Source of the DNA: an uncultured beta proteobacterium
GTDB taxonomy: Bacteria > Pseudomonadota > Gammaproteobacteria > Burkholderiales > Usitatibacteraceae
NCBI GenBank assembly: GCA_963741815.1
Contig: CAVUJI010000001.1
Location: 502,265-566,264, forward strand
Reading direction: 5' to 3'
DNA: 64,000 nucleotides
Below are positions 1-64,000 of this stretch, piece by piece; position 1 is the first letter of the stretch, and each line of letters starts with the position of its first letter. The position numbers and the translations under genes were made by a program. The notes below the pieces were generated by a model. That model did no database searches and was not told the origin of the DNA. It saw nothing but the letters and a program-made list of their open reading frames with translations.

Positions 1-2
1 GG

Positions 3-698
3 GACCCGCACCCGTTCAACTTCTCGCGGATCAACAACGAGGCCGCGCGCGAGGCGCGGGGCGAGTACCTGGTTTTCCTCAACAACGACGTCGAGGTGAT
101 CTCCCCCGATTGGCTCTCGGAGCTCGTCTCCCATGCGCAGCGGCCGGAGATCGGTGCGGTCGGCGCGCGACTCTGGTATCCGAACGACACCATCCAGCAC
201 GCGGGGCTCGTGCTCGTGGCCGGGCTCGCGGCCCATGCCCACCTCGGGAGGAAGCGGGGCGACCACGGCTATTTCAGTCGGGCGAGCCTCACGCAGTCGC
301 TCTCGGCGGTCACCGCCGCATGCCTGTGCGTGCGCAAGAAGCTCTTCGACGCGGTCGGCGGCTTCGACGAGACGCTCGCCGTCGCCTTCAACGACGTGGA
401 CCTTTGCCTGCGCATCCAAGCGGCCGGCTATCGCAACCTGTACACGCCCTATGCCGAGCTCTACCACTACGAGTCCGCAAGTCGCGGATACGAGGACACG
501 CCGGAGAAGATGCAGCGCTTCCAGAAGGAGGCGGATATCCTGCGCGCGCGCTGGATGCCCGTGCTGATGAACGACCCCTACTACAACCCGAACCTGACCC
601 TCTCGGGCGACCCGTTCACCCTGGCTTGGCCGCCGCGCGTCGAGCCCTTCAGGCCCCGGGCGCCGGAAACCGCCGCCGAGACCGCCCCCATCGCCTGA
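3..698 (+). CDS. Glycosyltransferase family 2, C-terminal part (5' end outside window)
   Basis: Frame open from position 3: FNFSRINNEAA..GEYLVFLNNDVEV..WL, GARLWYPNDTIQHAG, SAVTAACL, GGFDE..AVAFNDVDLCLR, LYHYESASRG are GT2 motifs. Confidence 0.9.
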   Translation, partial: DPHPFNFSRINNEAAREARGEYLVFLNNDVEVISPDWLSELVSHAQRPEIGAVGARLWYPNDTIQHAGLVLVAGLAAHAHLGRKRGDHGYFSRASLTQSLSAVTAACLCVRKKLFDAVGGFDETLAVAFNDVDLCLRIQAAGYRNLYTPYAELYHYESASRGYEDTPEKMQRFQKEADILRARWMPVLMNDPYYNPNLTLSGDPFTLAWPPRVEPFRPRAPETAAETAPIA

Positions 699-928
699 CC
701 CCGGCGGCGAGCCTGCCGCCCCGGGTTCCGGCAGGTTCCGAAGCTGCCGCTCCTCCAGTCGTCAGCTTCCCGGCATGACCCGGGTAACGCGGGCATGGCA
801 ACCCTCGCCACATCGAAGACCGGTCCTGGACGGGTCGCAAAGCCGCAGTCGCGATTCCATATCCGCGCGAAAGGCCGCCTTTTCGGTCGCCGGCCCCTTC
901 CCGCGGGCGGACACGAAAACCGACGCCG

Positions 929-962
929 AAAAGCGAACGCCCCGGATCAACCGGGGCGCTTG
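929..962 (-). terminator. Probable rho-independent terminator of rpoD
   Basis: Minus strand CGCCCCGG-TTGAT-CCGGGGCG stem followed by TTCGCTTTT, just after the rpoD stop. Confidence 0.75.
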
Positions 963-984
963 TTGTTTCGGGGCTCCGATCGCC

Positions 985-2877
<1,893 letters not shown>

Positions 2878-2923
2878 TGGGTGGCGCTCCCGCACGGGCG
2901 TTCGGGGAAAACCGGTAATTCTA

Positions 2924-4723
2924 TCATTTGGACCGCGCCTCCGGTACCGGATTCCCGGATTTCGCGGCGGCCAGGCGCGTGAGGTGGGCCTCGAATTCGG
3001 CCCGTTCCTCGGCGGTCGCCTCGCCGGCTTCCATGCGCCGCAGGAGCTCGTCGGCGCGGCGCGCCCTGCGCGCCTCCGCCATGTGCTCGATGAGCCCCCG
3101 CACTTCGGCCGCATAGTCGAAATCGGGGCTTTCGGCTTGTTTTAAAAGGGGCTCGTCGAGGGCCTGCCGAATGGACTCGGCGTGGGCCGACGCCTCGAAG
3201 TAAGCGCTTGCTTGTCCCAGCGTCCGCTGGGGGTCGGCGCGGAAGAACGTCGCCACGGCGGCCAGGGCCTGGCCGTCGGGTCCGGAGCCGGCCTCCAGCG
3301 CCTCGGGCAGGCTCCCCGCGAGGGCGGGTCGCGCGAGCAGCAGCGCGAGGAGCTGGCGCTCGACCGGCGACATCGGCCGGCGCGCGCCGCGCCGGGGCGC
3401 GGCCGGCTTGCGCACGGGGCCCGGCGCCGGCGGCAGCAGGCCCTCGGCTTCCCCGGGGTCGAGGCGCGCGAGCTCGGCCAGGCGCCGGCGCAGCAGCGCG
3501 TGCAGCGCCGGGGCCTGGACCTGGGCGAGCAGCGGGCGGGCGAGGGCCACGAGCCGCGCCCGGCCCTCGTCGCTCGCCATGTCGACCTGCGAGGCGAGCT
3601 CGGCGAAGAGGAACTGCGACAGGGGCTTCGCCTCCCGCAGCGCCGCGAGCAACGCCGCCTTGCCCTCCCGGCGCACGAAGGTGTCGGGATCGTCCGCGGG
3701 CGGCAGGAAGAGGAAGCGCACGAGCTTGCCGTCGGCGAGCACGGGCAGGCAGACCTCGAGGGCGCGCCAGGCGGCCTTGCGCCCGGCCGCGTCGCCGTCG
3801 AAGCAGAAGACCACGTCGTCGGCGAGCTTCACGAGCTTGCCCACGTGCACCGGGGTGGTGGCCGTGCCGAGCGTGGCCACCACGTTCTCGACGCCGTGCT
3901 GCGCCAGCGCCACCACGTCCATGTAGCCTTCGACCACCAGCACCTGGCCCGCGTCGCGGATCGCGCGCCGGGCCTGGTAGAGGCCATAGAGCTCGCGGCC
4001 CTTCTCGAAGAGCGGCGTCTCCGGCGAATTGAGGTACTTGGGCTCGCCCGCCCCGAGGATGCGCCCGCCGAAGCCGATCACGTTGCCCCGGGTGTCGAGG
4101 ATCGGGAACATGATCCGGTGGCGGAACCGGTCGTAGCGGCGCGTCCGGCGCTCGGGGTGCGCCTCGTCGGCCTCGGAATCGATCACCAGGCCCGTCTCCT
4201 TGAGCGCAGGGCTGCCGTAGTCGGCGAACACCGATTCGAGGTTCTGCCATCCCTCCGGGGCGTAGCCGAGGCCGTAGCGGGCGGCGATCTCCCCGGTGAG
4301 CCCGCGCCCCTTGAGGTAGTCGATCGCGGCCTGGGACTTCTTGAGCTGGGCGCGGTAGTAGGACAGTGCCTCCAGCATGCGCTCGGCGAGCCCCGGCCCC
4401 TGCGCGGGCGCCGGCCGCGGCCCCCGCCCCGGCGACTCCGGCACGGCCATGCCGACGGTCTCGGCGAGCGCGCGGATCGCCTCCGGGTAGGCGAGCCCGG
4501 AGTACTCCATCAGGAAGCCGATGGCATTGCCGTGGGCGCCGCAGCCGAAGCAGTGGTAGAACTGCTTCGACGGGCTCACGGTGAACGACGGGGTCTTCTC
4601 GTTGTGGAACGGGCAGCAGGCGGTGAGGTTGGTGCCCGCCTTGCGCAGCTTCACGTACCGGTCCACCACGTCGACGATGTCGACGCGCGCGAGCAGCGAC
4701 TGGATGAATTCCTGCGGGATCAT
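2924..4723 (-). CDS. dnaG: DNA primase
   Basis: Zn finger CPFHNEKTPSF..YHCFGC, KYLNSPETPLF, TOPRIM VVEGYMDV and FCFDGDAAG. Confidence 0.97.
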   Translation of the reverse strand: MIPQEFIQSLLARVDIVDVVDRYVKLRKAGTNLTACCPFHNEKTPSFTVSPSKQFYHCFGCGAHGNAIGFLMEYSGLAYPEAIRALAETVGMAVPESPGRGPRPAPAQGPGLAERMLEALSYYRAQLKKSQAAIDYLKGRGLTGEIAARYGLGYAPEGWQNLESVFADYGSPALKETGLVIDSEADEAHPERRTRRYDRFRHRIMFPILDTRGNVIGFGGRILGAGEPKYLNSPETPLFEKGRELYGLYQARRAIRDAGQVLVVEGYMDVVALAQHGVENVVATLGTATTPVHVGKLVKLADDVVFCFDGDAAGRKAAWRALEVCLPVLADGKLVRFLFLPPADDPDTFVRREGKAALLAALREAKPLSQFLFAELASQVDMASDEGRARLVALARPLLAQVQAPALHALLRRRLAELARLDPGEAEGLLPPAPGPVRKPAAPRRGARRPMSPVERQLLALLLARPALAGSLPEALEAGSGPDGQALAAVATFFRADPQRTLGQASAYFEASAHAESIRQALDEPLLKQAESPDFDYAAEVRGLIEHMAEARRARRADELLRRMEAGEATAEERAEFEAHLTRLAAAKSGNPVPEARSK

Positions 4724-4782
4724 GGCCGAGGCTAGATTACCGGATCGGCCGCCCGCCGCCGCGCCCGGCGGGGGCGCGGGCG

Positions 4783-5226
4783 CTAGCCGAGCTTCGCCTT
4801 GACCAGGGCCGAGACGCGCGCCATGTCGGCGCGGCCGGCGAGCTTCGGCTTGACCACGCCCATCACCTTGCCCATGTCGGCCGGGGAGCGCGCGCCGGTG
4901 GCGGCGAGCGCCTCGGCGACCGCGGCCTCGATCTCGGCCTCGGACAGCCGCTGCGGCAGGTACGTCTCGAGGATGCCCACCTCGTAGCGCTCGCGGTCGG
5001 CCAGGTCCTGCCGCGAAGCCTTCTCGTACTGCGCGATCGAGTCCTTGCGCTGCTTGATCATCTTCTCGACCACCGCGACCACACCCGCGTCGTCGAGGCG
5101 CACGCGCTCGTCGACCTCGCGCTGCTTCACGGCGGCGAGCAGCAGCCGCAGCGCCCCGAGCCGCTCCGGCTCGCGCGCCTTCATCGCCGCCTTCACGTCC
5201 TCGTCCACCCGTTCGCGCAATGCCAT
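4783..5226 (-). CDS. GatB/YqeY domain protein
   Basis: D.KAAMKA..., KQRKDSIAQYEKA.R.DLA..E, YLPQ.LSE, DMGKVMG; usual position between rpsU and dnaG. Confidence 0.92.
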   Translation of the reverse strand: MALRERVDEDVKAAMKAREPERLGALRLLLAAVKQREVDERVRLDDAGVVAVVEKMIKQRKDSIAQYEKASRQDLADRERYEVGILETYLPQRLSEAEIEAAVAEALAATGARSPADMGKVMGVVKPKLAGRADMARVSALVKAKLG

Positions 5227-5349
5227 GGATCGGTCCTCCGGAATGGGCACGCCGCGCGGGCGGCGCCCGAAACGAACGCGGCGAGCCGGGCGCAAGGCCC
5301 CGCTCGCCGCGGGAAATTCGAAGGGCCCCGGCCGTGCCGGGAGCCGGGC

Positions 5350-5562
5350 CTAGTACAGCTTCGGCGGCAGCATCTGCGCGCGCATGCGCTTGTAGCGGCG
5401 CTTCACCGCCGCGGCGTGCTTGCGCTTGCGCTCGGCGGTCGGCTTCTCGTAGAACTCGCGGGCGCGAAGCTCGGTCAGCAAGCCGGTTTTCTCGACGGCG
5501 CGCTTGAAGCGGCGCAGCGCCACGTCGAACGGCTCGTTTTCCTTGACACGGACAATGGGCAT
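5350..5562 (-). CDS. rpsU: 30S ribosomal protein S21
   Basis: [37 protein letters not shown], 70 aa. Confidence 0.97.
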
Positions 5563-5662
5563 GGGCAGGACGAAGGGTTTCTGTTGCCGGAAAACCACGC
5601 ATAATATCAGGATTTTGGCCTTCCGAAAAGGCCGCTCCTCCCCCGTCCCAGCCCCCTCGCCC

Positions 5663-6697
5663 GTGCTCGTCCTCGGCATCGAGACCTCCTGCGACGAGAC
5701 CGGCGTCGCGCTCTACGACAGCCGCCTCGGCCTCCTCGGCGACGCCCTGCATTCGCAGGTCGCGCTGCACGCGCCCTACGGCGGCGTGGTGCCCGAGCTC
5801 GCCTCGCGCGACCACATCCGCCGCCTGCTGCCGCTCGCCCGCTCCGCGCTCGCGCAAGCCGGGCGCAGCCTCGCCGACGTGGACCTCATCGCCTATACCC
5901 GCGGCCCGGGGCTCGGCGGGGCGCTCCTCGTGGGGGCCGCGGTCGCGGCGGGGCTCGGCATCGCGCTCGACCGCCCCGTCGCCGGCATCCACCACCTCGA
6001 AGGCCACCTGCTCTCCCCGCTCCTCGCCGAGCCCCGGCCGGCGTTCCCGTTCGTGGCGCTCCTCGTCTCCGGCGGCCACACGCAGCTCATGCGCGTGGAG
6101 GACGTGGGCCGCTACCGCCTGCTCGGCCAGACGCTCGACGACGCGGCCGGGGAGGCGTTCGACAAGACGGCGATGCTGCTGGGGCTGGGCTACCCGGGGG
6201 GGCCGGCGCTCGCGCGCCTGGCCGAGGCGGGCGACGCCTCGCGCTTCGCCTTCCCGCGCCCGATGATCGCGAGCGGCGACCTCGACTTCAGCTTCAGCGG
6301 CCTCAAGACGGCGGTCCTCATGCGCGTGCGCGCGCTGGGCGCGCTCGACGAGCGCACCCGCGCGGACCTCGCGGCGTCGTTCCAGGCCGCCCTCGTCGAG
6401 GTGCTCGCCGCCAAGTGCGTCGATGCGCTCGAGCGCGAGGGGCTCGACCGGCTGGTCGTGGCCGGCGGCGTGGGCGCGAACGCGGCGCTGCGCGAGCGGC
6501 TGCGCGCCGCGCTCGGCGAGGAAGGCCGGGAGGTCTACTTCCCGCCGCTGCGGCTGTGCACGGACAACGGGGCGATGATCGCCTTCGCCGCGGCGCTGCG
6601 GCACGCGCGGGGCGACCTGCGCGCCGAGGCGGGCTTTCCGGTCCAGCCGCGATGGGACCTGGACGAGGCGGCGGCTCAGTCGACGCCGCGCCGGTAG
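5663..6697 (+). CDS. tsaD: tRNA N6-threonylcarbamoyladenosine transferase
   Basis: [55 protein letters not shown]; divergent from rpsU. Confidence 0.97.
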
Positions 6698-7353
6698 GCG
6701 ACTTCCGCCTCCGCGACCGCCTGCTCGGCGCGGTGCACCGCTTCCTCGAGCCGGGCGACCCGCTCGTAGTACCCGGTGTTCGGCACGCCGGTGGGACAGA
6801 TGAGCACCGGCTCGCCCTTGGGATTGATCGCCTTGCGGCAGTTGGCCCGGGGCGCCATGCCCAGCATGCCGCCCCTGGCGGGAATGCTCTGCGTCGTGTC
6901 CGAGCCCAGCGTCGTGGGGGGCGCGTCGGGGTTGGCGGCGCCGGCGTCGAACTGGTTCGGGTTGATGCTCTTGGGATCGACCTGCCGGCGCGTGTACTGC
7001 TGGTCGGCGTCGGCCATTCCGGTCGCCTCCGCGAGGGCCTTGCGCGCGAGCGCGAGGCGTTCGCGGGCCTGCGCCAGGTTCGCCTCGAGGCGTGCGCGCG
7101 TGCTCCGGCGCTGCTCGAGGATATCGGGCACGGCGGGTTCGCCTTCGCCGGGCGCCACCCCCTCCCGGATCACGGGCGCGGGGATCGTCGTCGTGGCCGG
7201 GTCCACCTCGATCCGGGTCGCGTCCCGGGCGTCCTTCGGCGGGGCGTCGCCGTAGTGCACGACGCCGTCCTTCCCGGTCCAGCGGTAGAACGTCTCCGCC
7301 ATCGCCGGCGGCACGATCCACGGGCCGGCGAGCGCCAGCAGCACCGAAAGCAC
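6676..7353 (-). CDS. Exported DUF4124-type protein with coiled-coil (start uncertain)
   Basis: Signal peptide then [18 protein letters not shown] (DUF4124-like motif); helical C-terminus. Confidence 0.75.
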
Positions 7354-7378
7354 GCGCAGGGCGGTTGCCGAACGCGCG

Positions 7379-7894
7379 CTAGTCGCCTTTCTCCAGGGCC
7401 TGCACCGCATCTTCCGCCTCCTTCACCGCGCGCTCGAGCGCGCCGAGCCGCTGCTGGTATTCCTCGGTGGGCACGCGCCTCACGCCACCGCCGACGTTGC
7501 CGACGAACCGCACCTCGTCCTCCCGGGGATGCTCCCGCGCCTGGGCCAGGGCCTCGCGCGCCGCCTTCAGCCGCACACGGGCCGATTCCAGGCGCTGCGC
7601 GCGCGCGGCGGCTTTCGGCGCCGGCGCGTCCGGGCGCCGCTGGGCCTGCCGGGCCTCGGCCCCCAACGCTTCCCCGCCGCGGCCGGGGCCGCCCCCGAGC
7701 GTCGCCTTGTTCGCGTTCGGGTCGATGTCGATGCGAATCACCTTGCCGTCGAAGTACTTCGGCGGTTCCTCCGCGTAGGTGACCTTCCCGTCGCGGCCGA
7801 TCAGCTTGTAGACCGTCTGGGCGCCCACGGGTGCCGCGGCGAGGGCGAGGGCCGCGAGCAGGATCGCCGACACCCCCGAAGCGCGCGCTCGCAT
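7379..7894 (-). CDS. Exported DUF4124-type protein
   Basis: Signal peptide then [20 protein letters not shown]; helical C-terminus similar to the neighbouring gene. Confidence 0.75.
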
Positions 7895-7903
7895 CGCCCG
7901 GGC

Positions 7904-8665
7904 CTAGGCGGCCGCCCGTGCCCGCCCGCAGGTGCGGCACTGCGGGTCGCGGGCGAGGCGCACTTCGTGCCAGCGGCTGGCGAGCGCATCGAAGAGCAGC
8001 AGGCGCCCGTCGAGGCTTTCGCCCACGCCGCACAGCAGTTTGATGGCCTCGAGGGCCTGGAAAGTTCCGATCACGCCGACCAGCGGGGCGAACACGCCCA
8101 GGGTGGCGCAGCGCTCCTCCTCCGCCTGCGCCTCCTGCGGAAAGAGGCAGTCGTAGCAGGCCGCGCCGTCGCGCCGCAGGTCGAAGACCGCGAGCTGCCC
8201 GTCGAAGCGGATCCCGGCGCCCGAGACGAGGGGCCGGCGGGCGGCCACGCAGGCCCGGTTGATCGCGTGGCGGGTGGCGAAGTTGTCCGAGCAGTCGAGC
8301 ACGACGTCGGCGGACTGCACGAGGGCCGCGAGCCGCTCCGGCCCCGCGCGCTCCTCGAGGGCCTCGATGCGCACGTCGGGGTTGACCTGCGCCAGCGTCG
8401 CCGCCGCCGAGGCGGCCTTCGGGCGGCCGATCGCGTCCATGCGGTGCACGATCTGGCGCTGCAGGTTGGTGAGGTCCACCCGGTCGCCGTCGCAAGGGTG
8501 ATGCGGCCCGACGCCGCTCGCGGCGAGGTAGAGCAGCGCGGGGCTGCCGAGGCCGCCGGCGCCGACGACCAGGGCGTGGGAAGCGAGGAGCCGCTCCTGC
8601 GCGTCCTCGCCGAACTCGTTGAGCAGCAGGTGGCGGCTGTAGCGGAGGCGCTGCCGATCGTCGAT
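7904..8665 (-). CDS. moeB: MoeB/ThiF family adenylyltransferase
   Basis: [41 protein letters not shown] and CxxC Zn motifs; frame open from ATC at 8665; short compensated indel near 8500. Confidence 0.9.
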
Positions 8666-8694
8666 GGAAACGCTCCCGGGCGCCGCCCGCCCCG

Positions 8695-10166
8695 CTAGCG
8701 GCTGATCGCCGCCGTGGTGGTGGGCAGGGCCTTCGGCGACTCGCCCTTGAGGAGCGCAGCGCCGCCTCGAGCTGCACGTCCGGCTTCTTGCCGTCCTTGC
8801 CCTCGGGCTCGGCCTTCGGCTCGGCCTTCGCCTTGGCCGGCGCCGGCATGGCGGCCGTCGCCGAGGTGCCCGCCGCGGGCCCCGAAATCACCTTCTCCGC
8901 GGGCTTCGCGCCCCCGGCCGGCGGCTTCGCGCCGTGCTTGCCGTCCTCGCCGGCGAGGTGGTGCTGCAGGTCCGCCTCGCGCAGGAGCACCAGCTTCGCG
9001 TCGGAGGCGTCCTCGACCACGATGTCGGGCGTGATGCCCTTGGCCTGGATCGAGCGGCCGCTCGGCGTGTAGTAGCGCGCGGTCGTGAGCTTGATCGCGG
9101 TGTCGTTGGGCAGCGGCAGGATCGTCTGCACCGAGCCCTTGCCGAACGTCTGCGTGCCGATGATCGTGGCGCGCTGGTGGTCCTGCAGCGCGCCGGCGAC
9201 GATCTCCGAGGCGGAGGCCGAGCCGCCGTTCACCAGCACCACCATCGGCACCTTCTTCACGGCCGGCGGCAGCTTCGCGATGTAGTCCTCCTTGAGGCGC
9301 CGCGAACGTAGTTCTCCGGGTTCGCCGTCAGCCGCATCTTCGCGTCCTCGGTGCGCCCGTCGGTGTAGACGACGAGCGAGTCCTTCGGCAGGAACGCGGA
9401 GGACACCGCCACCGCGCCAGTTGAGCAGGCCGCCCGGGTTCGTTGCGCAGGTCGAGCACCAGGCCCTTCAGGTGGCCGCCCGACTCCTTGTAGAGCCTCG
9501 TCGATCGCCTTGACGAGGCTCTCGCCCGTGTGCTCCTGGAACTGGGTGATGCGCATGAAGCCGTAGCCGGGCTCGAGCATCTGCGCCTTCACGCTCTGCA
9601 CGTGGATCACGTCGCGGCGTGACCATGAACTCGAGCGGCTGGGTCTCGCCCTTGCGCAGGATGGTGAGCTTGATCTCGGTGTTGGGCTTGCCGCGCATGC
9701 GCTTGACCGCGTCGTTCAGCGTCATGCCCTTGAGCGAGACGTCGTCGAGCTTGATGATCAGGTCGCCCGGCTTGACGCCGGCGCGGAAGGCCGGCGTGTC
9801 CTCGATCGGAGCCACGACCTTGACGAAGCCGTCCTCCATGCCGACCTCGATGCCGAGGCCGCCGAACTCGCCCTGCGTGCCCACCTGCAGGTCGCGGTAG
9901 GCGTCCTGGTCGAGGTAGGCCGAGTGGGGATCGAGGTCGGTCAGCATGCCGTTGATCGCGCCCTTGATCAGCTTCTTGTCCTCGACCGGCTCGACGTAGT
10001 CGCTCTTGATGCGCCCGAACACGTCGCTGAAAAGGCGCAGGTCGTCGACCGGCAGCGCGAGCGCCGTCGACTGGCGGTCGGCGACGGCGGAAAAATGCAG
10101 GCTCGCCGCGACGCCGAGGACGGCGCCGAACACCACGAGTCCCAACTGCTGAAGCTTCTTGCCCAT
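8695..10166 (-). CDS. ctpA: S41 carboxy-terminal processing protease (several frameshifts, likely errors)
   Basis: [74 protein letters not shown] spread over several frames. Confidence 0.92.
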
Positions 10167-10223
10167 TCCTCTTTCCTTGCCCCGCGGCGCGGAGCCGTGA
10201 ATCCGTATGCGGTCCGTGTTGCG

Positions 10224-11417
10224 CTAGCGGGCGGTCCACTTGAGCGGATCGAAGGGCTTTCCCCCGCGGCGCAACTCGAAGTATAGACCCGATTCCACGC
10301 TCTGGCCGGTGGCGCCCACGTTGGCGATCGGATCTCCCGCACGCACCCGATCTCCCACCTCGTGCAGCAGCGCCTCGTTGTACGCGTACAGGCTCATGAA
10401 GCCGCCGCCGTGGTCGAGGATGAGCAGGTTGCCGAAGCCGCGCAGCCAGTCGGCGTAGACCACCCGCCCGTCGGCCACGGCGTGGACGATTTCGCCCGTA
10501 ACTGCCCGGATGAAAAGGCCTTTCCAGGAAGTGCCGGCGCCCTCGCGGGAGGCTCCGTAGCGGTTCATGAGCTCGCCGCGCACCGGCAGGCGCAGGCGCC
10601 CCTTCAGGCTCGCGAAGGGCCGCGCGGCGACGGAATCGTCGGCGACCCGGTCGACGGGCACCCCGTGGCGGTCGGTCTTGCCCGGCGGGGCGGCGAGCGC
10701 GCGGGCGATCTCGTCGACGAGCCGCGACAGGCGCGCCTCGTCGCGCTTCAACCGCCCGATCTCGCGGCGCCCGCGCGCGATCTGCCCGGCCAGCCGCTTC
10801 ACGACGGCCGCCTGCGCCGCGCGCTCCTTTTCCAGCCGGCGCGTCTCGCTCGCCTGCTCCGCCTCGTTGCGGGCGAGCGCATCGCGCTGGGTCCGCGCGT
10901 CGCGTTGCAGTTGCTCGAGCTCCTCGGAACGGCTGCGCAGGGCGGCGATCAGCCGGCCCTGGGCGCGCTGGATGTAGCCGTAGTACTGGAGCTGGCGCAC
11001 GATCGTGGCCGCGTCTCGGCCCTCGAGGGCGAGGCGCAGCCGGTCCGGGGCGCCCTGGCGGTACTGCAGCCGCAGGAGCTGTCCGGCGAGCGCCTCCTGC
11101 CGGGCGACGCTTTCCCGGGCCTCGTCCTCGCGCCGCACGATGTCGGCGAGGTGTGCCTCGAGCTCGCGGCGCCGCGCGCGCAGCGCGAGCAGCGCGCGCT
11201 GGGCCTCGCCGATCGCCCGGGCGCTGCTGCGCAGCGCCCCCGCCGCCTCCCCGCGGGTTTCCTCGGCGCTCGAGACCTCCTTCTGGAGCCGCTCGATGCG
11301 CGCGCGCAACGCCCGCAGCTGCGCCTCGTGCGCGCTCTCGCCGCGGGCCGGCAGGCCGAGGGCCGCGGCCAGCGCGAGGAGGGCCGCGAGCGCGCGCGCC
11401 GGGCGCGCGGGCCGCAT
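10224..11417 (-). CDS. envC: Murein hydrolase activator EnvC (coiled-coil plus degenerate M23 domain)
   Basis: Signal peptide, long coiled-coil, KGRLRLPVRG..WKGLFI..GRVVYADWLRGFGNLLILDHG..LYFELR. Confidence 0.9.
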   Translation of the reverse strand: MRPARPARALAALLALAAALGLPARGESAHEAQLRALRARIERLQKEVSSAEETRGEAAGALRSSARAIGEAQRALLALRARRRELEAHLADIVRREDEARESVARQEALAGQLLRLQYRQGAPDRLRLALEGRDAATIVRQLQYYGYIQRAQGRLIAALRSRSEELEQLQRDARTQRDALARNEAEQASETRRLEKERAAQAAVVKRLAGQIARGRREIGRLKRDEARLSRLVDEIARALAAPPGKTDRHGVPVDRVADDSVAARPFASLKGRLRLPVRGELMNRYGASREGAGTSWKGLFIRAVTGEIVHAVADGRVVYADWLRGFGNLLILDHGGGFMSLYAYNEALLHEVGDRVRAGDPIANVGATGQSVESGLYFELRRGGKPFDPLKWTAR

Positions 11418-11422
11418 CGCGC

Positions 11423-12169
11423 CTACCGCGCCTTGCCCTGGCTCGCGACCGAGCCGATCGCGCGCGCCACCGCCTCCGGGTCGCCGAGGTAGTAGCGGCG
11501 CTGCGCGCGCAGCGCGTCGTCGAACTCGTAGACGAGCGGGATGCCCGTGGGGACGTTCTCCTTCACGATGGCCGCGTCGGACATCGCGTCGAAGTACTTG
11601 ATGAGCGCGCGCAGGCTGTTGCCGTGGGCGGCCACGAGGATGCGATCGCCGGCGGCCACGCGCGGGGCGATGCGCTGCTCCCAGAAGGGCACGGCGCGCG
11701 CGACGGTGTCCTTGAGGCACTCGGTGCGCGGGATCTCGCCCGGCTTGAGCGCGCGGTAGCGCGGGTCGCGCGCGGCGTCGCGGGGATCGCCGGGCTCGAG
11801 CGGCGGCGGCGGCACGTCGTAGCTGCGGCGCCAGACGAGCACCTGCTCCTCGCCGAACTTGGCCGCCGTCTCCGCCTTGTTGAGGCCCTGCAGCGCCCCG
11901 TAGTGGCGCTCGTTGAGCCGCCAGTCCTTCTCCACCGGGATCCAGAGGCGGTCCATCTCCTCGAGGGCGAAGTTGAGGGTGCGGATCGCCCGCGTGAGCA
12001 CCGAGGTGAAGGCGAGGTCGAAGTCGTAGCCCTCCTGCACGAGCAGCCGGCCGGCCGCGCGCGCCTCCTCGATCCCCTTCGACGTGAGGTCCACGTCCGT
12101 CCACCCGGTGAACCGGTTCTCCTGGTTCCACGCGCTCTCGCCGTGGCGCAGCAACACGATCTTCTTCAT
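11423..12169 (-). CDS. gpmA: 2,3-bisphosphoglycerate-dependent phosphoglycerate mutase
   Basis: [45 protein letters not shown]. Confidence 0.97.
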
Positions 12170-12234
12170 GACGCGAATGTTAGCAAACGTGCGGCGCGCG
12201 CTTCCCCTAAACTGCGGGTTTTCGCCCGCCGCAC

Positions 12235-12930
12235 GTGCCACCCGACCCTCCCCGCCGCGAGTTCGCCCAGGGCTGCCGCGCCATGGCCCCCGTCCTCGTC
12301 GCCACCGTTCCCTTCGGCTTCGTCTGCGGCGTGGCGGCCTCGGCGGCCGGCATGACGCCCGCGCAGGGCATCGCGCTCTCCGTCTTCTCGTTCTCCGGCA
12401 TCGCCCAGCTCGTGGCCGCGCAGCTCGTGGCCGTGGGCTCGCCCGTGGTGGTCACCGTGGCCGCCGCCTTCGTGGTGAGCCTGCGCTTCCTCATGTACAG
12501 CGCGACCATCGCGCCGCACGTGGCGCACCTCGACCGGCGCTGGCGCGCGGCCCTCGCCTTCTTCATGACCGACCAGAGCTTCGCCGCGGCGATCCGCCGC
12601 TACGCGGACCCGGGCGGACCCGCGAACCGCCACTGGTACTTCCTCGGCGGCTCGCTCACGCTCTACCTCTCGTGGCAGCCGGCCGTGGCCGCCGGCGTGC
12701 TGGTGGGCGCGAGCGTGCCGGCGAGCTGGTCGCTCGACTTCGCGGTGGTGCTGAGCTTCCTCGCGCTGCTCGTGCCGGCGCTGCGCAACCGCGCCGACGT
12801 GGCCGCCGCGACGCTCGCCGCCGCCGTGGCGCTCGCGGCCGCGGGGCTGCCGTACCGCCTCTCGCTCGTGGCCGCCTCGCTCGCGGGCATCGCGATGGGC
12901 ATGACGGTCGAATCGGCGAGGCGCCGATGA
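12235..12930 (+). CDS. azlC: AzlC family branched-chain amino acid exporter subunit
   Basis: [35 protein letters not shown]; multiple TM segments. Confidence 0.85.
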
Positions 12931-13253
12931 GCCTCTGGCTCGCCATCGCCGGCGTGGCGCTCTCGACCTTCCTGCTGCGCGCCTCGTTCATGGTGTTCGT
13001 CGACCCGCACCGCTTCCCGGGCTGGTTCCGCCGCGCGCTCGCGTTCGTCCCGCCGTCGGTGCTCGCCGCGATCGTGGCGCCCGGGCTGCTGATGCCCGAA
13101 GGCACGCTCGACCTGCACCCCGGCAACCCGCGCCTGGTGGCCGGCCTCGTCGCGATGGCGGCCACCTTCCGGCTGCGCAACGCGAGTGCGGCGATCGCCG
13201 CGGGGATGGGCACCCTCTGGGCGCTGCAATGGGCGATGGGGCACTGGGGCTGA
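12927..13253 (+). CDS. azlD: AzlD family small membrane subunit
   Basis: TFLLRASF, ALAFVPPSVLAAIVAP; ATGA overlap with azlC. Confidence 0.85.
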   Translation: MSLWLAIAGVALSTFLLRASFMVFVDPHRFPGWFRRALAFVPPSVLAAIVAPGLLMPEGTLDLHPGNPRLVAGLVAMAATFRLRNASAAIAAGMGTLWALQWAMGHWG

Positions 13254-13324
13254 GGCCGGCCGGATGCGCCGCGTCTGCTAAAATTTCCCTTTTTCACCCG
13301 GGCCGCACGCCCGCAGGAACCCCC

Positions 13325-13741
13325 GTGGGCGAATTCGTGATGAACCACCTGGCGCTCGTCGCCCTCTTCGTGGCGAGCGGCGCCATGCTCGTCTGGCCCG
13401 AGCTGTCCCGCCTCGTCGGCGGCAGCGTGCACGAGATCGGCACCCTCGAGGCCACGCGCCTCATGAACCAGTCCTCGACGCTCGTGCTCGACGTGCGCGA
13501 GACCGACGAGTACGCCGCCGGCCACCTGCCGCGGGCGCGCCACATCCCGCTCAAGCAGCTGGGCAGCCGCGTGAACGAGATCGCGAAGTACAAGGAGAAG
13601 CCCGTCCTCGTCACCTGCCGCACCGGCCCGCGCTCGGCGGCGGCGCTGCGCGCGCTGAAACGCGCGGGCTTCACCACGGTCTACCAGTTGAAGGGTGGCG
13701 TGACGGCCTGGCAGCAGGCGAGCCTGCCGGTGGAGAAATGA
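13325..13741 (+). CDS. Membrane-anchored rhodanese domain protein (YibN-like)
   Basis: N-terminal TM, LVLDVRE..EY..GHLP.A.HIP, CRTG.RS, LKGG..AW; precedes grxC-secB. Confidence 0.9.
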
Positions 13742-13743
13742 GC

Positions 13744-14004
13744 ATGGCCAAGGTGACGATGTACGCGACGGGCGTGTGCCCCTACTGCCAGATGGCGGAG
13801 CGGCTGCTGCGCTCGAAGGGCGTGCAGGAGATCGAGAAGGTGCGGGTGGACCTCGAGCCGGGCCGGCGCGAGGAGATGATGCAGCGCACGGGCCGGCGCA
13901 CCGTGCCGCAGATCTACGTGGGCGAGCGCCACGTCGGCGGCTACGACGACCTCGCGGCGCTCGACCGCGCCGGCGGCCTCGACCCCCTGCTCGCCGCGCC
14001 CTGA
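13744..14004 (+). CDS. grxC: Glutaredoxin 3
   Basis: [18 protein letters not shown]. Confidence 0.95.
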
Positions 14005-14036
14005 GCGCCCCACAACCCCCGATTCAAGGAACCCCG

Positions 14037-14525
14037 ATGACCGAAGCCCAGAACCAGCCCGTGTTCTCGATCGAGAAGGTCTACGTGAAGGACCTCTCCC
14101 TCGAGATCCCCAACGCCCCGCAGGTGTTCCTCGAGCGCGAGTCGCCCACGGTCGACATCCAGCTGCACCACAACTCGAGCGGCGTCGAGGAGGGCGTGTA
14201 CCAGACGGTGCTCACCGTGACGATCACCGCCAAGATCCAGGACAAGACGCTCTTCCTCGTCGAGGCCGCCCAGGCGGGCATCTTCGTCGTGCGCAACGTC
14301 CCCGAGCCGGATCTCGAGGCCGTGCTCGCGATCGCCTGCCCCAACATCCTCTTCCCCTACGCGCGCGAGGTCGTCTCCGACGTGGTCACGCGGGCCGGCT
14401 TCCCGCCCGTGGTGCTCGCCCCGGTGAACTTCGAGGCGGTCTACCAGCAGCAGCGCAACGCCCAGGGCGCGGGCGGCGGCGAGCAGCAGGACGTGCAGAT
14501 CATCACCCCCACCGTGTCGCACTGA
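14037..14525 (+). CDS. secB: Protein export chaperone SecB
   Basis: [45 protein letters not shown]. Confidence 0.96.
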
Positions 14526-14529
14526 GGCC

Positions 14530-14973
14530 ATGAAGGGCGCGGCGGCGGCTCTCGCCCTCCTCGCGCTCGCGCTCGCGGGCCTCGCGGGCGCCGCCGAGTT
14601 CCGCTCCGTCGGCGCGCAGCCGGCGATCCTCTACGACGCGCCGTCGGTGCGCGCCGACCGGCTCTTCGTGGCCAGCCGCTACTACCCCCTCGAGGTCCTC
14701 GTGAAGCTCGACCTGTGGACCAAGGTGCGCGACGCGAACGGCGAGGTCGCCTGGGTCGAGAACTCGGCGCTCGGCGCGCGCGCCACCGCGGTGGTGAGCG
14801 CGCCGGTGGCCGACGTGCACGCCGCGCCCGACACGCGCTCGCCCCTGGTCTTCGAGGCCTACCGCTCGGTCCTGCTCGACGTGCTCGCGCCGGCGGCGGA
14901 CGGCTGGGTGCGCGTGCGCCATCGCGACGGGCAGGAAGGCTACGTGCGCGTCTCCCAGGTCTGGGGCGCCTGA
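14530..14973 (+). CDS. Exported SH3-domain protein
   Basis: Signal peptide and two SH3-like repeats (WTKVRD..G..AWVE; GWVRVRH.DG..GYV). Confidence 0.85.
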
Positions 14974-14977
14974 GCCG

Positions 14978-15955
14978 GTGAAGGTGGCGGTCCTCGGCGC
15001 GGGAGCGTGGGGATCGGCCCTCGCGATCTCGCTCTCGGCGAGCCACACGGTCCACCTCTGGACGCGCGACCCGGACGACTGCGCCGCGCTCGGGCGCGAG
15101 CGCGCCAGCCGCTACCTGCCGGGCGCGCCCTTCCCCGCCGCGCTCGCGATCGAGCCCTCTCTCGCGGCCGCCGCGCGCAGCGAGCTCGTCGTCGTGGCGA
15201 CCTCCACCTCGGGGCTGCGGCCCACGCTCGATGCGCTGCGCGCGCACGCGTCCCGGCCCGCGCTGCTGTGGGCGTGCAAGGGCTTCGAGTCGGGCTCGCG
15301 CCGGCTCCCCCACGAGGTCGTGGCCGAGGCGCTGCCCGGGGCGACGCAGGTGGGCGCGCTCTCCGGCCCCAGCTTCGCCGCGGAAGTCGCCAGGGGCCTG
15401 CCCACCGCCCTCGTGCTCGCCTCGGCCGACGCGGCGTTCGCCGCCGCCACCGCCGCCGCCCTCAACACGCCGCGCCTTCGCATCTACTCGAGCGCCGACG
15501 TGCGCGGCGTCGAGCTGGGCGGCGCGGTGAAGAACGTGATCGCGATCGCCGCGGGCATCGCCGACGGGCTCGAGCTGGGCCGCAACGCGCGCGCCGCACT
15601 CGTCACCCGCGGGCTGGCCGAGGTGGTGCGCCTCGGCGTGGCGCTCGGCGGCCAGCCCGAGACGTTCATGGGCCTCGCCGGCGTGGGCGACCTCGTGCTC
15701 ACCTGCACGGGCGAGCTGTCGCGCAACCGCGAGGTGGGCGTGCGCCTCGCCCAGGGGCGCGCGTTGGGCGAGGTGCTCGCCGCGCTGGGGCACGTGGCCG
15801 AGGGCGTGCACTCGGCGCGCGCCGTGCGCGACCTCGCGCGCGCGCACGGCGTCGAGATGCCGATCACCGAGGCCGTCTGCGGCGTGCTCTTCGAGGACGT
15901 GGCCCCCGAGCGGGCGGTCGAGCGGCTCCTCACCCGGGACCCGCGCTCCGAGTAG
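14978..15955 (+). CDS. gpsA: NAD(P)H-dependent glycerol-3-phosphate dehydrogenase
   Basis: [47 protein letters not shown]. Confidence 0.96.
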
Positions 15956-16022
15956 CCGGACCGGGGGGCGCACTATAGAATCCCCCTATCCCGACGCCCG
16001 AGAAAAAGACTTGCATCGCACC

Positions 16023-18380
16023 ATGCGGCGGCACGGGGCGCTCGCGGCCTCGATCTTCCTGGCGTTGTGCCCGCCCGCTCACGCGGCCGCCGGGGCACAG
16101 GACGCGAAGCCGTCGCGCGAGGCGATCGCGCGCGAGCGCGCGCGCAAGGTCGTCGCCGCGCGCGAGAGCGGCTACTGGATCGTCTCCCCGGGCGAGCACC
16201 TGCGGCTCATCGCGCAGCAGTTCTTCCACGGCGACCGCCCGCGCCAGCGGCAACTCGCCGCCGAGCTCTTCGCGCGCAACCCCGGCGCCTTCCGCTACGG
16301 CGACCGCGACCGTCTCATCGTCGGCGCCCGCCTCGTGCTGCCCCCGCGGCTCGTGGCGCGGGCCGCCGCCGTCGCCAAGCGCGCCGCGGGCGAGCCGGCG
16401 GCGCCCGCCCGCGGACGGGACGCGCCCGGACCCGCGCCGGCGCCGTCCCTGCCCGAGTCGCTGCGCGCCTTCGACGCGGGCCCGGCGCGCCCTCCCGCAC
16501 CCGCGCCGAAGCCCGCGTACGTCGACCAGCTCATCGACCCGGCCGCGGCCGCCGCCGAGGAGGCGCGGCAGATCGAGGAAGAGGCGCAGCCGCCGGGCCG
16601 GCGCTCGGTGGCGCTGGAGTACCGGGTCGAGGGGCGCTATCCGCCCGGCACGCGCCACAGCCTCGAGCAGGGCATGAACCTGCAGGTGCGCCGCGAGACG
16701 CTCAACTACGGCGACTTCCTCCTCGACGCCGGCGTGCGGGACACGCAGCCGCCCGAAGGCTCGCTCGCGCAGCGGCGCAACGGCGCCCGCTTCACCCTCT
16801 TCCAGGAACGCTTCCCGCTCGGCGTGGGCTGGCTCGCCGACTCGGCCATCGGCGTGGTGCGCACGCCGCCCAGCTTCCTCGTCAACTCCTCGTATCGCAT
16901 CTTCCTGCCCACCTCGCTCGTCTCCGGCGCCACGACGGTCGCCGCCGACGGGCGCCGGCAGGTCATCGCCTTCGCCGGGCACGTGGGCCGCCTCGAGGGC
17001 AGCGCGGTGCAGACCTTCGATCCCACGACCGGCACCCTCGCGGGCGCGGGATACTCGCAGCGCTTCGGGAACTGGAACGTCGGCGGGCAGGCGATCGCGC
17101 TGCGCGGCAACGCCGAGGTCCGCGACCACACGGCGGCGACCGTCGCGGCGGAGTACGGCTTCCAGGGCGGCCTGCGCCACCACAAGGCGCAGCTCGTGGT
17201 GGACGACGACTCGAACGTGGGCGCGTGGTTCGACGGCGACCTCACGACGGGCCGGCTGCGGCAGCGCTTCGGCCTCTTCCACCTCGACCCGGAGCTCGCC
17301 TACGGCGACGGCGCGATCGCCAACGACCAGCGCGGCGCCTACTGGCGCGGCGACTACCACATGCTGCGCTACACGCTCTCGGGCGGCGCGGACCTCGGCG
17401 AGACGAACCTGCGCGGGGACCCGCGGCGCGCGGCCACGCGCTCGGCGAGCGCGTACGGCACGTTCTCGCTGCGCATCGACCGCAACCTCACCGTGGGCGG
17501 CGGCCTCACCCTCGCGCGCGCCCACTCGCGCTTCACCCTGTCCGCGCGCGCCACGACGGTCTCGGGCAACGCCTACGCCGCCTGGTCCAACGCGCTCGGC
17601 CTGAGCCGGCTCGACCTCACCGCCTTCCGCGGCACCTCCACCGGCGTGCCGGACAACATCCAGGACCGCGTGTCCTGGAGCCAGGACTGGCCGGACCTCG
17701 GGTGGACGCACCTGACCTCCACCGTGAGCTACGCCCGGGAAGATTCGCAGGCGGGGCCCACGCGCCGCGCGAGCGTCGGGCTGTCCGCCCGCGGCAGCCT
17801 CCCGCTCGATGCGCTGTGGGACGCGAGCGTGGTGTACGGGCGGGTGGACACGGACGCCGGCACGGAAAACGACGTGAACGTGAGCGCGTCCTCCACGTGG
17901 CGGCTCACGCGGCACTGGAGCGCGCTCGCCCAGGTGAGCGTGAGCACGTTCGATCCCCTCCCGCCCCTGCCGGGCGGCCCCGAGCTGCCGCTGCAGCGCG
18001 ACAAGCGCTTCCTGCTCGGGCTGCGCTACGAGGAGTCGTCCGGGACGCCGTACCAGGTGCTCGGCCTGCGCGCGGGCGTGGGCAGCGGCGTGCTGCAGGG
18101 CACGGTGTATTTCGACGAGAACGGCGACGGCTCGCGCCAGCCCACCGAGCGCGGCGCGCCGAACGTCACCATCTACCTCGACGGGCGCTATCCGGCGACC
18201 ACCGACTCGCAGGGCCGCTTCGCGTTCCCGGTGGTGACGCCGGGCAGCCACGCGCTGCGCATCCTGAGCGAGACGCTGCCGCTGCCGTGGACCTTCGCCG
18301 ACGACCGCCCGCTGCTCGCCAACGTCCCCCTGCGCGGCGCGGCGCAGGTGGACGTGCCGCTCACGAGGATCCGGCCTTGA
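16023..18380 (+). CDS. Putative usher-like outer-membrane beta-barrel protein with N-terminal FimV-type LysM domain and C-terminal SdrD-B/Ig-like domain
   Basis: Signal peptide (..PPAHA); YWIVSPGEHLRLIA..LFARNPGAF..GDRDRLIVGARLVLP; Pro/Ala linker; about 480 aa of amphipathic beta-strands; GTVYFDENGDG..E.G.PNVTIYLDG..TTDSQGRF.F. Confidence 0.65.
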   Translation: MRRHGALAASIFLALCPPAHAAAGAQDAKPSREAIARERARKVVAARESGYWIVSPGEHLRLIAQQFFHGDRPRQRQLAAELFARNPGAFRYGDRDRLIVGARLVLPPRLVARAAAVAKRAAGEPAAPARGRDAPGPAPAPSLPESLRAFDAGPARPPAPAPKPAYVDQLIDPAAAAAEEARQIEEEAQPPGRRSVALEYRVEGRYPPGTRHSLEQGMNLQVRRETLNYGDFLLDAGVRDTQPPEGSLAQRRNGARFTLFQERFPLGVGWLADSAIGVVRTPPSFLVNSSYRIFLPTSLVSGATTVAADGRRQVIAFAGHVGRLEGSAVQTFDPTTGTLAGAGYSQRFGNWNVGGQAIALRGNAEVRDHTAATVAAEYGFQGGLRHHKAQLVVDDDSNVGAWFDGDLTTGRLRQRFGLFHLDPELAYGDGAIANDQRGAYWRGDYHMLRYTLSGGADLGETNLRGDPRRAATRSASAYGTFSLRIDRNLTVGGGLTLARAHSRFTLSARATTVSGNAYAAWSNALGLSRLDLTAFRGTSTGVPDNIQDRVSWSQDWPDLGWTHLTSTVSYAREDSQAGPTRRASVGLSARGSLPLDALWDASVVYGRVDTDAGTENDVNVSASSTWRLTRHWSALAQVSVSTFDPLPPLPGGPELPLQRDKRFLLGLRYEESSGTPYQVLGLRAGVGSGVLQGTVYFDENGDGSRQPTERGAPNVTIYLDGRYPATTDSQGRFAFPVVTPGSHALRILSETLPLPWTFADDRPLLANVPLRGAAQVDVPLTRIRP

Positions 18381-19239
18381 CGGGAGCGACGATCGAGTCG
18401 ATCGCCTGCCGGCCGCCGTCCCACTCGATGGTGCCGCGCAGGCGCAGCGGATAGGCGATCTGCGGCGTCTTCTTGTCCGCCGCCTCCTGCGCCCACAGCG
18501 CCACGGAGCGCGTCTCCCCGGGCAGGATCGGGAACGGCGATACCACGAACTCGTAGCTTTTCCCCGCGGCGTCGCGCCCCTCCAGGATCCCCTCGGGCCG
18601 CCCGTGGGACGAGCCGCTGTTGAGGAACGTGGCCGCCGGCGTGAGCCGCCCGTTGAAGTCCTTGAGGCCCACGTCCTTCAGCTCGAGCCGCGGCGAGACC
18701 TCGCCCACGGCGATGTAGACGATCACGCCGATGCGGCCCTGCAGCGGGAACTGGATGTTGCCCGCGGTGACCTCCGGCAGGTCGTCGGAGGCCTTCTGGA
18801 TGATGATGGCGAAGCGGCATTCCTGCGCCGGCGCATCCGCCGGCACGTGCACCTCGAAGCGGTACTTGCGCACGCCGTGCGGCTGCATCGGGACCTTGTG
18901 CCGCTCGATGCGCACCCACGGCCGGCAGCTGCCGGGCTGCAGGGGGTCCTGGAACTCCACGCCGCCCTGGGCGTTCAGGCGCCAGTCCGCGGTGGACACC
19001 GCGAACTCGTCGGGCACGGCCGCGTCGTTGCCGATCTCGAGCACCTCGCGCAGCACCGACCCCGGCTTGGTCTTGAGCTCGAAGCGGGGCGGGCTCACGA
19101 GCCCGGCGAACGCGAAAGCGCCCGCCGGCGCGCACAGGGCGAGGGCGAGCGCGAGCGCCGCCGCGAACCTAGGGCTGCAGCGGCTCGATGTCGAAGACGG
19201 GGTCGAACTGGATGCCACGCTCCGAGGTGCGCGCGTCAA
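18361..19239 (-). CDS. Putative periplasmic pilus chaperone (PapD/EcpB-like, two beta-sandwich domains)
   Basis: Hydrophobic signal region, VSPPRFEL, LEIGN, Cys pair (SCRPW; ECRFAII), FLNSGSSHGRPEG; TTG start with AGGA 6 nt upstream. Confidence 0.65.
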   Translation of the reverse strand: MTRAPRSVASSSTPSSTSSRCSPRFAAALALALALCAPAGAFAFAGLVSPPRFELKTKPGSVLREVLEIGNDAAVPDEFAVSTADWRLNAQGGVEFQDPLQPGSCRPWVRIERHKVPMQPHGVRKYRFEVHVPADAPAQECRFAIIIQKASDDLPEVTAGNIQFPLQGRIGVIVYIAVGEVSPRLELKDVGLKDFNGRLTPAATFLNSGSSHGRPEGILEGRDAAGKSYEFVVSPFPILPGETRSVALWAQEAADKKTPQIAYPLRLRGTIEWDGGRQAIDSIVAPVKAGSS

Positions 19240-19651
19240 GGTAGATCCTGAAGTCGAAGATTTCGGTCGTTACGGGCTGGGTAATCTTACCGCGATAGAC
19301 CAGCGCGCGGTCCCCCGGCAGCACCGTCCCCGCGCTGAACAGGCCGCGGGTCTTCCACTCCACGCGCATGGTGGAAGGTACCCGCACGCCGCTCACGTGC
19401 CGCGGGATCGACAGGTAGATCTCGACGTCCTTGCCGACGTACGCGGCGGTGCGGAAGCGCAGCTCCATGCCCCGCACTTCCGCCACCAGCGCGTTCAGCT
19501 GGTCCTCGGTCCAGTCGCCGGCGCCCTCGTACAGCCATGTCGAGGTGGTGTCCACGCGCTGCCGCGGCGAGAGCGAGTCGTCGAGGCGCGCGCCCGCCGC
19601 CGGGGCCGACGCGAGCGCGAGCAGGAGGAGCACGGGAAGGCACCGGGTCAT
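19169..19651 (-). CDS. Exported beta-rich hypothetical protein of the pilus-like operon
   Basis: Signal peptide MTRCLPVLLLLALASAPAAGA; ATGA overlap with the upstream pilin gene; 160 aa. Confidence 0.7.
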   Translation of the reverse strand: MTRCLPVLLLLALASAPAAGARLDDSLSPRQRVDTTSTWLYEGAGDWTEDQLNALVAEVRGMELRFRTAAYVGKDVEIYLSIPRHVSGVRVPSTMRVEWKTRGLFSAGTVLPGDRALVYRGKITQPVTTEIFDFRIYLDARTSERGIQFDPVFDIEPLQP

Positions 19652-20217
19652 GGCATCGCGAGCGTGTAGGTCACGCTGCCCGTATAGGTGCCGGCGGACA
19701 CGAGGTTGTCGTTGAGGTAGGTGAACTGCGCGCACACGCACGCGCGCTGGGAGGTGCCGAAGCTGAGCAGCGGCTGCCCCGCCGAATCGTTGAACGCGCC
19801 CGACGGAATCGTGGTGGGGGCATTGAGGCAGCCGCTCGGCCCGCCGCCGGGCGTCGACGAGGTCCATGCGATCTGGCTGAACGGGATCGTGTTCCCGGCG
19901 GAGAGCAGGGGCGAGGACGAGTCGGCGCTCAGCGTGGCCGTGCGGCGCGACCAGCGGTACGAGCGGGCCTGGGCGTCGATGAGCACGGTGCCCGCCGGGC
20001 ACGTCGGGCTCGGCGGCGTCACGCTCGAGGCCGGAATGTCGGTTCCGTCGCCGACGCTCGCGCCGGGCACGCTGAAGTTCACCTGGTTCACGGTGGCGTT
20101 CGTGCCGCCGACCTGCAGGATGAGGCGCCAGCGCCCGTTGCGGATCGACACGGTCGCGGCGGGGGTCGCCTCGACGGCGGCGAGCAGGAGCGCGAGCGCG
20201 AGGGCGAGCGACCTCAC
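19648..20217 (-). CDS. Pilin-like minor subunit B
   Basis: Signal peptide, four Cys, C-terminal AGTYTGSVTYTLAMP; gapless paralogue of the next gene. Confidence 0.7.
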   Translation of the reverse strand: MRSLALALALLLAAVEATPAATVSIRNGRWRLILQVGGTNATVNQVNFSVPGASVGDGTDIPASSVTPPSPTCPAGTVLIDAQARSYRWSRRTATLSADSSSPLLSAGNTIPFSQIAWTSSTPGGGPSGCLNAPTTIPSGAFNDSAGQPLLSFGTSQRACVCAQFTYLNDNLVSAGTYTGSVTYTLAMP

Positions 20218-20224
20218 GCCGGCC

Positions 20225-20788
20225 TCACGGCATCGCGAGCGTGTAGGTGACACGCCCCGAGTAGGTGCCGGCCGATACCACGCTCTGGTTGAGGTAGCGG
20301 AACTGGGCGCACACGCACGCGCGCCGCGACGTGCCGAAGGAGACGAGCGGCTGTCCCGGCGCGCCGCTGAACGTGCCGGAAGGAATCGTGGTGGGCGCGT
20401 TGAGGCAGCCGCTGGGGCCGCCCCCGGGCGTGGACGAGGTCCAGCCCACCTGGCTGAAGGGGATGGTGGACGCGCCCGAGGTGAGCGGCGCCGACGAGTC
20501 GGCCGAGAGCGTGGCCGTGCGCGGGCTCCGGTTCTGGGAGCGGGCCTGGGCGTCGATGAGCACCGTGTTGCCCGGACAGCTCGGGCTCGCGGGCGACACG
20601 CTGCTGCTCGTCACCGCCACGCCGTTGCCCACGCTCGTCCCCGGCACGCTGAAGTTGACCAGGTTGATCGTCCCGCCGGTGTTGCCGATCTGCAGGATGA
20701 GCCTGCCGCCGCCGTTGCCGATCACCACGGTCGCGGCGCCGGCGGGCCCGGCGAGGGCGCAAAGCAGTGCGAGGAGCAGTGTCTTCAT
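20225..20788 (-). CDS. Pilin-like minor subunit A
   Basis: Signal peptide MKTLLLALLCALAGPAGA, four Cys in the mature part, C-terminal AGTYSGRVTYTLAMP. Confidence 0.7.
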   Translation of the reverse strand: MKTLLLALLCALAGPAGAATVVIGNGGGRLILQIGNTGGTINLVNFSVPGTSVGNGVAVTSSSVSPASPSCPGNTVLIDAQARSQNRSPRTATLSADSSAPLTSGASTIPFSQVGWTSSTPGGGPSGCLNAPTTIPSGTFSGAPGQPLVSFGTSRRACVCAQFRYLNQSVVSAGTYSGRVTYTLAMP

Positions 20789-20794
20789 GAGGCG

Positions 20795-20828
20795 AAAAAG
20801 CCGGCTGGCTCGCGCCGCGCCGGCTTTC
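20795..20828 (-). terminator. Intra-operon terminator-like hairpin after the major pilin gene
   Basis: Minus strand AAAGCCGGC...GCCGGCTTTTT, ending 6 nt before the next ATG. Confidence 0.65.
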
Positions 20829-20850
20829 CGTTCTCGCCCGGAGGTGCCGG

Positions 20851-21468
20851 TTACGGCATGGAGGCAGTATACGTGACGCGGCCTCCCTTCGTGCTCGTGC
20901 CGTACGTGCCGGCCGAGTGGATCGCGGAGTTCGCGTACGAGTAGGTCCACACCGCCGAGCGATTCGTCACGTCGCCGGTGTTGAGCACCGGCAGGCTGGT
21001 GTTGCCGCCGGCATCCGAGAGCACGGGCCGCTGCAGGTTGGCCGCGTCGCTCGACGTGGTCGAGATCTCGCTGTAGCTGATGTTCTCGGCGAGGCTGGCG
21101 TGCGCGAGCCCGCTGCCGCCGCCGTTGTTGTTCTCCGTGATCGTGATCTGGCCGCCGTTGCCCACGACCGTCACGTTGGCCGCGGTGCCGCCGCCGGCGT
21201 CGCCGCCCGTGCCCGCGATCGGCGTCGAATCGCCCACGTTGGCCGCGGGGACGGTGAAGGTGATCTGGTCGATCGTCGCGCCCGTGGTGCCCACGCGGAA
21301 GGACAGGAAGCGCGGGATCACGATCGAGAAGTCGAGGCGGGCATCGGTGCTGAGCGCGCCGCCGCCGTTGACCGTCGTGCGTTCGGCATGGGCGGGGATC
21401 GCCGCCGCCAGGGCCGCACCCATGCCGAGCGCGAAGGCGGTTTTGAGCATTTTCGATTTCGTTTTCAT
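20851..21468 (-). CDS. Pilin-like major subunit (Csu/spore-coat-U/WxL-like C-terminal strand)
   Basis: Signal peptide ending IPAHA, GGAG RBS, Gly/Thr/Ser/Asn-rich beta protein, no Cys, C-terminal AGTYG..GGRVTYTASMP. Confidence 0.7.
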   Translation of the reverse strand: MKTKSKMLKTAFALGMGAALAAAIPAHAERTTVNGGGALSTDARLDFSIVIPRFLSFRVGTTGATIDQITFTVPAANVGDSTPIAGTGGDAGGGTAANVTVVGNGGQITITENNNGGGSGLAHASLAENISYSEISTTSSDAANLQRPVLSDAGGNTSLPVLNTGDVTNRSAVWTYSYANSAIHSAGTYGTSTKGGRVTYTASMP

Positions 21469-21557
21469 GTGTCACTCCGTCTGCTGGGGTTTATCGGCCG
21501 GGCTGCGTTGGCCCGTGTTCATGGCCTGCATTTAGCGCCCGATGGCCCCCGCGGTGC

Positions 21558-21573
21558 TGTGACACCTCGCACA
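21558..21573. promoter_or_regulatory. CRP-family (CRP/Vfr/Clp) binding box upstream of the pilin-like operon
   Basis: TGTGA-CACCTC-GCACA, 9/10 match to TGTGA-N6-TCACA, centred about 98 nt upstream of the pilin ATG. Confidence 0.55.
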
Positions 21574-21702
21574 GAACCCCATGTTTTCACGTGCTTTTTG
21601 GCCCATTTCCGATTGCATCGGTAATCGCGCTGTAACATGCGCGCCGCTCGTTCCGGCTTTCGGCCCGCTCGTCGCCACGCTGATGCAAGGAGGGATTTCG
21701 CC

Positions 21703-22173
21703 CTAGGCCGCGCCCGGGAAGCCCTGCTGGCGCCAGGCCTCGAACACCGTGACGGCGACCGCGTTGGAGAGGTTGAGGCTGCGGTTGCCGGGGCGCATCG
21801 GCAGGCGCAGGCGGCGCTCGGCCGGGAAGGTGTCGAGCAGCGCGTCGGGCAGGCCGGCGGTCTCGGGGCCGAAGACGAAGGCGTCGCCGGGACGGTACGC
21901 CGGGCGCGTGTACGCCACGGCCCCGCGCGTCGAGAGCGCGAACAGGCGCGCCGCGCCGAGCGCGGCGAGGCACGCTTCCCAGCTCGGGTGCGTGCGCACG
22001 GTGGCGAGCTCGTGGTAGTCGAGCCCCGCGCGGCGCAGCCGCCGGTCGTCCATCGAGAAGCCGAGCGGCTCCACGAGGTGCAGGCGCGCGCCCGCGTTCG
22101 CGCACAGCCGGATCACGTTGCCGGTGTTGGGCGGGATCTCGGGACGGAAGAGCACGACGTCGAACACGGTCAC
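21703..22173 (-). CDS. trmL: tRNA (cytidine34-2'-O)-methyltransferase
   Basis: VVLFRPEIPPNTGNVIRLCAN, LRRAGLDY, FGPETAGLP, RSLNLSN. Confidence 0.95.
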   Translation of the reverse strand: MTVFDVVLFRPEIPPNTGNVIRLCANAGARLHLVEPLGFSMDDRRLRRAGLDYHELATVRTHPSWEACLAALGAARLFALSTRGAVAYTRPAYRPGDAFVFGPETAGLPDALLDTFPAERRLRLPMRPGNRSLNLSNAVAVTVFEAWRQQGFPGAA

Positions 22174-22910
22174 CGCCCCGGCTCGGGGGCGCGTGCGACG
22201 ACCCACACGCTCACGCGGGCGGCCCCGGCGCGCCGCAGCGCGCAGCCGATCGCGTGCGCCGTGGCGCCCGTGGTGAGCACGTCGTCCACGAGCGCCACGT
22301 GGCGGCCGTCGTAGCGGCGCGTGCAGCCGAAGGCCCCGCGCAGGTTGGCCAGGCGCGCGCGCCGGCCGAGGGCCGCCTGGGGGCGCGCCTCGCGCAGGCG
22401 CACCAGCGCATGCCGGTCGCAACGCACGCCGAGCGCGCGCGCGACGGGATGGGCGAGCTCGAGGGCCTGGTTGAACCCGCGCCCGGCGAGGCGGGCGCGG
22501 GAAAGCGGCGGCACGACGATCGCGTCGGGGAGGGCGCCGGGTGCCGCGGGCGCGAGCGCCGCGGCGAGGCGCTCGCCGAGCCAGCGCCCCACGGCGAGGT
22601 CCCCGGCGTACTTGAACCGCTGGACCAGGCGATCGACCGGGAAGCGGTAGGCGAAGCACGCGCGCGCGGCGTCGAAGGCGAGGCGACGCCCCTGGCAGGC
22701 GCCGCAGGGTGCGTCCGGCGCGGCCAGGGGATGCGCGCAGCGCGGGCAGGCCGGACCGGGCACCGGCAGGCCGCGGGCGCAGGCCCGGCAGAGGCAGCGC
22801 CCCGCCGCGCGCGCCCCGCAGAGCAGGCAGTCCTCCTCCCACGGCAGGGGCCACGAGGCTGCACAAGAAATAGGCGGCGGGAAGGTCGCTCGTCCCATCC
22901 GATTTGACAA
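22170..22910 (-). CDS. comF: ComF family protein (start uncertain)
   Basis: Four CxxC motifs, [26 protein letters not shown]. Confidence 0.9.
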
Positions 22911-22932
22911 GTCCCGGAAAATCACGAATTAT
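22904..22932 (+). promoter_or_regulatory. Putative sigma70 promoter of the bio operon
   Basis: TTGACA, 17 nt spacer, AATTAT, ending 27 nt before the bioB ATG. Confidence 0.6.
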
Positions 22933-22959
22933 CAACCCGTTAGCAACAAGACCTCGACC

Positions 22960-23931
22960 ATGGACACCCCCGTCGCCTTCCCCCCCCGCACCGACGCGCG
23001 CCTGCAGCCCCTGCGCGACGAGGCCCTGCGCCTCTACGCCCTTCCCTTCAACGATCTGCTCCACCAGGCGCAGACCGTGCACCGCGCCCACTTCGACCCG
23101 AACCGCGTGCAGCGCTCGACGCTGCTGTCGATCAAGACCGGCGGCTGCCCCGAGGACTGCGGGTACTGCCCCCAGTCGGCGCGCCACCACGCCGGCGTCG
23201 ACAGCCAGGAGCTGCTGCCGCTCGAGGAGGTCGTGCGCACGGCCCGGGCCGCGAAGGAGCACGGCGCCACCCGCTTCTGCATGGGCGCGGCGTGGCGCGG
23301 ACCCAAGGCACGCGACCTGGCGCCGGTGCTCGACATGGTGCGCGAGGTGAAGGCCCTGGGCCTCGAGACCTGCTGCACGCTGGGCATGCTGAAGGACGGC
23401 CAGGCCGAGCAGCTGCGGGACGCCGGGCTCGACTACTACAACCACAACCTCGATACCGCGCCGGAATTCTACGGCAACGTCATCACGACCCGGGACTACG
23501 AGGACCGGCTCGCGACCCTCGAGCGCGTGCGCGGGGCCGGCGTGCACGTCTGCTCCGGCGGCATCGTCGGCATGGGCGAGTCGCGCGAGGGCCGGGCGGG
23601 CCTGCTGGCACAGCTCGCGAGCCTCGACCCGCAGCCCGAGTCCGTGCCCATCAACGAGCTGGTGCCCGTCGAGGGCACGCCGCTCGCCGGCAGCGAGAAG
23701 CTGCCGTGGGTGGAGTTCGTGCGCACGATCGCGGTCGCGCGCATCCTCATGCCGCGCAGCATGGTGCGCCTGTCGGCGGGCCGCAGCGCCATGAGCGAGG
23801 CCGTCCAGGCGCTGTGCTTCCTCGCCGGGGCGAACTCGATCTTCTACGGCGACAAGCTCCTCACCACCGGCAACCCGGACGTCGCGCGCGACGACGCGCT
23901 CTTCGCCGCGCTGGGTCTGGGCGCGGCCTGA
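22960..23931 (+). CDS. bioB: Biotin synthase
   Basis: [16 protein letters not shown] radical-SAM motif, [29 protein letters not shown]. Confidence 0.98.
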
Positions 23932-23933
23932 GC

Positions 23934-25106
23934 ATGGGCGACGCGGTCTCGCGGCTGGTCGACGGGCTGGCGGGCCTCGACCGCGACGCGCTGCGCCGGC
24001 GCCGTCGCATCCTCGACTCGCCCCAGGCGCGCGAGGTGCGCGTGGACGGGCGCACGCTGCTCAACTTCTCGAGCAACGACTACCTGGGCCTCGCCGCCGA
24101 CCCGCGCATCGCCGCCGCCGTGCATGCGGCCATCGACCGCTACGGCGTGGGCGCCGGCGCCTCGCCCCTCGTCACGGGCCACCAGCGCATCCACGAGGAG
24201 GCGGAGGCGCGCTTCGCGGCCTTCTGCGGCCTGCCGCGGGCGCTGCTCTTCGGCAGCGGGTACGCCGCGAACATCGGCATCCTCGTGGCGCTCTCCGGGC
24301 CCGACGCCGAGATCTTCGGCGACCGGCTGAACCACGCCTGCCTGCACGACGGGGCGCGCCTGTCGCGCGGCACCTACACGCGCTACGGTCACCTCGACCT
24401 GGGCGAGCTCGAGCACGGCCTCGCGCGCTCGCGGGCCGCCGTGCGCATCGTCGCCACCGACAGCGTCTTCAGCATGGACGGGGACGTGGCGCCGCTGCCG
24501 GAGCTCGTCGCGCTGTGCGAGCGCCACGACGCCTGGCTCGTGGTCGACGACGCCCACGGCATCGGCGTGCTGGGCCCGCAGGGCCGCGGCACGCTCGCCC
24601 ACTTCGGCGTCTCCTCCCCGCGCATCGTCTACATGGCCACGCTCGGCAAGGCGCTGGGCGGCTACGGCGCCTTCGCGTGCGGCGCGCCGGAGGCGGTCGA
24701 ATGGCTGCTGCAGCGCGCGCGCACGTACATCTTCTCGACGGCGCTGCCGGCCATGATGGCCGCCGCCGTCCTCGCCGCGATCGGCCTGCTCGAGGGCGGG
24801 CACTCGCCGCTGCCGCGATTGCGCGGCCGCATCGCGGAGTTCGCCGCCGCGGCCCGGGGCCTGCCGCTCGCGCCCTCGCCCACCGCGATCCAGCCCATCG
24901 TCGTCGGCACGCCGGAGCGGGCGCTGGCGGCCTCGGCGCGGCTGCTCGAGGCGGGGCTGCTGGTGCCGGCGATCCGGCCGCCGACGGTGCCGCCCGGGAC
25001 CTCGCGCCTGCGCGTGTCGCTGAGCGCCGCCCACTGCGCGGCGGACGTCGAGCGGCTCGTCGCCGCGCTGCGCGCGTGCTTCCCCGAGGCGCGGGCCGCG
25101 GAGTGA
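23934..25106 (+). CDS. bioF: 8-amino-7-oxononanoate synthase
   Basis: [48 protein letters not shown]. Confidence 0.96.
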
Positions 25107-25969
25107 GCGAGCCGGCGTTTCCCGACCAGCGCGCGGTGCGGCGCGCGTTCGACCGGGCCGCGCCCGACTACGACCGGCACGCGGTGCTGCAGGCGGAGGT
25201 GCGACGCCGCCTGATCGAGCACCTCGATCCCATCCGCATCGATCCGGCACGCGTGCTCGACCTGGGTTGCGGCAGCGGCGGCGGCCTCGAGCCGCTGCGC
25301 GCGCGCTTTCCGCGGGCCCATGTCGTCGGCGTCGACTTCGCTCCCGCGATGCTCGCCCGGGCGCGAGGCCGGGCGGCGTGGTGGCGCCGCGCCGCGGGCC
25401 GTGCCCCCGCGCTCGTGTGCGCGAACGCCGAGCGCCTGCCCCTCGCCGCGGCCTCTTCCCAGCTCGCGTTCTCCAACCTGCTGCTGCAATGGTGCCGGCC
25501 CGAGGCGGTGTTCGGCGAGGCGGCGCGCGTGCTCGCCACCGGCGGGCTCTTCCTCTTCTCGACCTATGGTCCCGATACCCTGAAGGAGCTGCGCGCGGCC
25601 TTCGGCCCCGACACCACGGCCCACGTGCACGCGTTCGTCGACATGCACGACCTCGGCGACGCGCTGGTGCACGCCGGGTTCGCCGACCCGGTGATGGAGA
25701 TGGAAACGGTCACGCTCGAGTACGACTCGGTGGCGGCGATGCTGCGCGAGCTGCGCGGCGGGAGCGCGCGCAACGCGCTTCCCGGCCGCCGCCGCGCCCT
25801 CACCGGCAAGCGGCGCTGGGCAGCGATGGTCGCGCGCTACGAGGCCGCCCGGCGCGACGGCGCGCTGCCCGCCACGTTCGAGGTCGTGTACGGCCACGCC
25901 TGGAAGGTCGCACCGAAGCGCACGGCCGACGGCCGCCAGGTGATCGACTTCCCGCCGCGGGCGCGATGA
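25103..25969 (+). CDS. bioC: Malonyl-ACP O-methyltransferase
   Basis: VRRAFDRAA..YD..A.LQ, LDLGCGSG, SNL.LQW, GPDTL.ELR, FVDMHDLGD. Confidence 0.93.
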   Translation: MSEPAFPDQRAVRRAFDRAAPDYDRHAVLQAEVRRRLIEHLDPIRIDPARVLDLGCGSGGGLEPLRARFPRAHVVGVDFAPAMLARARGRAAWWRRAAGRAPALVCANAERLPLAAASSQLAFSNLLLQWCRPEAVFGEAARVLATGGLFLFSTYGPDTLKELRAAFGPDTTAHVHAFVDMHDLGDALVHAGFADPVMEMETVTLEYDSVAAMLRELRGGSARNALPGRRRALTGKRRWAAMVARYEAARRDGALPATFEVVYGHAWKVAPKRTADGRQVIDFPPRAR

Positions 25970-26670
25970 GCGCGGGCGCCTTCGTCACCGGCACGGACAC
26001 CGGTGTGGGCAAGACACTGGTGGCGTGCGCGCTCGTGCACGCGCTGCGCGTCCACGGCGCCGCGGTCTTCCCGATGAAGCCCGTGGCCGCCGGCGCCGAG
26101 GAGATCGGCGGGCGCCGGGTGAACGCGGACACCGCGGCGCTCGCCCAGGCCGCGGGGCTCGGCGCCGAGGCGTACGGGCGCATCACGCCGGTGCTCCTGC
26201 GCGAGCCGATGGCCCCGCACGTGGCCGCGCGCCGGGAGGGCCGGCGCATCGCGCTGCCCGCGCTGGCCGCGGCGCTCGACGCGCAGCGCCTGCCGGGCCG
26301 CTTCCTGCTGGTCGAGGGCGTGGGCGGCTTCGTCGTGCCCCTCGACGACGGGCTCGATACCGTCGACCTCGCGCGCGCCGCGGCGCTGCCCGTCGTGCTC
26401 GTGGTCGGGCTGCGCCTGGGCTGCCTCAACCACGCGCTGCTCACCGCCGCGGCGATCGCGGCCGCCGGCCTCGCCTTCGCCGGCTGGGTCGCCAACGCGA
26501 TCGACCCCGACATGGCCGTGCCGGACGAGAACGTCGAGGCGCTGCGGGCGCGGCTGCGCGCCCCGCTCCTCGGGCGGCTGCCGTATCGCCCCGGCGCCGA
26601 TCCCGCCGCGCTCGCCGGCCTCCTCGACGTGGCGCCGCTGCTCGCGCGCTCCGGGGCCGCGCGCCCGTGA
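25966..26670 (+). CDS. bioD: Dethiobiotin synthetase
   Basis: FVTGTDTGVGKT, MKPVAAG, VEGVGG, LGCLNHALLT. Confidence 0.96.
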   Translation: MSAGAFVTGTDTGVGKTLVACALVHALRVHGAAVFPMKPVAAGAEEIGGRRVNADTAALAQAAGLGAEAYGRITPVLLREPMAPHVAARREGRRIALPALAAALDAQRLPGRFLLVEGVGGFVVPLDDGLDTVDLARAAALPVVLVVGLRLGCLNHALLTAAAIAAAGLAFAGWVANAIDPDMAVPDENVEALRARLRAPLLGRLPYRPGADPAALAGLLDVAPLLARSGAARP

Positions 26671-27164
26671 GGACGCTCCTCTTCGACCTCGACGGCACCC
26701 TCACCGACCCGCGCGAGGGGATCACGCGCTCGATCGCCTACGCGCTCGAGCGCATGGGCATGGCGGCGCCGCCCCTCGACACGCTGCACTTCGCCATCGG
26801 GCCGCCGCTGCGCGCCTCGTTCGCGCGCCTGCTCTCCACGGACGCGCCCGAGGCGATCGAGCGCGCCGTGGCGCACTACCGCGAGCGCTTCGCCGACGTG
26901 GGGCTCTACGAGAACCGGCCTTACGCCGGGATCGCGGAAGCGCTCGCGGCGCTTCGCGATTCCGGCGCGCGGCTCTTCGTCGCCACCTCCAAGCCGCAGG
27001 TGTACGCGCGGCGCATCGTGGAGCACTTCGGCCTGCACGCGCACTTCCTCGATGTCCACGGCTGCGAGCTCGACGGCACGCGCGAGGACAAGCGCGATCT
27101 GCTCGCGCACCTGCTCCCCCATCACGAAGTGGACGCCTCGCGCCCCCGTTCGCAGCCTCGCTAG
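26667..27164 (+). pseudogene. HAD-family phosphatase, C-terminally truncated
   Basis: FDLDGTLTD, IGPPL, VATSKP and motif III Lys present; stops at 165 aa before the GDxxxD motif IV. Confidence 0.7.
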
Positions 27165-28093
27165 CCGAACGCCGCGCCGCGCAGGGCCACGCCGTGCGCG
27201 CCGTGCCGGCGCGCCTCGGCGAGGTCTTCCCGGCTGAGACCGCCGATCGCGTAGACCGGCATGGGCCGGCCGGCGGCGAGGGCGGCGAAGCGTTCCCAGC
27301 CGAGGGGCTGCGCCTGCGCATGCGAGGGCGTCGCCTTCACCGGCCCGAGCACGGCGTAGTCGAGGTCGAGACGCGCGGCCTGCGCGAGCTCGGCCTCGTC
27401 GTGGCAGGAAGCGCCGGCGAGCGTGGCCGCCGGACGCGCCGCCGCGGCCATGAGCGCGCGCGCGGTGAGATGCACGCCATCGCACTGCGGAAAATGCCCG
27501 CAGTCGCTGTTCACGACGAGCCGCGAGCCGGCGGCCTGCACGCGGGCGAGCGCGCGCGAGAGCAGGTGCTGGAAGCGCTGCGCGCCCATCTCCTTCTCGC
27601 GCAGCTGCACGAGGACGCGCTCGCCGGCGAGCCGCTCGCCCAGCGCCTGCACCCAGGCGTCGATGCCTCGCGTGGCGGCGTCCGAGACCAGCATCACCGG
27701 CGGCAGGGCCAGCGCGGCGAGCACCGGGGCGTTGGCGGGCAGCATCGGGCTCACGTCCGGCGCGCCCACCGGCTGCCACTCGATCGCCTGGTCCTCGAGC
27801 GGCCGCGGCTCGCCGTCCCACGCCTCGACGCGGAAGAAATGCAGGCGAACCGTCGCATGGGTGTAGGCGTAGACGCGGGTGATCCACGGCGTGGCCGAGC
27901 GCGTCTCGATCCCCAGCTCCTCGCGCAGCTCGCGCACGAGCGCGGCGCGCGCGTCCTCGCCCGCCTCGATCTTGCCGCCCGGGAACTCCCAGTAGCCCGG
28001 ATACGGCTTGCCCTCGGGCCGCTGCGCGAGCAGGAACTCGCCGGGCCGCACGATCACGGCGGCCGCCACCTCGGTGATCCGGGCCGCGCTCAG
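27161..28093 (-). CDS. Nudix (MutT-like) hydrolase fused to a thiamine-phosphate-synthase-like domain
   Basis: WEFPGGKIEAGE..ALVRELREELG; GVHL, GASCH, LGPVKATPSH, PVYAIGG; start CTG 28093 or GTG 28069. Confidence 0.9.
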   Translation of the reverse strand: MSAARITEVAAAVIVRPGEFLLAQRPEGKPYPGYWEFPGGKIEAGEDARAALVRELREELGIETRSATPWITRVYAYTHATVRLHFFRVEAWDGEPRPLEDQAIEWQPVGAPDVSPMLPANAPVLAALALPPVMLVSDAATRGIDAWVQALGERLAGERVLVQLREKEMGAQRFQHLLSRALARVQAAGSRLVVNSDCGHFPQCDGVHLTARALMAAAARPAATLAGASCHDEAELAQAARLDLDYAVLGPVKATPSHAQAQPLGWERFAALAAGRPMPVYAIGGLSREDLAEARRHGAHGVALRGAAFG

Positions 28094-28156
28094 GCCGGGC
28101 CTCGCTTTCGGCAGCGCGCGCGCGGCGACCCCACTGCGGCACTCACCCTGCGGCCT

Positions 28157-29035
28157 TCATCGGCGTTTATCGGCGGATCCCTGCTTCTTGCGCCCCACCC
28201 AGTCCCGCGCGAATTGCCAGGCCACCCGTCCGCTGCGGAAACCGCGCTCGAGCGCCCAGAGCAGCGCCGCCTTGCGCGACTCCTCGGTGGGCGTGCCGCC
28301 GAGGCGCTCGACCCAGTGGTCGGCGATCTCGAGGTACTGCTCCTGGTCGAACGGATAGAACGAGAGCCAGAGCCCGAATCGCTCCGACAGCGAGATCTTC
28401 TCCTCGGTGGTCTCGCCCGGGTGGATCTCGCCGCCGACGTGGCGCGCCTGCAGGTTCTCGTCCATGAATTCCGGCATCAGGTGGCGCCGGTTCGAGGTGG
28501 CATAGATCAGCACGTTGTCCGCGGACCCGGCGATGGAGCCGTCGAGCGCCACCTTGAGCGACTTGTAGCCGGCGTCGGAGGCCTCGAAGGAGAGATCGTC
28601 GCAGAAGATCACGAAGCGCTCCTTGCGCTCCGCGACGAGGTCGACGATGTCCGGCAGGTCCACGAGGTCGCGCTTGTCCACCTCCACCAGCCGCAGTCCC
28701 TTCGGGGCGAACTCGTTCAACGCCGCCTTCACGAGCGAGCTCTTGCCGGTGCCGCGCGCGCCGGTGAGCAGCACGTTGTTGGCGGGGCGCCCGGAGACGA
28801 ACTGCAGCGTGTTGTCGCGCAGGCGCTTCTTCTGCTCGTCGATGTCCTTGAGGTCCGCGAAGCGCAGGGTGTGCGGGTGTCGCACCGCCTCGAGGTAGCC
28901 GCCGCTCGCGCGCTTGCGCCAGCGGAAGGCGTGGGCGCGCCAGTCGGGCGGCTCGCCGCCGCCGGGAAGGTAGCGCTCGAGGCGTCCGGCGAGCTGGTCG
29001 AGCCGGTCGGCGATGCGCTTGAGGTCGTCGTTCAT
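28157..29035 (-). CDS. DUF815-type AAA+ ATP-binding protein
   Basis: PANNVLLTGARGTGKSS, FCDDLSFE, YATSNRRHL, EEKISLSERFGL, SGRVAWQF. Confidence 0.9.
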   Translation of the reverse strand: MNDDLKRIADRLDQLAGRLERYLPGGGEPPDWRAHAFRWRKRASGGYLEAVRHPHTLRFADLKDIDEQKKRLRDNTLQFVSGRPANNVLLTGARGTGKSSLVKAALNEFAPKGLRLVEVDKRDLVDLPDIVDLVAERKERFVIFCDDLSFEASDAGYKSLKVALDGSIAGSADNVLIYATSNRRHLMPEFMDENLQARHVGGEIHPGETTEEKISLSERFGLWLSFYPFDQEQYLEIADHWVERLGGTPTEESRKAALLWALERGFRSGRVAWQFARDWVGRKKQGSADKRR

Positions 29036-29405
29036 TTCAGGTGGAAGACCAGGAGCCGGTAGTAGGTGAGGGATTCGAGGTGCGCCTCGCGCGCGACCGG
29101 GCGCACGGCCTCTGCGAGCTCCGCGGGCCCCGGAAGGTTCCTGAGCACCTCGTGGCGCTCGCCGTTGGCCAGGGTGCGCATCTGGTAGGTGTTGCCCTCG
29201 GCGTCGCGCCGGGAGATGGTCGTGGCGCTGTCCTCGGCGTACGCGTTGTCGAGGATGCCGACCACGGCACCGGGCTCGAGGCGCGCGGCGAGGTTGCGTA
29301 CGAACCGGGCGAGCGCGCCCTTGCCCAGGTGCGACCACCAGAACCCGGCGAACGCCGGCGGTAGTACCGCTCGAGGTGCGGCGTCGTGCTCCGTGCATCG
29401 GTCAT
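29032..29405 (-). pseudogene. Class I SAM-dependent methyltransferase remnant with internal deletion
   Basis: N-terminus (..LERYYRRR) joins out of frame to FAGFWWSH..LEPGAVV.ILDN..DAEGNTYQ.R.L.NG..HEVL.N; no GxGxG SAM motif. Confidence 0.7.
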
Positions 29406-29412
29406 GGCGCGC

Positions 29413-30642
29413 TCAACTGCGGTAGTCGGCGTTGATCTTCACGTACTCGTACGACAGGTCGCAGGTCCAGACGGTGGCGCTTTCCTCCCCGCGGCCGAGT
29501 GTCACGCGCACCGCGATCTCCGCCGGCTTCATGGCGCGCCGGCCCTGGGCCTCGGTGTAGCCCGCCGCGCGGCCGCCGTTCTCGACCACGGTGACCTCGC
29601 CCAGCTGCAGGCCCACCCGGTCCGGGTCCAGGTCCTCGACGCCGGCGTTGCCGATCGCGGCGAGGATGCGCCCGAGGTTGGGGTCGGAGGCGAAGAACGC
29701 GGTCTTCACGAGCGGCGAGTGGGCGATCGCCTTGGCCACGCGGAAGCACTCGGCGCGGTCGGCCCCCTCGTCCACGGTGATCGTGATGAACTTGGTCGCG
29801 CCCTCGCCGTCGCGCACGATCGCCTGGGCCAGGCGCTGCGCCACGTCGAGCACCGCCTCGCACAGCTTGGCGAACTCGGCCGTGCCCTCGCCCACGATCT
29901 CGGGATTGCCGGCCCGTCCCGTGGCCGCGAAGAGGAACGTGTCGTTGGTGGAGGTGTCGCCGTCCACGGTGATCGCGTTGAACGACCGGCTCGCCACGCG
30001 CCGGACGAGGTAGCGCAGCGCATCCCGGCCGACCGCGGCGTCGGTGGCCACGATGCCGAGCATCGTCGCCATGTTGGGCTCGATCATGCCCGCGCCCTTG
30101 GCGATGCCCGTCACGGTGATCGGGCAGCCGTCGATCTCGACGCGCCGCGAGGCCGCCTTCGGCACCGTGTCGGTCGTCATGATCGCCTCGGCGGCACTCG
30201 CCCAATGGTCCGGCGCGAGGTCGGCCGCGCAGTCGGGCAGCCCCTTCGCGATGCGCTCCACGGGCAGCGGCTCCAGGATCACGCCGGTGGACAGGGGCAG
30301 CACCTGGTCGGGCTCCACGTCGAGGATGCCGGCGGTGAGCGTGCAGGTGCGCCGGGCGTCGGCGAGTCCCTGCTCGCCCGTGCCCGCGTTGGCCACGCCG
30401 GTATTCACCACGATCGCCCGCGGCTCGCCATCGCCCTGGAGGTGCTCGCGGCACACGAGGACCGGGGCGGCGCAGAAGCGGTTGCGGGTGAACAGCCCCG
30501 CCACGCGCGCACCCTCGTCGAGGGCGACGACGAGGAGGTCCTTGCGGCCGGGCTTGCGGATGCCGGCGCGGGCGACGCCGAGGCGCACCCCGGCGACGGG
30601 AAGCAGGTCTTCGGCGCGGGGCGGATCGAGGTGGACGGCCAT
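29413..30642 (-). CDS. argJ: Bifunctional ornithine acetyltransferase
   Basis: [63 protein letters not shown]. Confidence 0.97.
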
Positions 30643-30759
30643 CGGGGCGGGAATTCCTGGCGGGATCGGCGCGCGCTCGCGCGCCGGAAACCGTCGAATT
30701 CTACACGCCCGGGCGGCGCGGCCCCGGGCGGGCCGCGGACGGCCGCGCCCCTCGCGGGC

Positions 30760-31971
30760 TCAGGCGGCGAGCGAGGCGCGCTCCGGCTCGGCGGCGACCA
30801 GCGCGGGACGCGCCCGGCGCCAGTACGACTGGGCGGCGGCGACCCCGCTGCCCGGGGCGATGGCCATGCCGTGGTCCGCCATCGCCATCTCCGCGCCGGC
30901 CAGCGCGCCGAGGAGCATGAGCTCGTTCAGGTCGCCCAGGTGCCCGATGCGGAACACCTTGCCGGCGAGCTGCGACAGCCCGGCGCCGAGCGAGAGGTTG
31001 TAGCGCCGGTACGCGGTGTCGATCACGCGCGCGGCGTTCACCTCCGCGGGCACGACGATCGCGGTGACGGTGTTCGAGTGCCACTTCGGCGCCTTCGAGC
31101 ACGGCAGCAGGCCCCACTCGAAGACGGCCTCGCGCACGCCGGCGGCGAGCCGCGCGTGGCGCGCGAAGACGTGGGGCAGCCCCTCCTCGAAGAGCATGTC
31201 GAGGGACTCGCGCAGCCCGTAGAGCAGCGGCAGCGACGGGGTGTACGGGAAGTAGCCGTCGACGTTCGCGCGGCGCATGTCGGCGAAGCTGAAGAACACG
31301 CGCGCGAGCTTCGCGCTCTTCTCGGCCTCGAGGGCGCGCGGGCCGGCGCAGACGATGCCGAGCCCGGCGGGCATCATGAGGCCCTTCTGGGAGCCGGTGA
31401 CGGCGAGGTCCACGCCCCACTCGCTGAAGCGGAAGTCGATGCTGCCGAGCGAGCTCACGGTGTCGACGTAGAGCAGGGCCGGATGCCGCGCCGCGTCCAT
31501 CGCCCGGCGCACGGCGGCCACGTCGCTCGTGACACCGGTGGCCGTCTCGTTGTGCACGACCATCACGCCCTTGATCCGGTGGCCGGTGTCGGCCGCGAGC
31601 GCGGCGGCGATGCGCTCCTCGGGCGCGCCCTGTCCCCACTCGACGTCGAGCACCTCCACGTCGAGCCCGAGGCGCTGCATCATGTCGATCCACAGGTGGC
31701 TGAACTGGCCGAAGCGCGGCGCCAGCACCCGGTCGCCGGGCGAGAGCGTGTTCGCGAGCGACGCTTCCCACGCGCCCGTGCCCGTGGCCGGGAAGATGAA
31801 GACCTCGCCGTCCTGGCACTGGAAGAGGCGCTTGAGGTCGGGGAAGAGGCCGTGGGCGAGCGCCGGGAAGCCCGGCGAGCGGTGGTCCTCCATCGACACC
31901 ATCATCGCGCGCAGGATGCGGTCGGGCACGTTCGTGGGCCCGGGAACGAAAAGGAAGTTGCGGCCGGCCAT
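30760..31971 (-). CDS. sgaA: Serine-glyoxylate aminotransferase (class V PLP enzyme)
   Basis: GRNFLFVPGPTNVPDR..RAM...EDHRS, TGTGAWE, FGQFSHLW, HNETATGV, GSQKGL, FPYTP, FRIGHLG. Confidence 0.85.
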   Translation of the reverse strand: MAGRNFLFVPGPTNVPDRILRAMMVSMEDHRSPGFPALAHGLFPDLKRLFQCQDGEVFIFPATGTGAWEASLANTLSPGDRVLAPRFGQFSHLWIDMMQRLGLDVEVLDVEWGQGAPEERIAAALAADTGHRIKGVMVVHNETATGVTSDVAAVRRAMDAARHPALLYVDTVSSLGSIDFRFSEWGVDLAVTGSQKGLMMPAGLGIVCAGPRALEAEKSAKLARVFFSFADMRRANVDGYFPYTPSLPLLYGLRESLDMLFEEGLPHVFARHARLAAGVREAVFEWGLLPCSKAPKWHSNTVTAIVVPAEVNAARVIDTAYRRYNLSLGAGLSQLAGKVFRIGHLGDLNELMLLGALAGAEMAMADHGMAIAPGSGVAAAQSYWRRARPALVAAEPERASLAA

Positions 31972-32000
31972 CGGGGTCTCCTCGGGGGTTCTGTGTGGAA

Positions 32001-33302
32001 TCAGGATGCGGCGGCGTACACCGGGTGCGCGGCGCAAACCGCCTTCACGCGCTCGGCGACCCGGGCGAGGCGCGCGCCGTCGCCGGGGGCCTCGAGCACG
32101 TCGGCGATGCAATGGGCCACCTCGCGCGCGGCCGCGCCGTCGAGGCCGCGCGTCGTGAGCGCCGCGGAGCCCACGCGGATGCCGCTCGTGACGGTCGGCT
32201 TCTCCGGGTCGTTCGGGATCGCGTTCTTGTTGACGGTGAGGTGCGCGCGGCCGAGCGCGGCTTCCGCGTCGCGCCCCGTCACGCCCATCGGCCGCAGGTC
32301 GACCAGGAAGAGGTGGCAGTCGGTGCCGCCCGAGACGATGCGCAGCCCCCGCTCGGCGAGGACCTGCGCCATGGCGCGGGCGTTGGCGAGGACCTCGCGC
32401 TGGTAGTCCCGGAACGCGGGCTGCAGCGCCTCGTGGAAGGCGACGGCCTTGGCGGCGATCACGTGCATGAGCGGGCCGCCCTGCAGGCCGGGGAAGACGC
32501 TGGAGTTGAGCGCCTTCTCGTGCGCGGCGCCGGCGAGGACGAAGCCGCCGCGCGGCCCGCGCAGCGTCTTGTGCGTCGTGCTGGTCACGAAATGCGCGTG
32601 CCCGACGGGGCTGGGATAGACGCCGGCGGCGACGAGGCCCGCGTAGTGGGCCATGTCGGCCATGAGCAGCGCGCCCGCCTCGTCGGCGATCCCGCGCAGC
32701 AGCGCCCAGTCGATCACGCGCGAGTAGGCGCTGGCGCCCGCCACGATCATCGGCGGGCGATGCGCGCGCGCGAGGTCGCGCACCTGGTCGTAGTCGATGC
32801 GCTCGTCGGCGCCGAGCCCGTAGGCGACGCCGTGGAAGAGCCTGCCGGAGAGGTTGACCGCCGCCCCGTGCGTGAGGTGCCCGCCGTGGGCGAGCGACAT
32901 GCCGAGGATCTTGTCGCCGGGCTTCAGCGCGGCGAAGTACACCGACTGGTTCGCCTGGGAGCCCGAGTGCGGCTGCACGTTCGCGTACTCGGCGCCGAAC
33001 AGGCGCTTCACGCGCTCGATCGCCAGCGCCTCGGCCACGTCGACGTGCTCGCAGCCTCCGTAGTAGCGCTTGCCCGGGTAGCCCTCCGCGTACTTGTTGG
33101 TGAGCACCGAGCCCTGCGCCTCCAGCACCGCCTCGCTCACGTAGTTCTCCGAGGCGATGAGCTCGAGGTGGTCCTCCTGCCGCGCGCGCTCGGCGCGCAC
33201 GGCCTGCCAGAGCTGCGGGTCGGCGGCGGCGAGCCCGCGGGCCGGCTGCGCCCGGGCGGCGGCGGGTGCGGGAGGGGAAACGGAAACGGGGACTGCGCTC
33301 AT
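32001..33302 (-). CDS. glyA: Serine hydroxymethyltransferase
   Basis: [62 protein letters not shown]. Confidence 0.97.
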
Positions 33303-33377
33303 GCGGCCTTCTCCAGGCAACGGTCGGGAACGGGCGCGCCAAGCGGCGCCGGACTCCAGAGTAGGGTGCCCGGGGTC

Positions 33378-33424
33378 CAAATCAAAGTTTATTTTTATGG
33401 CATCATGCATTAGGTTTTCTTATG
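33378..33424. promoter_or_regulatory. LysR-type operator between glyA and the regulator
   Basis: AT-rich stretch containing CATTAG-N5-CTTATG dyad (33408-33424, T-N11-A) plus an adjacent degenerate site. Confidence 0.65.
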
Positions 33425-33441
33425 GACGGGAACCGCCGGCC

Positions 33442-34401
33442 GTGAAGCACATCAGCCGCCGCCAGCTGCGCGTCTTCGCCACCGTCGTGGCCGAGCAGAG
33501 CTTCTCGGGCGCCGCGAAGGTGCTGCACCTCACCCAGCCCGCCGTGTCGCTGCAGGTGAAGGAGCTCGAGCGCTCCTGCGGGCTGCCGCTGCTCGACCGC
33601 TCGGGCGGGCGCATGCGGCCCACCGAGGCCGGGCGCGAGATCCTGCACGCGGCCCACGCCGTGGAGCGCGAGCTCAAGGGCGCCGAGGAGGCGATCTCGG
33701 CGCTGAAGGGGCTCAAGGGAGGCCTGCTCACGGTGGCGGTGATCAGCACCGCGCAGTACATCGCGCCTCGCCTGCTCGCCGAGTTCTGCCGCCGCAACGC
33801 GGACGTGAAGCTGCGCCTGGACGTGTGCAACCGCGAGGCGATGGTCCGCCACCTCGACGAGGACGACATCGACATCGCGATCATGGGCCGGCCGCCGGGC
33901 GAGATCGAGACGACCGCCGAGCCCTTCGCGCCCAACCCCCACCTCGCGATCGCCGCCCCCGGCCACCGCCTCGTGGGCCGGCGGCGCGTCGCCGTGCGCG
34001 AGCTGATCGAGGAGCCGTTCATCGCGCGCGAGCCCGGCTCGGGCACGCGCATGCTCTTCGACGCGATCCTCGCGCGCCACCACCTGCCGTTCGTGCCCAC
34101 GCTCGTCATGAGCAGCAACGAGACGATCAAGCAGGCGGTGATGGCGGGGATGGCGCTGTCGTTCCTCTCGCTGCACACCCTGGGACTGGAGCTGGCCACG
34201 GGGGCGCTGCGCGCGCTCGACGTGCAGGAGATGCCGGTGGTGCGCCGCTGGTACCTCGTGCAGCGGCGCGACAAGCGCCTGTCGCCGGCCGCGCTCGCCT
34301 TCCGCGGCTTCATGCTGGAAGAAGCGGGCGCCTTCGTCGAGACGATGATGGCGCCGGCGCTGGCCGCGGCGCGCCTGAAGCACCCGCGGCTGAAAGCCTA
34401 G
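33442..34401 (+). CDS. LysR-family regulator, CbbR/QscR subfamily
   Basis: HTH QLRVF..SFS.AA..LHLTQPAVS.Q; STAQY..PRLL..F, D.AIMGRPP, FAPNP, REPGSGTR, SSNETIKQAVMAGM..SFLSLHT. Confidence 0.88.
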   Translation: MKHISRRQLRVFATVVAEQSFSGAAKVLHLTQPAVSLQVKELERSCGLPLLDRSGGRMRPTEAGREILHAAHAVERELKGAEEAISALKGLKGGLLTVAVISTAQYIAPRLLAEFCRRNADVKLRLDVCNREAMVRHLDEDDIDIAIMGRPPGEIETTAEPFAPNPHLAIAAPGHRLVGRRRVAVRELIEEPFIAREPGSGTRMLFDAILARHHLPFVPTLVMSSNETIKQAVMAGMALSFLSLHTLGLELATGALRALDVQEMPVVRRWYLVQRRDKRLSPAALAFRGFMLEEAGAFVETMMAPALAAARLKHPRLKA

Positions 34402-34432
34402 GCGGCGGGCGCCGGGCCCGGGGCGCGCGCCC

Positions 34433-37195
<2,763 letters not shown>

Positions 37196-37307
37196 GGGAG
37201 GCGGGAGCTAGGGGGAGATGCGAAACCGGCCCGCGGGAGGGGGCCGGAGGTCTTCGATTATAAGGGAGATGGGGACGCCCCGCGCGGGCGCAACCCCGGG
37301 CCCGCGC

Positions 37308-38255
37308 TCAGCGCTGCAGGGCGGCCTTCATCACGCCTTCCTTGCGGCCCTTGGCGAGGAACTTGTTGGGGTTCAACGGGATGCCGTTCTCCCGCACCTC
37401 GAAGTGCAGGTGCGGCCCCGTGGTGCGCCCGGTGTTGCCGACCAGGCCGATCCGCTGGCCCTTCATCACCACGTCGCCCACCTTGACCAGGCGCTTGGAC
37501 AGGTGCGCGTAGCGCGACGTGAGGCCGTTGTCGTGGTCCACGTCGATCATGTTCCCGTACTCGGAGTTGTAGCCGGAGGTGGAGACCACCCCGCCGGCGG
37601 CGGCCATGACCGGCGTGCCCACGTTGGCCACGATGTCCACCCCGGTATGGAACGCGCGATGCCCGTTGATCGGGTCGATCCGGTAGCCGTAGTTCGACGA
37701 GTAGTAGCCCGCGCCCACCGGCATCGTCGTGGGGATGGTCTTGCGGGCGAGGCGGTCGTCCATGATGAACGAGTCGAGCACGCCGAACTTGTCGCTGCGG
37801 TCGTCGAGCACGCCCGAGAGCTGGTCGAGGAGCTCGTGCAGCTGCGGCACGCTGAGGTCGGGCCCGGCGCTCACCAGGGGGCCGCCCTGTCCCGGCTCGT
37901 CGTCGAAGCGGAACTCGTCCTTCTTCACGCCGACCGCCTTGGCCAGGCGCGCGCCGAACGCGTCCAGGCGCAGGATGCGCGCCTGCAGCTCGCCCACCTT
38001 CGCGGCGAGCGCGCCCATGTTCTCCTTCAGCTCCGTCTCGTTGCGCTTCAGGTCGTCCTTGTGCAGCGTGGCGACCAGGGAGCGCAGCAGGGGGTTGCGC
38101 ATGTCGACGGCGAACCGCATCGTGACGAGGTAGGTCGCCGTCGCGAGCACGAAGCCGGCCAGCAGGATCGCCAGCGCGATGAGGACCACCTGCGTTTGCG
38201 AGAGCGTGACCGCACGGCTCTTCGCGAGGCTGTCCGAAACGAGAATAATGTTCAC
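37308..38255 (-). CDS. M23 family metallopeptidase
   Basis: N-terminal TM, coiled-coil, HTGVD, YGNMI.VDH..G..SRYAHL, TGRTTGPHLHFEV; GGAGG RBS. Confidence 0.93.
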   Translation of the reverse strand: MNIILVSDSLAKSRAVTLSQTQVVLIALAILLAGFVLATATYLVTMRFAVDMRNPLLRSLVATLHKDDLKRNETELKENMGALAAKVGELQARILRLDAFGARLAKAVGVKKDEFRFDDEPGQGGPLVSAGPDLSVPQLHELLDQLSGVLDDRSDKFGVLDSFIMDDRLARKTIPTTMPVGAGYYSSNYGYRIDPINGHRAFHTGVDIVANVGTPVMAAAGGVVSTSGYNSEYGNMIDVDHDNGLTSRYAHLSKRLVKVGDVVMKGQRIGLVGNTGRTTGPHLHFEVRENGIPLNPNKFLAKGRKEGVMKAALQR

Positions 38256-38276
38256 CACATACCTCCGTTCCCCGAC

Positions 38277-38723
38277 ATGGCACCCGAACCCATCGCCAAG
38301 CTGCTCGGCGGCAACGCCGAGCTCGAACCGCTCGCGCGGCGGCTCCACGACATCGAGCGCCTGCAGCGGCGCTATCGGACTCTTGCCCCCGGGCCCCTCG
38401 CGCAGGCGAGCCGGGTGTGCGCCATCGACGGAACGACCGTCGTGATTTGCGCGGCCAGCGGCGCCGTCGCGGCGGCCCTGCGGCAGATCGCGCCCCGGTT
38501 GCTCTCGGGACTGCGCGGCACGCCGCGAAAGTCCTCGAAACCCTCGGTGGATCAGGAATTTACTGGAATCCGCATCGAAGTTCAAGTCGCGGAACACCCG
38601 GTGCGCCGGCCGGTTCGCGCCCGCGGGCCGATGCCGCGCGAGAAGCTGGGCGAGGTCGCGCGCGACATGGCGGACTCGGCGCTGAAGCAGGCGCTCGAGC
38701 GCATCGCCGGCCGGCGCAAGTGA
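38277..38723 (+). CDS. dciA: DciA/DUF721 family protein
   Basis: Position between lpxC and M23/secA; A.SGAVAA.LRQI.P.LL..L, I.IEVQ. Confidence 0.75.
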   Translation: MAPEPIAKLLGGNAELEPLARRLHDIERLQRRYRTLAPGPLAQASRVCAIDGTTVVICAASGAVAAALRQIAPRLLSGLRGTPRKSSKPSVDQEFTGIRIEVQVAEHPVRRPVRARGPMPREKLGEVARDMADSALKQALERIAGRRK

Positions 38724-38739
38724 AAAAGGGGAAAGTTTC

Positions 38740-39654
38740 CTACTGCGGCTGGAGCTGGAGCTTGGCGAAGGCGCGGGGGAGCGCCTCGATGCGGTCGAAC
38801 GTCACCTCCTCCCACGCGCTCTCGTCGGCGAGGAGCTTGCGCAGGAGCAGGTTGTTCAGCGCGTGGCCCGACTTGTGGCCGTGGAAGGCGCCGATGAGGG
38901 GGTGGCCCAGGAGGTAGAGGTCGCCCAGGGCGTCGAGCGCCTTGTGCATCACGAACTCGTGCTCCATGCGCAGGCCGTCCGCGTTGAGCACGCGGAAGTC
39001 GTCGACGACGATCGCGTTGTCGAGCGAGCCGCCCCGGCCCAGCCCCAGGGAGCGCATCTTCTCCACGTCCTGCATGAAGCCGAAGGTGCGCGCGCGCGAG
39101 ACCTCGCGCACGAACGACACCTCGGCGAAGTCGACCTCGACGTGCGAGTGCGCCGCCTCGAAGACGGGGTGGCGGAACGCGATCTCGAAGCCGAGCTTGA
39201 ACCCGTTGAACGGCTCGAGCCGGACGCTCTTGTCGCCCTGCTCGACCGCGACGGTCTTCAGCACGCGCACGTAGCGCTTGGGCGCGGCCTGCTCCTCGAG
39301 GCCCGCCGACTGGATGAGGAACACGAAGGTGCCGGCGCTGCCGTCCATGATCGGCACCTCCTCGGCGGACACGTCCACGAAGGCGTTGTCGACGCCGAGC
39401 CCGGCGAAGGCGGACATGAGGTGCTCGATGGTGGACACGCGGGCCCCGTCGCGCTCGATCACGGTGGCCATCGTGGTGTTGCTCACGTTGAGCGCGCGCG
39501 CCGGGATGGCGGGCGCGCCCGGCAGGTCCGAGCGGCAGAAGACGATGCCGGTGTCGACCGGTGCCGGCCGCAGCACCATCGTCACCTTGCTGCCCGTGTG
39601 CAGCCCTACGCCGGTGGCGCGGATCGCGGTCTTGAGGGTGCGCTGCCTGATCAT
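38740..39654 (-). CDS. lpxC: UDP-3-O-acyl-GlcNAc deacetylase
   Basis: [47 protein letters not shown]. Confidence 0.98.
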
Positions 39655-39844
39655 TTTGCCAATCATATCAGACCTTTATGCCCGAGGCCAGCCGGCACCC
39701 CCGCACGGCACCCGGGACGCAAGGAAAAGCGGGCCCCGCGGGGCCCGCCAAGGTGCAGCCACGGCGCCGGCGGGAGACGCGCCGGCACCGCTCCCGGGCG
39801 GGGGGACACCCCTCGCCCGGCCAACGCACGCTCGCGCGCGGCGT

Positions 39845-40997
39845 CTAGTCCGCCTGCTTGCGCAGGAACGCCGGGATGTCGAGCATGTCGACGCCCGAGT
39901 GCCGCATCGCCTCGACCGTGACGTCGCGCCGGCGGCGGATCGCCGTGGGCTGGTCGAGCTCCTCGTAGTTCACGCCCGGGCCCGCGTCGTCCGTTCCCGT
40001 GCGCGGCACCACCTGCATCACCGGCGTGCGCTGCGCGGCCGCCCCGCCCAGCCCCGTGGCCACGATCGTCACGCGCAGCGCGTCGCCGATCGCCTCGTCG
40101 ATGACGCTGCCGTAGATCACGGTCGCGTCCTCGGCGGTGAACGAGCGGATCGTGTTCATCACCTCGTGCACCTCCTTGAGCTTCATCGAGTGGCTCGCGG
40201 TGATGTTCACCAGCACGCCGCGCGCACCCGCGAGGTGGATGTCCTCCAGCAGCGGGCGAGTGCACCGCCTGCTCGGCGGCCATCTGCGCGCGCTCGGGCC
40301 CCGAGGCCATGGCCGAGCCCATCATCGCCATGCCGTTCTCGCTCATCACGGTGCGCACGTCGGCGAAGTCGACGTTGACCATGCCCGGGCAGTTGATGAC
40401 CTCGGCGATGCCGGCGACCGCGCCGTTCAGCACGTCGTTCGAGGCGCGGAAGGCGTCCTCGTAGGTCACGTCCTCGCCCAGCACCTGCATCAGCTTGTCG
40501 TTGGGGATGATGATGAGCGAGTCGACGTGCTGCTTGAGCTGGTCGATGCCCACGGCCGCGACCTTCTGGCGCTTGCCCTCGAAGGCGAAGGGCTTGGTCA
40601 CGACGGCCACCGTCAGGATGCCCAGCTCGCGCGCGATCTCCGCCACCACGGGGGCCGCGCCCGTGCCGGTGCCGCCGCCCATGCCCGCCGTGATGAACAG
40701 CATGTCGGCGCCGCTCGATCGAGCTCGATGATGCGCTCGCGGTCCTCCTCGGCGGCCATCGCGGCCCACCTCGGGGTTGGCGCCGGCGCCCAGGCCCTTG
40801 GTGACGCCGCTGCCCAGCTGCAGCGTGGTGCGGGCGAGGTTGCGCTTGAGCGCCTGCGCGTCGGTGTTCATCGTGATGAACTCGACGCCCTGCACGCCGT
40901 TGTTGATCATGTGATCGACGGCGTTGCCGCCGCAGCCGCCCACGCCGATGACCCGGATCACCGCCTCCGGGGATTGGCTTTCCAGCAGCTCGATCAT
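39845..40997 (-). CDS. ftsZ: Cell division protein FtsZ (frameshifted, likely errors)
   Basis: GVGGCGGNAV, NTDAQAL, GMGGGTGTG, NVDFADVRTVM, C-terminal DIPAFLRKQAD. Confidence 0.97.
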
Positions 40998-41048
40998 CTT
41001 CGTCTCCTTTGTTGTGGCGTTGCCCATTCGCTTCCGGCGCCTGCGGCG

Positions 41049-42299
41049 CTAGAAGTTGCCCTTGAACCAGTTCTTCATCCGTTCCAGGACCTCCTTGAAG
41101 CCGGCGCCCTGGATGCGCGCATGGCGGTCGCGCCGGACCTGCTCGAGGCCGGCGGCGAGCAGCCCGACCGCGGTCGCGTAGCGGGGGTTGCGCACCACCT
41201 CGGCGAGCGCGCCCGAATAGGTGGGCGCGCCCACGCGCACCGGCATGTGGAAGATCTCCTCGCCCAGCTCGACCATGCCCTGCATGAGCGCCGAGCCGCC
41301 GGTGATCACGATCCCCGAGGAGAGCAGCTCCTCGAAGCCCGAGGCGCGCAGCTCCCGCTGCACCAGCGAGTACAGCTCCTCCACGCGCGGCTCGATCACC
41401 TCGGCGAGCGTCTGGCGCGACAGCTCCCGGGGCCCGCGGTCGCCGACGCCCGGCACCTCGATCATCTCGTTCGGCGTCGGCGAGCTGGCGCAGCGCGCAC
41501 GCCGTGGCGCGATCTTGAGTTCCTCGGCGTCGCGCGTCGGCGTGCGCAGCGCCATCGCGATGTCGTTGGTGATCTGGTCGCCGGCGATCGGGATCACCGC
41601 GGTGTGCGGATCGCGCCGTCGGTGAACACCGCCATGTCGGTCGTGCCGCCGCCGATGTCGACCAGGCAGACGCCGAGGTCGCGTCTCGTCCTCGTGCAGC
41701 ACCGCGTCGGCGATGGCGAGCGGCTGCAGCATCAGGTCGCGCACCTCGAGCCCGCAGCGGCGCACGCACTTGATGATGTTCTGCGCGGCCGACACCGCGC
41801 CGGTCACGATGTGGACCTTCACCTCCAGGCGCACGCCCGCTCATGCCGAGCGGCTCGCGCACGTCCTCCTGGCCGTCGATGATGAATTCCTGCCGAGGAT
41901 GTGGAGCATCTGCTGGTCGGTCGGGATGTTCACCGCGCGGGCGGTCTCGATCACGCGGTCGATGTCGAGCTGCTGTGACTTCCTTGTCCTTGATCGCCAC
42001 CATCCCGGTGGAGTTGAAGCTCCGGATGTGGCTGCCGGCGATGCCCGGTGACACGTCGCGTCGATCTTGCAGTCGGCCATCAGCTCGGCTTCCTCGAGCG
42101 CGCGCTGGATCGCGTTCACCGTCGACTCGATGTTGACCACCACGCCTTTCTTGAGCCCGCGCGAGGGGTGGCTGCCCAGGCCGATGAGGTTCAGGGTGTC
42201 CTCGGGCGTGATCTCGGCGACGAGGGTGACGATCTTCGAGGTGCCGATGTCGAGGGCGACGAGGAGGTTGCGGCTGTCTCGGGGGCGCGAGGGGATCAT
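41049..42299 (-). CDS. ftsA: Cell division protein FtsA (frameshifted)
   Basis: ALDIGTSKI, GLKKGVVVNIE, LEVKVHIVTG, GDQITNDIA, VITGG, NPRYATAVGL. Confidence 0.95.
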
Positions 42300-43033
42300 T
42301 TCTTCTTCCGCGCTCTGGCGGCGGGGGGGACGGGTTGGACGTCGGCGGCGCGGCGCAGCGCGAAGCCGTTGGGGTAGCGCAGGTCGGCATGGGCGCTCTC
42401 CACCCCCTGGGCGGCGAGCTGCGGCCAGGCGCGGGCGAAGCGCACGAGCCGCGGCAGGTAGTCGCCGCGGCCCAGCTCGAGGACGAGCCCGCTGGCGAGC
42501 ACGACCTGCCAGGCCCCGCGCGCGGACAGGCGCAGCTCCGCGACCGGGATGCGCAGGGGGGCCAGCGCCTGGGCGATGGCGCCGTACTCGCTCGCCATCA
42601 GCGGGGCGGCGCCGTCGGGGCCGCGGAAGCGCGGCAGCTTGCGGCGCTCGTCGCCGTGGAAGACCTCGCCGCGCGGGCTCACCGAGCGCCTGCTCGCCCC
42701 AGTAGGCGAGCGCCTGGTAGGTATCGAGCGAGACCTCGAGCGTGGCCGGGAAGCGCCGGCGCACCGCCGCGTCGCGCACCCAGGGAATGCGCCGGGCGGC
42801 CTCGCGCACGCCGTCGAGGCTCACGCGGCCGACCGCGCGCCCGCGCAGGCTCGCCGCGAAGGCGTCGAGATCGGCGCGCGCGACCGGCCCCGTGTCGCCG
42901 ACGAAGACCACGTCCCGGATCGGTTGCGCGGCGAGCCAGCGCCAGCCCTGCCAGCCGCCGGCGCCGACGACGGCCAGCACGGCGAGCGCGGCGAGGGCGC
43001 GGGCGAGCGCGTAGCGCAGGCGGCGCGGCTCGC

Positions 43034-43037
<4 letters not shown>
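42296..43037 (-). CDS. ftsQ: Cell division protein FtsQ (one frameshift near 42685)
   Basis: TM, POTRA (IPWVRDAAVRRRFP), C-terminal DLRYPNGFA. Confidence 0.9.
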
Positions 43038-43973
<936 letters not shown>

Positions 43974-43977
<4 letters not shown>

Positions 43978-44939
43978 GCGGCCTCCCCACGATGCGCACC
44001 TCGGCTTGAGGTCGATGCCGGTCTGCGCGCAGCACCGCGCGCGCGCACGTGGCTCGATCAACGGCCTCGATGTCGGCGGCGCGTGCGCCGCGCCCGAGAT
44101 TGACGATGAAGTTCGCGTGCTTCTCGCGAGACGCGCGCGCGCGCCGGCCGTGTAGCCCTTGAGCCCGCACGACTCGATGAGCCGCGCCGCGTGGTCGCCG
44201 GGCGGGTTGCGGAAGACGCTGCCCGCGTTGGGCAGCGGCAGCGGCTGGGAGGCGACGCGCCGCGAGAGCAGCTCGCGCATTCGCGCGCGTGGCCGGCGCC
44301 TGTCGCCGGCGGCGAAGGCGGAAGTCCGCCGCGCACGAACCATTCGTCCTGCGCCCGAGCGCACGCCGCGCGCGTGCCGGTAGCCCAGCGCGTAGTCGGC
44401 CGGCACGCGGCTCGTGCAGCGCGCCCGCGCGGTCGATCGTGACGCACGCCGAGCACGATGTCCCAGGTCTCGCTGCCGTAGCAGCCGGCGTTCATCGCGA
44501 GCGCGCCGCCGATGCGTGCCCGGCATGCCGGCCAGGAACTCGGCGCCGCCGCCAGCCGTGCATCGCCGCGAAGCGCGCGAGCTTGCGGGCTCGGCGACGC
44601 CCGCGCATCGGCGTAGACGCCCATTTCCGTCGATCGCCCGGCATCGGGGTCCGACCCCGATCTCGATGCCCATCAACGCGGGGTGGGTGAGCACGACCGT
44701 GCCGCGCAGGCCGCCGTCGCGCACCAGCAGGTTGCTGCCGAGCCCGACGAAGAGCACGCGGCTCGGCGGCGCGGCAGCTCGCGCAGGAAGGCGCCGAGAT
44801 CCTCGACGATCGGCGGGCTGGAAGAGCAGGCGCGCGCGCCCGCCGGCGCGCCAGCTGCACGTGGCGCGCCATCGGCTCGTCCCGCCGCAGCGCGCCGCGC
44901 AGGCCCCGTCGACGAGCTGAGGGGCTCGGCCATGTGCAT
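43974..44939 (-). CDS. murB: UDP-N-acetylenolpyruvoylglucosamine reductase (heavily frameshifted)
   Basis: Fragments [39 protein letters not shown]. Confidence 0.88.
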
Positions 44940-44945
44940 CGTCCT

Positions 44946-46387
44946 CTAGCCCTGTCCCGCCGCCGCGGGCTGCGGGGCCTGCGCGAGCTCGGCGGCGAGC
45001 CCGCCGATGGATCCGGCGCCCATGGTGACCACGACGTCGCCGTCGCGCGCACGCAGCCGCGCACCGCGTCGCGCCATCTCGCGCGACCGACTCGACGAAC
45101 ACCGGCTCGACCTTGCCCGCGACGCGCACCGCGCGCGCGAGCGAGCGGCCGTCCGCGGCGACGATCGGCGCCTCGCCCGCCGGGTAGACCTCGGCCAGCA
45201 GCAGCGCGTCGACGGTCGAGAGCACCCGCACGAAGTCCTCGAACAGGTCGCGCGTGCGGGTGTAGCGGTGCGGCTGGAACGCGAGCACGATGCGGCGGCC
45301 CGGGAAGGCGCCGCGCGCGGCGGCGAGCGTGGCCGCCATCTCGGCGGGGTGGTGGCCGTAGTCGTCGACCAGCGTGAAGCGGCCGCCGCCGGCGAGCGCC
45401 ACCTCGCCGTAGCGCTGGAAGCGCCGGCCGACGCCGCGTGAACTCGGCGAGCGCCTTCTGCGATCGCGCGCGTCCGGCACGCCGAGCTCGCGACGCGACG
45501 GCGATCGCCGCGAGCGCGTTCAGCACGTTGTGCCGCCCGGGCAGATTGAGCGTCACCTCGCAGCGGCGCGAAGCCGTTCCGTCGCGCAGCGCGCGAAAGC
45601 GCATCGCGCCGCGGCGTGCCCATCGCACGTCCTCGGCGCGCACGGTCGGCGTCGGCGGCGAAGCCGTAGGTGAGCACCGGCTTCGGACCGAGCGGCAGGA
45701 TCGTCGCGCACGTGCGGCGTCGTCCACGCACAGGACGGCCATGCCGTAGAAGGGCAGGTGCTGCAGGAACTCGACGAAGCGCCTGCTTCGAGCTGCGCGA
45801 AGTCGTGCTCGTAGGTCTCCATGTGATCGGCGTCGATGTTGGTGACGACCGCGACCACGGGCTGCAGGTAGAGGAAGGAGGCGTCGCGACTCGTCCGCCT
45901 CGACGACGATGAACTCGCCGCCGCCGAGCCGCGCGTTGGAGCCGGCGGCAGTTCAGCCGCCCGCCGATGACGAAGGTCGGATCGAGCCCGCCTTCGGCCG
46001 AGCACGCTCGCCACGAGGCTGGTGGTGGTCGTCTTGCCGTGGGTGCCGGCGATGGCGATGCCCTGCTTGAGGCGCATCAGCTCGGCCAGCATCAGCGCGC
46101 GCGGCACGATCGGCACGCGCCTGTCGCGCGCGCGCGACCACTTCCGGGTTGTCGCGCGCGCACCGCGGTCGAGACGACCACCGCGTCGGCGCCCTCGACG
46201 TTGCGCCGCGGCGTGCCCGACGGCGACGTCGGACGCCGAGCGCGCGCAGGCGCGCGCATCGCCGCGCTCTCGCGCGAGGTCCGAGCCGGTCACCTGCGTA
46301 GCCGAGGTTGAGCAGCACCTCGGCGATGCCGCTCATGCCGGAGCCGCCGATGCCGACGAAGTGGATGCGCTTCACCTTATGCTTCAC
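44946..46387 (-). CDS. murC: UDP-N-acetylmuramate--L-alanine ligase (heavily frameshifted)
   Basis: [55 protein letters not shown]. Confidence 0.93.
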
Positions 46388-47564
46388 GCGGCGAGCTCCT
46401 CGCACGAGTCGCCATGCAGCGCTCGGCGACTGCGCGTCGCGTCGGCTTGCCCAGCGCGCGCGCCTTGCGCGCCATGTCGAGCAGGCGCGCGCGGTCGAGC
46501 GCCGCGCAGCACGCCGGCGAGCGCCGTCGCGGCGTCGTCTCGAGCTGCGGCATCAGCGATGCGCCGCGCCCCGCGCGGCGAGGTAGCGCGCGTTCGCGCT
46601 CTGGTGGTCGTCGACCGCGATACGGCAGCGGCACGAGGATCGCGGCCACGCCGGCGGCGGCGAGCTCGGCCACGGTGATCGCGCCCGCGCGGCACGCACG
46701 AGCAGTCGGCCCAGCCGTAGCGCGCGCGCCATGTCGTCGATGAACGGCACGCAGCTCGCGCGGCCACGCCCGCCGCGGCGTAGTCGGCGCGCAGCGCCTC
46801 GCAGGTGCTTCTCGCCCGCCTGGTGCACGACCTGCGGGCCGCTCGCCCGGCGCCATCGCGCGAGCGCGCCCGGGCACGAGCCTCGTTCAGCGCCTGCGCG
46901 CCGAGGCTGCCGCCGACCACGAGCAGGCGGAGCGGCCCGCCGCGCCCGCGAAGCGCTGCGCCGGCGGCGCAAGCGCGCGATGTCCGCGCGCACCGGGTTG
47001 CCGAGCCATCGACCCGGCGGGGCTTCGGCAGCGCGTTGCCCAGCGCGGGGACCCGCCGCTCGAAGGCGCCTCCATGCCGAGACGACGCGGTCGGCCAGCG
47101 GGCGAGCACGCGGTTGGCGAGCCCGGCGACCGCGTTCTGCTCGTGCACCGCGAGCGGCCGCGCCAGCAGCGACGGCCATCATGCCGCCGGGGAAGGCGAC
47201 GTAGCCGCCCATGCCGAGCACGACGTCGGGCCGCACCCGGAAGATCGCGCGCGTGCGCTCTCCCAGAACGACGCGCAGCAGGTGAGCGGCAGCAGCAGCC
47301 TAGGCGAGCAGCGCCCTTGCCGCGCAGCGCCGCGCGCGAATGCCACGCCATGATCGGGTAGCCGCGCCGCGGCACGAGCCGCGCCTCCATGCCCGCCGGC
47401 GTGCCCAGCCAGACCACCGTCCCAGCCCGCGGCCCGCGCAGCTCTCGGCGACCGCGAGCCCGGGGAAGATGTGCCGCCCGGTGCCGCCCGCCATGATCAT
47501 GATGGTCCTGGCCCCTCGGAGCGCCCCGGCGGGCGGCGACGGCATGGGGAACCGGGCGCGTCAC
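46384..47564 (-). CDS. murG: Lipid II GlcNAc transferase (heavily frameshifted)
   Basis: [50 protein letters not shown]. Confidence 0.9.
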
Positions 47565-48737
47565 AGGCTTCCCCGCGCATGAGCTGGCGGTTTTCCCAGT
47601 CGATGCGCAGCAGGATCGCGAGCGCGACGCAAGTTCGACGACGCATCGCCGGTGCCGCCGAAGCGACATCAGCGGCAGCGTCAGGCCCTTGGTGGGCAGC
47701 AGGCCCATGTTCACGCCCATGTTGATGAACGCCTGGAGGCCGATCCAGACGCCGATGCCCTGCGCCACGAGCGCGGCGAAGTGGCGCTCGAGGCTGCGCC
47801 GCCTGGCGCCCGATCGCGAAGGCGCGGAGCACGAGCCAGCGCGAAGAGCGCGATGACCACCGCGAAACGCCGACGAAGCCGAGCTCCTCGGCGATCACCG
47901 CGAGCAGGAAGTCGGTGTGCGCCTCGGGCAGGTAGAAGCAGCTTCTCGACGCTCGCGCCGAGCCCGACGCCGAACCATTCGCCGCGGCCGAAGGCGATCA
48001 GCGCATGCGAGAGCTGGTAGCCCGTGCCGTAGGCGTCGGCCCACGGGTCCATGAAGCCGAAGATGCGCTGCATGCGATAGGGCGAGGAGACGCATGAGCG
48101 CCGGCGAAGCCGAGCGCCAGCATGACCACCAGCCCCGCGAAGAGGCGCCAGTTCATGCCGCCCAGGAAGAGCATGCCGCAGGTGGCGATCGCGATGACGA
48201 CGAAGCGCGCCGAAGTCGGGCTCGCGCAGCAGCAGCCGCCGCGATGAGCAGCATCACGCCGAACATCGGCAGGAAGCCCTTGCTGGAAGTCGTGCATGAA
48301 CGCGGCCTTGCGCACCGTGTAGTCGGCCGCGTAGAGCACCGCGAAGAGCTTCATCAGCTCGGAGGGCTGGACGTTGGCGAACCCGAGCGGGAGCCAGCGC
48401 CGGCTGCCGTTCACCTCGCGCCCGAGGCCCGGGCACCAGCACCAGCCACCAGCAGCAGCGACGCCGAGCGACGAAGAGCCACGGCGCGGCGCTGCTGCCA
48501 CAGCCGCACCGGCACCGGAACGCGACCGCCGCCGCCAGCAGCGATGCCGACGGCGAGGAAGACCGCGTGGCGCACGAGGAAATAGGCCGGGCTGTCGCCC
48601 GTGAAGCGGCTCGCCTCGGCGATCGCGATCGACGCCGAATAGACCATCACCAGCCCGATCGCGCCGAGCAGCAGCGCCGACCAGAGCGAGCGCGCGGTCG
48701 TAGTCCGGCGTCGGGCGGGCGCTGGGCTGTAGAGCAT
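47561..48737 (-). CDS. ftsW: SEDS peptidoglycan polymerase FtsW (heavily frameshifted)
   Basis: [55 protein letters not shown]. Confidence 0.9.
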
Positions 48738-48744
48738 CAGTAGG

Positions 48745-50130
48745 CTAGCCGGGCGCCGGGCAGCGCGCGCGCGGCCGCGGCGAAGGCCTCGCCGCGCTGC
48801 CCGTAGTTGCGGAACATGTCGAAGCTCGCGCAGGCGGGCGACAGCAGCACCGCGTCGCCGCGGCGGGCGCAGGCGAACGGCGCGCTCGACCGCCTGCCTC
48901 CATCGTCGCGGCGCGCTCGAGCGGCGACGCCGGTGCCGGCCGAGCGCGCGCGGCGATCGCGGCGCGTCGCGGCCGATCAGCAGCGACGGCGCGCGCATGC
49001 GCCGCGCACCGCGCGCGGCGAGCGGCGCGAAGTCCTGTCCCTTGCCGTCGCCGCCGGCGATCAGCACGACGCGGCTGCGCGAAGCCCGCGAGCGCGGCGA
49101 TCGTGGCGCCGACGTTGGTGCCCTTGGAATCGTCGTAGAAGCGCACGCCGCGCGCCTCGGCGACCGGCTGCACGCGGTGCGGCAGGCCCGCGGAACTCGC
49201 GCAGCGCCCGGGCGAGGCCGTCGCGCGGCAGGCCGGCGGCGCGTCGCGAGCGCGTGCGGCGGCCAGCGCGTTGGCGACGTTGTGCAGCCCCGGCATGCCG
49301 CATGTCGGCGGCCGCGAGGATGGGGCGCTCGCCGTGCATGAGCACGCGCCCGCCGGCGTCGAGGCCCCATTCCGGACGCGCCGGCGGGCACGTCCAGCCC
49401 GAAGGTGAAGGTGCGCCCCGGCGGCCATGCCGCGGCTCCAGGCGTCGTCGCGGTTGAGCACCCGGGTGCCGTCACCGCAGGAAGATCGCGCGCCTTGGCC
49501 CGCGCGTAGTCGGCGAGGCCGTCGTAGCGGTCGAGGTGGTCCTGGCTCACGTTGAGCATCGCCGCGGCGTCCAGGGCGAGCGAGGCGGTGGTCTCGAGCT
49601 GGTAGCTGGACAGCTCGACCGCGTAGAGGTCGGCGAAGCCCGCGACCTCGGCCTGCGTGAGCGCGTCGAGCACGGGCACGCCGATGTTGCCGATCGCCTC
49701 GGCGCGCATCCCGCAGGCGCCCCCCATCGCCGCGGCGAGCGCGGTGACGGTGGACTTGCCGTTGGTGCCGGTCACGGCGAGCACGCGTACGCCCGGCGCG
49801 GCGCGCGCGACCTCGCGCCCGAAGAGCTCGATGTCGCCCACGACCTCGACGCCGCGCCCGCGGGCGGCCCGAAGCGACCGGTTCGCGAAGCGCAACGCCC
49901 GGACTCGCAACGATCGTGTCCACGCCTTCCAGGAGCGCGTCGTCGAAAGGTCCGAGCCGCGGGCGCAGCTCGGGAAGCTCGGCACGCAGCGCTCCGAGGG
50001 CCGGAGGCGCCGCTCGCGTATCGGCAGCAGCCAGGCGCGCGCCATGCCGCGCGAGCCAGCGTACGGCCGACAATCCCGTGTCACCCAGTCCGAGCACGAG
50101 CACCCGCCTGCCTTGCCAGTCATGGGCCAT
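48745..50130 (-). CDS. murD: UDP-MurNAc-L-Ala--D-Glu ligase (frameshifted)
   Basis: [56 protein letters not shown]. Confidence 0.92.
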
Positions 50131-50146
50131 CTCCTTTTGCGTTCGC

Positions 50147-51234
50147 CTATCGCAGCTTCAGGGTCGAGAGTCCGAACAGCACCAGCATCATCGTGATGAT
50201 CCAGAACCGCACCACGACCTGGTTCTCCTTCCAGCCCTTCAGCTCGTAGTGGTGGTGCAGCGGCGCCATGCGGAAGACGCGCCTGCCCGTCAACTTGAAG
50301 CTCGCCACCTGGATCATCACGGACAGCGTCTCGACGACGAAGACGCCGCCCATGATGAACAGCACGATCTCCTGGCGCACGATCACGGCGATCGTGCCGA
50401 GCGCGGCGCCGAGCGCGAGCGCGCCGACGTCGCCCATGAAGACTTCGGCCGGATAGGCGTTGAACCAGAGGAAGCCGAGCCCCGCGCCGGCCATCGCGCC
50501 GCAGAAGACGGCGAGCTCGCCCGCGCCCGGTGATGCACGGGAAGCCGAGGTACTTCGAGAAGACGGCGTTGCCCGTCGACGTAGGCGAAGATGCCGAGCG
50601 CCGAGCCGACCATCACCGTCGGCATGATCGCGAGGCCGTCGAGGCCGTCGGTGAGGTTGACCGCGTTCGAGGTGCCGACGACGACGAACTAGGCGAGGAT
50701 CACGAAGCCCATCGCGCCGAGCGGGATCGACACGGTCTTGAAGAACGGCACGATGAGCTCGGTCTGCTGCGGCAGCTTCGCGGTGAAGGCGAGCAGGTAC
50801 ACGGCCACGAGCGCGATCACCGACTGCCAGAAGAACTTCGCCCGCGCCGACAGCCCCTTCGGGTTGCGGTGCACGACCTTGCGCCAGTCGTCGACCCAGC
50901 CGACGGCGCCGAATCCCAGGGTGGTCGGCAGGCACAGCCACACGAAGCGGTTGCCGAGGTCGGCCCACAGCAGCGTCGTGACCGCGATCGAGACCAGGAT
51001 CAGCGCGCCGCCCATCGTCGGCGTGCCGGCCTTCACGAGGTGCGTGGCGGGCCCGTCGTCGCGCACCGACTGGCCGATCTTGTACGCGGTGAGCTTGCGG
51101 ATCATCGCCGGGCCCACGACGAAGGAGATCGCGAGCGCGGTGAGCGCGGCCAGCACCACCCGCAGCGTGATGTAGCCGAACACGTTGAAGGCGCGGACGT
51201 AGCCCTCGAGCCAGTGGGCGAGCTCAACGAGCAT
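50147..51234 (-). CDS. mraY: Phospho-MurNAc-pentapeptide transferase (internal stop at 50689 and indels, likely errors)
   Basis: [25 protein letters not shown] (in DNA), [24 protein letters not shown]. Confidence 0.95.
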
Positions 51235-52610
51235 CGGCGTCCTCCCCGGTGCACAGCGCGTCGGCGACGCGGTCCATGCGCATGAAGCGCGAGCCCTTCA
51301 CGAGCACCGTGGTGCCCGGGCGCGCCTCGGCGCGGGCCGCCTCCACGAGCGCCTCGGCGCTCGCGAAGTGCCGGCCGGCGGGGCCGAAGGCGGCGACCGC
51401 CTCGCGGCTTTCGGGGCCCAGCGCGAGCAGCGCCTCCACGCCCGCCTCGCGCGCGCAGCGCCCGACCTCGGCGTGCATCGCCGGGGCGTCGTCGCCCAGC
51501 TCGCCCATGTCGCCCATCACGAACACGTGCCGGCCGGGCTGCGCGGCGAGCACCGCGAGCGCCGCGCGCATCGAGTCGGGATTGGCGTTGTACGTGTCGT
51601 CGATGAGCCAGGCCGCGCCCGCGCGCCGGCGCTGCAGGCGCCCCGGCACGCCGGCGAAGTCCGCCAGCGCCCGCGCCATCGGCCCGGTCGGCACGCCGAC
51701 GGCGTGGGCCGCGGCGCACGCGGCGAGGGCGTTTCGCACGTTGTGCTCGCCGGCCACGCGCAGCGCCACCTCGAACTGCCCGGCCGGCGTCGAGAAGCGC
51801 GTGGTCTCGTCGCCGCGCGCGGCGCACACGTCGGCGGGCTGCGCCAGCCCGAAGGTCACGATGCGCCGCCCCGCGTTGAGGCCCCGCCAGTAGCCCGCGA
51901 AGCCGTCGTCGGCGTTGACCACCGCCACGCCGCCGCCGCCGAGCCCGCCGTAGATCTCGCCCTTGGCGTGCGCCACCGCCTCGAGGCCGCCGAGGGGGCC
52001 GACGTGGGCGCGCTGCGCGTTGTTCACGAGCGCGACCGTCGGGCGCGCGAGGCCGGTGAGGTAGGCGATCTCGCCGGCGTGGTTCATGCCCATCTCGATC
52101 ACGGCGTAGCGGTGCGCGGGACGCAGCTGCAGCAGCGTGAGCGGCATCCCGATGTCGTTGTTGAGGTTGCCCGCCGTGGCGAGCACCGCCGCGCGCGACC
52201 CCGCGTTCTCGGCGAGGATCGCGGCGAGCATCTCCTTCACCGTGGTCTTGCCGTTGCTGCCGGTGAGCGCGATGAGCGGCAGCGCGAAGCGCGCGCGCCA
52301 GTGGGCGGCCAGGCGCCCGAGCGCGAGGCGCGTGTCGGCCACGACCACCTGGGGCACGCCGGACGCGACCGTGCGCGCCGTGAGCGCGCCCGCCGCCCCG
52401 CGGCGCGCGGCCTCGGCGACGAAGTCGTGGGCGTCGAAGCGCTCGCCGCGCGAGCGCGACGAAGAGGTCGCCGGGCGCGAGCGCGCGGCTGTCGGTGGCG
52501 ACGCCCGAGAAGGCGGCGCTCGCGCCGTGCAGCCTCCCCCCGAGCACGCGCGCGGCCTCGGCGAGGTCCATCATCGGGGGCGCGCCCGCGGGGCGGTTCG
52601 CCGCGTTCAT
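51224..52610 (-). CDS. murF: UDP-MurNAc-tripeptide--D-Ala-D-Ala ligase (one frameshift near 52450)
   Basis: [58 protein letters not shown]. Confidence 0.95.
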
Positions 52611-54106
52611 GGCGCCGCTCCCGACTCGGCGAGCGCCGCCGCGGCCACGTCGCGGTCGTTGAAGGGGTGGCGCGCGCCGGCGATCTCCTGGTACGTCTCG
52701 TGTCCCTTGCCCGCGAGCAGCACCACGTCGCCGCGCCGGGCCTGGTGCACGGCGGCGAAGATCGCCACCTGCCGGTCCTCGATCGCCTCGGCGCCGCCCG
52801 CGGCGATGCCGGCGAGGACCTGCTCGATGATCGCCCGGGGCGGCTCGCCCCGCGGGTTGTCGCTCGTGACGATCACGCGGTCGGCGAGCCGGGCCGCGGC
52901 CTCGCCCATGAGCGGGCGCTTGCCCGCGTCGCGGTCGCCGCCGCAGCCGAACACGCAGATGAGCCGCGCGCCGGGCGCCAGCGCCGGGCGCAGCGACTCG
53001 AGCGCCTTCTCGAGGGCGTCCGGGGTGTGGGCGTAGTCGATCACCACGAGCGGTGCCTCGCCGCCGCCGAGGCGCTCGAGGCGTCCCGGCACCGGGGCCA
53101 GCGCGCAGACCGCGGCGAGCGCCTCGTCCCACGCGACGCCGGCCGCGAGCAGCGCGCCCAGGACCGCGAGGAGGTTCGAGACGTTGAAGGCGCCCAGCGC
53201 GCTCGCGCGCACCTCCCCCTCGCCCCAGTCGCCTCGCACCCGGAAGCGCACGCCCGCCTCCGAGAGCGCGACGCCGGAGGCCACGAGGCGCGGCGCCATG
53301 CGCCGCTCGAAGGAAGCCGCGCCCTCGACCGAGAACGGGATGCGCTCGAGGCCGCTGTCCTCGAGCCGGCGCAGGAAGCGCTCGCCCCAGGGGTCGTCGG
53401 CGTTGATCACCGCGTGCGTGAGCCCGCGCGCCGAGAAAAGGCGGTACTTGGCCTCGGCGTACGCCTCCATGGTGCCGTGGTAGTCGAGGTGGTCGCGGGT
53501 GAGGTTGGTGAAGACCGCCACGTCGAGCTTGACGCCCGCCACGCGCTCCTGGTCCAGGCCGTGGCTCGACACCTCCATCGCCACCGCGCGCGCGCCGCGG
53601 CGCAGGTACTCGGCGAGCAGGCGCTGCAGCACGATCGCATCCGGCGTGGTGTTGCGCGCCTCGGTTCTCTCGCCCACCAGGCCGTTGCCGAGGGTGCCCA
53701 CGACGGCGGCGCGCCGTCCGAGCCCATCGCAGGCCGCGGCGATCCACTGGGACACCGACGTCTTGCCGTTGGTGCCGGTCACCCCGGCGATCCACAGGGA
53801 CGCCGAGGGGTCGCCGTACACGTGCCCGGCGATGCCGGAGATGCGCGCGCGCAGGTTGTCGATGCCGAGGTGGGGCACGTCCCAGCGCGCGTCCCACGCG
53901 AACCCGGCGCGTTCCCACAGCACCGCCGCCGCGCCCCGCGCGATCGCCTCGGGGATGAACGCGCGCCCGTCGAGCACGGTGCCGGGGTAGGCCGCGAAGA
54001 CCGATCCCCGCTTCACGGCGCGGGAGTCGGCGGTGAGGTCGGCCAGCGGCACGCCGAGGCCGTCGAGGCGCCCGGCGAGGCCGGCGGATCCGCACGCGGG
54101 CGTCAT
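52607..54106 (-). CDS. murE: UDP-MurNAc-dipeptide--meso-DAP ligase
   Basis: GVTGTNGKTS, MEVSSH, FTNLTRDHLDYH, DYAHTPD, FGCGGDRD, DNPR, AGKGHE. Confidence 0.97.
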   Translation of the reverse strand: MTPACGSAGLAGRLDGLGVPLADLTADSRAVKRGSVFAAYPGTVLDGRAFIPEAIARGAAAVLWERAGFAWDARWDVPHLGIDNLRARISGIAGHVYGDPSASLWIAGVTGTNGKTSVSQWIAAACDGLGRRAAVVGTLGNGLVGERTEARNTTPDAIVLQRLLAEYLRRGARAVAMEVSSHGLDQERVAGVKLDVAVFTNLTRDHLDYHGTMEAYAEAKYRLFSARGLTHAVINADDPWGERFLRRLEDSGLERIPFSVEGAASFERRMAPRLVASGVALSEAGVRFRVRGDWGEGEVRASALGAFNVSNLLAVLGALLAAGVAWDEALAAVCALAPVPGRLERLGGGEAPLVVIDYAHTPDALEKALESLRPALAPGARLICVFGCGGDRDAGKRPLMGEAAARLADRVIVTSDNPRGEPPRAIIEQVLAGIAAGGAEAIEDRQVAIFAAVHQARRGDVVLLAGKGHETYQEIAGARHPFNDRDVAAAALAESGAAP

Positions 54107-55857
54107 CCCGCCCCCGCCTCGCGCGCCGGCGCCCGGGCCTCGAGCGGCCCGGCCCCGGGCACGCGCACCTCGAGCGTCTGCGGCGCATCGGGCGGCACCG
54201 AGCGCATGCGCAGCGCCGCGCCCATCACCGAGGCGAAGACCGGCCCGGCCACGTCGCCGCCGTAGTGGTCGCCCGCGGGCTCGTCGAGCATCACGGCGAT
54301 GATGAAGCGCGGGTCGGTGACCGGGGCGAAGCCCACGAACGAGGAGATGTACTTGTGCTCGTTGTAGCCGCCGCGCTCGGGCTTCATCGCCGTGCCGGTC
54401 TTTCCCGCCACGCGGTAGCCGGGGACCGCGGCGAGCGGCGCGGTGCCTTCCGCCGAGACCGCCATCTCCATCATCCGCGTGACCTCGCGCGCGCTCTTCG
54501 CCGTGACGATGGGACGGCCGATGGGCCGCGCGTCGCGCTTGAGCAGCGCGAGCGGCAGCAGCTCGCCGCCGTTGGTGAAGATCGTGTAGGCGCGGGCGAG
54601 CTGCAGCAGCGACACCGAGATGCCGTGGCCGTACGACATCGTCGCCTGCTCGACCGGGCGCCATTCCGACCAGGGCCGCACGATCCCGCGGGCCTCGCCG
54701 GGGAAGCCGGTGTGGGGCGCCACGCCGAAGCCGAGCGCGCGGAACATGAGCCCCATGCGCTGCGGGGTCATGCGCAGCATGATCTTGGCCGCGCCGATGT
54801 TCGACGATTTCTGGATCACCTGGGCGACGGTGAGGGTGCCGTGGGGATGGGCGTCGCTGATGGTCCAGCCGCCGATGGCCATGTGGCCGCCCTCGGTGTC
54901 GATGCGGGTGTCGGGACGCACGATGCCGTCGTCGAGCGCGGCGGCGATGGTGAACGGCTTCATCGTGGAGCCGGGCTCGAAGAGGTCCGTGACCGCGCGG
55001 TTGCGCGTCTGCGCGCCGGTGACCCGCGCGCGGTTGTTCGGGTTGTAGTCGGGCTGGTTCACGAGCGCGAGTACTTCGCCCGTGCGCGCGTCGAGGATCA
55101 CCAGCGCCCCGCCCTTCGCCCCGTCGGCCCGCACCGCCGCCTTGAGCTCGCGGTGGGCGAGGAACTGCAGCCGCTCGTCGATGGCGAGCACCACCTCGCG
55201 CCCGTCGCGCGGGGCGCGGATGCTCTCGACGTCCTCGACGATGCGGCCCTTGCGGTCCTTGATCACCTTGCGGCTGCCGGGCATTCCCGCCAGGCGCGAC
55301 TGCTCCGCGAGCTCGATGCCCTCCAGGCCCCGGTCGTCGATTCCGGTGAATCCGACCACGTGCGCCATCACCTCGCCGGCGGGGTAGTAGCGGCGGTACT
55401 CGCGCTGCTCGAAGACGCCGGGAATCCCGAGCGCCATCACCTTGGCCGCCCGATCGGGCGGAATCTGGCGCTTGAGATAGGCGAACTGGCGATCCTTGTC
55501 GGCAATCTTCTGGCGCAGCTCGGGCGCCGGCATGCCGAGGACCCGGGCGAGGGCGGCGAGCTGGGCCGGGGCCGCCTCGAGGTCCTCGGGGCTCGCCCAG
55601 ATCGACTCGACCGGCGTGGAGATGGCGAGCGGGTGGCCGTTGCGGTCGAGGATCGGGCCGCGGGAGGCGGGCATCTCGATCACGCGGCCGTAGCGCGCCT
55701 CGCCCTTGGCCTGCAGGAAGTCGGTGCGCATGCCCTGCAGGTAGAACGCGCGGGCGGCGAGCGTGGCGAACCCGGCCACCACCACCACGAGCACGAAGCG
55801 CGAGCGCCAGCCCTCGAGCTTGAGGCGCAGCTCCGGGGTGCGCTGCTCGTACCTCAC
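54103..55857 (-). CDS. ftsI: Penicillin-binding protein 3
   Basis: RG.ILDRNG, R.YP.GE, EPGSTMKP, KSSN, AGKTGT. Confidence 0.96.
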   Translation of the reverse strand: MRYEQRTPELRLKLEGWRSRFVLVVVVAGFATLAARAFYLQGMRTDFLQAKGEARYGRVIEMPASRGPILDRNGHPLAISTPVESIWASPEDLEAAPAQLAALARVLGMPAPELRQKIADKDRQFAYLKRQIPPDRAAKVMALGIPGVFEQREYRRYYPAGEVMAHVVGFTGIDDRGLEGIELAEQSRLAGMPGSRKVIKDRKGRIVEDVESIRAPRDGREVVLAIDERLQFLAHRELKAAVRADGAKGGALVILDARTGEVLALVNQPDYNPNNRARVTGAQTRNRAVTDLFEPGSTMKPFTIAAALDDGIVRPDTRIDTEGGHMAIGGWTISDAHPHGTLTVAQVIQKSSNIGAAKIMLRMTPQRMGLMFRALGFGVAPHTGFPGEARGIVRPWSEWRPVEQATMSYGHGISVSLLQLARAYTIFTNGGELLPLALLKRDARPIGRPIVTAKSAREVTRMMEMAVSAEGTAPLAAVPGYRVAGKTGTAMKPERGGYNEHKYISSFVGFAPVTDPRFIIAVMLDEPAGDHYGGDVAGPVFASVMGAALRMRSVPPDAPQTLEVRVPGAGPLEARAPAREAGAG

Positions 55858-56141
55858 GGCCTCGCCCCCACGGCGCGCCCGTCCTCGTCGACGATGATCG
55901 TGGTGTCCGGCTGCGGCATGCGCATGCCCAGGCGCCGCGCCGCCACGTCGGCGACGCGCTTGTTGTTGGCCCAGGTGCCCTGCTCGAGCTGCAGCTGCGT
56001 CCACTCCTCGTCGAGCTTCTTGGCCGCCGCCTGCTCGGACTCGAGCGCGCTGAAGAGCGAGCGGGCGCGGTGCTGGGACGTGACCACGCCCAGGGCGCAC
56101 GCCACGACCGCGGCGAGGAGGATCGCGCTCACCCGGCCCAT
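55854..56141 (-). CDS. ftsL: Cell division protein FtsL
   Basis: TM plus coiled-coil, LQLEQ..W, A..RLGM; between rsmH and ftsI. Confidence 0.9.
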   Translation of the reverse strand: MGRVSAILLAAVVACALGVVTSQHRARSLFSALESEQAAAKKLDEEWTQLQLEQGTWANNKRVADVAARRLGMRMPQPDTTIIVDEDGRAVGARP

Positions 56142-56143
56142 GC

Positions 56144-57067
56144 TCAGTCCCGCTTCTCCGCCACGCGCAGCACGGCGCTGCGGGCCCGGGGGTTGCGCCG
56201 CACCTCCTCGGCGCCGGGGCGGATCGCGCGCCCGACGCGGCGCAGCTGCGGCGGGGGCAGGTCCGCGGCGCGCACCGGCAGGCCGCGGGGCAGGCGGTCG
56301 GCCGTCGAGCGCTCGCGGATGAAGTTCTTGACGATGCGGTCCTCGAGCGAGTGGAAGCTGATCACGGCCAGCCGCCCGCGGGGAGCGAGGAGCTCCGCGG
56401 CCTGGGGCAGCGTCAGCGCGAGCTCCTCAAGCTCCTGATTGACGTGAATCCGAAGAGCCTGAAAGGTGCGGGTCGCCGGATGCTGGCCCGGCTCGCGCGT
56501 GCGGACCGCGCGACCCACGATCTCGGCAAGTTGCCGGGTCCCGCGAAGGGGCCCTTGAGCCCGTGCCGCAGCAATCGCTGCTGCAACCGATTGAGCAAAC
56601 CGTTCTTCCCCATAGGTCGCGATCACCTCCCTGATGTCTTTTTCGTCGGCGCGCATGAGCCATTCCGCCGCGGTCTCGCCGCGGGAGGTGTCCATGCGCA
56701 TGTCGAGCGGGCCCTCGCGCGCGAAGCTGAAGCCGCGCCGCGGCTCCTCGAGCTGCGGCGAGGAAACGCCCAGGTCGAGGAGCACGCCCGCGACCCGGCG
56801 GATTCCGCGCTCGGACAACGCCTCCTGCATCGTCGAGAACCTCCCGTGGATCAGCTCAAGACGCGGATCTTCGAGCGCGCGAGCCGCAACCGCCGCGGGG
56901 TCCTGATCAAAAGCGAGAAGTCTTCCGCGAACACCGACACGGGCGAGGATGGCCGCGCTGTGCCCGCCGCGGCCAAAGGTGCCATCGACGTAGGTTTCGC
57001 CTTCACGGACGTCGAGGGCAGCGATGGCTTCTTCGAGAAGGACCGGGACATGGGAGACCTCACTCAC
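56144..57067 (-). CDS. rsmH: 16S rRNA m4C1402 methyltransferase
   Basis: [59 protein letters not shown]. Confidence 0.97.
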
Positions 57068-57139
57068 GGGGGAAGGGAGTCGACGCTGGGCCTGCGCTCT
57101 CCGCGGGGAGCGGCTTCGGACCCAGGGTCGTCGGCCGCA

Positions 57140-57589
57140 TCACAGAGAGAAGTTCTCCATCCCCGGGGGCAACTGCGGGCTGCCCCCGGACCTGAGCGTC
57201 TCGAGCTGCGCGTTCCACGTCTCGAGGTCCCAGATTTCGAAGTGGGATCCCTGCCCCACCAACATGACCTGGCGCGTGATCTTCGCGAAGTCGCGCAGCT
57301 CCGGCGGGATGAGCAGCCGCCCCGCCCCGTCGGGCTCCAGCTCCTGGGCGAAGCCGACGAGCAGCCGCTTCCACAGGCTCGCCTGCCGGTCGAGGCTCGG
57401 AAACGCCATGACCTGCGAGCGGATCGGTTCCCAGGCGGGGTTCGGGTAGAGGAGAAGGCACCCGTCAGGGTGCGCAGTGAGCACTAGCTTTACCGTGCCC
57501 CCCTGGGTCAGGGGATCGCGGGCGCGGGTCGGCACGGCCATGCGCCCCTTTGCATCCAGATGGATCTGGTTTGCCCCCTGAAACACCAT
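57140..57589 (-). CDS. mraZ: Division/cell-wall cluster repressor MraZ
   Basis: F.G....LDAKGR.AVP.R.R, CLLLYP...W, D..GRLLIP..LR, FEIWD. Confidence 0.96.
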   Translation of the reverse strand: MVFQGANQIHLDAKGRMAVPTRARDPLTQGGTVKLVLTAHPDGCLLLYPNPAWEPIRSQVMAFPSLDRQASLWKRLLVGFAQELEPDGAGRLLIPPELRDFAKITRQVMLVGQGSHFEIWDLETWNAQLETLRSGGSPQLPPGMENFSL

Positions 57590-57645
57590 TTTCCCCACGT
57601 TTTCCCACTTCCGCACACTGTAGAGAAGCGGCTACAACGCGTCAA
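57590..57645 (-). promoter_or_regulatory. dcw promoter with MraZ-box direct repeats
   Basis: TTGACG (57645-57640), 17 nt spacer, TACAGT (57622-57617), then GTGGG repeats at 10 nt spacing (GTGGGAAAACGTGGGGAAAA). Confidence 0.8.
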
Positions 57646-57835
57646 GGGAAAAGAAGCGCAATTTTTTCTTGTGGGACAAGGGGTTAGCGGCACTTCGGCG
57701 GACGGTGGCGGGTGTGTGCAGTTCCTTTGATATCAGGAAGTTATGCACTTTTCTTTATGTAGTACTGGAGATCTAGCGGTGCGGACCGTCCCGGCGGGGC
57801 CCGGTGGACCGCGCCACGCAACGACGTTCCAAATG

Positions 57836-57861
57836 AGAAAGGGCCCGTCGCCGGGCCCTTG
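57836..57861 (-). terminator. Terminator of the exported-protein gene
   Basis: AAGGGCCCG-GCGA-CGGGCCCTTTCT hairpin on the minus strand. Confidence 0.65.
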
Positions 57862-57885
57862 CGCCACCGGGGTACGCCGCCGGGA

Positions 57886-58712
57886 TCAGCCGCCGCCGCG
57901 TCCCCGGCCGTGGAAGCCGCCCTGGCGCCCGCCGGGGCCGCCGCCCGCCGTCACCATCCCCAGCCCGAGCGCGTGGCCGCGCCGGCGAGCCGCTGGGATG
58001 CGCCGGTCGCGCGGGGCGCCGTGGCGGAATCGCTCGACAGCGAGGCGAGCCTCGTGCGCTGGGAGCGGATGGCGCCCACCACCGCATCCAGCTTCGTGCC
58101 CTGCGCCTGGGCGATCTTCCCCCAGCCCATCCCCTCGGCGCGCATCGTGAGCACGCCCCGGAGCGTCATGGTGCTGCCGTCGGCGAGGATCGCGTCGCCG
58201 CCGGTGAGCGCGGCCTGGAGCTGCGCGGCCGCGGGCTCGGTGATGCCGACGTTCGCGAGCGCGGCCTTCGCGAGCGCGAGCGAGATGAAGACGTTGCCCC
58301 AGCCCATCCGGCCCGTCGGCGGCTCGATCATGGCGCCGCCCGTCGCGCCGCCGGGGCCGGCCCCGATCGCGCCTGCCGCGCCGGTGGCGCCCGTCGCGTC
58401 GCCGGTGCCGATCGCCCCCCCCGTGCCGAGGGTGCCGGCGGCGCCCGCCGTCCCGGCGCCCGTCGTCGCGCCGAGCGTGACGGCGGCGCCGTCGCGCAGC
58501 GCGTACACGAGCGCGAGCGTGTCCTCGTCCGAGCCCGCGAGGGAGCCGAAGCTCGCGGCGATGCGCGCGGCGACCTGGGCCTGGCCGTGGACCGCGGCCG
58601 TCGCATCGAGGGTGCTCACATGGGTGTCGACCGTGGCGGTCGTCTGCGCGGCGGCGAGCGGCGCGACGGCGGCCAGCACGGCCGCGCACAGCAATCGAAT
58701 CGGCGTTCCCAT
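57886..58712 (-). CDS. Exported low-complexity hypothetical protein (ORF stops at 57951; possible frameshifted tail to 57886)
   Basis: GGAGG RBS, signal peptide ..PLAAA, Gly-Ala-Thr repeats, two MGWG motifs. Confidence 0.7.
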
Positions 58713-58807
58713 GGTGCGGCCTCCGTCAAGCGGTCACGAGCAATGTGGCGCGGCGTGCGGGCCGCAGGGCGTGCGCCAGATCATCGGGCGAAGGAGGCGG
58801 CGCGAGG

Positions 58808-58823
58808 TGTGAACGGCGTCACA
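58808..58823. promoter_or_regulatory. Perfect CRP-family binding box
   Basis: TGTGA-ACGGCG-TCACA, centred about 104 nt upstream of the ATG at 58712; GATGAT -10-like hexamer at 58785-58780. Confidence 0.7.
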
Positions 58824-58883
58824 GTGGCCGCAGAAACACGGGTTTCGTCGCCGTCAGGCGACGCAATCCGGGGGGAAGAAAGT

Positions 58884-59251
58884 GTGAAGCAGGCCGATAA
58901 GCGGGATTCTGTTACGGCGCTTTGGAAGAACCCCGACGAGTCGGAGCCTGCCGCGCGCTATGACGGTCATTCCTCTGGGCCGTGCGTTGCCGCACGGCTC
59001 GAGCCACCTACCCGCAGACTCGGTGGGCCACGTCGACGTCTGCCTACTTGGTGTTGCTCCGCGTAGAGATTGGCCGTTTCACCCCGGCGGGCGCCAGCGG
59101 CCCGAAGGCCGCCGCAGCCCCGCCGGGCTCGTCTCTGTTCCTCTGATCCTCGCCTCGCGGCGGACGGGCGTTACCCGCTACGCTGCCCTGTGGAGTCCCG
59201 ACTTTCCTCCGTGCGACCGAAGTGGCACGGCGACCGCCTGGCCTGCTTCAC
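58884..59251 (-). ncRNA. rnpB: RNase P RNA, type A, betaproteobacterial form
   Basis: 5' GAAGCAGGC pairs with 3' GCCTGCTTC; conserved GAGGAAAGTC, ACAGA, GTGAAAC, GGAGCAA, GGGTAGG, CCAGAGGAATGA, ACAGAATCCCGCTTA. Confidence 0.96.
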
Positions 59252-59310
59252 GCGCCATTCTCTCACCTTCCGCGGCGCGCAACGGGCGCGGGGGCCGGAA
59301 ACGCGCCGGA

Positions 59311-60159
59311 TCATGCCTTCGGCGCCGCGGGAACGGCCGTGCCGCCGCCGCGGCCGCGTGCCGGGCGGAGGCCCTTCGTGCGGAAGTACGACGCGTCGTC
59401 GTAGAAGTCCTCGCGCTCGGTCGCGGGATGCCAGCCGGGCACGCCGAGGACGGGCAGCGGCGGCATCGCGCGCGGCGAGGCGAAGCGGGCGCGGTCGGCG
59501 AAGTGCGCGGCCAGCAGGCGGTCGGCGTGCGCCACGCGGGCCGCGACGGGCAGCGCGAAGAATGCCGCATCCACCGGGAGGCACACGGTCTTCGCGACCA
59601 TGCCGATGTAGGGGTCGAGCGCCTGCTCGAAGCACGCGTGGCCGAAGGCGAGGAACGCGACGCGCCCGGCGAGCTCGCCGCGCCGCTCCCAGAAGAGCTC
59701 CTTCCACGCGTACGCCGGGATGAGCGCGGCGAGCGCCGGGTCGGCCGCGGCCACCGCGACGCCGCCCTCGTCGAAGAGCGTGAGCGCGTCGCGCTGCGGG
59801 CTGCGCCGGCGCCGCTCCGCCGCCCCGCCCGCCTCGAGGATCGCGGCGTGCTGCGCGTTGATCGCCGCCTTCGCGCGCGGGTAGGCCATCCAGGCGAGCG
59901 CGTTGAACAGGTCGTGCCAGTTGCGCTCGCGCGTCGGCACTTCCCCCGTGGCCGCGATGCGCAGCTCGTACGGCGTGTCGCCGGCCGCCGCGGGCGGCAC
60001 GAACCGCAACGCCCGCCCGCCCGCGGTGGCGAGGCCGGCGGCCGCCCGGTTCAGCTCCTCGTGGGTCGGCCAGCGCCCGGCGGGCAGGCGCGCGAGCGCC
60101 GGATGCAGCGGCGCGAAGAGGGGTGTCGCGAGGCGCGCGGCCGCCGCGGGCCAGTCCAC
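59311..60159 (-). CDS. DUF3025 family protein
   Basis: YE.RI..TGEVPTR..NWHDLFNAL.W, RDALTLFDEGG, FGHA, PLPVLGVPGW, FYDD..YFR. Confidence 0.85.
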   Translation of the reverse strand: MDWPAAAARLATPLFAPLHPALARLPAGRWPTHEELNRAAAGLATAGGRALRFVPPAAAGDTPYELRIAATGEVPTRERNWHDLFNALAWMAYPRAKAAINAQHAAILEAGGAAERRRRSPQRDALTLFDEGGVAVAAADPALAALIPAYAWKELFWERRGELAGRVAFLAFGHACFEQALDPYIGMVAKTVCLPVDAAFFALPVAARVAHADRLLAAHFADRARFASPRAMPPLPVLGVPGWHPATEREDFYDDASYFRTKGLRPARGRGGGTAVPAAPKA

Positions 60160-60165
60160 CGCGGC

Positions 60166-61203
60166 TCAGTCGGCGAGCCGCCAGCCCACGGAGCCCCCCG
60201 CACGCAGCGGCACCACGCTGTCGGCGCCGAACCGGTACTCGCCCGGCACTTCCCACGCCGACTTCTCGAGCGTGACCGTGCCGGCGTTGCGCGGCAGGCC
60301 GTAGAAATCCGCGCCGTGGGCGGAAGCGAACGCCTCCAGGCGATCGAGCGCGCCGGCGGAGTCGAACGCCTCGGCGTAGAGCGCCAGCGCGGCGTGGGCG
60401 GTGTAGATCCCGGCCGCGCCGCAATCGCACTCCTTCGCGCCCCGCGCGTGCGGCGCGCTGTCGGTGCCGAGGAAGAACTTCGGATTTCCCGAGGTGGCCG
60501 CCGCCAGCAGCGCCAGGCGATGCGGCTCGCGCTTGAGCACCGGCAGGCAGTAGTGGTGGGGCCTCAGCCCGCCGGAGAAGATCGCGTTGCGGTTGAGCAG
60601 CAGGTGGTGCGCGGTGATCGTGGCGCCGAGGGTGTCCGGCGCCCCGAGGACGAACTCCGCCGCCTCGCGCGTGGTGATGTGCTCGACCACCACCTTCAGG
60701 GCCGGGAAGCGCTCGACGAGGGGTGCCAGCACGCGCTCGAGGAACACCGCCTCGCGGTCGAAGACGTCGACCTCGGGGTCGGTCACCTCGCCGTGGACCA
60801 GCAGCGGCATGCCCGCCTCCTCCATCGCGCCGAGCACGGCGTCGCAGCGGCGGATGTCGGTCACGCCCGAGGCGGAGTTCGTCGTGGCGCCGGCCGGGTA
60901 GTACTTCACGGCGTGCACGAATCCGGCGTCGCGGGCGCGGGCGATCTGCGCCGGCTCGGTCTCGTCGGTGAGGTAGAGCGTCATGAGCGGCTCGAACCCC
61001 GCGCCCGGCCCGAGCGCGGCGAGGATGCGCTCGCGGTAGGCGCGCGCCTGCTCCACGCGCACCACCGCGGGCCGCAGGTTCGGCATCACGATCGCCCGCG
61101 CGAACTCGCGCGCCGTCGCCGCAGCCGCGACCCGCATCGCCGGCCCGTCCCTCAGGTGCACGTGGAAATCGTCGGGGCGGCGCAGGGTGAGGGTCTGGGG
61201 CAT
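60166..61203 (-). CDS. pyrC: Dihydroorotase
   Basis: RPDDFHVHLRDG, IVMPNL, KYYPAGATTNS, EHITT, HYCLPVLKR, FLGTDSAPH. Confidence 0.98.
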   Translation of the reverse strand: MPQTLTLRRPDDFHVHLRDGPAMRVAAAATAREFARAIVMPNLRPAVVRVEQARAYRERILAALGPGAGFEPLMTLYLTDETEPAQIARARDAGFVHAVKYYPAGATTNSASGVTDIRRCDAVLGAMEEAGMPLLVHGEVTDPEVDVFDREAVFLERVLAPLVERFPALKVVVEHITTREAAEFVLGAPDTLGATITAHHLLLNRNAIFSGGLRPHHYCLPVLKREPHRLALLAAATSGNPKFFLGTDSAPHARGAKECDCGAAGIYTAHAALALYAEAFDSAGALDRLEAFASAHGADFYGLPRNAGTVTLEKSAWEVPGEYRFGADSVVPLRAGGSVGWRLAD

Positions 61204-61259
61204 CGATCGATTATAGAGGTGGGGGCGCCTTCGCCCGCCGGGCTGCGGCGCATCGGCGC

Positions 61260-62117
61260 TCAACGGCGCCCCCCGGCCGAGTCCGCGTCGCGGGCCTTGC
61301 GCGCGAGGGCGCGCTCGTAGAGCGCGTTGCGCCGCTCCCCGGTGATGCGCGCGGCGAGCGCGACCGCCTGCTTGAGCGGCAGCTCGGCGAGCAGCGCGTC
61401 GAGCACCGCGTCGGGATCGGCCGCCTGGCGCGCCGCGACCGGCCGGGCCTCGACCACGAGCACGAACTCGCCGCGCATGCGGTCGGGGTCGGCCTCGACC
61501 CACGCGCGGGCGCTGTCCAGCGGCAGCCGCACGATCGACTCGAAGCGCTTGGTGAGCTCGCGCGCGACCACGACGTCGCGCTCGCCGAGCGCGGCGTGCA
61601 GGTCCGAGAGCGTGGCCGCGATGCGGTGCGGCGCCTCGAACAGCGCGATCGCCCAGGGCCCCGCGGCGAGCGCGGCCAGCCGCTCGCGCCGCTCGCCGCC
61701 GCGGGCGGGCAGGAAACCGGCGAAGACCACGCCGTCGAAGGCGAGGCCGCTGGCCGACAGCGCCGCGGTGAGCGCGCTCGCGCCCGGCACGGGGAAGACG
61801 CGCTGCCCCGCGGCGCGCACGCACGCGACCACCGCCGCGCCCGGGTCGCTCACGCCGGGGGTGCCCGCGTCGCTCACGAGCGCGACCGCCTTGCCCTCGC
61901 CGATGGCGCGCACGATCGCCTCGGCCGCGCGCGCCTCGTTGTGCGCGTGCACGGCCACGAGGCGCGCGGAGATGCCGAAGTGGGTGAGCAGGCCTCGCGT
62001 CACGCGCGTGTCCTCGGCGGCGACGAGATCGGCCGCGGCGAGCGTCTCCAGCGCCCGACGCGTGGCGTCGCCGAGGTTCCCTATGGGCGTCGCCACCACA
62101 TATAATCCCGGTTCCAA
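61260..62117 (-). CDS. rsmI: 16S rRNA Cm1402 methyltransferase
   Basis: [48 protein letters not shown]. Confidence 0.96.
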
Positions 62118-62175
62118 TGCCGCGCCGCGGCGAGCGCCTGCCGCCGGCGTATCGGAGCCCTCGCCGCCCTTCCCC

Positions 62176-63393
62176 ATGTCGCGCCTCAACGCGATCCTCC
62201 TTCTCGCATCCGCCCTCCTGCTGTCGCCGGCATTCTCGGCCGATGCGCAGACCGGCACAACCACGCGCGTGCGGATCGTGCCGGAGGCGCCGAAGTACCG
62301 CGCCGAGGAGATCGATCCGGAAACGGGCCTGGCGCGCAGCACCGTCGTGCGCCCGCTCTACGAGGTCGCCCCCCCGCCGGACGCGCACGCGGTCGGCCGC
62401 CAGGTGATCCCCATCGCCCCCGGCCACATCGCCGTGATCCTGCCCACTGCCTCGCCCACGCTCGGGGCGCTCGCCGAGGCGGTGCGCCAGGGCATGGCCG
62501 CCGCGCTCAAGGTCGCGGAGAAGGGCGCCCCGGCGGTGCGCGTGCTCGCCGTGGACAACGAGGGCCCGGCGCTCCTCGACGCCTGCCGGCAGGCGCAGAT
62601 GGGCGGGGCGATCCTGGTGGTGGGCGGCCTCACGCGCGACGGCGCCACGGCGCTCGCCGGCAGCGACTGCGCGCGCCAGCCCACGCTCGAGCTGAACGAG
62701 CCGGCGCGCGGCGCGCCCCTCGACTATTCCCCGAGCCTGTTCGCCGTGTCGCTGTCGGTCGAGCAGGAGGCGCGGCAGGTGGCGCGGATGGCCGTGGGCG
62801 ACGGCTTCCACCGCGCGGTGGTGATCGGCGGCACCTCGCCGCTCGCCCGGCGCGCCCAGGACGCGTTCGAGCGCGAGTGGTCGCGCGCGGCCGGCGAGGT
62901 GCGCGAGGTCGCGTACGCGGGCGGCCCCGAGCAGGGCACGCAGCTGCAGGAGCTGCTCGCCGACTCGGACTCGGACGTGGTCTTCCTCGCCCTCGAGGCC
63001 GCCGACGCCCGCGCCGCGCGCCCCTACATCCCCGCCACGCTGCCCGTCTACGCCACCTCGCTCAGCGTGAACCCGCGCGCCGAGGCGATCGTCAACCTGG
63101 ACCTGCAGGGGCTGCGTTATGTGGAGATGCCCTGGTTCGTCCTGCCCGACCACCCCGCGGTGATGGTCTACCCGCAGCCCGCCGGCCCCATGTCCGTGGA
63201 GCAGGAGAAGCTCTACGCCTTCGGCATCGACGCGCTGCGCCTCGCCCTGCACCTGCTGCACGGCGACGCCCGCCGCACGCCGCTGGACGGCGTGACCGGG
63301 CGCATCACGCTCGAGCCCGGCAACTTCTTCGCGCGCACCCTCACGCCCGCCGAGATCGACGGCGGGCGCGTGATCCCGCTGCGCCCCGAATGA
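62176..63393 (+). CDS. LppC/LpoA C-terminal-like penicillin-binding protein activator
   Basis: [54 protein letters not shown]; divergent from rsmI, upstream of yraN. Confidence 0.82.
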
Positions 63394-63758
63394 CCGCGCC
63401 CACCGCGCGGCGCACGAGCGCCCGGCGCGCGGGCGCCGAGGCCGAGGAGCGCGCCGCGCGCTTCCTCGAGCGCCGCGGCCTCGAGATCGTCGCGCGCAAC
63501 TACCGCACCCGCCTGGGCGAGATCGACCTCGTCGCCCGCGACGGCGCCACGCTCGTCTTCGTCGAGGTGCGCATGCGCTCGTGCTCGCGCTACGGCGGGG
63601 CCGCCGCGAGCGTCGGCTGGCGCAAGCGCGCGCGCATCGAGGCCGCGGCCCGCCAGTTCCTCTCCCGCCTCGCGCGCGTGCCGCCGTGCCGCTTCGACGT
63701 GGTCGCCGTCGAGGGCGACGCGCCCGAGTGGCTGCGCGGCGCTTTCGAAACCGCTTAA
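63390..63758 (+). CDS. yraN: YraN family protein
   Basis: G..AE..A..FL, RNYR...GEIDLV, LVFVEVR.R, CRFDVVA. Confidence 0.93.
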
Positions 63759-63769
63759 ACTGGCCGCGC

Positions 63770-64000
63770 ATGGATCTGGCCGCCCACCTGAAGGCCCACT
63801 TCGACGAAGGCATCGAGCTGCGGCGGCGCATGGCCGAGACGCTGCCCGCGGCGCTCGCGCGCGCGGGCGAGGCGCTCGCCGCGGCGCTGCGCGACGGGCG
63901 CAAGGCGCTCGCCTGCGGCAACGGCGGCTCGGCGGCCGACAGCCAGCACTTCGCCGCGGAGATCGTCGGGCGCTTCGAGCGCGAGCGCCCGGGCATGCCC
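63770..64000 (+). CDS. gmhA: Phosphoheptose isomerase / DiaA family SIS protein (3' end outside window)
   Basis: Translated by eye: [41 protein letters not shown]. Confidence 0.88.

Follow-up and report, generated by a model that had tools for sequence, protein, structure and literature searches.

Six intact open reading frames (ORFs) are present between gpsA and trmL in the window (the whole 64,000-nt stretch of DNA that was analysed), as had been stated in the original prediction. The flanking genes, recognised from their sequences, are presumably gpsA upstream (14978-15955, + strand) and trmL on the other side (about 22173-21703, - strand). The genes and features of the cassette are:

16023-18380, +: usher-like outer-membrane protein (the barrel protein), 785 aa
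16116-16337, +: LysM/FimV-like N-terminal domain of the barrel protein (Kbp profile E 0.0025; FimV_core E 0.076)
16518-16535, +: Y-x-D-x-L-I motif just N-terminal of the barrel (Y in 67 and D in 68 of 70 alignment rows)
16602-18041, +: predicted beta-barrel of 26 consecutive strands without inserted plug (AlphaFold model, DSSP)
18087-18368, +: one SdrD-B/CnaB-like domain at the C-terminus, a homologue of usher CTD1; the protein ends there, with no CTD2
18361-19218, -: two-domain periplasmic chaperone, about 285 aa from its probable GTG start (19218), mature from 19110, without C-terminal membrane helix
19169-19651, -: secreted beta protein of 160 aa, candidate pore gate, terminator or adaptor (from language-model look-alikes and locus conservation)
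19648-20217, -: minor pilin 2, with 189 aa counted from a GTG start, duplicated from or into minor pilin 1
20225-20788, -: minor pilin 1, 187 aa with four mature Cys, the donor strand largely missing, predicted tip subunit
20851-21468, -: predicted major pilin, 205 aa, with signal peptide, N-terminal donor strand and incomplete Ig-like pilin core
21313-21384, -: predicted donor strand, mature residues 1-24 of the major pilin (T13-x-A15-x-L17-x-F19-x-I-x-I), unpaired in the model

A hydrophobic N-terminal stretch was detected in each of the six proteins (best 11-residue hydropathy 2.0-2.9), in keeping with the signal peptides claimed for all of them. The parts of the anticipated series of pilins, beta protein, chaperone and barrel are all there, but the barrel gene lies on the opposite strand; it is convergent with the remaining five genes and overlaps the 3' end of the chaperone gene by 20 nt, and the six genes therefore do not form one operon. 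Moreover, the last gene, encoding the major pilin, starts at 21468, and the island end had been set too far out, at 21573. The chaperone ORF has no ATG and probably starts at the GTG at 19218, which is located within the upstream gene. No match to a sigma-70 promoter was obtained at the locus, terminator-like sites were as frequent as expected (2 vs 1.8), and Rfam gave no match at E 1 between 14000 and 24000 of the window, hence none to a c-di-GMP riboswitch.

The GC content of the six genes (69-75%; GC3 93-97%) is like that of the window (73%) and the genome (71.5%), so composition gives no sign of recent transfer, and a recent horizontal island is unsupported on that ground. The cassette is still accessory, as had been proposed, because trmL and gpsA are 10 nt apart in a complete genome of the same genus (G746). 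Pilins, chaperone and barrel gene were present together in 34 of the 34 loci read (excluding L018, a duplicate of L002, and L029, at a contig end; 20 of the 55 matches were taken as wide regions), with the barrel gene in four orientations. Genes, order, conservation and sequence homologies are direct observations.

The three pilins are paralogues that share the C-terminal end G-T-Y-(x)n-G-x-V-T-Y-T-x-x-M-P; this strand, on which they had first been grouped, is now accompanied by homology that does not depend on the motif (profile-profile P 99.3, E 1e-20). Among the 19,263 stop-to-stop frames of at least 100 aa in the genome the pattern matches these three only, which, since it was written from the same proteins, is circular as a test of chance and shows that there are no further copies. 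The two minor pilins are 73% identical, and most relatives have one copy; the major pilin is present in 1-3 copies per cassette in relatives. A full donor strand occurs in one of the three paralogues only, the major pilin, and in the profile alignment the homology of the minor pilins with it begins at F19.

The AlphaFold2 model of the major pilin (pLDDT 95.7) shows a pilin core with residues 1-26 unpaired outside it, i.e., a predicted incomplete Ig-like fold carrying a donor strand at its N-terminus, and the strand pattern [GA]x[VIL]xF is found in 70 of 100 aligned homologues. With this model the top 17 Foldseek rows are all chaperone-usher (CU) pilins, with weak scores (E 0.009-0.07) and none reaching E 0.001. 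In VIA the best matches are CfaE/CfaB (Z 8.1, rmsd 2.9, 124 aligned; and Z 7.8), followed in third place by TLP-1b (Z 7.5, rmsd 5.0, 146 aligned, the alignment taking in the donor strand), with CsuA/B (Z 6.4) and CupE also among the best folds; the pilin fold scores lie in the range that the tool calls common (Z ≤8). No WxL chain was among the matches listed in the fold searches, and the structure library may contain none. The pilin alignments gave 0 matches in PDB sequence searches and no match to an SCPU or class-5 subunit family; Pfam WxL was found in 0 of 100 pilins and the strict donor consensus in 5 of 100 only. Atlas look-alikes of two pilin homologues (P0057 and P0184) include a WxL cluster (0.90; shared count low, at 151/256) and an SCPU cluster (0.91, with the SCPU family on 15% of its members only). 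Judged from its model, the major pilin is likely a donor-strand pilin of the chaperone-usher type. Identity with TLP-1 was ruled out, as there is no sequence match to TLP-1b (8% identity; 237 vs 177 residues for TLP-1b), which represents a different family.

The chaperone is by sequence profile a homologue of the two-domain periplasmic chaperones of the PapD superfamily. It aligns with EcpB over 160 columns (profile-profile P 82.8, E 9e-6; P 87.8 in a second comparison); the best PDB sequence match of its profile is EfmWxLIP1 (29.8 bits, E 2.7e-6; PDB 9i25/9i1y), and the same profile matches PapD_N-positive chaperones that sit beside PF00577 ushers (30-42 bits, E 1e-10 to 5e-7 per genome). Because of these similar scores the chaperone is, as far as profiles can tell, intermediate between the PapD-family and WxL types, and the label 'WxL-type chaperone' was discarded as too strong, PapD_N-positive proteins scoring equally high. 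Among 92 members of the chaperone family neither Pfam PapD_N nor PF11797 was found in any, and WxLIP_PGBD was present in 18 at E ≤0.01 (best E 1.2e-5), with no match in the window's own chaperone; DUF916 together with DUF3324 was not seen above the Pfam cut-off in this family. On plasmids no chaperone match was obtained. According to the report on the WxL/Elr system, this system is confined to Bacillota and its chaperones are disjoint from CU chaperones at E 1e-20 (bioRxiv 10.64898/2026.10.17.759780); the links to WxL chaperones seen here are weaker than E 1e-20 and so do not contradict it.

Known ushers consist of a 24-strand barrel, a plug, an N-terminal domain (NTD), CTD1 and CTD2, of which NTD, plug and CTD2 make up the recruitment, gating and hand-over machinery, according to PMC8410936. 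Of this, our model shows neither 24 strands, an internal plug, an NTD nor two CTDs. Specifically, the barrel is predicted as 480 residues of consecutive strands (18.5 residues per strand, several of them weakly amphipathic; the count of 26 was read from the DSSP string of the model, not from coordinates), the longest loop has 18 residues and the largest insertion in the barrel of 69 homologues 23. The first 16 Foldseek rows listed for the model are FimD/PapC (E 2e-15 to 6e-8), the next being MtrB (9e-8). VIA superimposes model residues 166-652 on residues 142-638 of the PapC chain (Z 16.7, rmsd 5.6, 373 aligned), but porins of 18 strands score as well as ushers do (OccK7 Z 16.2; OccAB4 ranking first in a wide search). 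The C-terminal domain is homologous to usher CTD1 (profile-profile P 88, E 3e-6). At the sequence level, Pfam Usher was detected in 0 of 55 barrel family members at E 0.1 and nowhere in genome G000 (79% complete), hhalign gave no match to FimD or EcpC, and none of the slices of a 27-sequence usher profile (barrel, plug, NTD, CTD2) matched the barrel significantly. By eye, strands 4-6 resemble W-L-E-R-D...G-D...D-G...S-D of FimD, which would locate the absent plug between strands 6 and 7; hhalign gave this likeness no significance, and it was not used. In colinear cassettes the YxDxLI motif closely follows the signal peptide and the protein ends after one CTD, and in the complete genome G467 the barrel is insertion-free and colinear. 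Folds and missing domains alike are predictions, and the barrel is predicted to be without plug domain, usher NTD and CTD2. The YxDxLI motif, found in 33 of 37 usher ORFs and of low pLDDT in the barrel monomer model, is a candidate replacement for the chaperone-binding N-terminal tail of the usher; the LysM-like domain, present in 13 of 37, is optional.

The 160-aa protein is present in 33 of the 34 loci read, and its residue W19 is near-invariant. Language-model look-alikes of one of its homologues are the Saf, AfaD and PsaA pilins (0.92-0.93), and it is likely a specialised subunit. Profile comparison linked it neither to the other pilins nor to the Fim/Ecp subunits of E. coli, and the PDB sequence search with its family gave 2 chance-level matches only. 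That it is a split-off usher domain was rejected, since the usher slices for plug, NTD and CTD1 gave no profile match and that for CTD2 P 13 only. In the complex predicted for barrel, chaperone and 160-aa protein the latter scored 0.32 (runs 0.32, 0.65 and 0.01) vs 0.00 for the best control. Among test pairs, 116 of the 157 with a solved structure and 2 of the 215 mismatched ones attain this mark, but with a score ≤0.60 only 18 of the 157 solved pairs do so, together with both mismatches. The runs share at least 42% of contacts with a partner pLDDT of at least 63; a control with the barrel replaced also gave 0.00, which is not evidence against binding of the 160-aa protein to the chaperone. 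These models weakly suggest that the protein engages the barrel. The 160-aa family had no match in G467, where barrel, chaperone and three pilins are all present, so the protein is not a plug common to all such systems, unless its counterpart in that genome has diverged beyond detection.

We consider it probable that the six genes encode a divergent chaperone-usher-type pilus with a reduced usher, at which the subunits would be joined through donor-strand exchange. The predicted donor-strand fold of the major pilin, the homologous chaperone and the FimD/PapC matches of the barrel model all point to the surface-fibre system first proposed. Two observations that had been named as counting against it, complete subunits lacking a donor-strand groove and a large protein not forming a wide barrel, are not what the models predict, and a third, an already described operon family, was not encountered: Pfam and NCBIfam scans of the six proteins gave nothing above cut-off and no part belongs to a curated family. 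The original prediction had overlooked the sole full donor strand, the missing domains of the barrel, the PapD/WxL link of the chaperone and the strand of the barrel gene.

In the proposed mechanism all parts would be exported by Sec, and the chaperone would lend a G1-like strand (I-Q-F-P-L-Q-G-R-I-G-V-I-V-Y) to each incomplete subunit. A donor-less minor pilin may start the fibre and become its tip, a role assigned to it because none of the six genes encodes a two-domain tip adhesin, and copies of the major pilin would then be added, the T-x-A-x-L-x-F strand of each entering the preceding subunit. The exit of the fibre would be the predicted 26-strand barrel, where the YxDxLI motif and the lone CTD1-like domain would be the two sites of docking that replace NTD and CTD1/CTD2, and the optional LysM-like domain may tether the barrel to peptidoglycan. 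The 160-aa protein, in the least certain step, would be a fourth kind of subunit at the barrel that closes the plugless pore or caps the fibre base. Such a pilus would probably serve attachment to surfaces or the formation of biofilms. We also put forward, tentatively and as a whole rather doubtful, that this is a minimal usher (26-strand pore, no plug, no NTD, one CTD) in which a motif of six residues serves for recruitment and a separate pilin-like subunit acts as the gate in trans, with a chaperone family between PapD-type and WxL-type, and that the lineage links Gram-negative and Gram-positive donor-strand pili.

Like Fim/Pap pili, the system has a pilin fold with N-terminal extension, a two-domain periplasmic chaperone, a large barrel that superimposes on the whole PapC/FimD translocation domain and a CTD1 homologue; unlike them it has a barrel of 26 predicted strands with a single CTD and an optional LysM-like domain, lacks plug, NTD fold and two-domain adhesin, and its chaperone has no match to FimC. 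With alternative and archaic CU pili (CFA/I-CS1, ECP, Csu, CupE) it shares its best pilin folds and a chaperone homologous to EcpB and to PapD_N-positive chaperones, but SCPU/class-5 matches, EcpC usher homology and a large tip adhesin are absent and the 160-aa family is extra. The WxL/Elr pilus of Bacillota resembles it in the WxLIP homology of the chaperone, in a donor strand of like register and in that tipless operons are common there too (bioRxiv 10.64898/2026.10.17.759780); it differs from that pilus in its Gram-negative host, an outer-membrane barrel, a chaperone with a hydrophilic C-terminus instead of a membrane helix, and no sortase anchor. The TLP-1 pond fibrils (PMC11494351) and the Pam pilus of CPR bacteria (PMC13278184) are likewise uncategorised donor-strand fibres, predicted only in our case, and Pam has membrane-anchored chaperones and no usher (PMC13278184).

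An improbable alternative is that the chaperone is sufficient to nucleate the donor-strand polymerisation within the periplasm, as in WxL systems, and that the barrel is a passive conduit or anchor rather than a catalytic usher. The lack of NTD, plug and CTD2 and the WxL chaperone as best PDB match fit this, as does polymerisation by ElrE and ElrD with no other factors, reported in bioRxiv 10.64898/2026.10.17.759780. However, the barrel protein retains the CTD1 homologue and the near-invariant N-terminal motif, which suggests two docking sites, and the chaperone has no membrane anchor, vs an anchor in 96.7% of WxL chaperones. There is also a very small chance that the subunits make a short surface complex, an amorphous sheath or released material instead of a long pilus. 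Saf, Afa and Psa, the FGL-type systems that the 160-aa protein resembles, form thin or capsule-like polymers; an adhesin domain is missing, and at the gpsA-trmL site G761 and G755 carry what we take from sequence to be exopolysaccharide-like clusters, but a self-compatible donor strand on the first-encoded subunit, which frequently has 2-3 copies, is what characterises a shaft pilin. Equally improbable is an ordinary divergent member of the alternative/alpha-Ecp or archaic/sigma clade with domains missing through prediction artefacts: pilin folds (CfaE/CfaB, CsuA/B) and EcpB homology speak for it, but strands, loops and insertions leave no space for a plug, the colinear cassettes show the motif close to the signal peptide and the single CTD at the end, no family alignment scanned matched PF00577, PF00345, SCPU or WxL, and no tip adhesin is encoded, so that for domain content this reading is largely refuted.

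FimD and PapC are the basis of the usher model; in them the plug shuts the pore and hand-over from NTD to CTD drives growth. With a conserved family predicted to be without plug, NTD and CTD2, one could test which parts an usher minimally requires and by what means so wide a pore is kept closed, and the chaperone would connect, by sequence, the CU chaperones with those of WxL systems, which were described in October 2026 as a family of their own in Bacillota. Our literature search, which covered mainly freely available papers and the main texts of bioRxiv preprints (the supplement to the WxL preprint may be relevant to relatives in Gram-negatives), returned no published account of this pilus clade and no paper on a plugless usher. 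As all six parts escape Pfam and NCBIfam, such pili are invisible in standard annotation, despite the chaperone being present in 50 of 81 genomes of the family. Finally, genome G770 carries a cluster with a classical usher at this gpsA-trmL site.

The gap between gpsA and trmL in the window is occupied by six ORFs:

21468-20851, minus strand: major subunit, 205 aa
20788-20225, minus strand: minor paralogue 1, 187 aa
20217-19648, minus strand: minor paralogue 2, 189 aa
19651-19169, minus strand: 160-aa protein
about 19218-18361, minus strand: chaperone-like protein
16023-18380, plus strand: barrel protein, 785 aa, convergent with the other five

The original prediction placed six genes with signal peptides here; the six ORFs are confirmed, and the N-termini of all six proteins are hydrophobic, as judged by hydropathy only. 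The two minor paralogues are 73% identical to each other, and none of the six proteins matched Pfam or NCBIfam above cut-off. We consider it quite likely that this cassette specifies a pilus whose subunits would be joined by donor-strand exchange at a reduced usher acting as the assembly site, with a donor-less minor pilin at the tip, a shaft of the major pilin and the 160-aa protein located at the pore. It is predicted to work like chaperone-usher (CU) systems, but when tested for membership it falls outside both the FimD/PapC usher family and the WxL system, a donor-strand pilus of Bacillota.

The base composition of the cassette agrees with that of the genome, and its closest relatives bearing names are Usitatibacter sp. 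and Betaproteobacteria bacterium. The chaperone was found in 50 of the 81 genomes of the window's family and in 13/301 of the order (one marginal); in a phylum-level search its profile matched 16/401 genomes, exceeding 280 bits only in G000, G058 and G467, the remaining matches (30-133 bits) being other chaperone families. We read 34 loci picked by chaperone match (L001-3, L019-28, L049 and 20 of 55 family-search matches), from genomes that are kin and not independent samples. The barrel, the major pilin (1-3 copies) and a minor pilin occur in every one of the 34, the 160-aa gene is missing from just one, and the order major, minor, 160-aa, chaperone is constant. The barrel gene lies downstream, convergent, upstream or divergent, and has thus been kept with the cassette despite rearrangements; in L107 (4333-6772, genome G736) it is broken into two ORFs by a frameshift or assembly error. 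In the closest clade (window 19110-19239, minus strand; L001, L002, L096, L111) the chaperone gene lacks an ATG, and a likely GTG/TTG start lies 38-43 codons ahead of a PPRF motif, within the 160-aa gene, which suggests translational coupling.

trmL and/or gpsA adjoin the cassette in 15 of the 34 loci, and L093 and L094 (genomes G751, G799) have a tandem pair of cassettes at this site. Among five cassette-free family genomes inspected for flanks, the site is empty (10 nt) in G746, holds a classical usher cluster in G770 and exopolysaccharide-like genes in G761 and G755, while gpsA and trmL are far apart in G233. The gpsA-trmL junction (also L148, L149, L150) is a hotspot for surface cassettes.

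The barrel protein (model pLDDT 87.2, pTM 0.70) is predicted to start with a LysM/FimV-like domain, which a disordered linker joins to 26 strands in succession (model 170-649; counted from the DSSP string, not coordinates), followed by a single beta-sandwich. The top 16 Foldseek matches listed are FimD/PapC. VIA aligned the barrel with the translocation domain of PapC over its full extent (Z 16.7, rmsd 5.6, 373 aligned) as well as with FimD (Z 15.7-16.1, rmsd 4.7-5.8), Z values that 18-strand porins equal. That the chaperone drives polymerisation and the barrel is passive is a reading to which we give little credence. The longest barrel loop has 18 residues and the largest insertion among 69 homologues 23, leaving no room for the usher plug of ~80 residues. 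Usher CTD1 aligned with the domain at the C-terminus (P 88, E 3e-6), and the usher barrel, plug, NTD and CTD2 slices gave nothing significant. In PMC8410936 the classical usher is described as a barrel of 24 strands that also has a plug, an NTD and two CTDs; bioRxiv 10.64898/2026.03.07.710327 gives 16 or 24 strands for Fim/usher barrels. A Y-x-D-x-L-[IM] motif precedes the barrel in 33/37 usher ORFs; we infer that it may replace the NTD tail, which in PapC binds the chaperone through hydrophobic residues (PMC8410936). The LysM-like domain occurs in 13/37; a classical usher adjoining the L019 cassette (13085-15748, plus strand; Pfam Usher and PapC_C above cut-off) has one N-terminally too, making it an appendage common to both usher types in the genus.

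The 160-aa family (1,055 relatives) has no sequence match in Pfam or PDB. D4-D5 and W19 are near-invariant, the C-terminus forms an alternating strand F-E-I-D, and the language-model look-alikes of homologue P0184 are Saf, AfaD and PsaA pilins (0.92-0.93; 169-179 of 256 features shared). In a three-chain prediction with barrel residues 140-758 and the chaperone, the 160-aa protein scored 0.32 (runs 0.32, 0.65, 0.01; best control 0.00, barrel-replaced control included), with contacts agreeing at least 42% and partner pLDDT at least 63. The benchmark mark was reached by 116/157 solved and 2/215 mismatched pairs, and at 0.60 or under by 18/157 solved pairs and both mismatches; the prediction weakly supports engagement of the barrel. 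The complete genome G467 has no match to the family at E 1 and keeps a colinear insertion-free barrel, chaperone and three pilins, which counts against an obligatory plug in trans. Tentatively, the protein may be a pore gate or first occupant; a terminator at the fibre base is an equally tentative role, and the two can coincide, and an adaptor or tip subunit is only slightly less likely than either.

In the model of the mature major subunit (AlphaFold2 pLDDT 95.7) the first 26 residues are left unpaired, and the beta core spans 27-175. Its top 17 Foldseek matches are all CU pilins, none reaching E 0.001, and the VIA matches, modest by the tool's own note, are CfaE/CfaB (Z 8.1, rmsd 2.9, 124 aligned), CfaE (7.8), TLP-1b (7.5, rmsd 5.0, 146 aligned) and CsuA/B (6.4). 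TLP-1b (PDB 9ikk), a fibril found in a pond, is the third-best fold match to the major pilin (20851-21468), in an alignment that takes in the donor strand; the architecture is alike but the family different. The free strand reads T13-x-A15-x-L17-x-F19, and [GA]x[VIL]xF occurs in 70/100 homologues, the strict WxL consensus (from bioRxiv 10.64898/2026.10.17.759780) in 5/100. The alignment of the minor paralogues to the major subunit begins at F19 (P 99.3), so that they can accept a strand and have little to donate, which would fit a tip position. A short complex or sheath instead of a pilus is very improbable.

Against PDB, the 92-sequence chaperone profile found EfmWxLIP1, a WxL chaperone (29.8 bits, E 2.7e-6), above EcpB (12.1 bits); Pfam found WxLIP_PGBD in 18/92 and PapD_N in none. 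hhalign related the family to EcpB (P 83-88), and the profile gave PapD_N-positive chaperones of G105, G069, G139 and G622 30-42 bits. These matches rule out a plain WxL-type label and place the family, on sequence grounds, between the PapD and WxL types. Arg at mature position 9, which we take to be the counterpart of PapD Arg8, is kept in 78/92, and there is an alternating G1-like strand. The cassette chaperone has no membrane tail, in contrast to 96.7% of WxL chaperones (bioRxiv 10.64898/2026.10.17.759780). In the literature searched, with most subscription papers outside it, neither this clade nor a plugless usher was described. That the system simply belongs to one of the known clades as an ordinary case is, in our view, most unlikely. 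Chaperone homologues at L050 (6732-7640) and L051 (6714-7562; 102-133 bits) had no cassette-family pilin or barrel gene detected in the 14-kb region. A distant relative, P0412, matches unannotated proteins of Deinococcus plasmids (H1-H5, E 1e-16 to 1e-4). At L052, L053, L055, L056 and L057 there are further divergent cassettes of pilus-like make-up, in which a related chaperone accompanies a barrel protein of 870-1200 aa; Pfam Usher was not found in the four scanned (L052, L055-L057), and that at L055 has a DUF4402 subunit.
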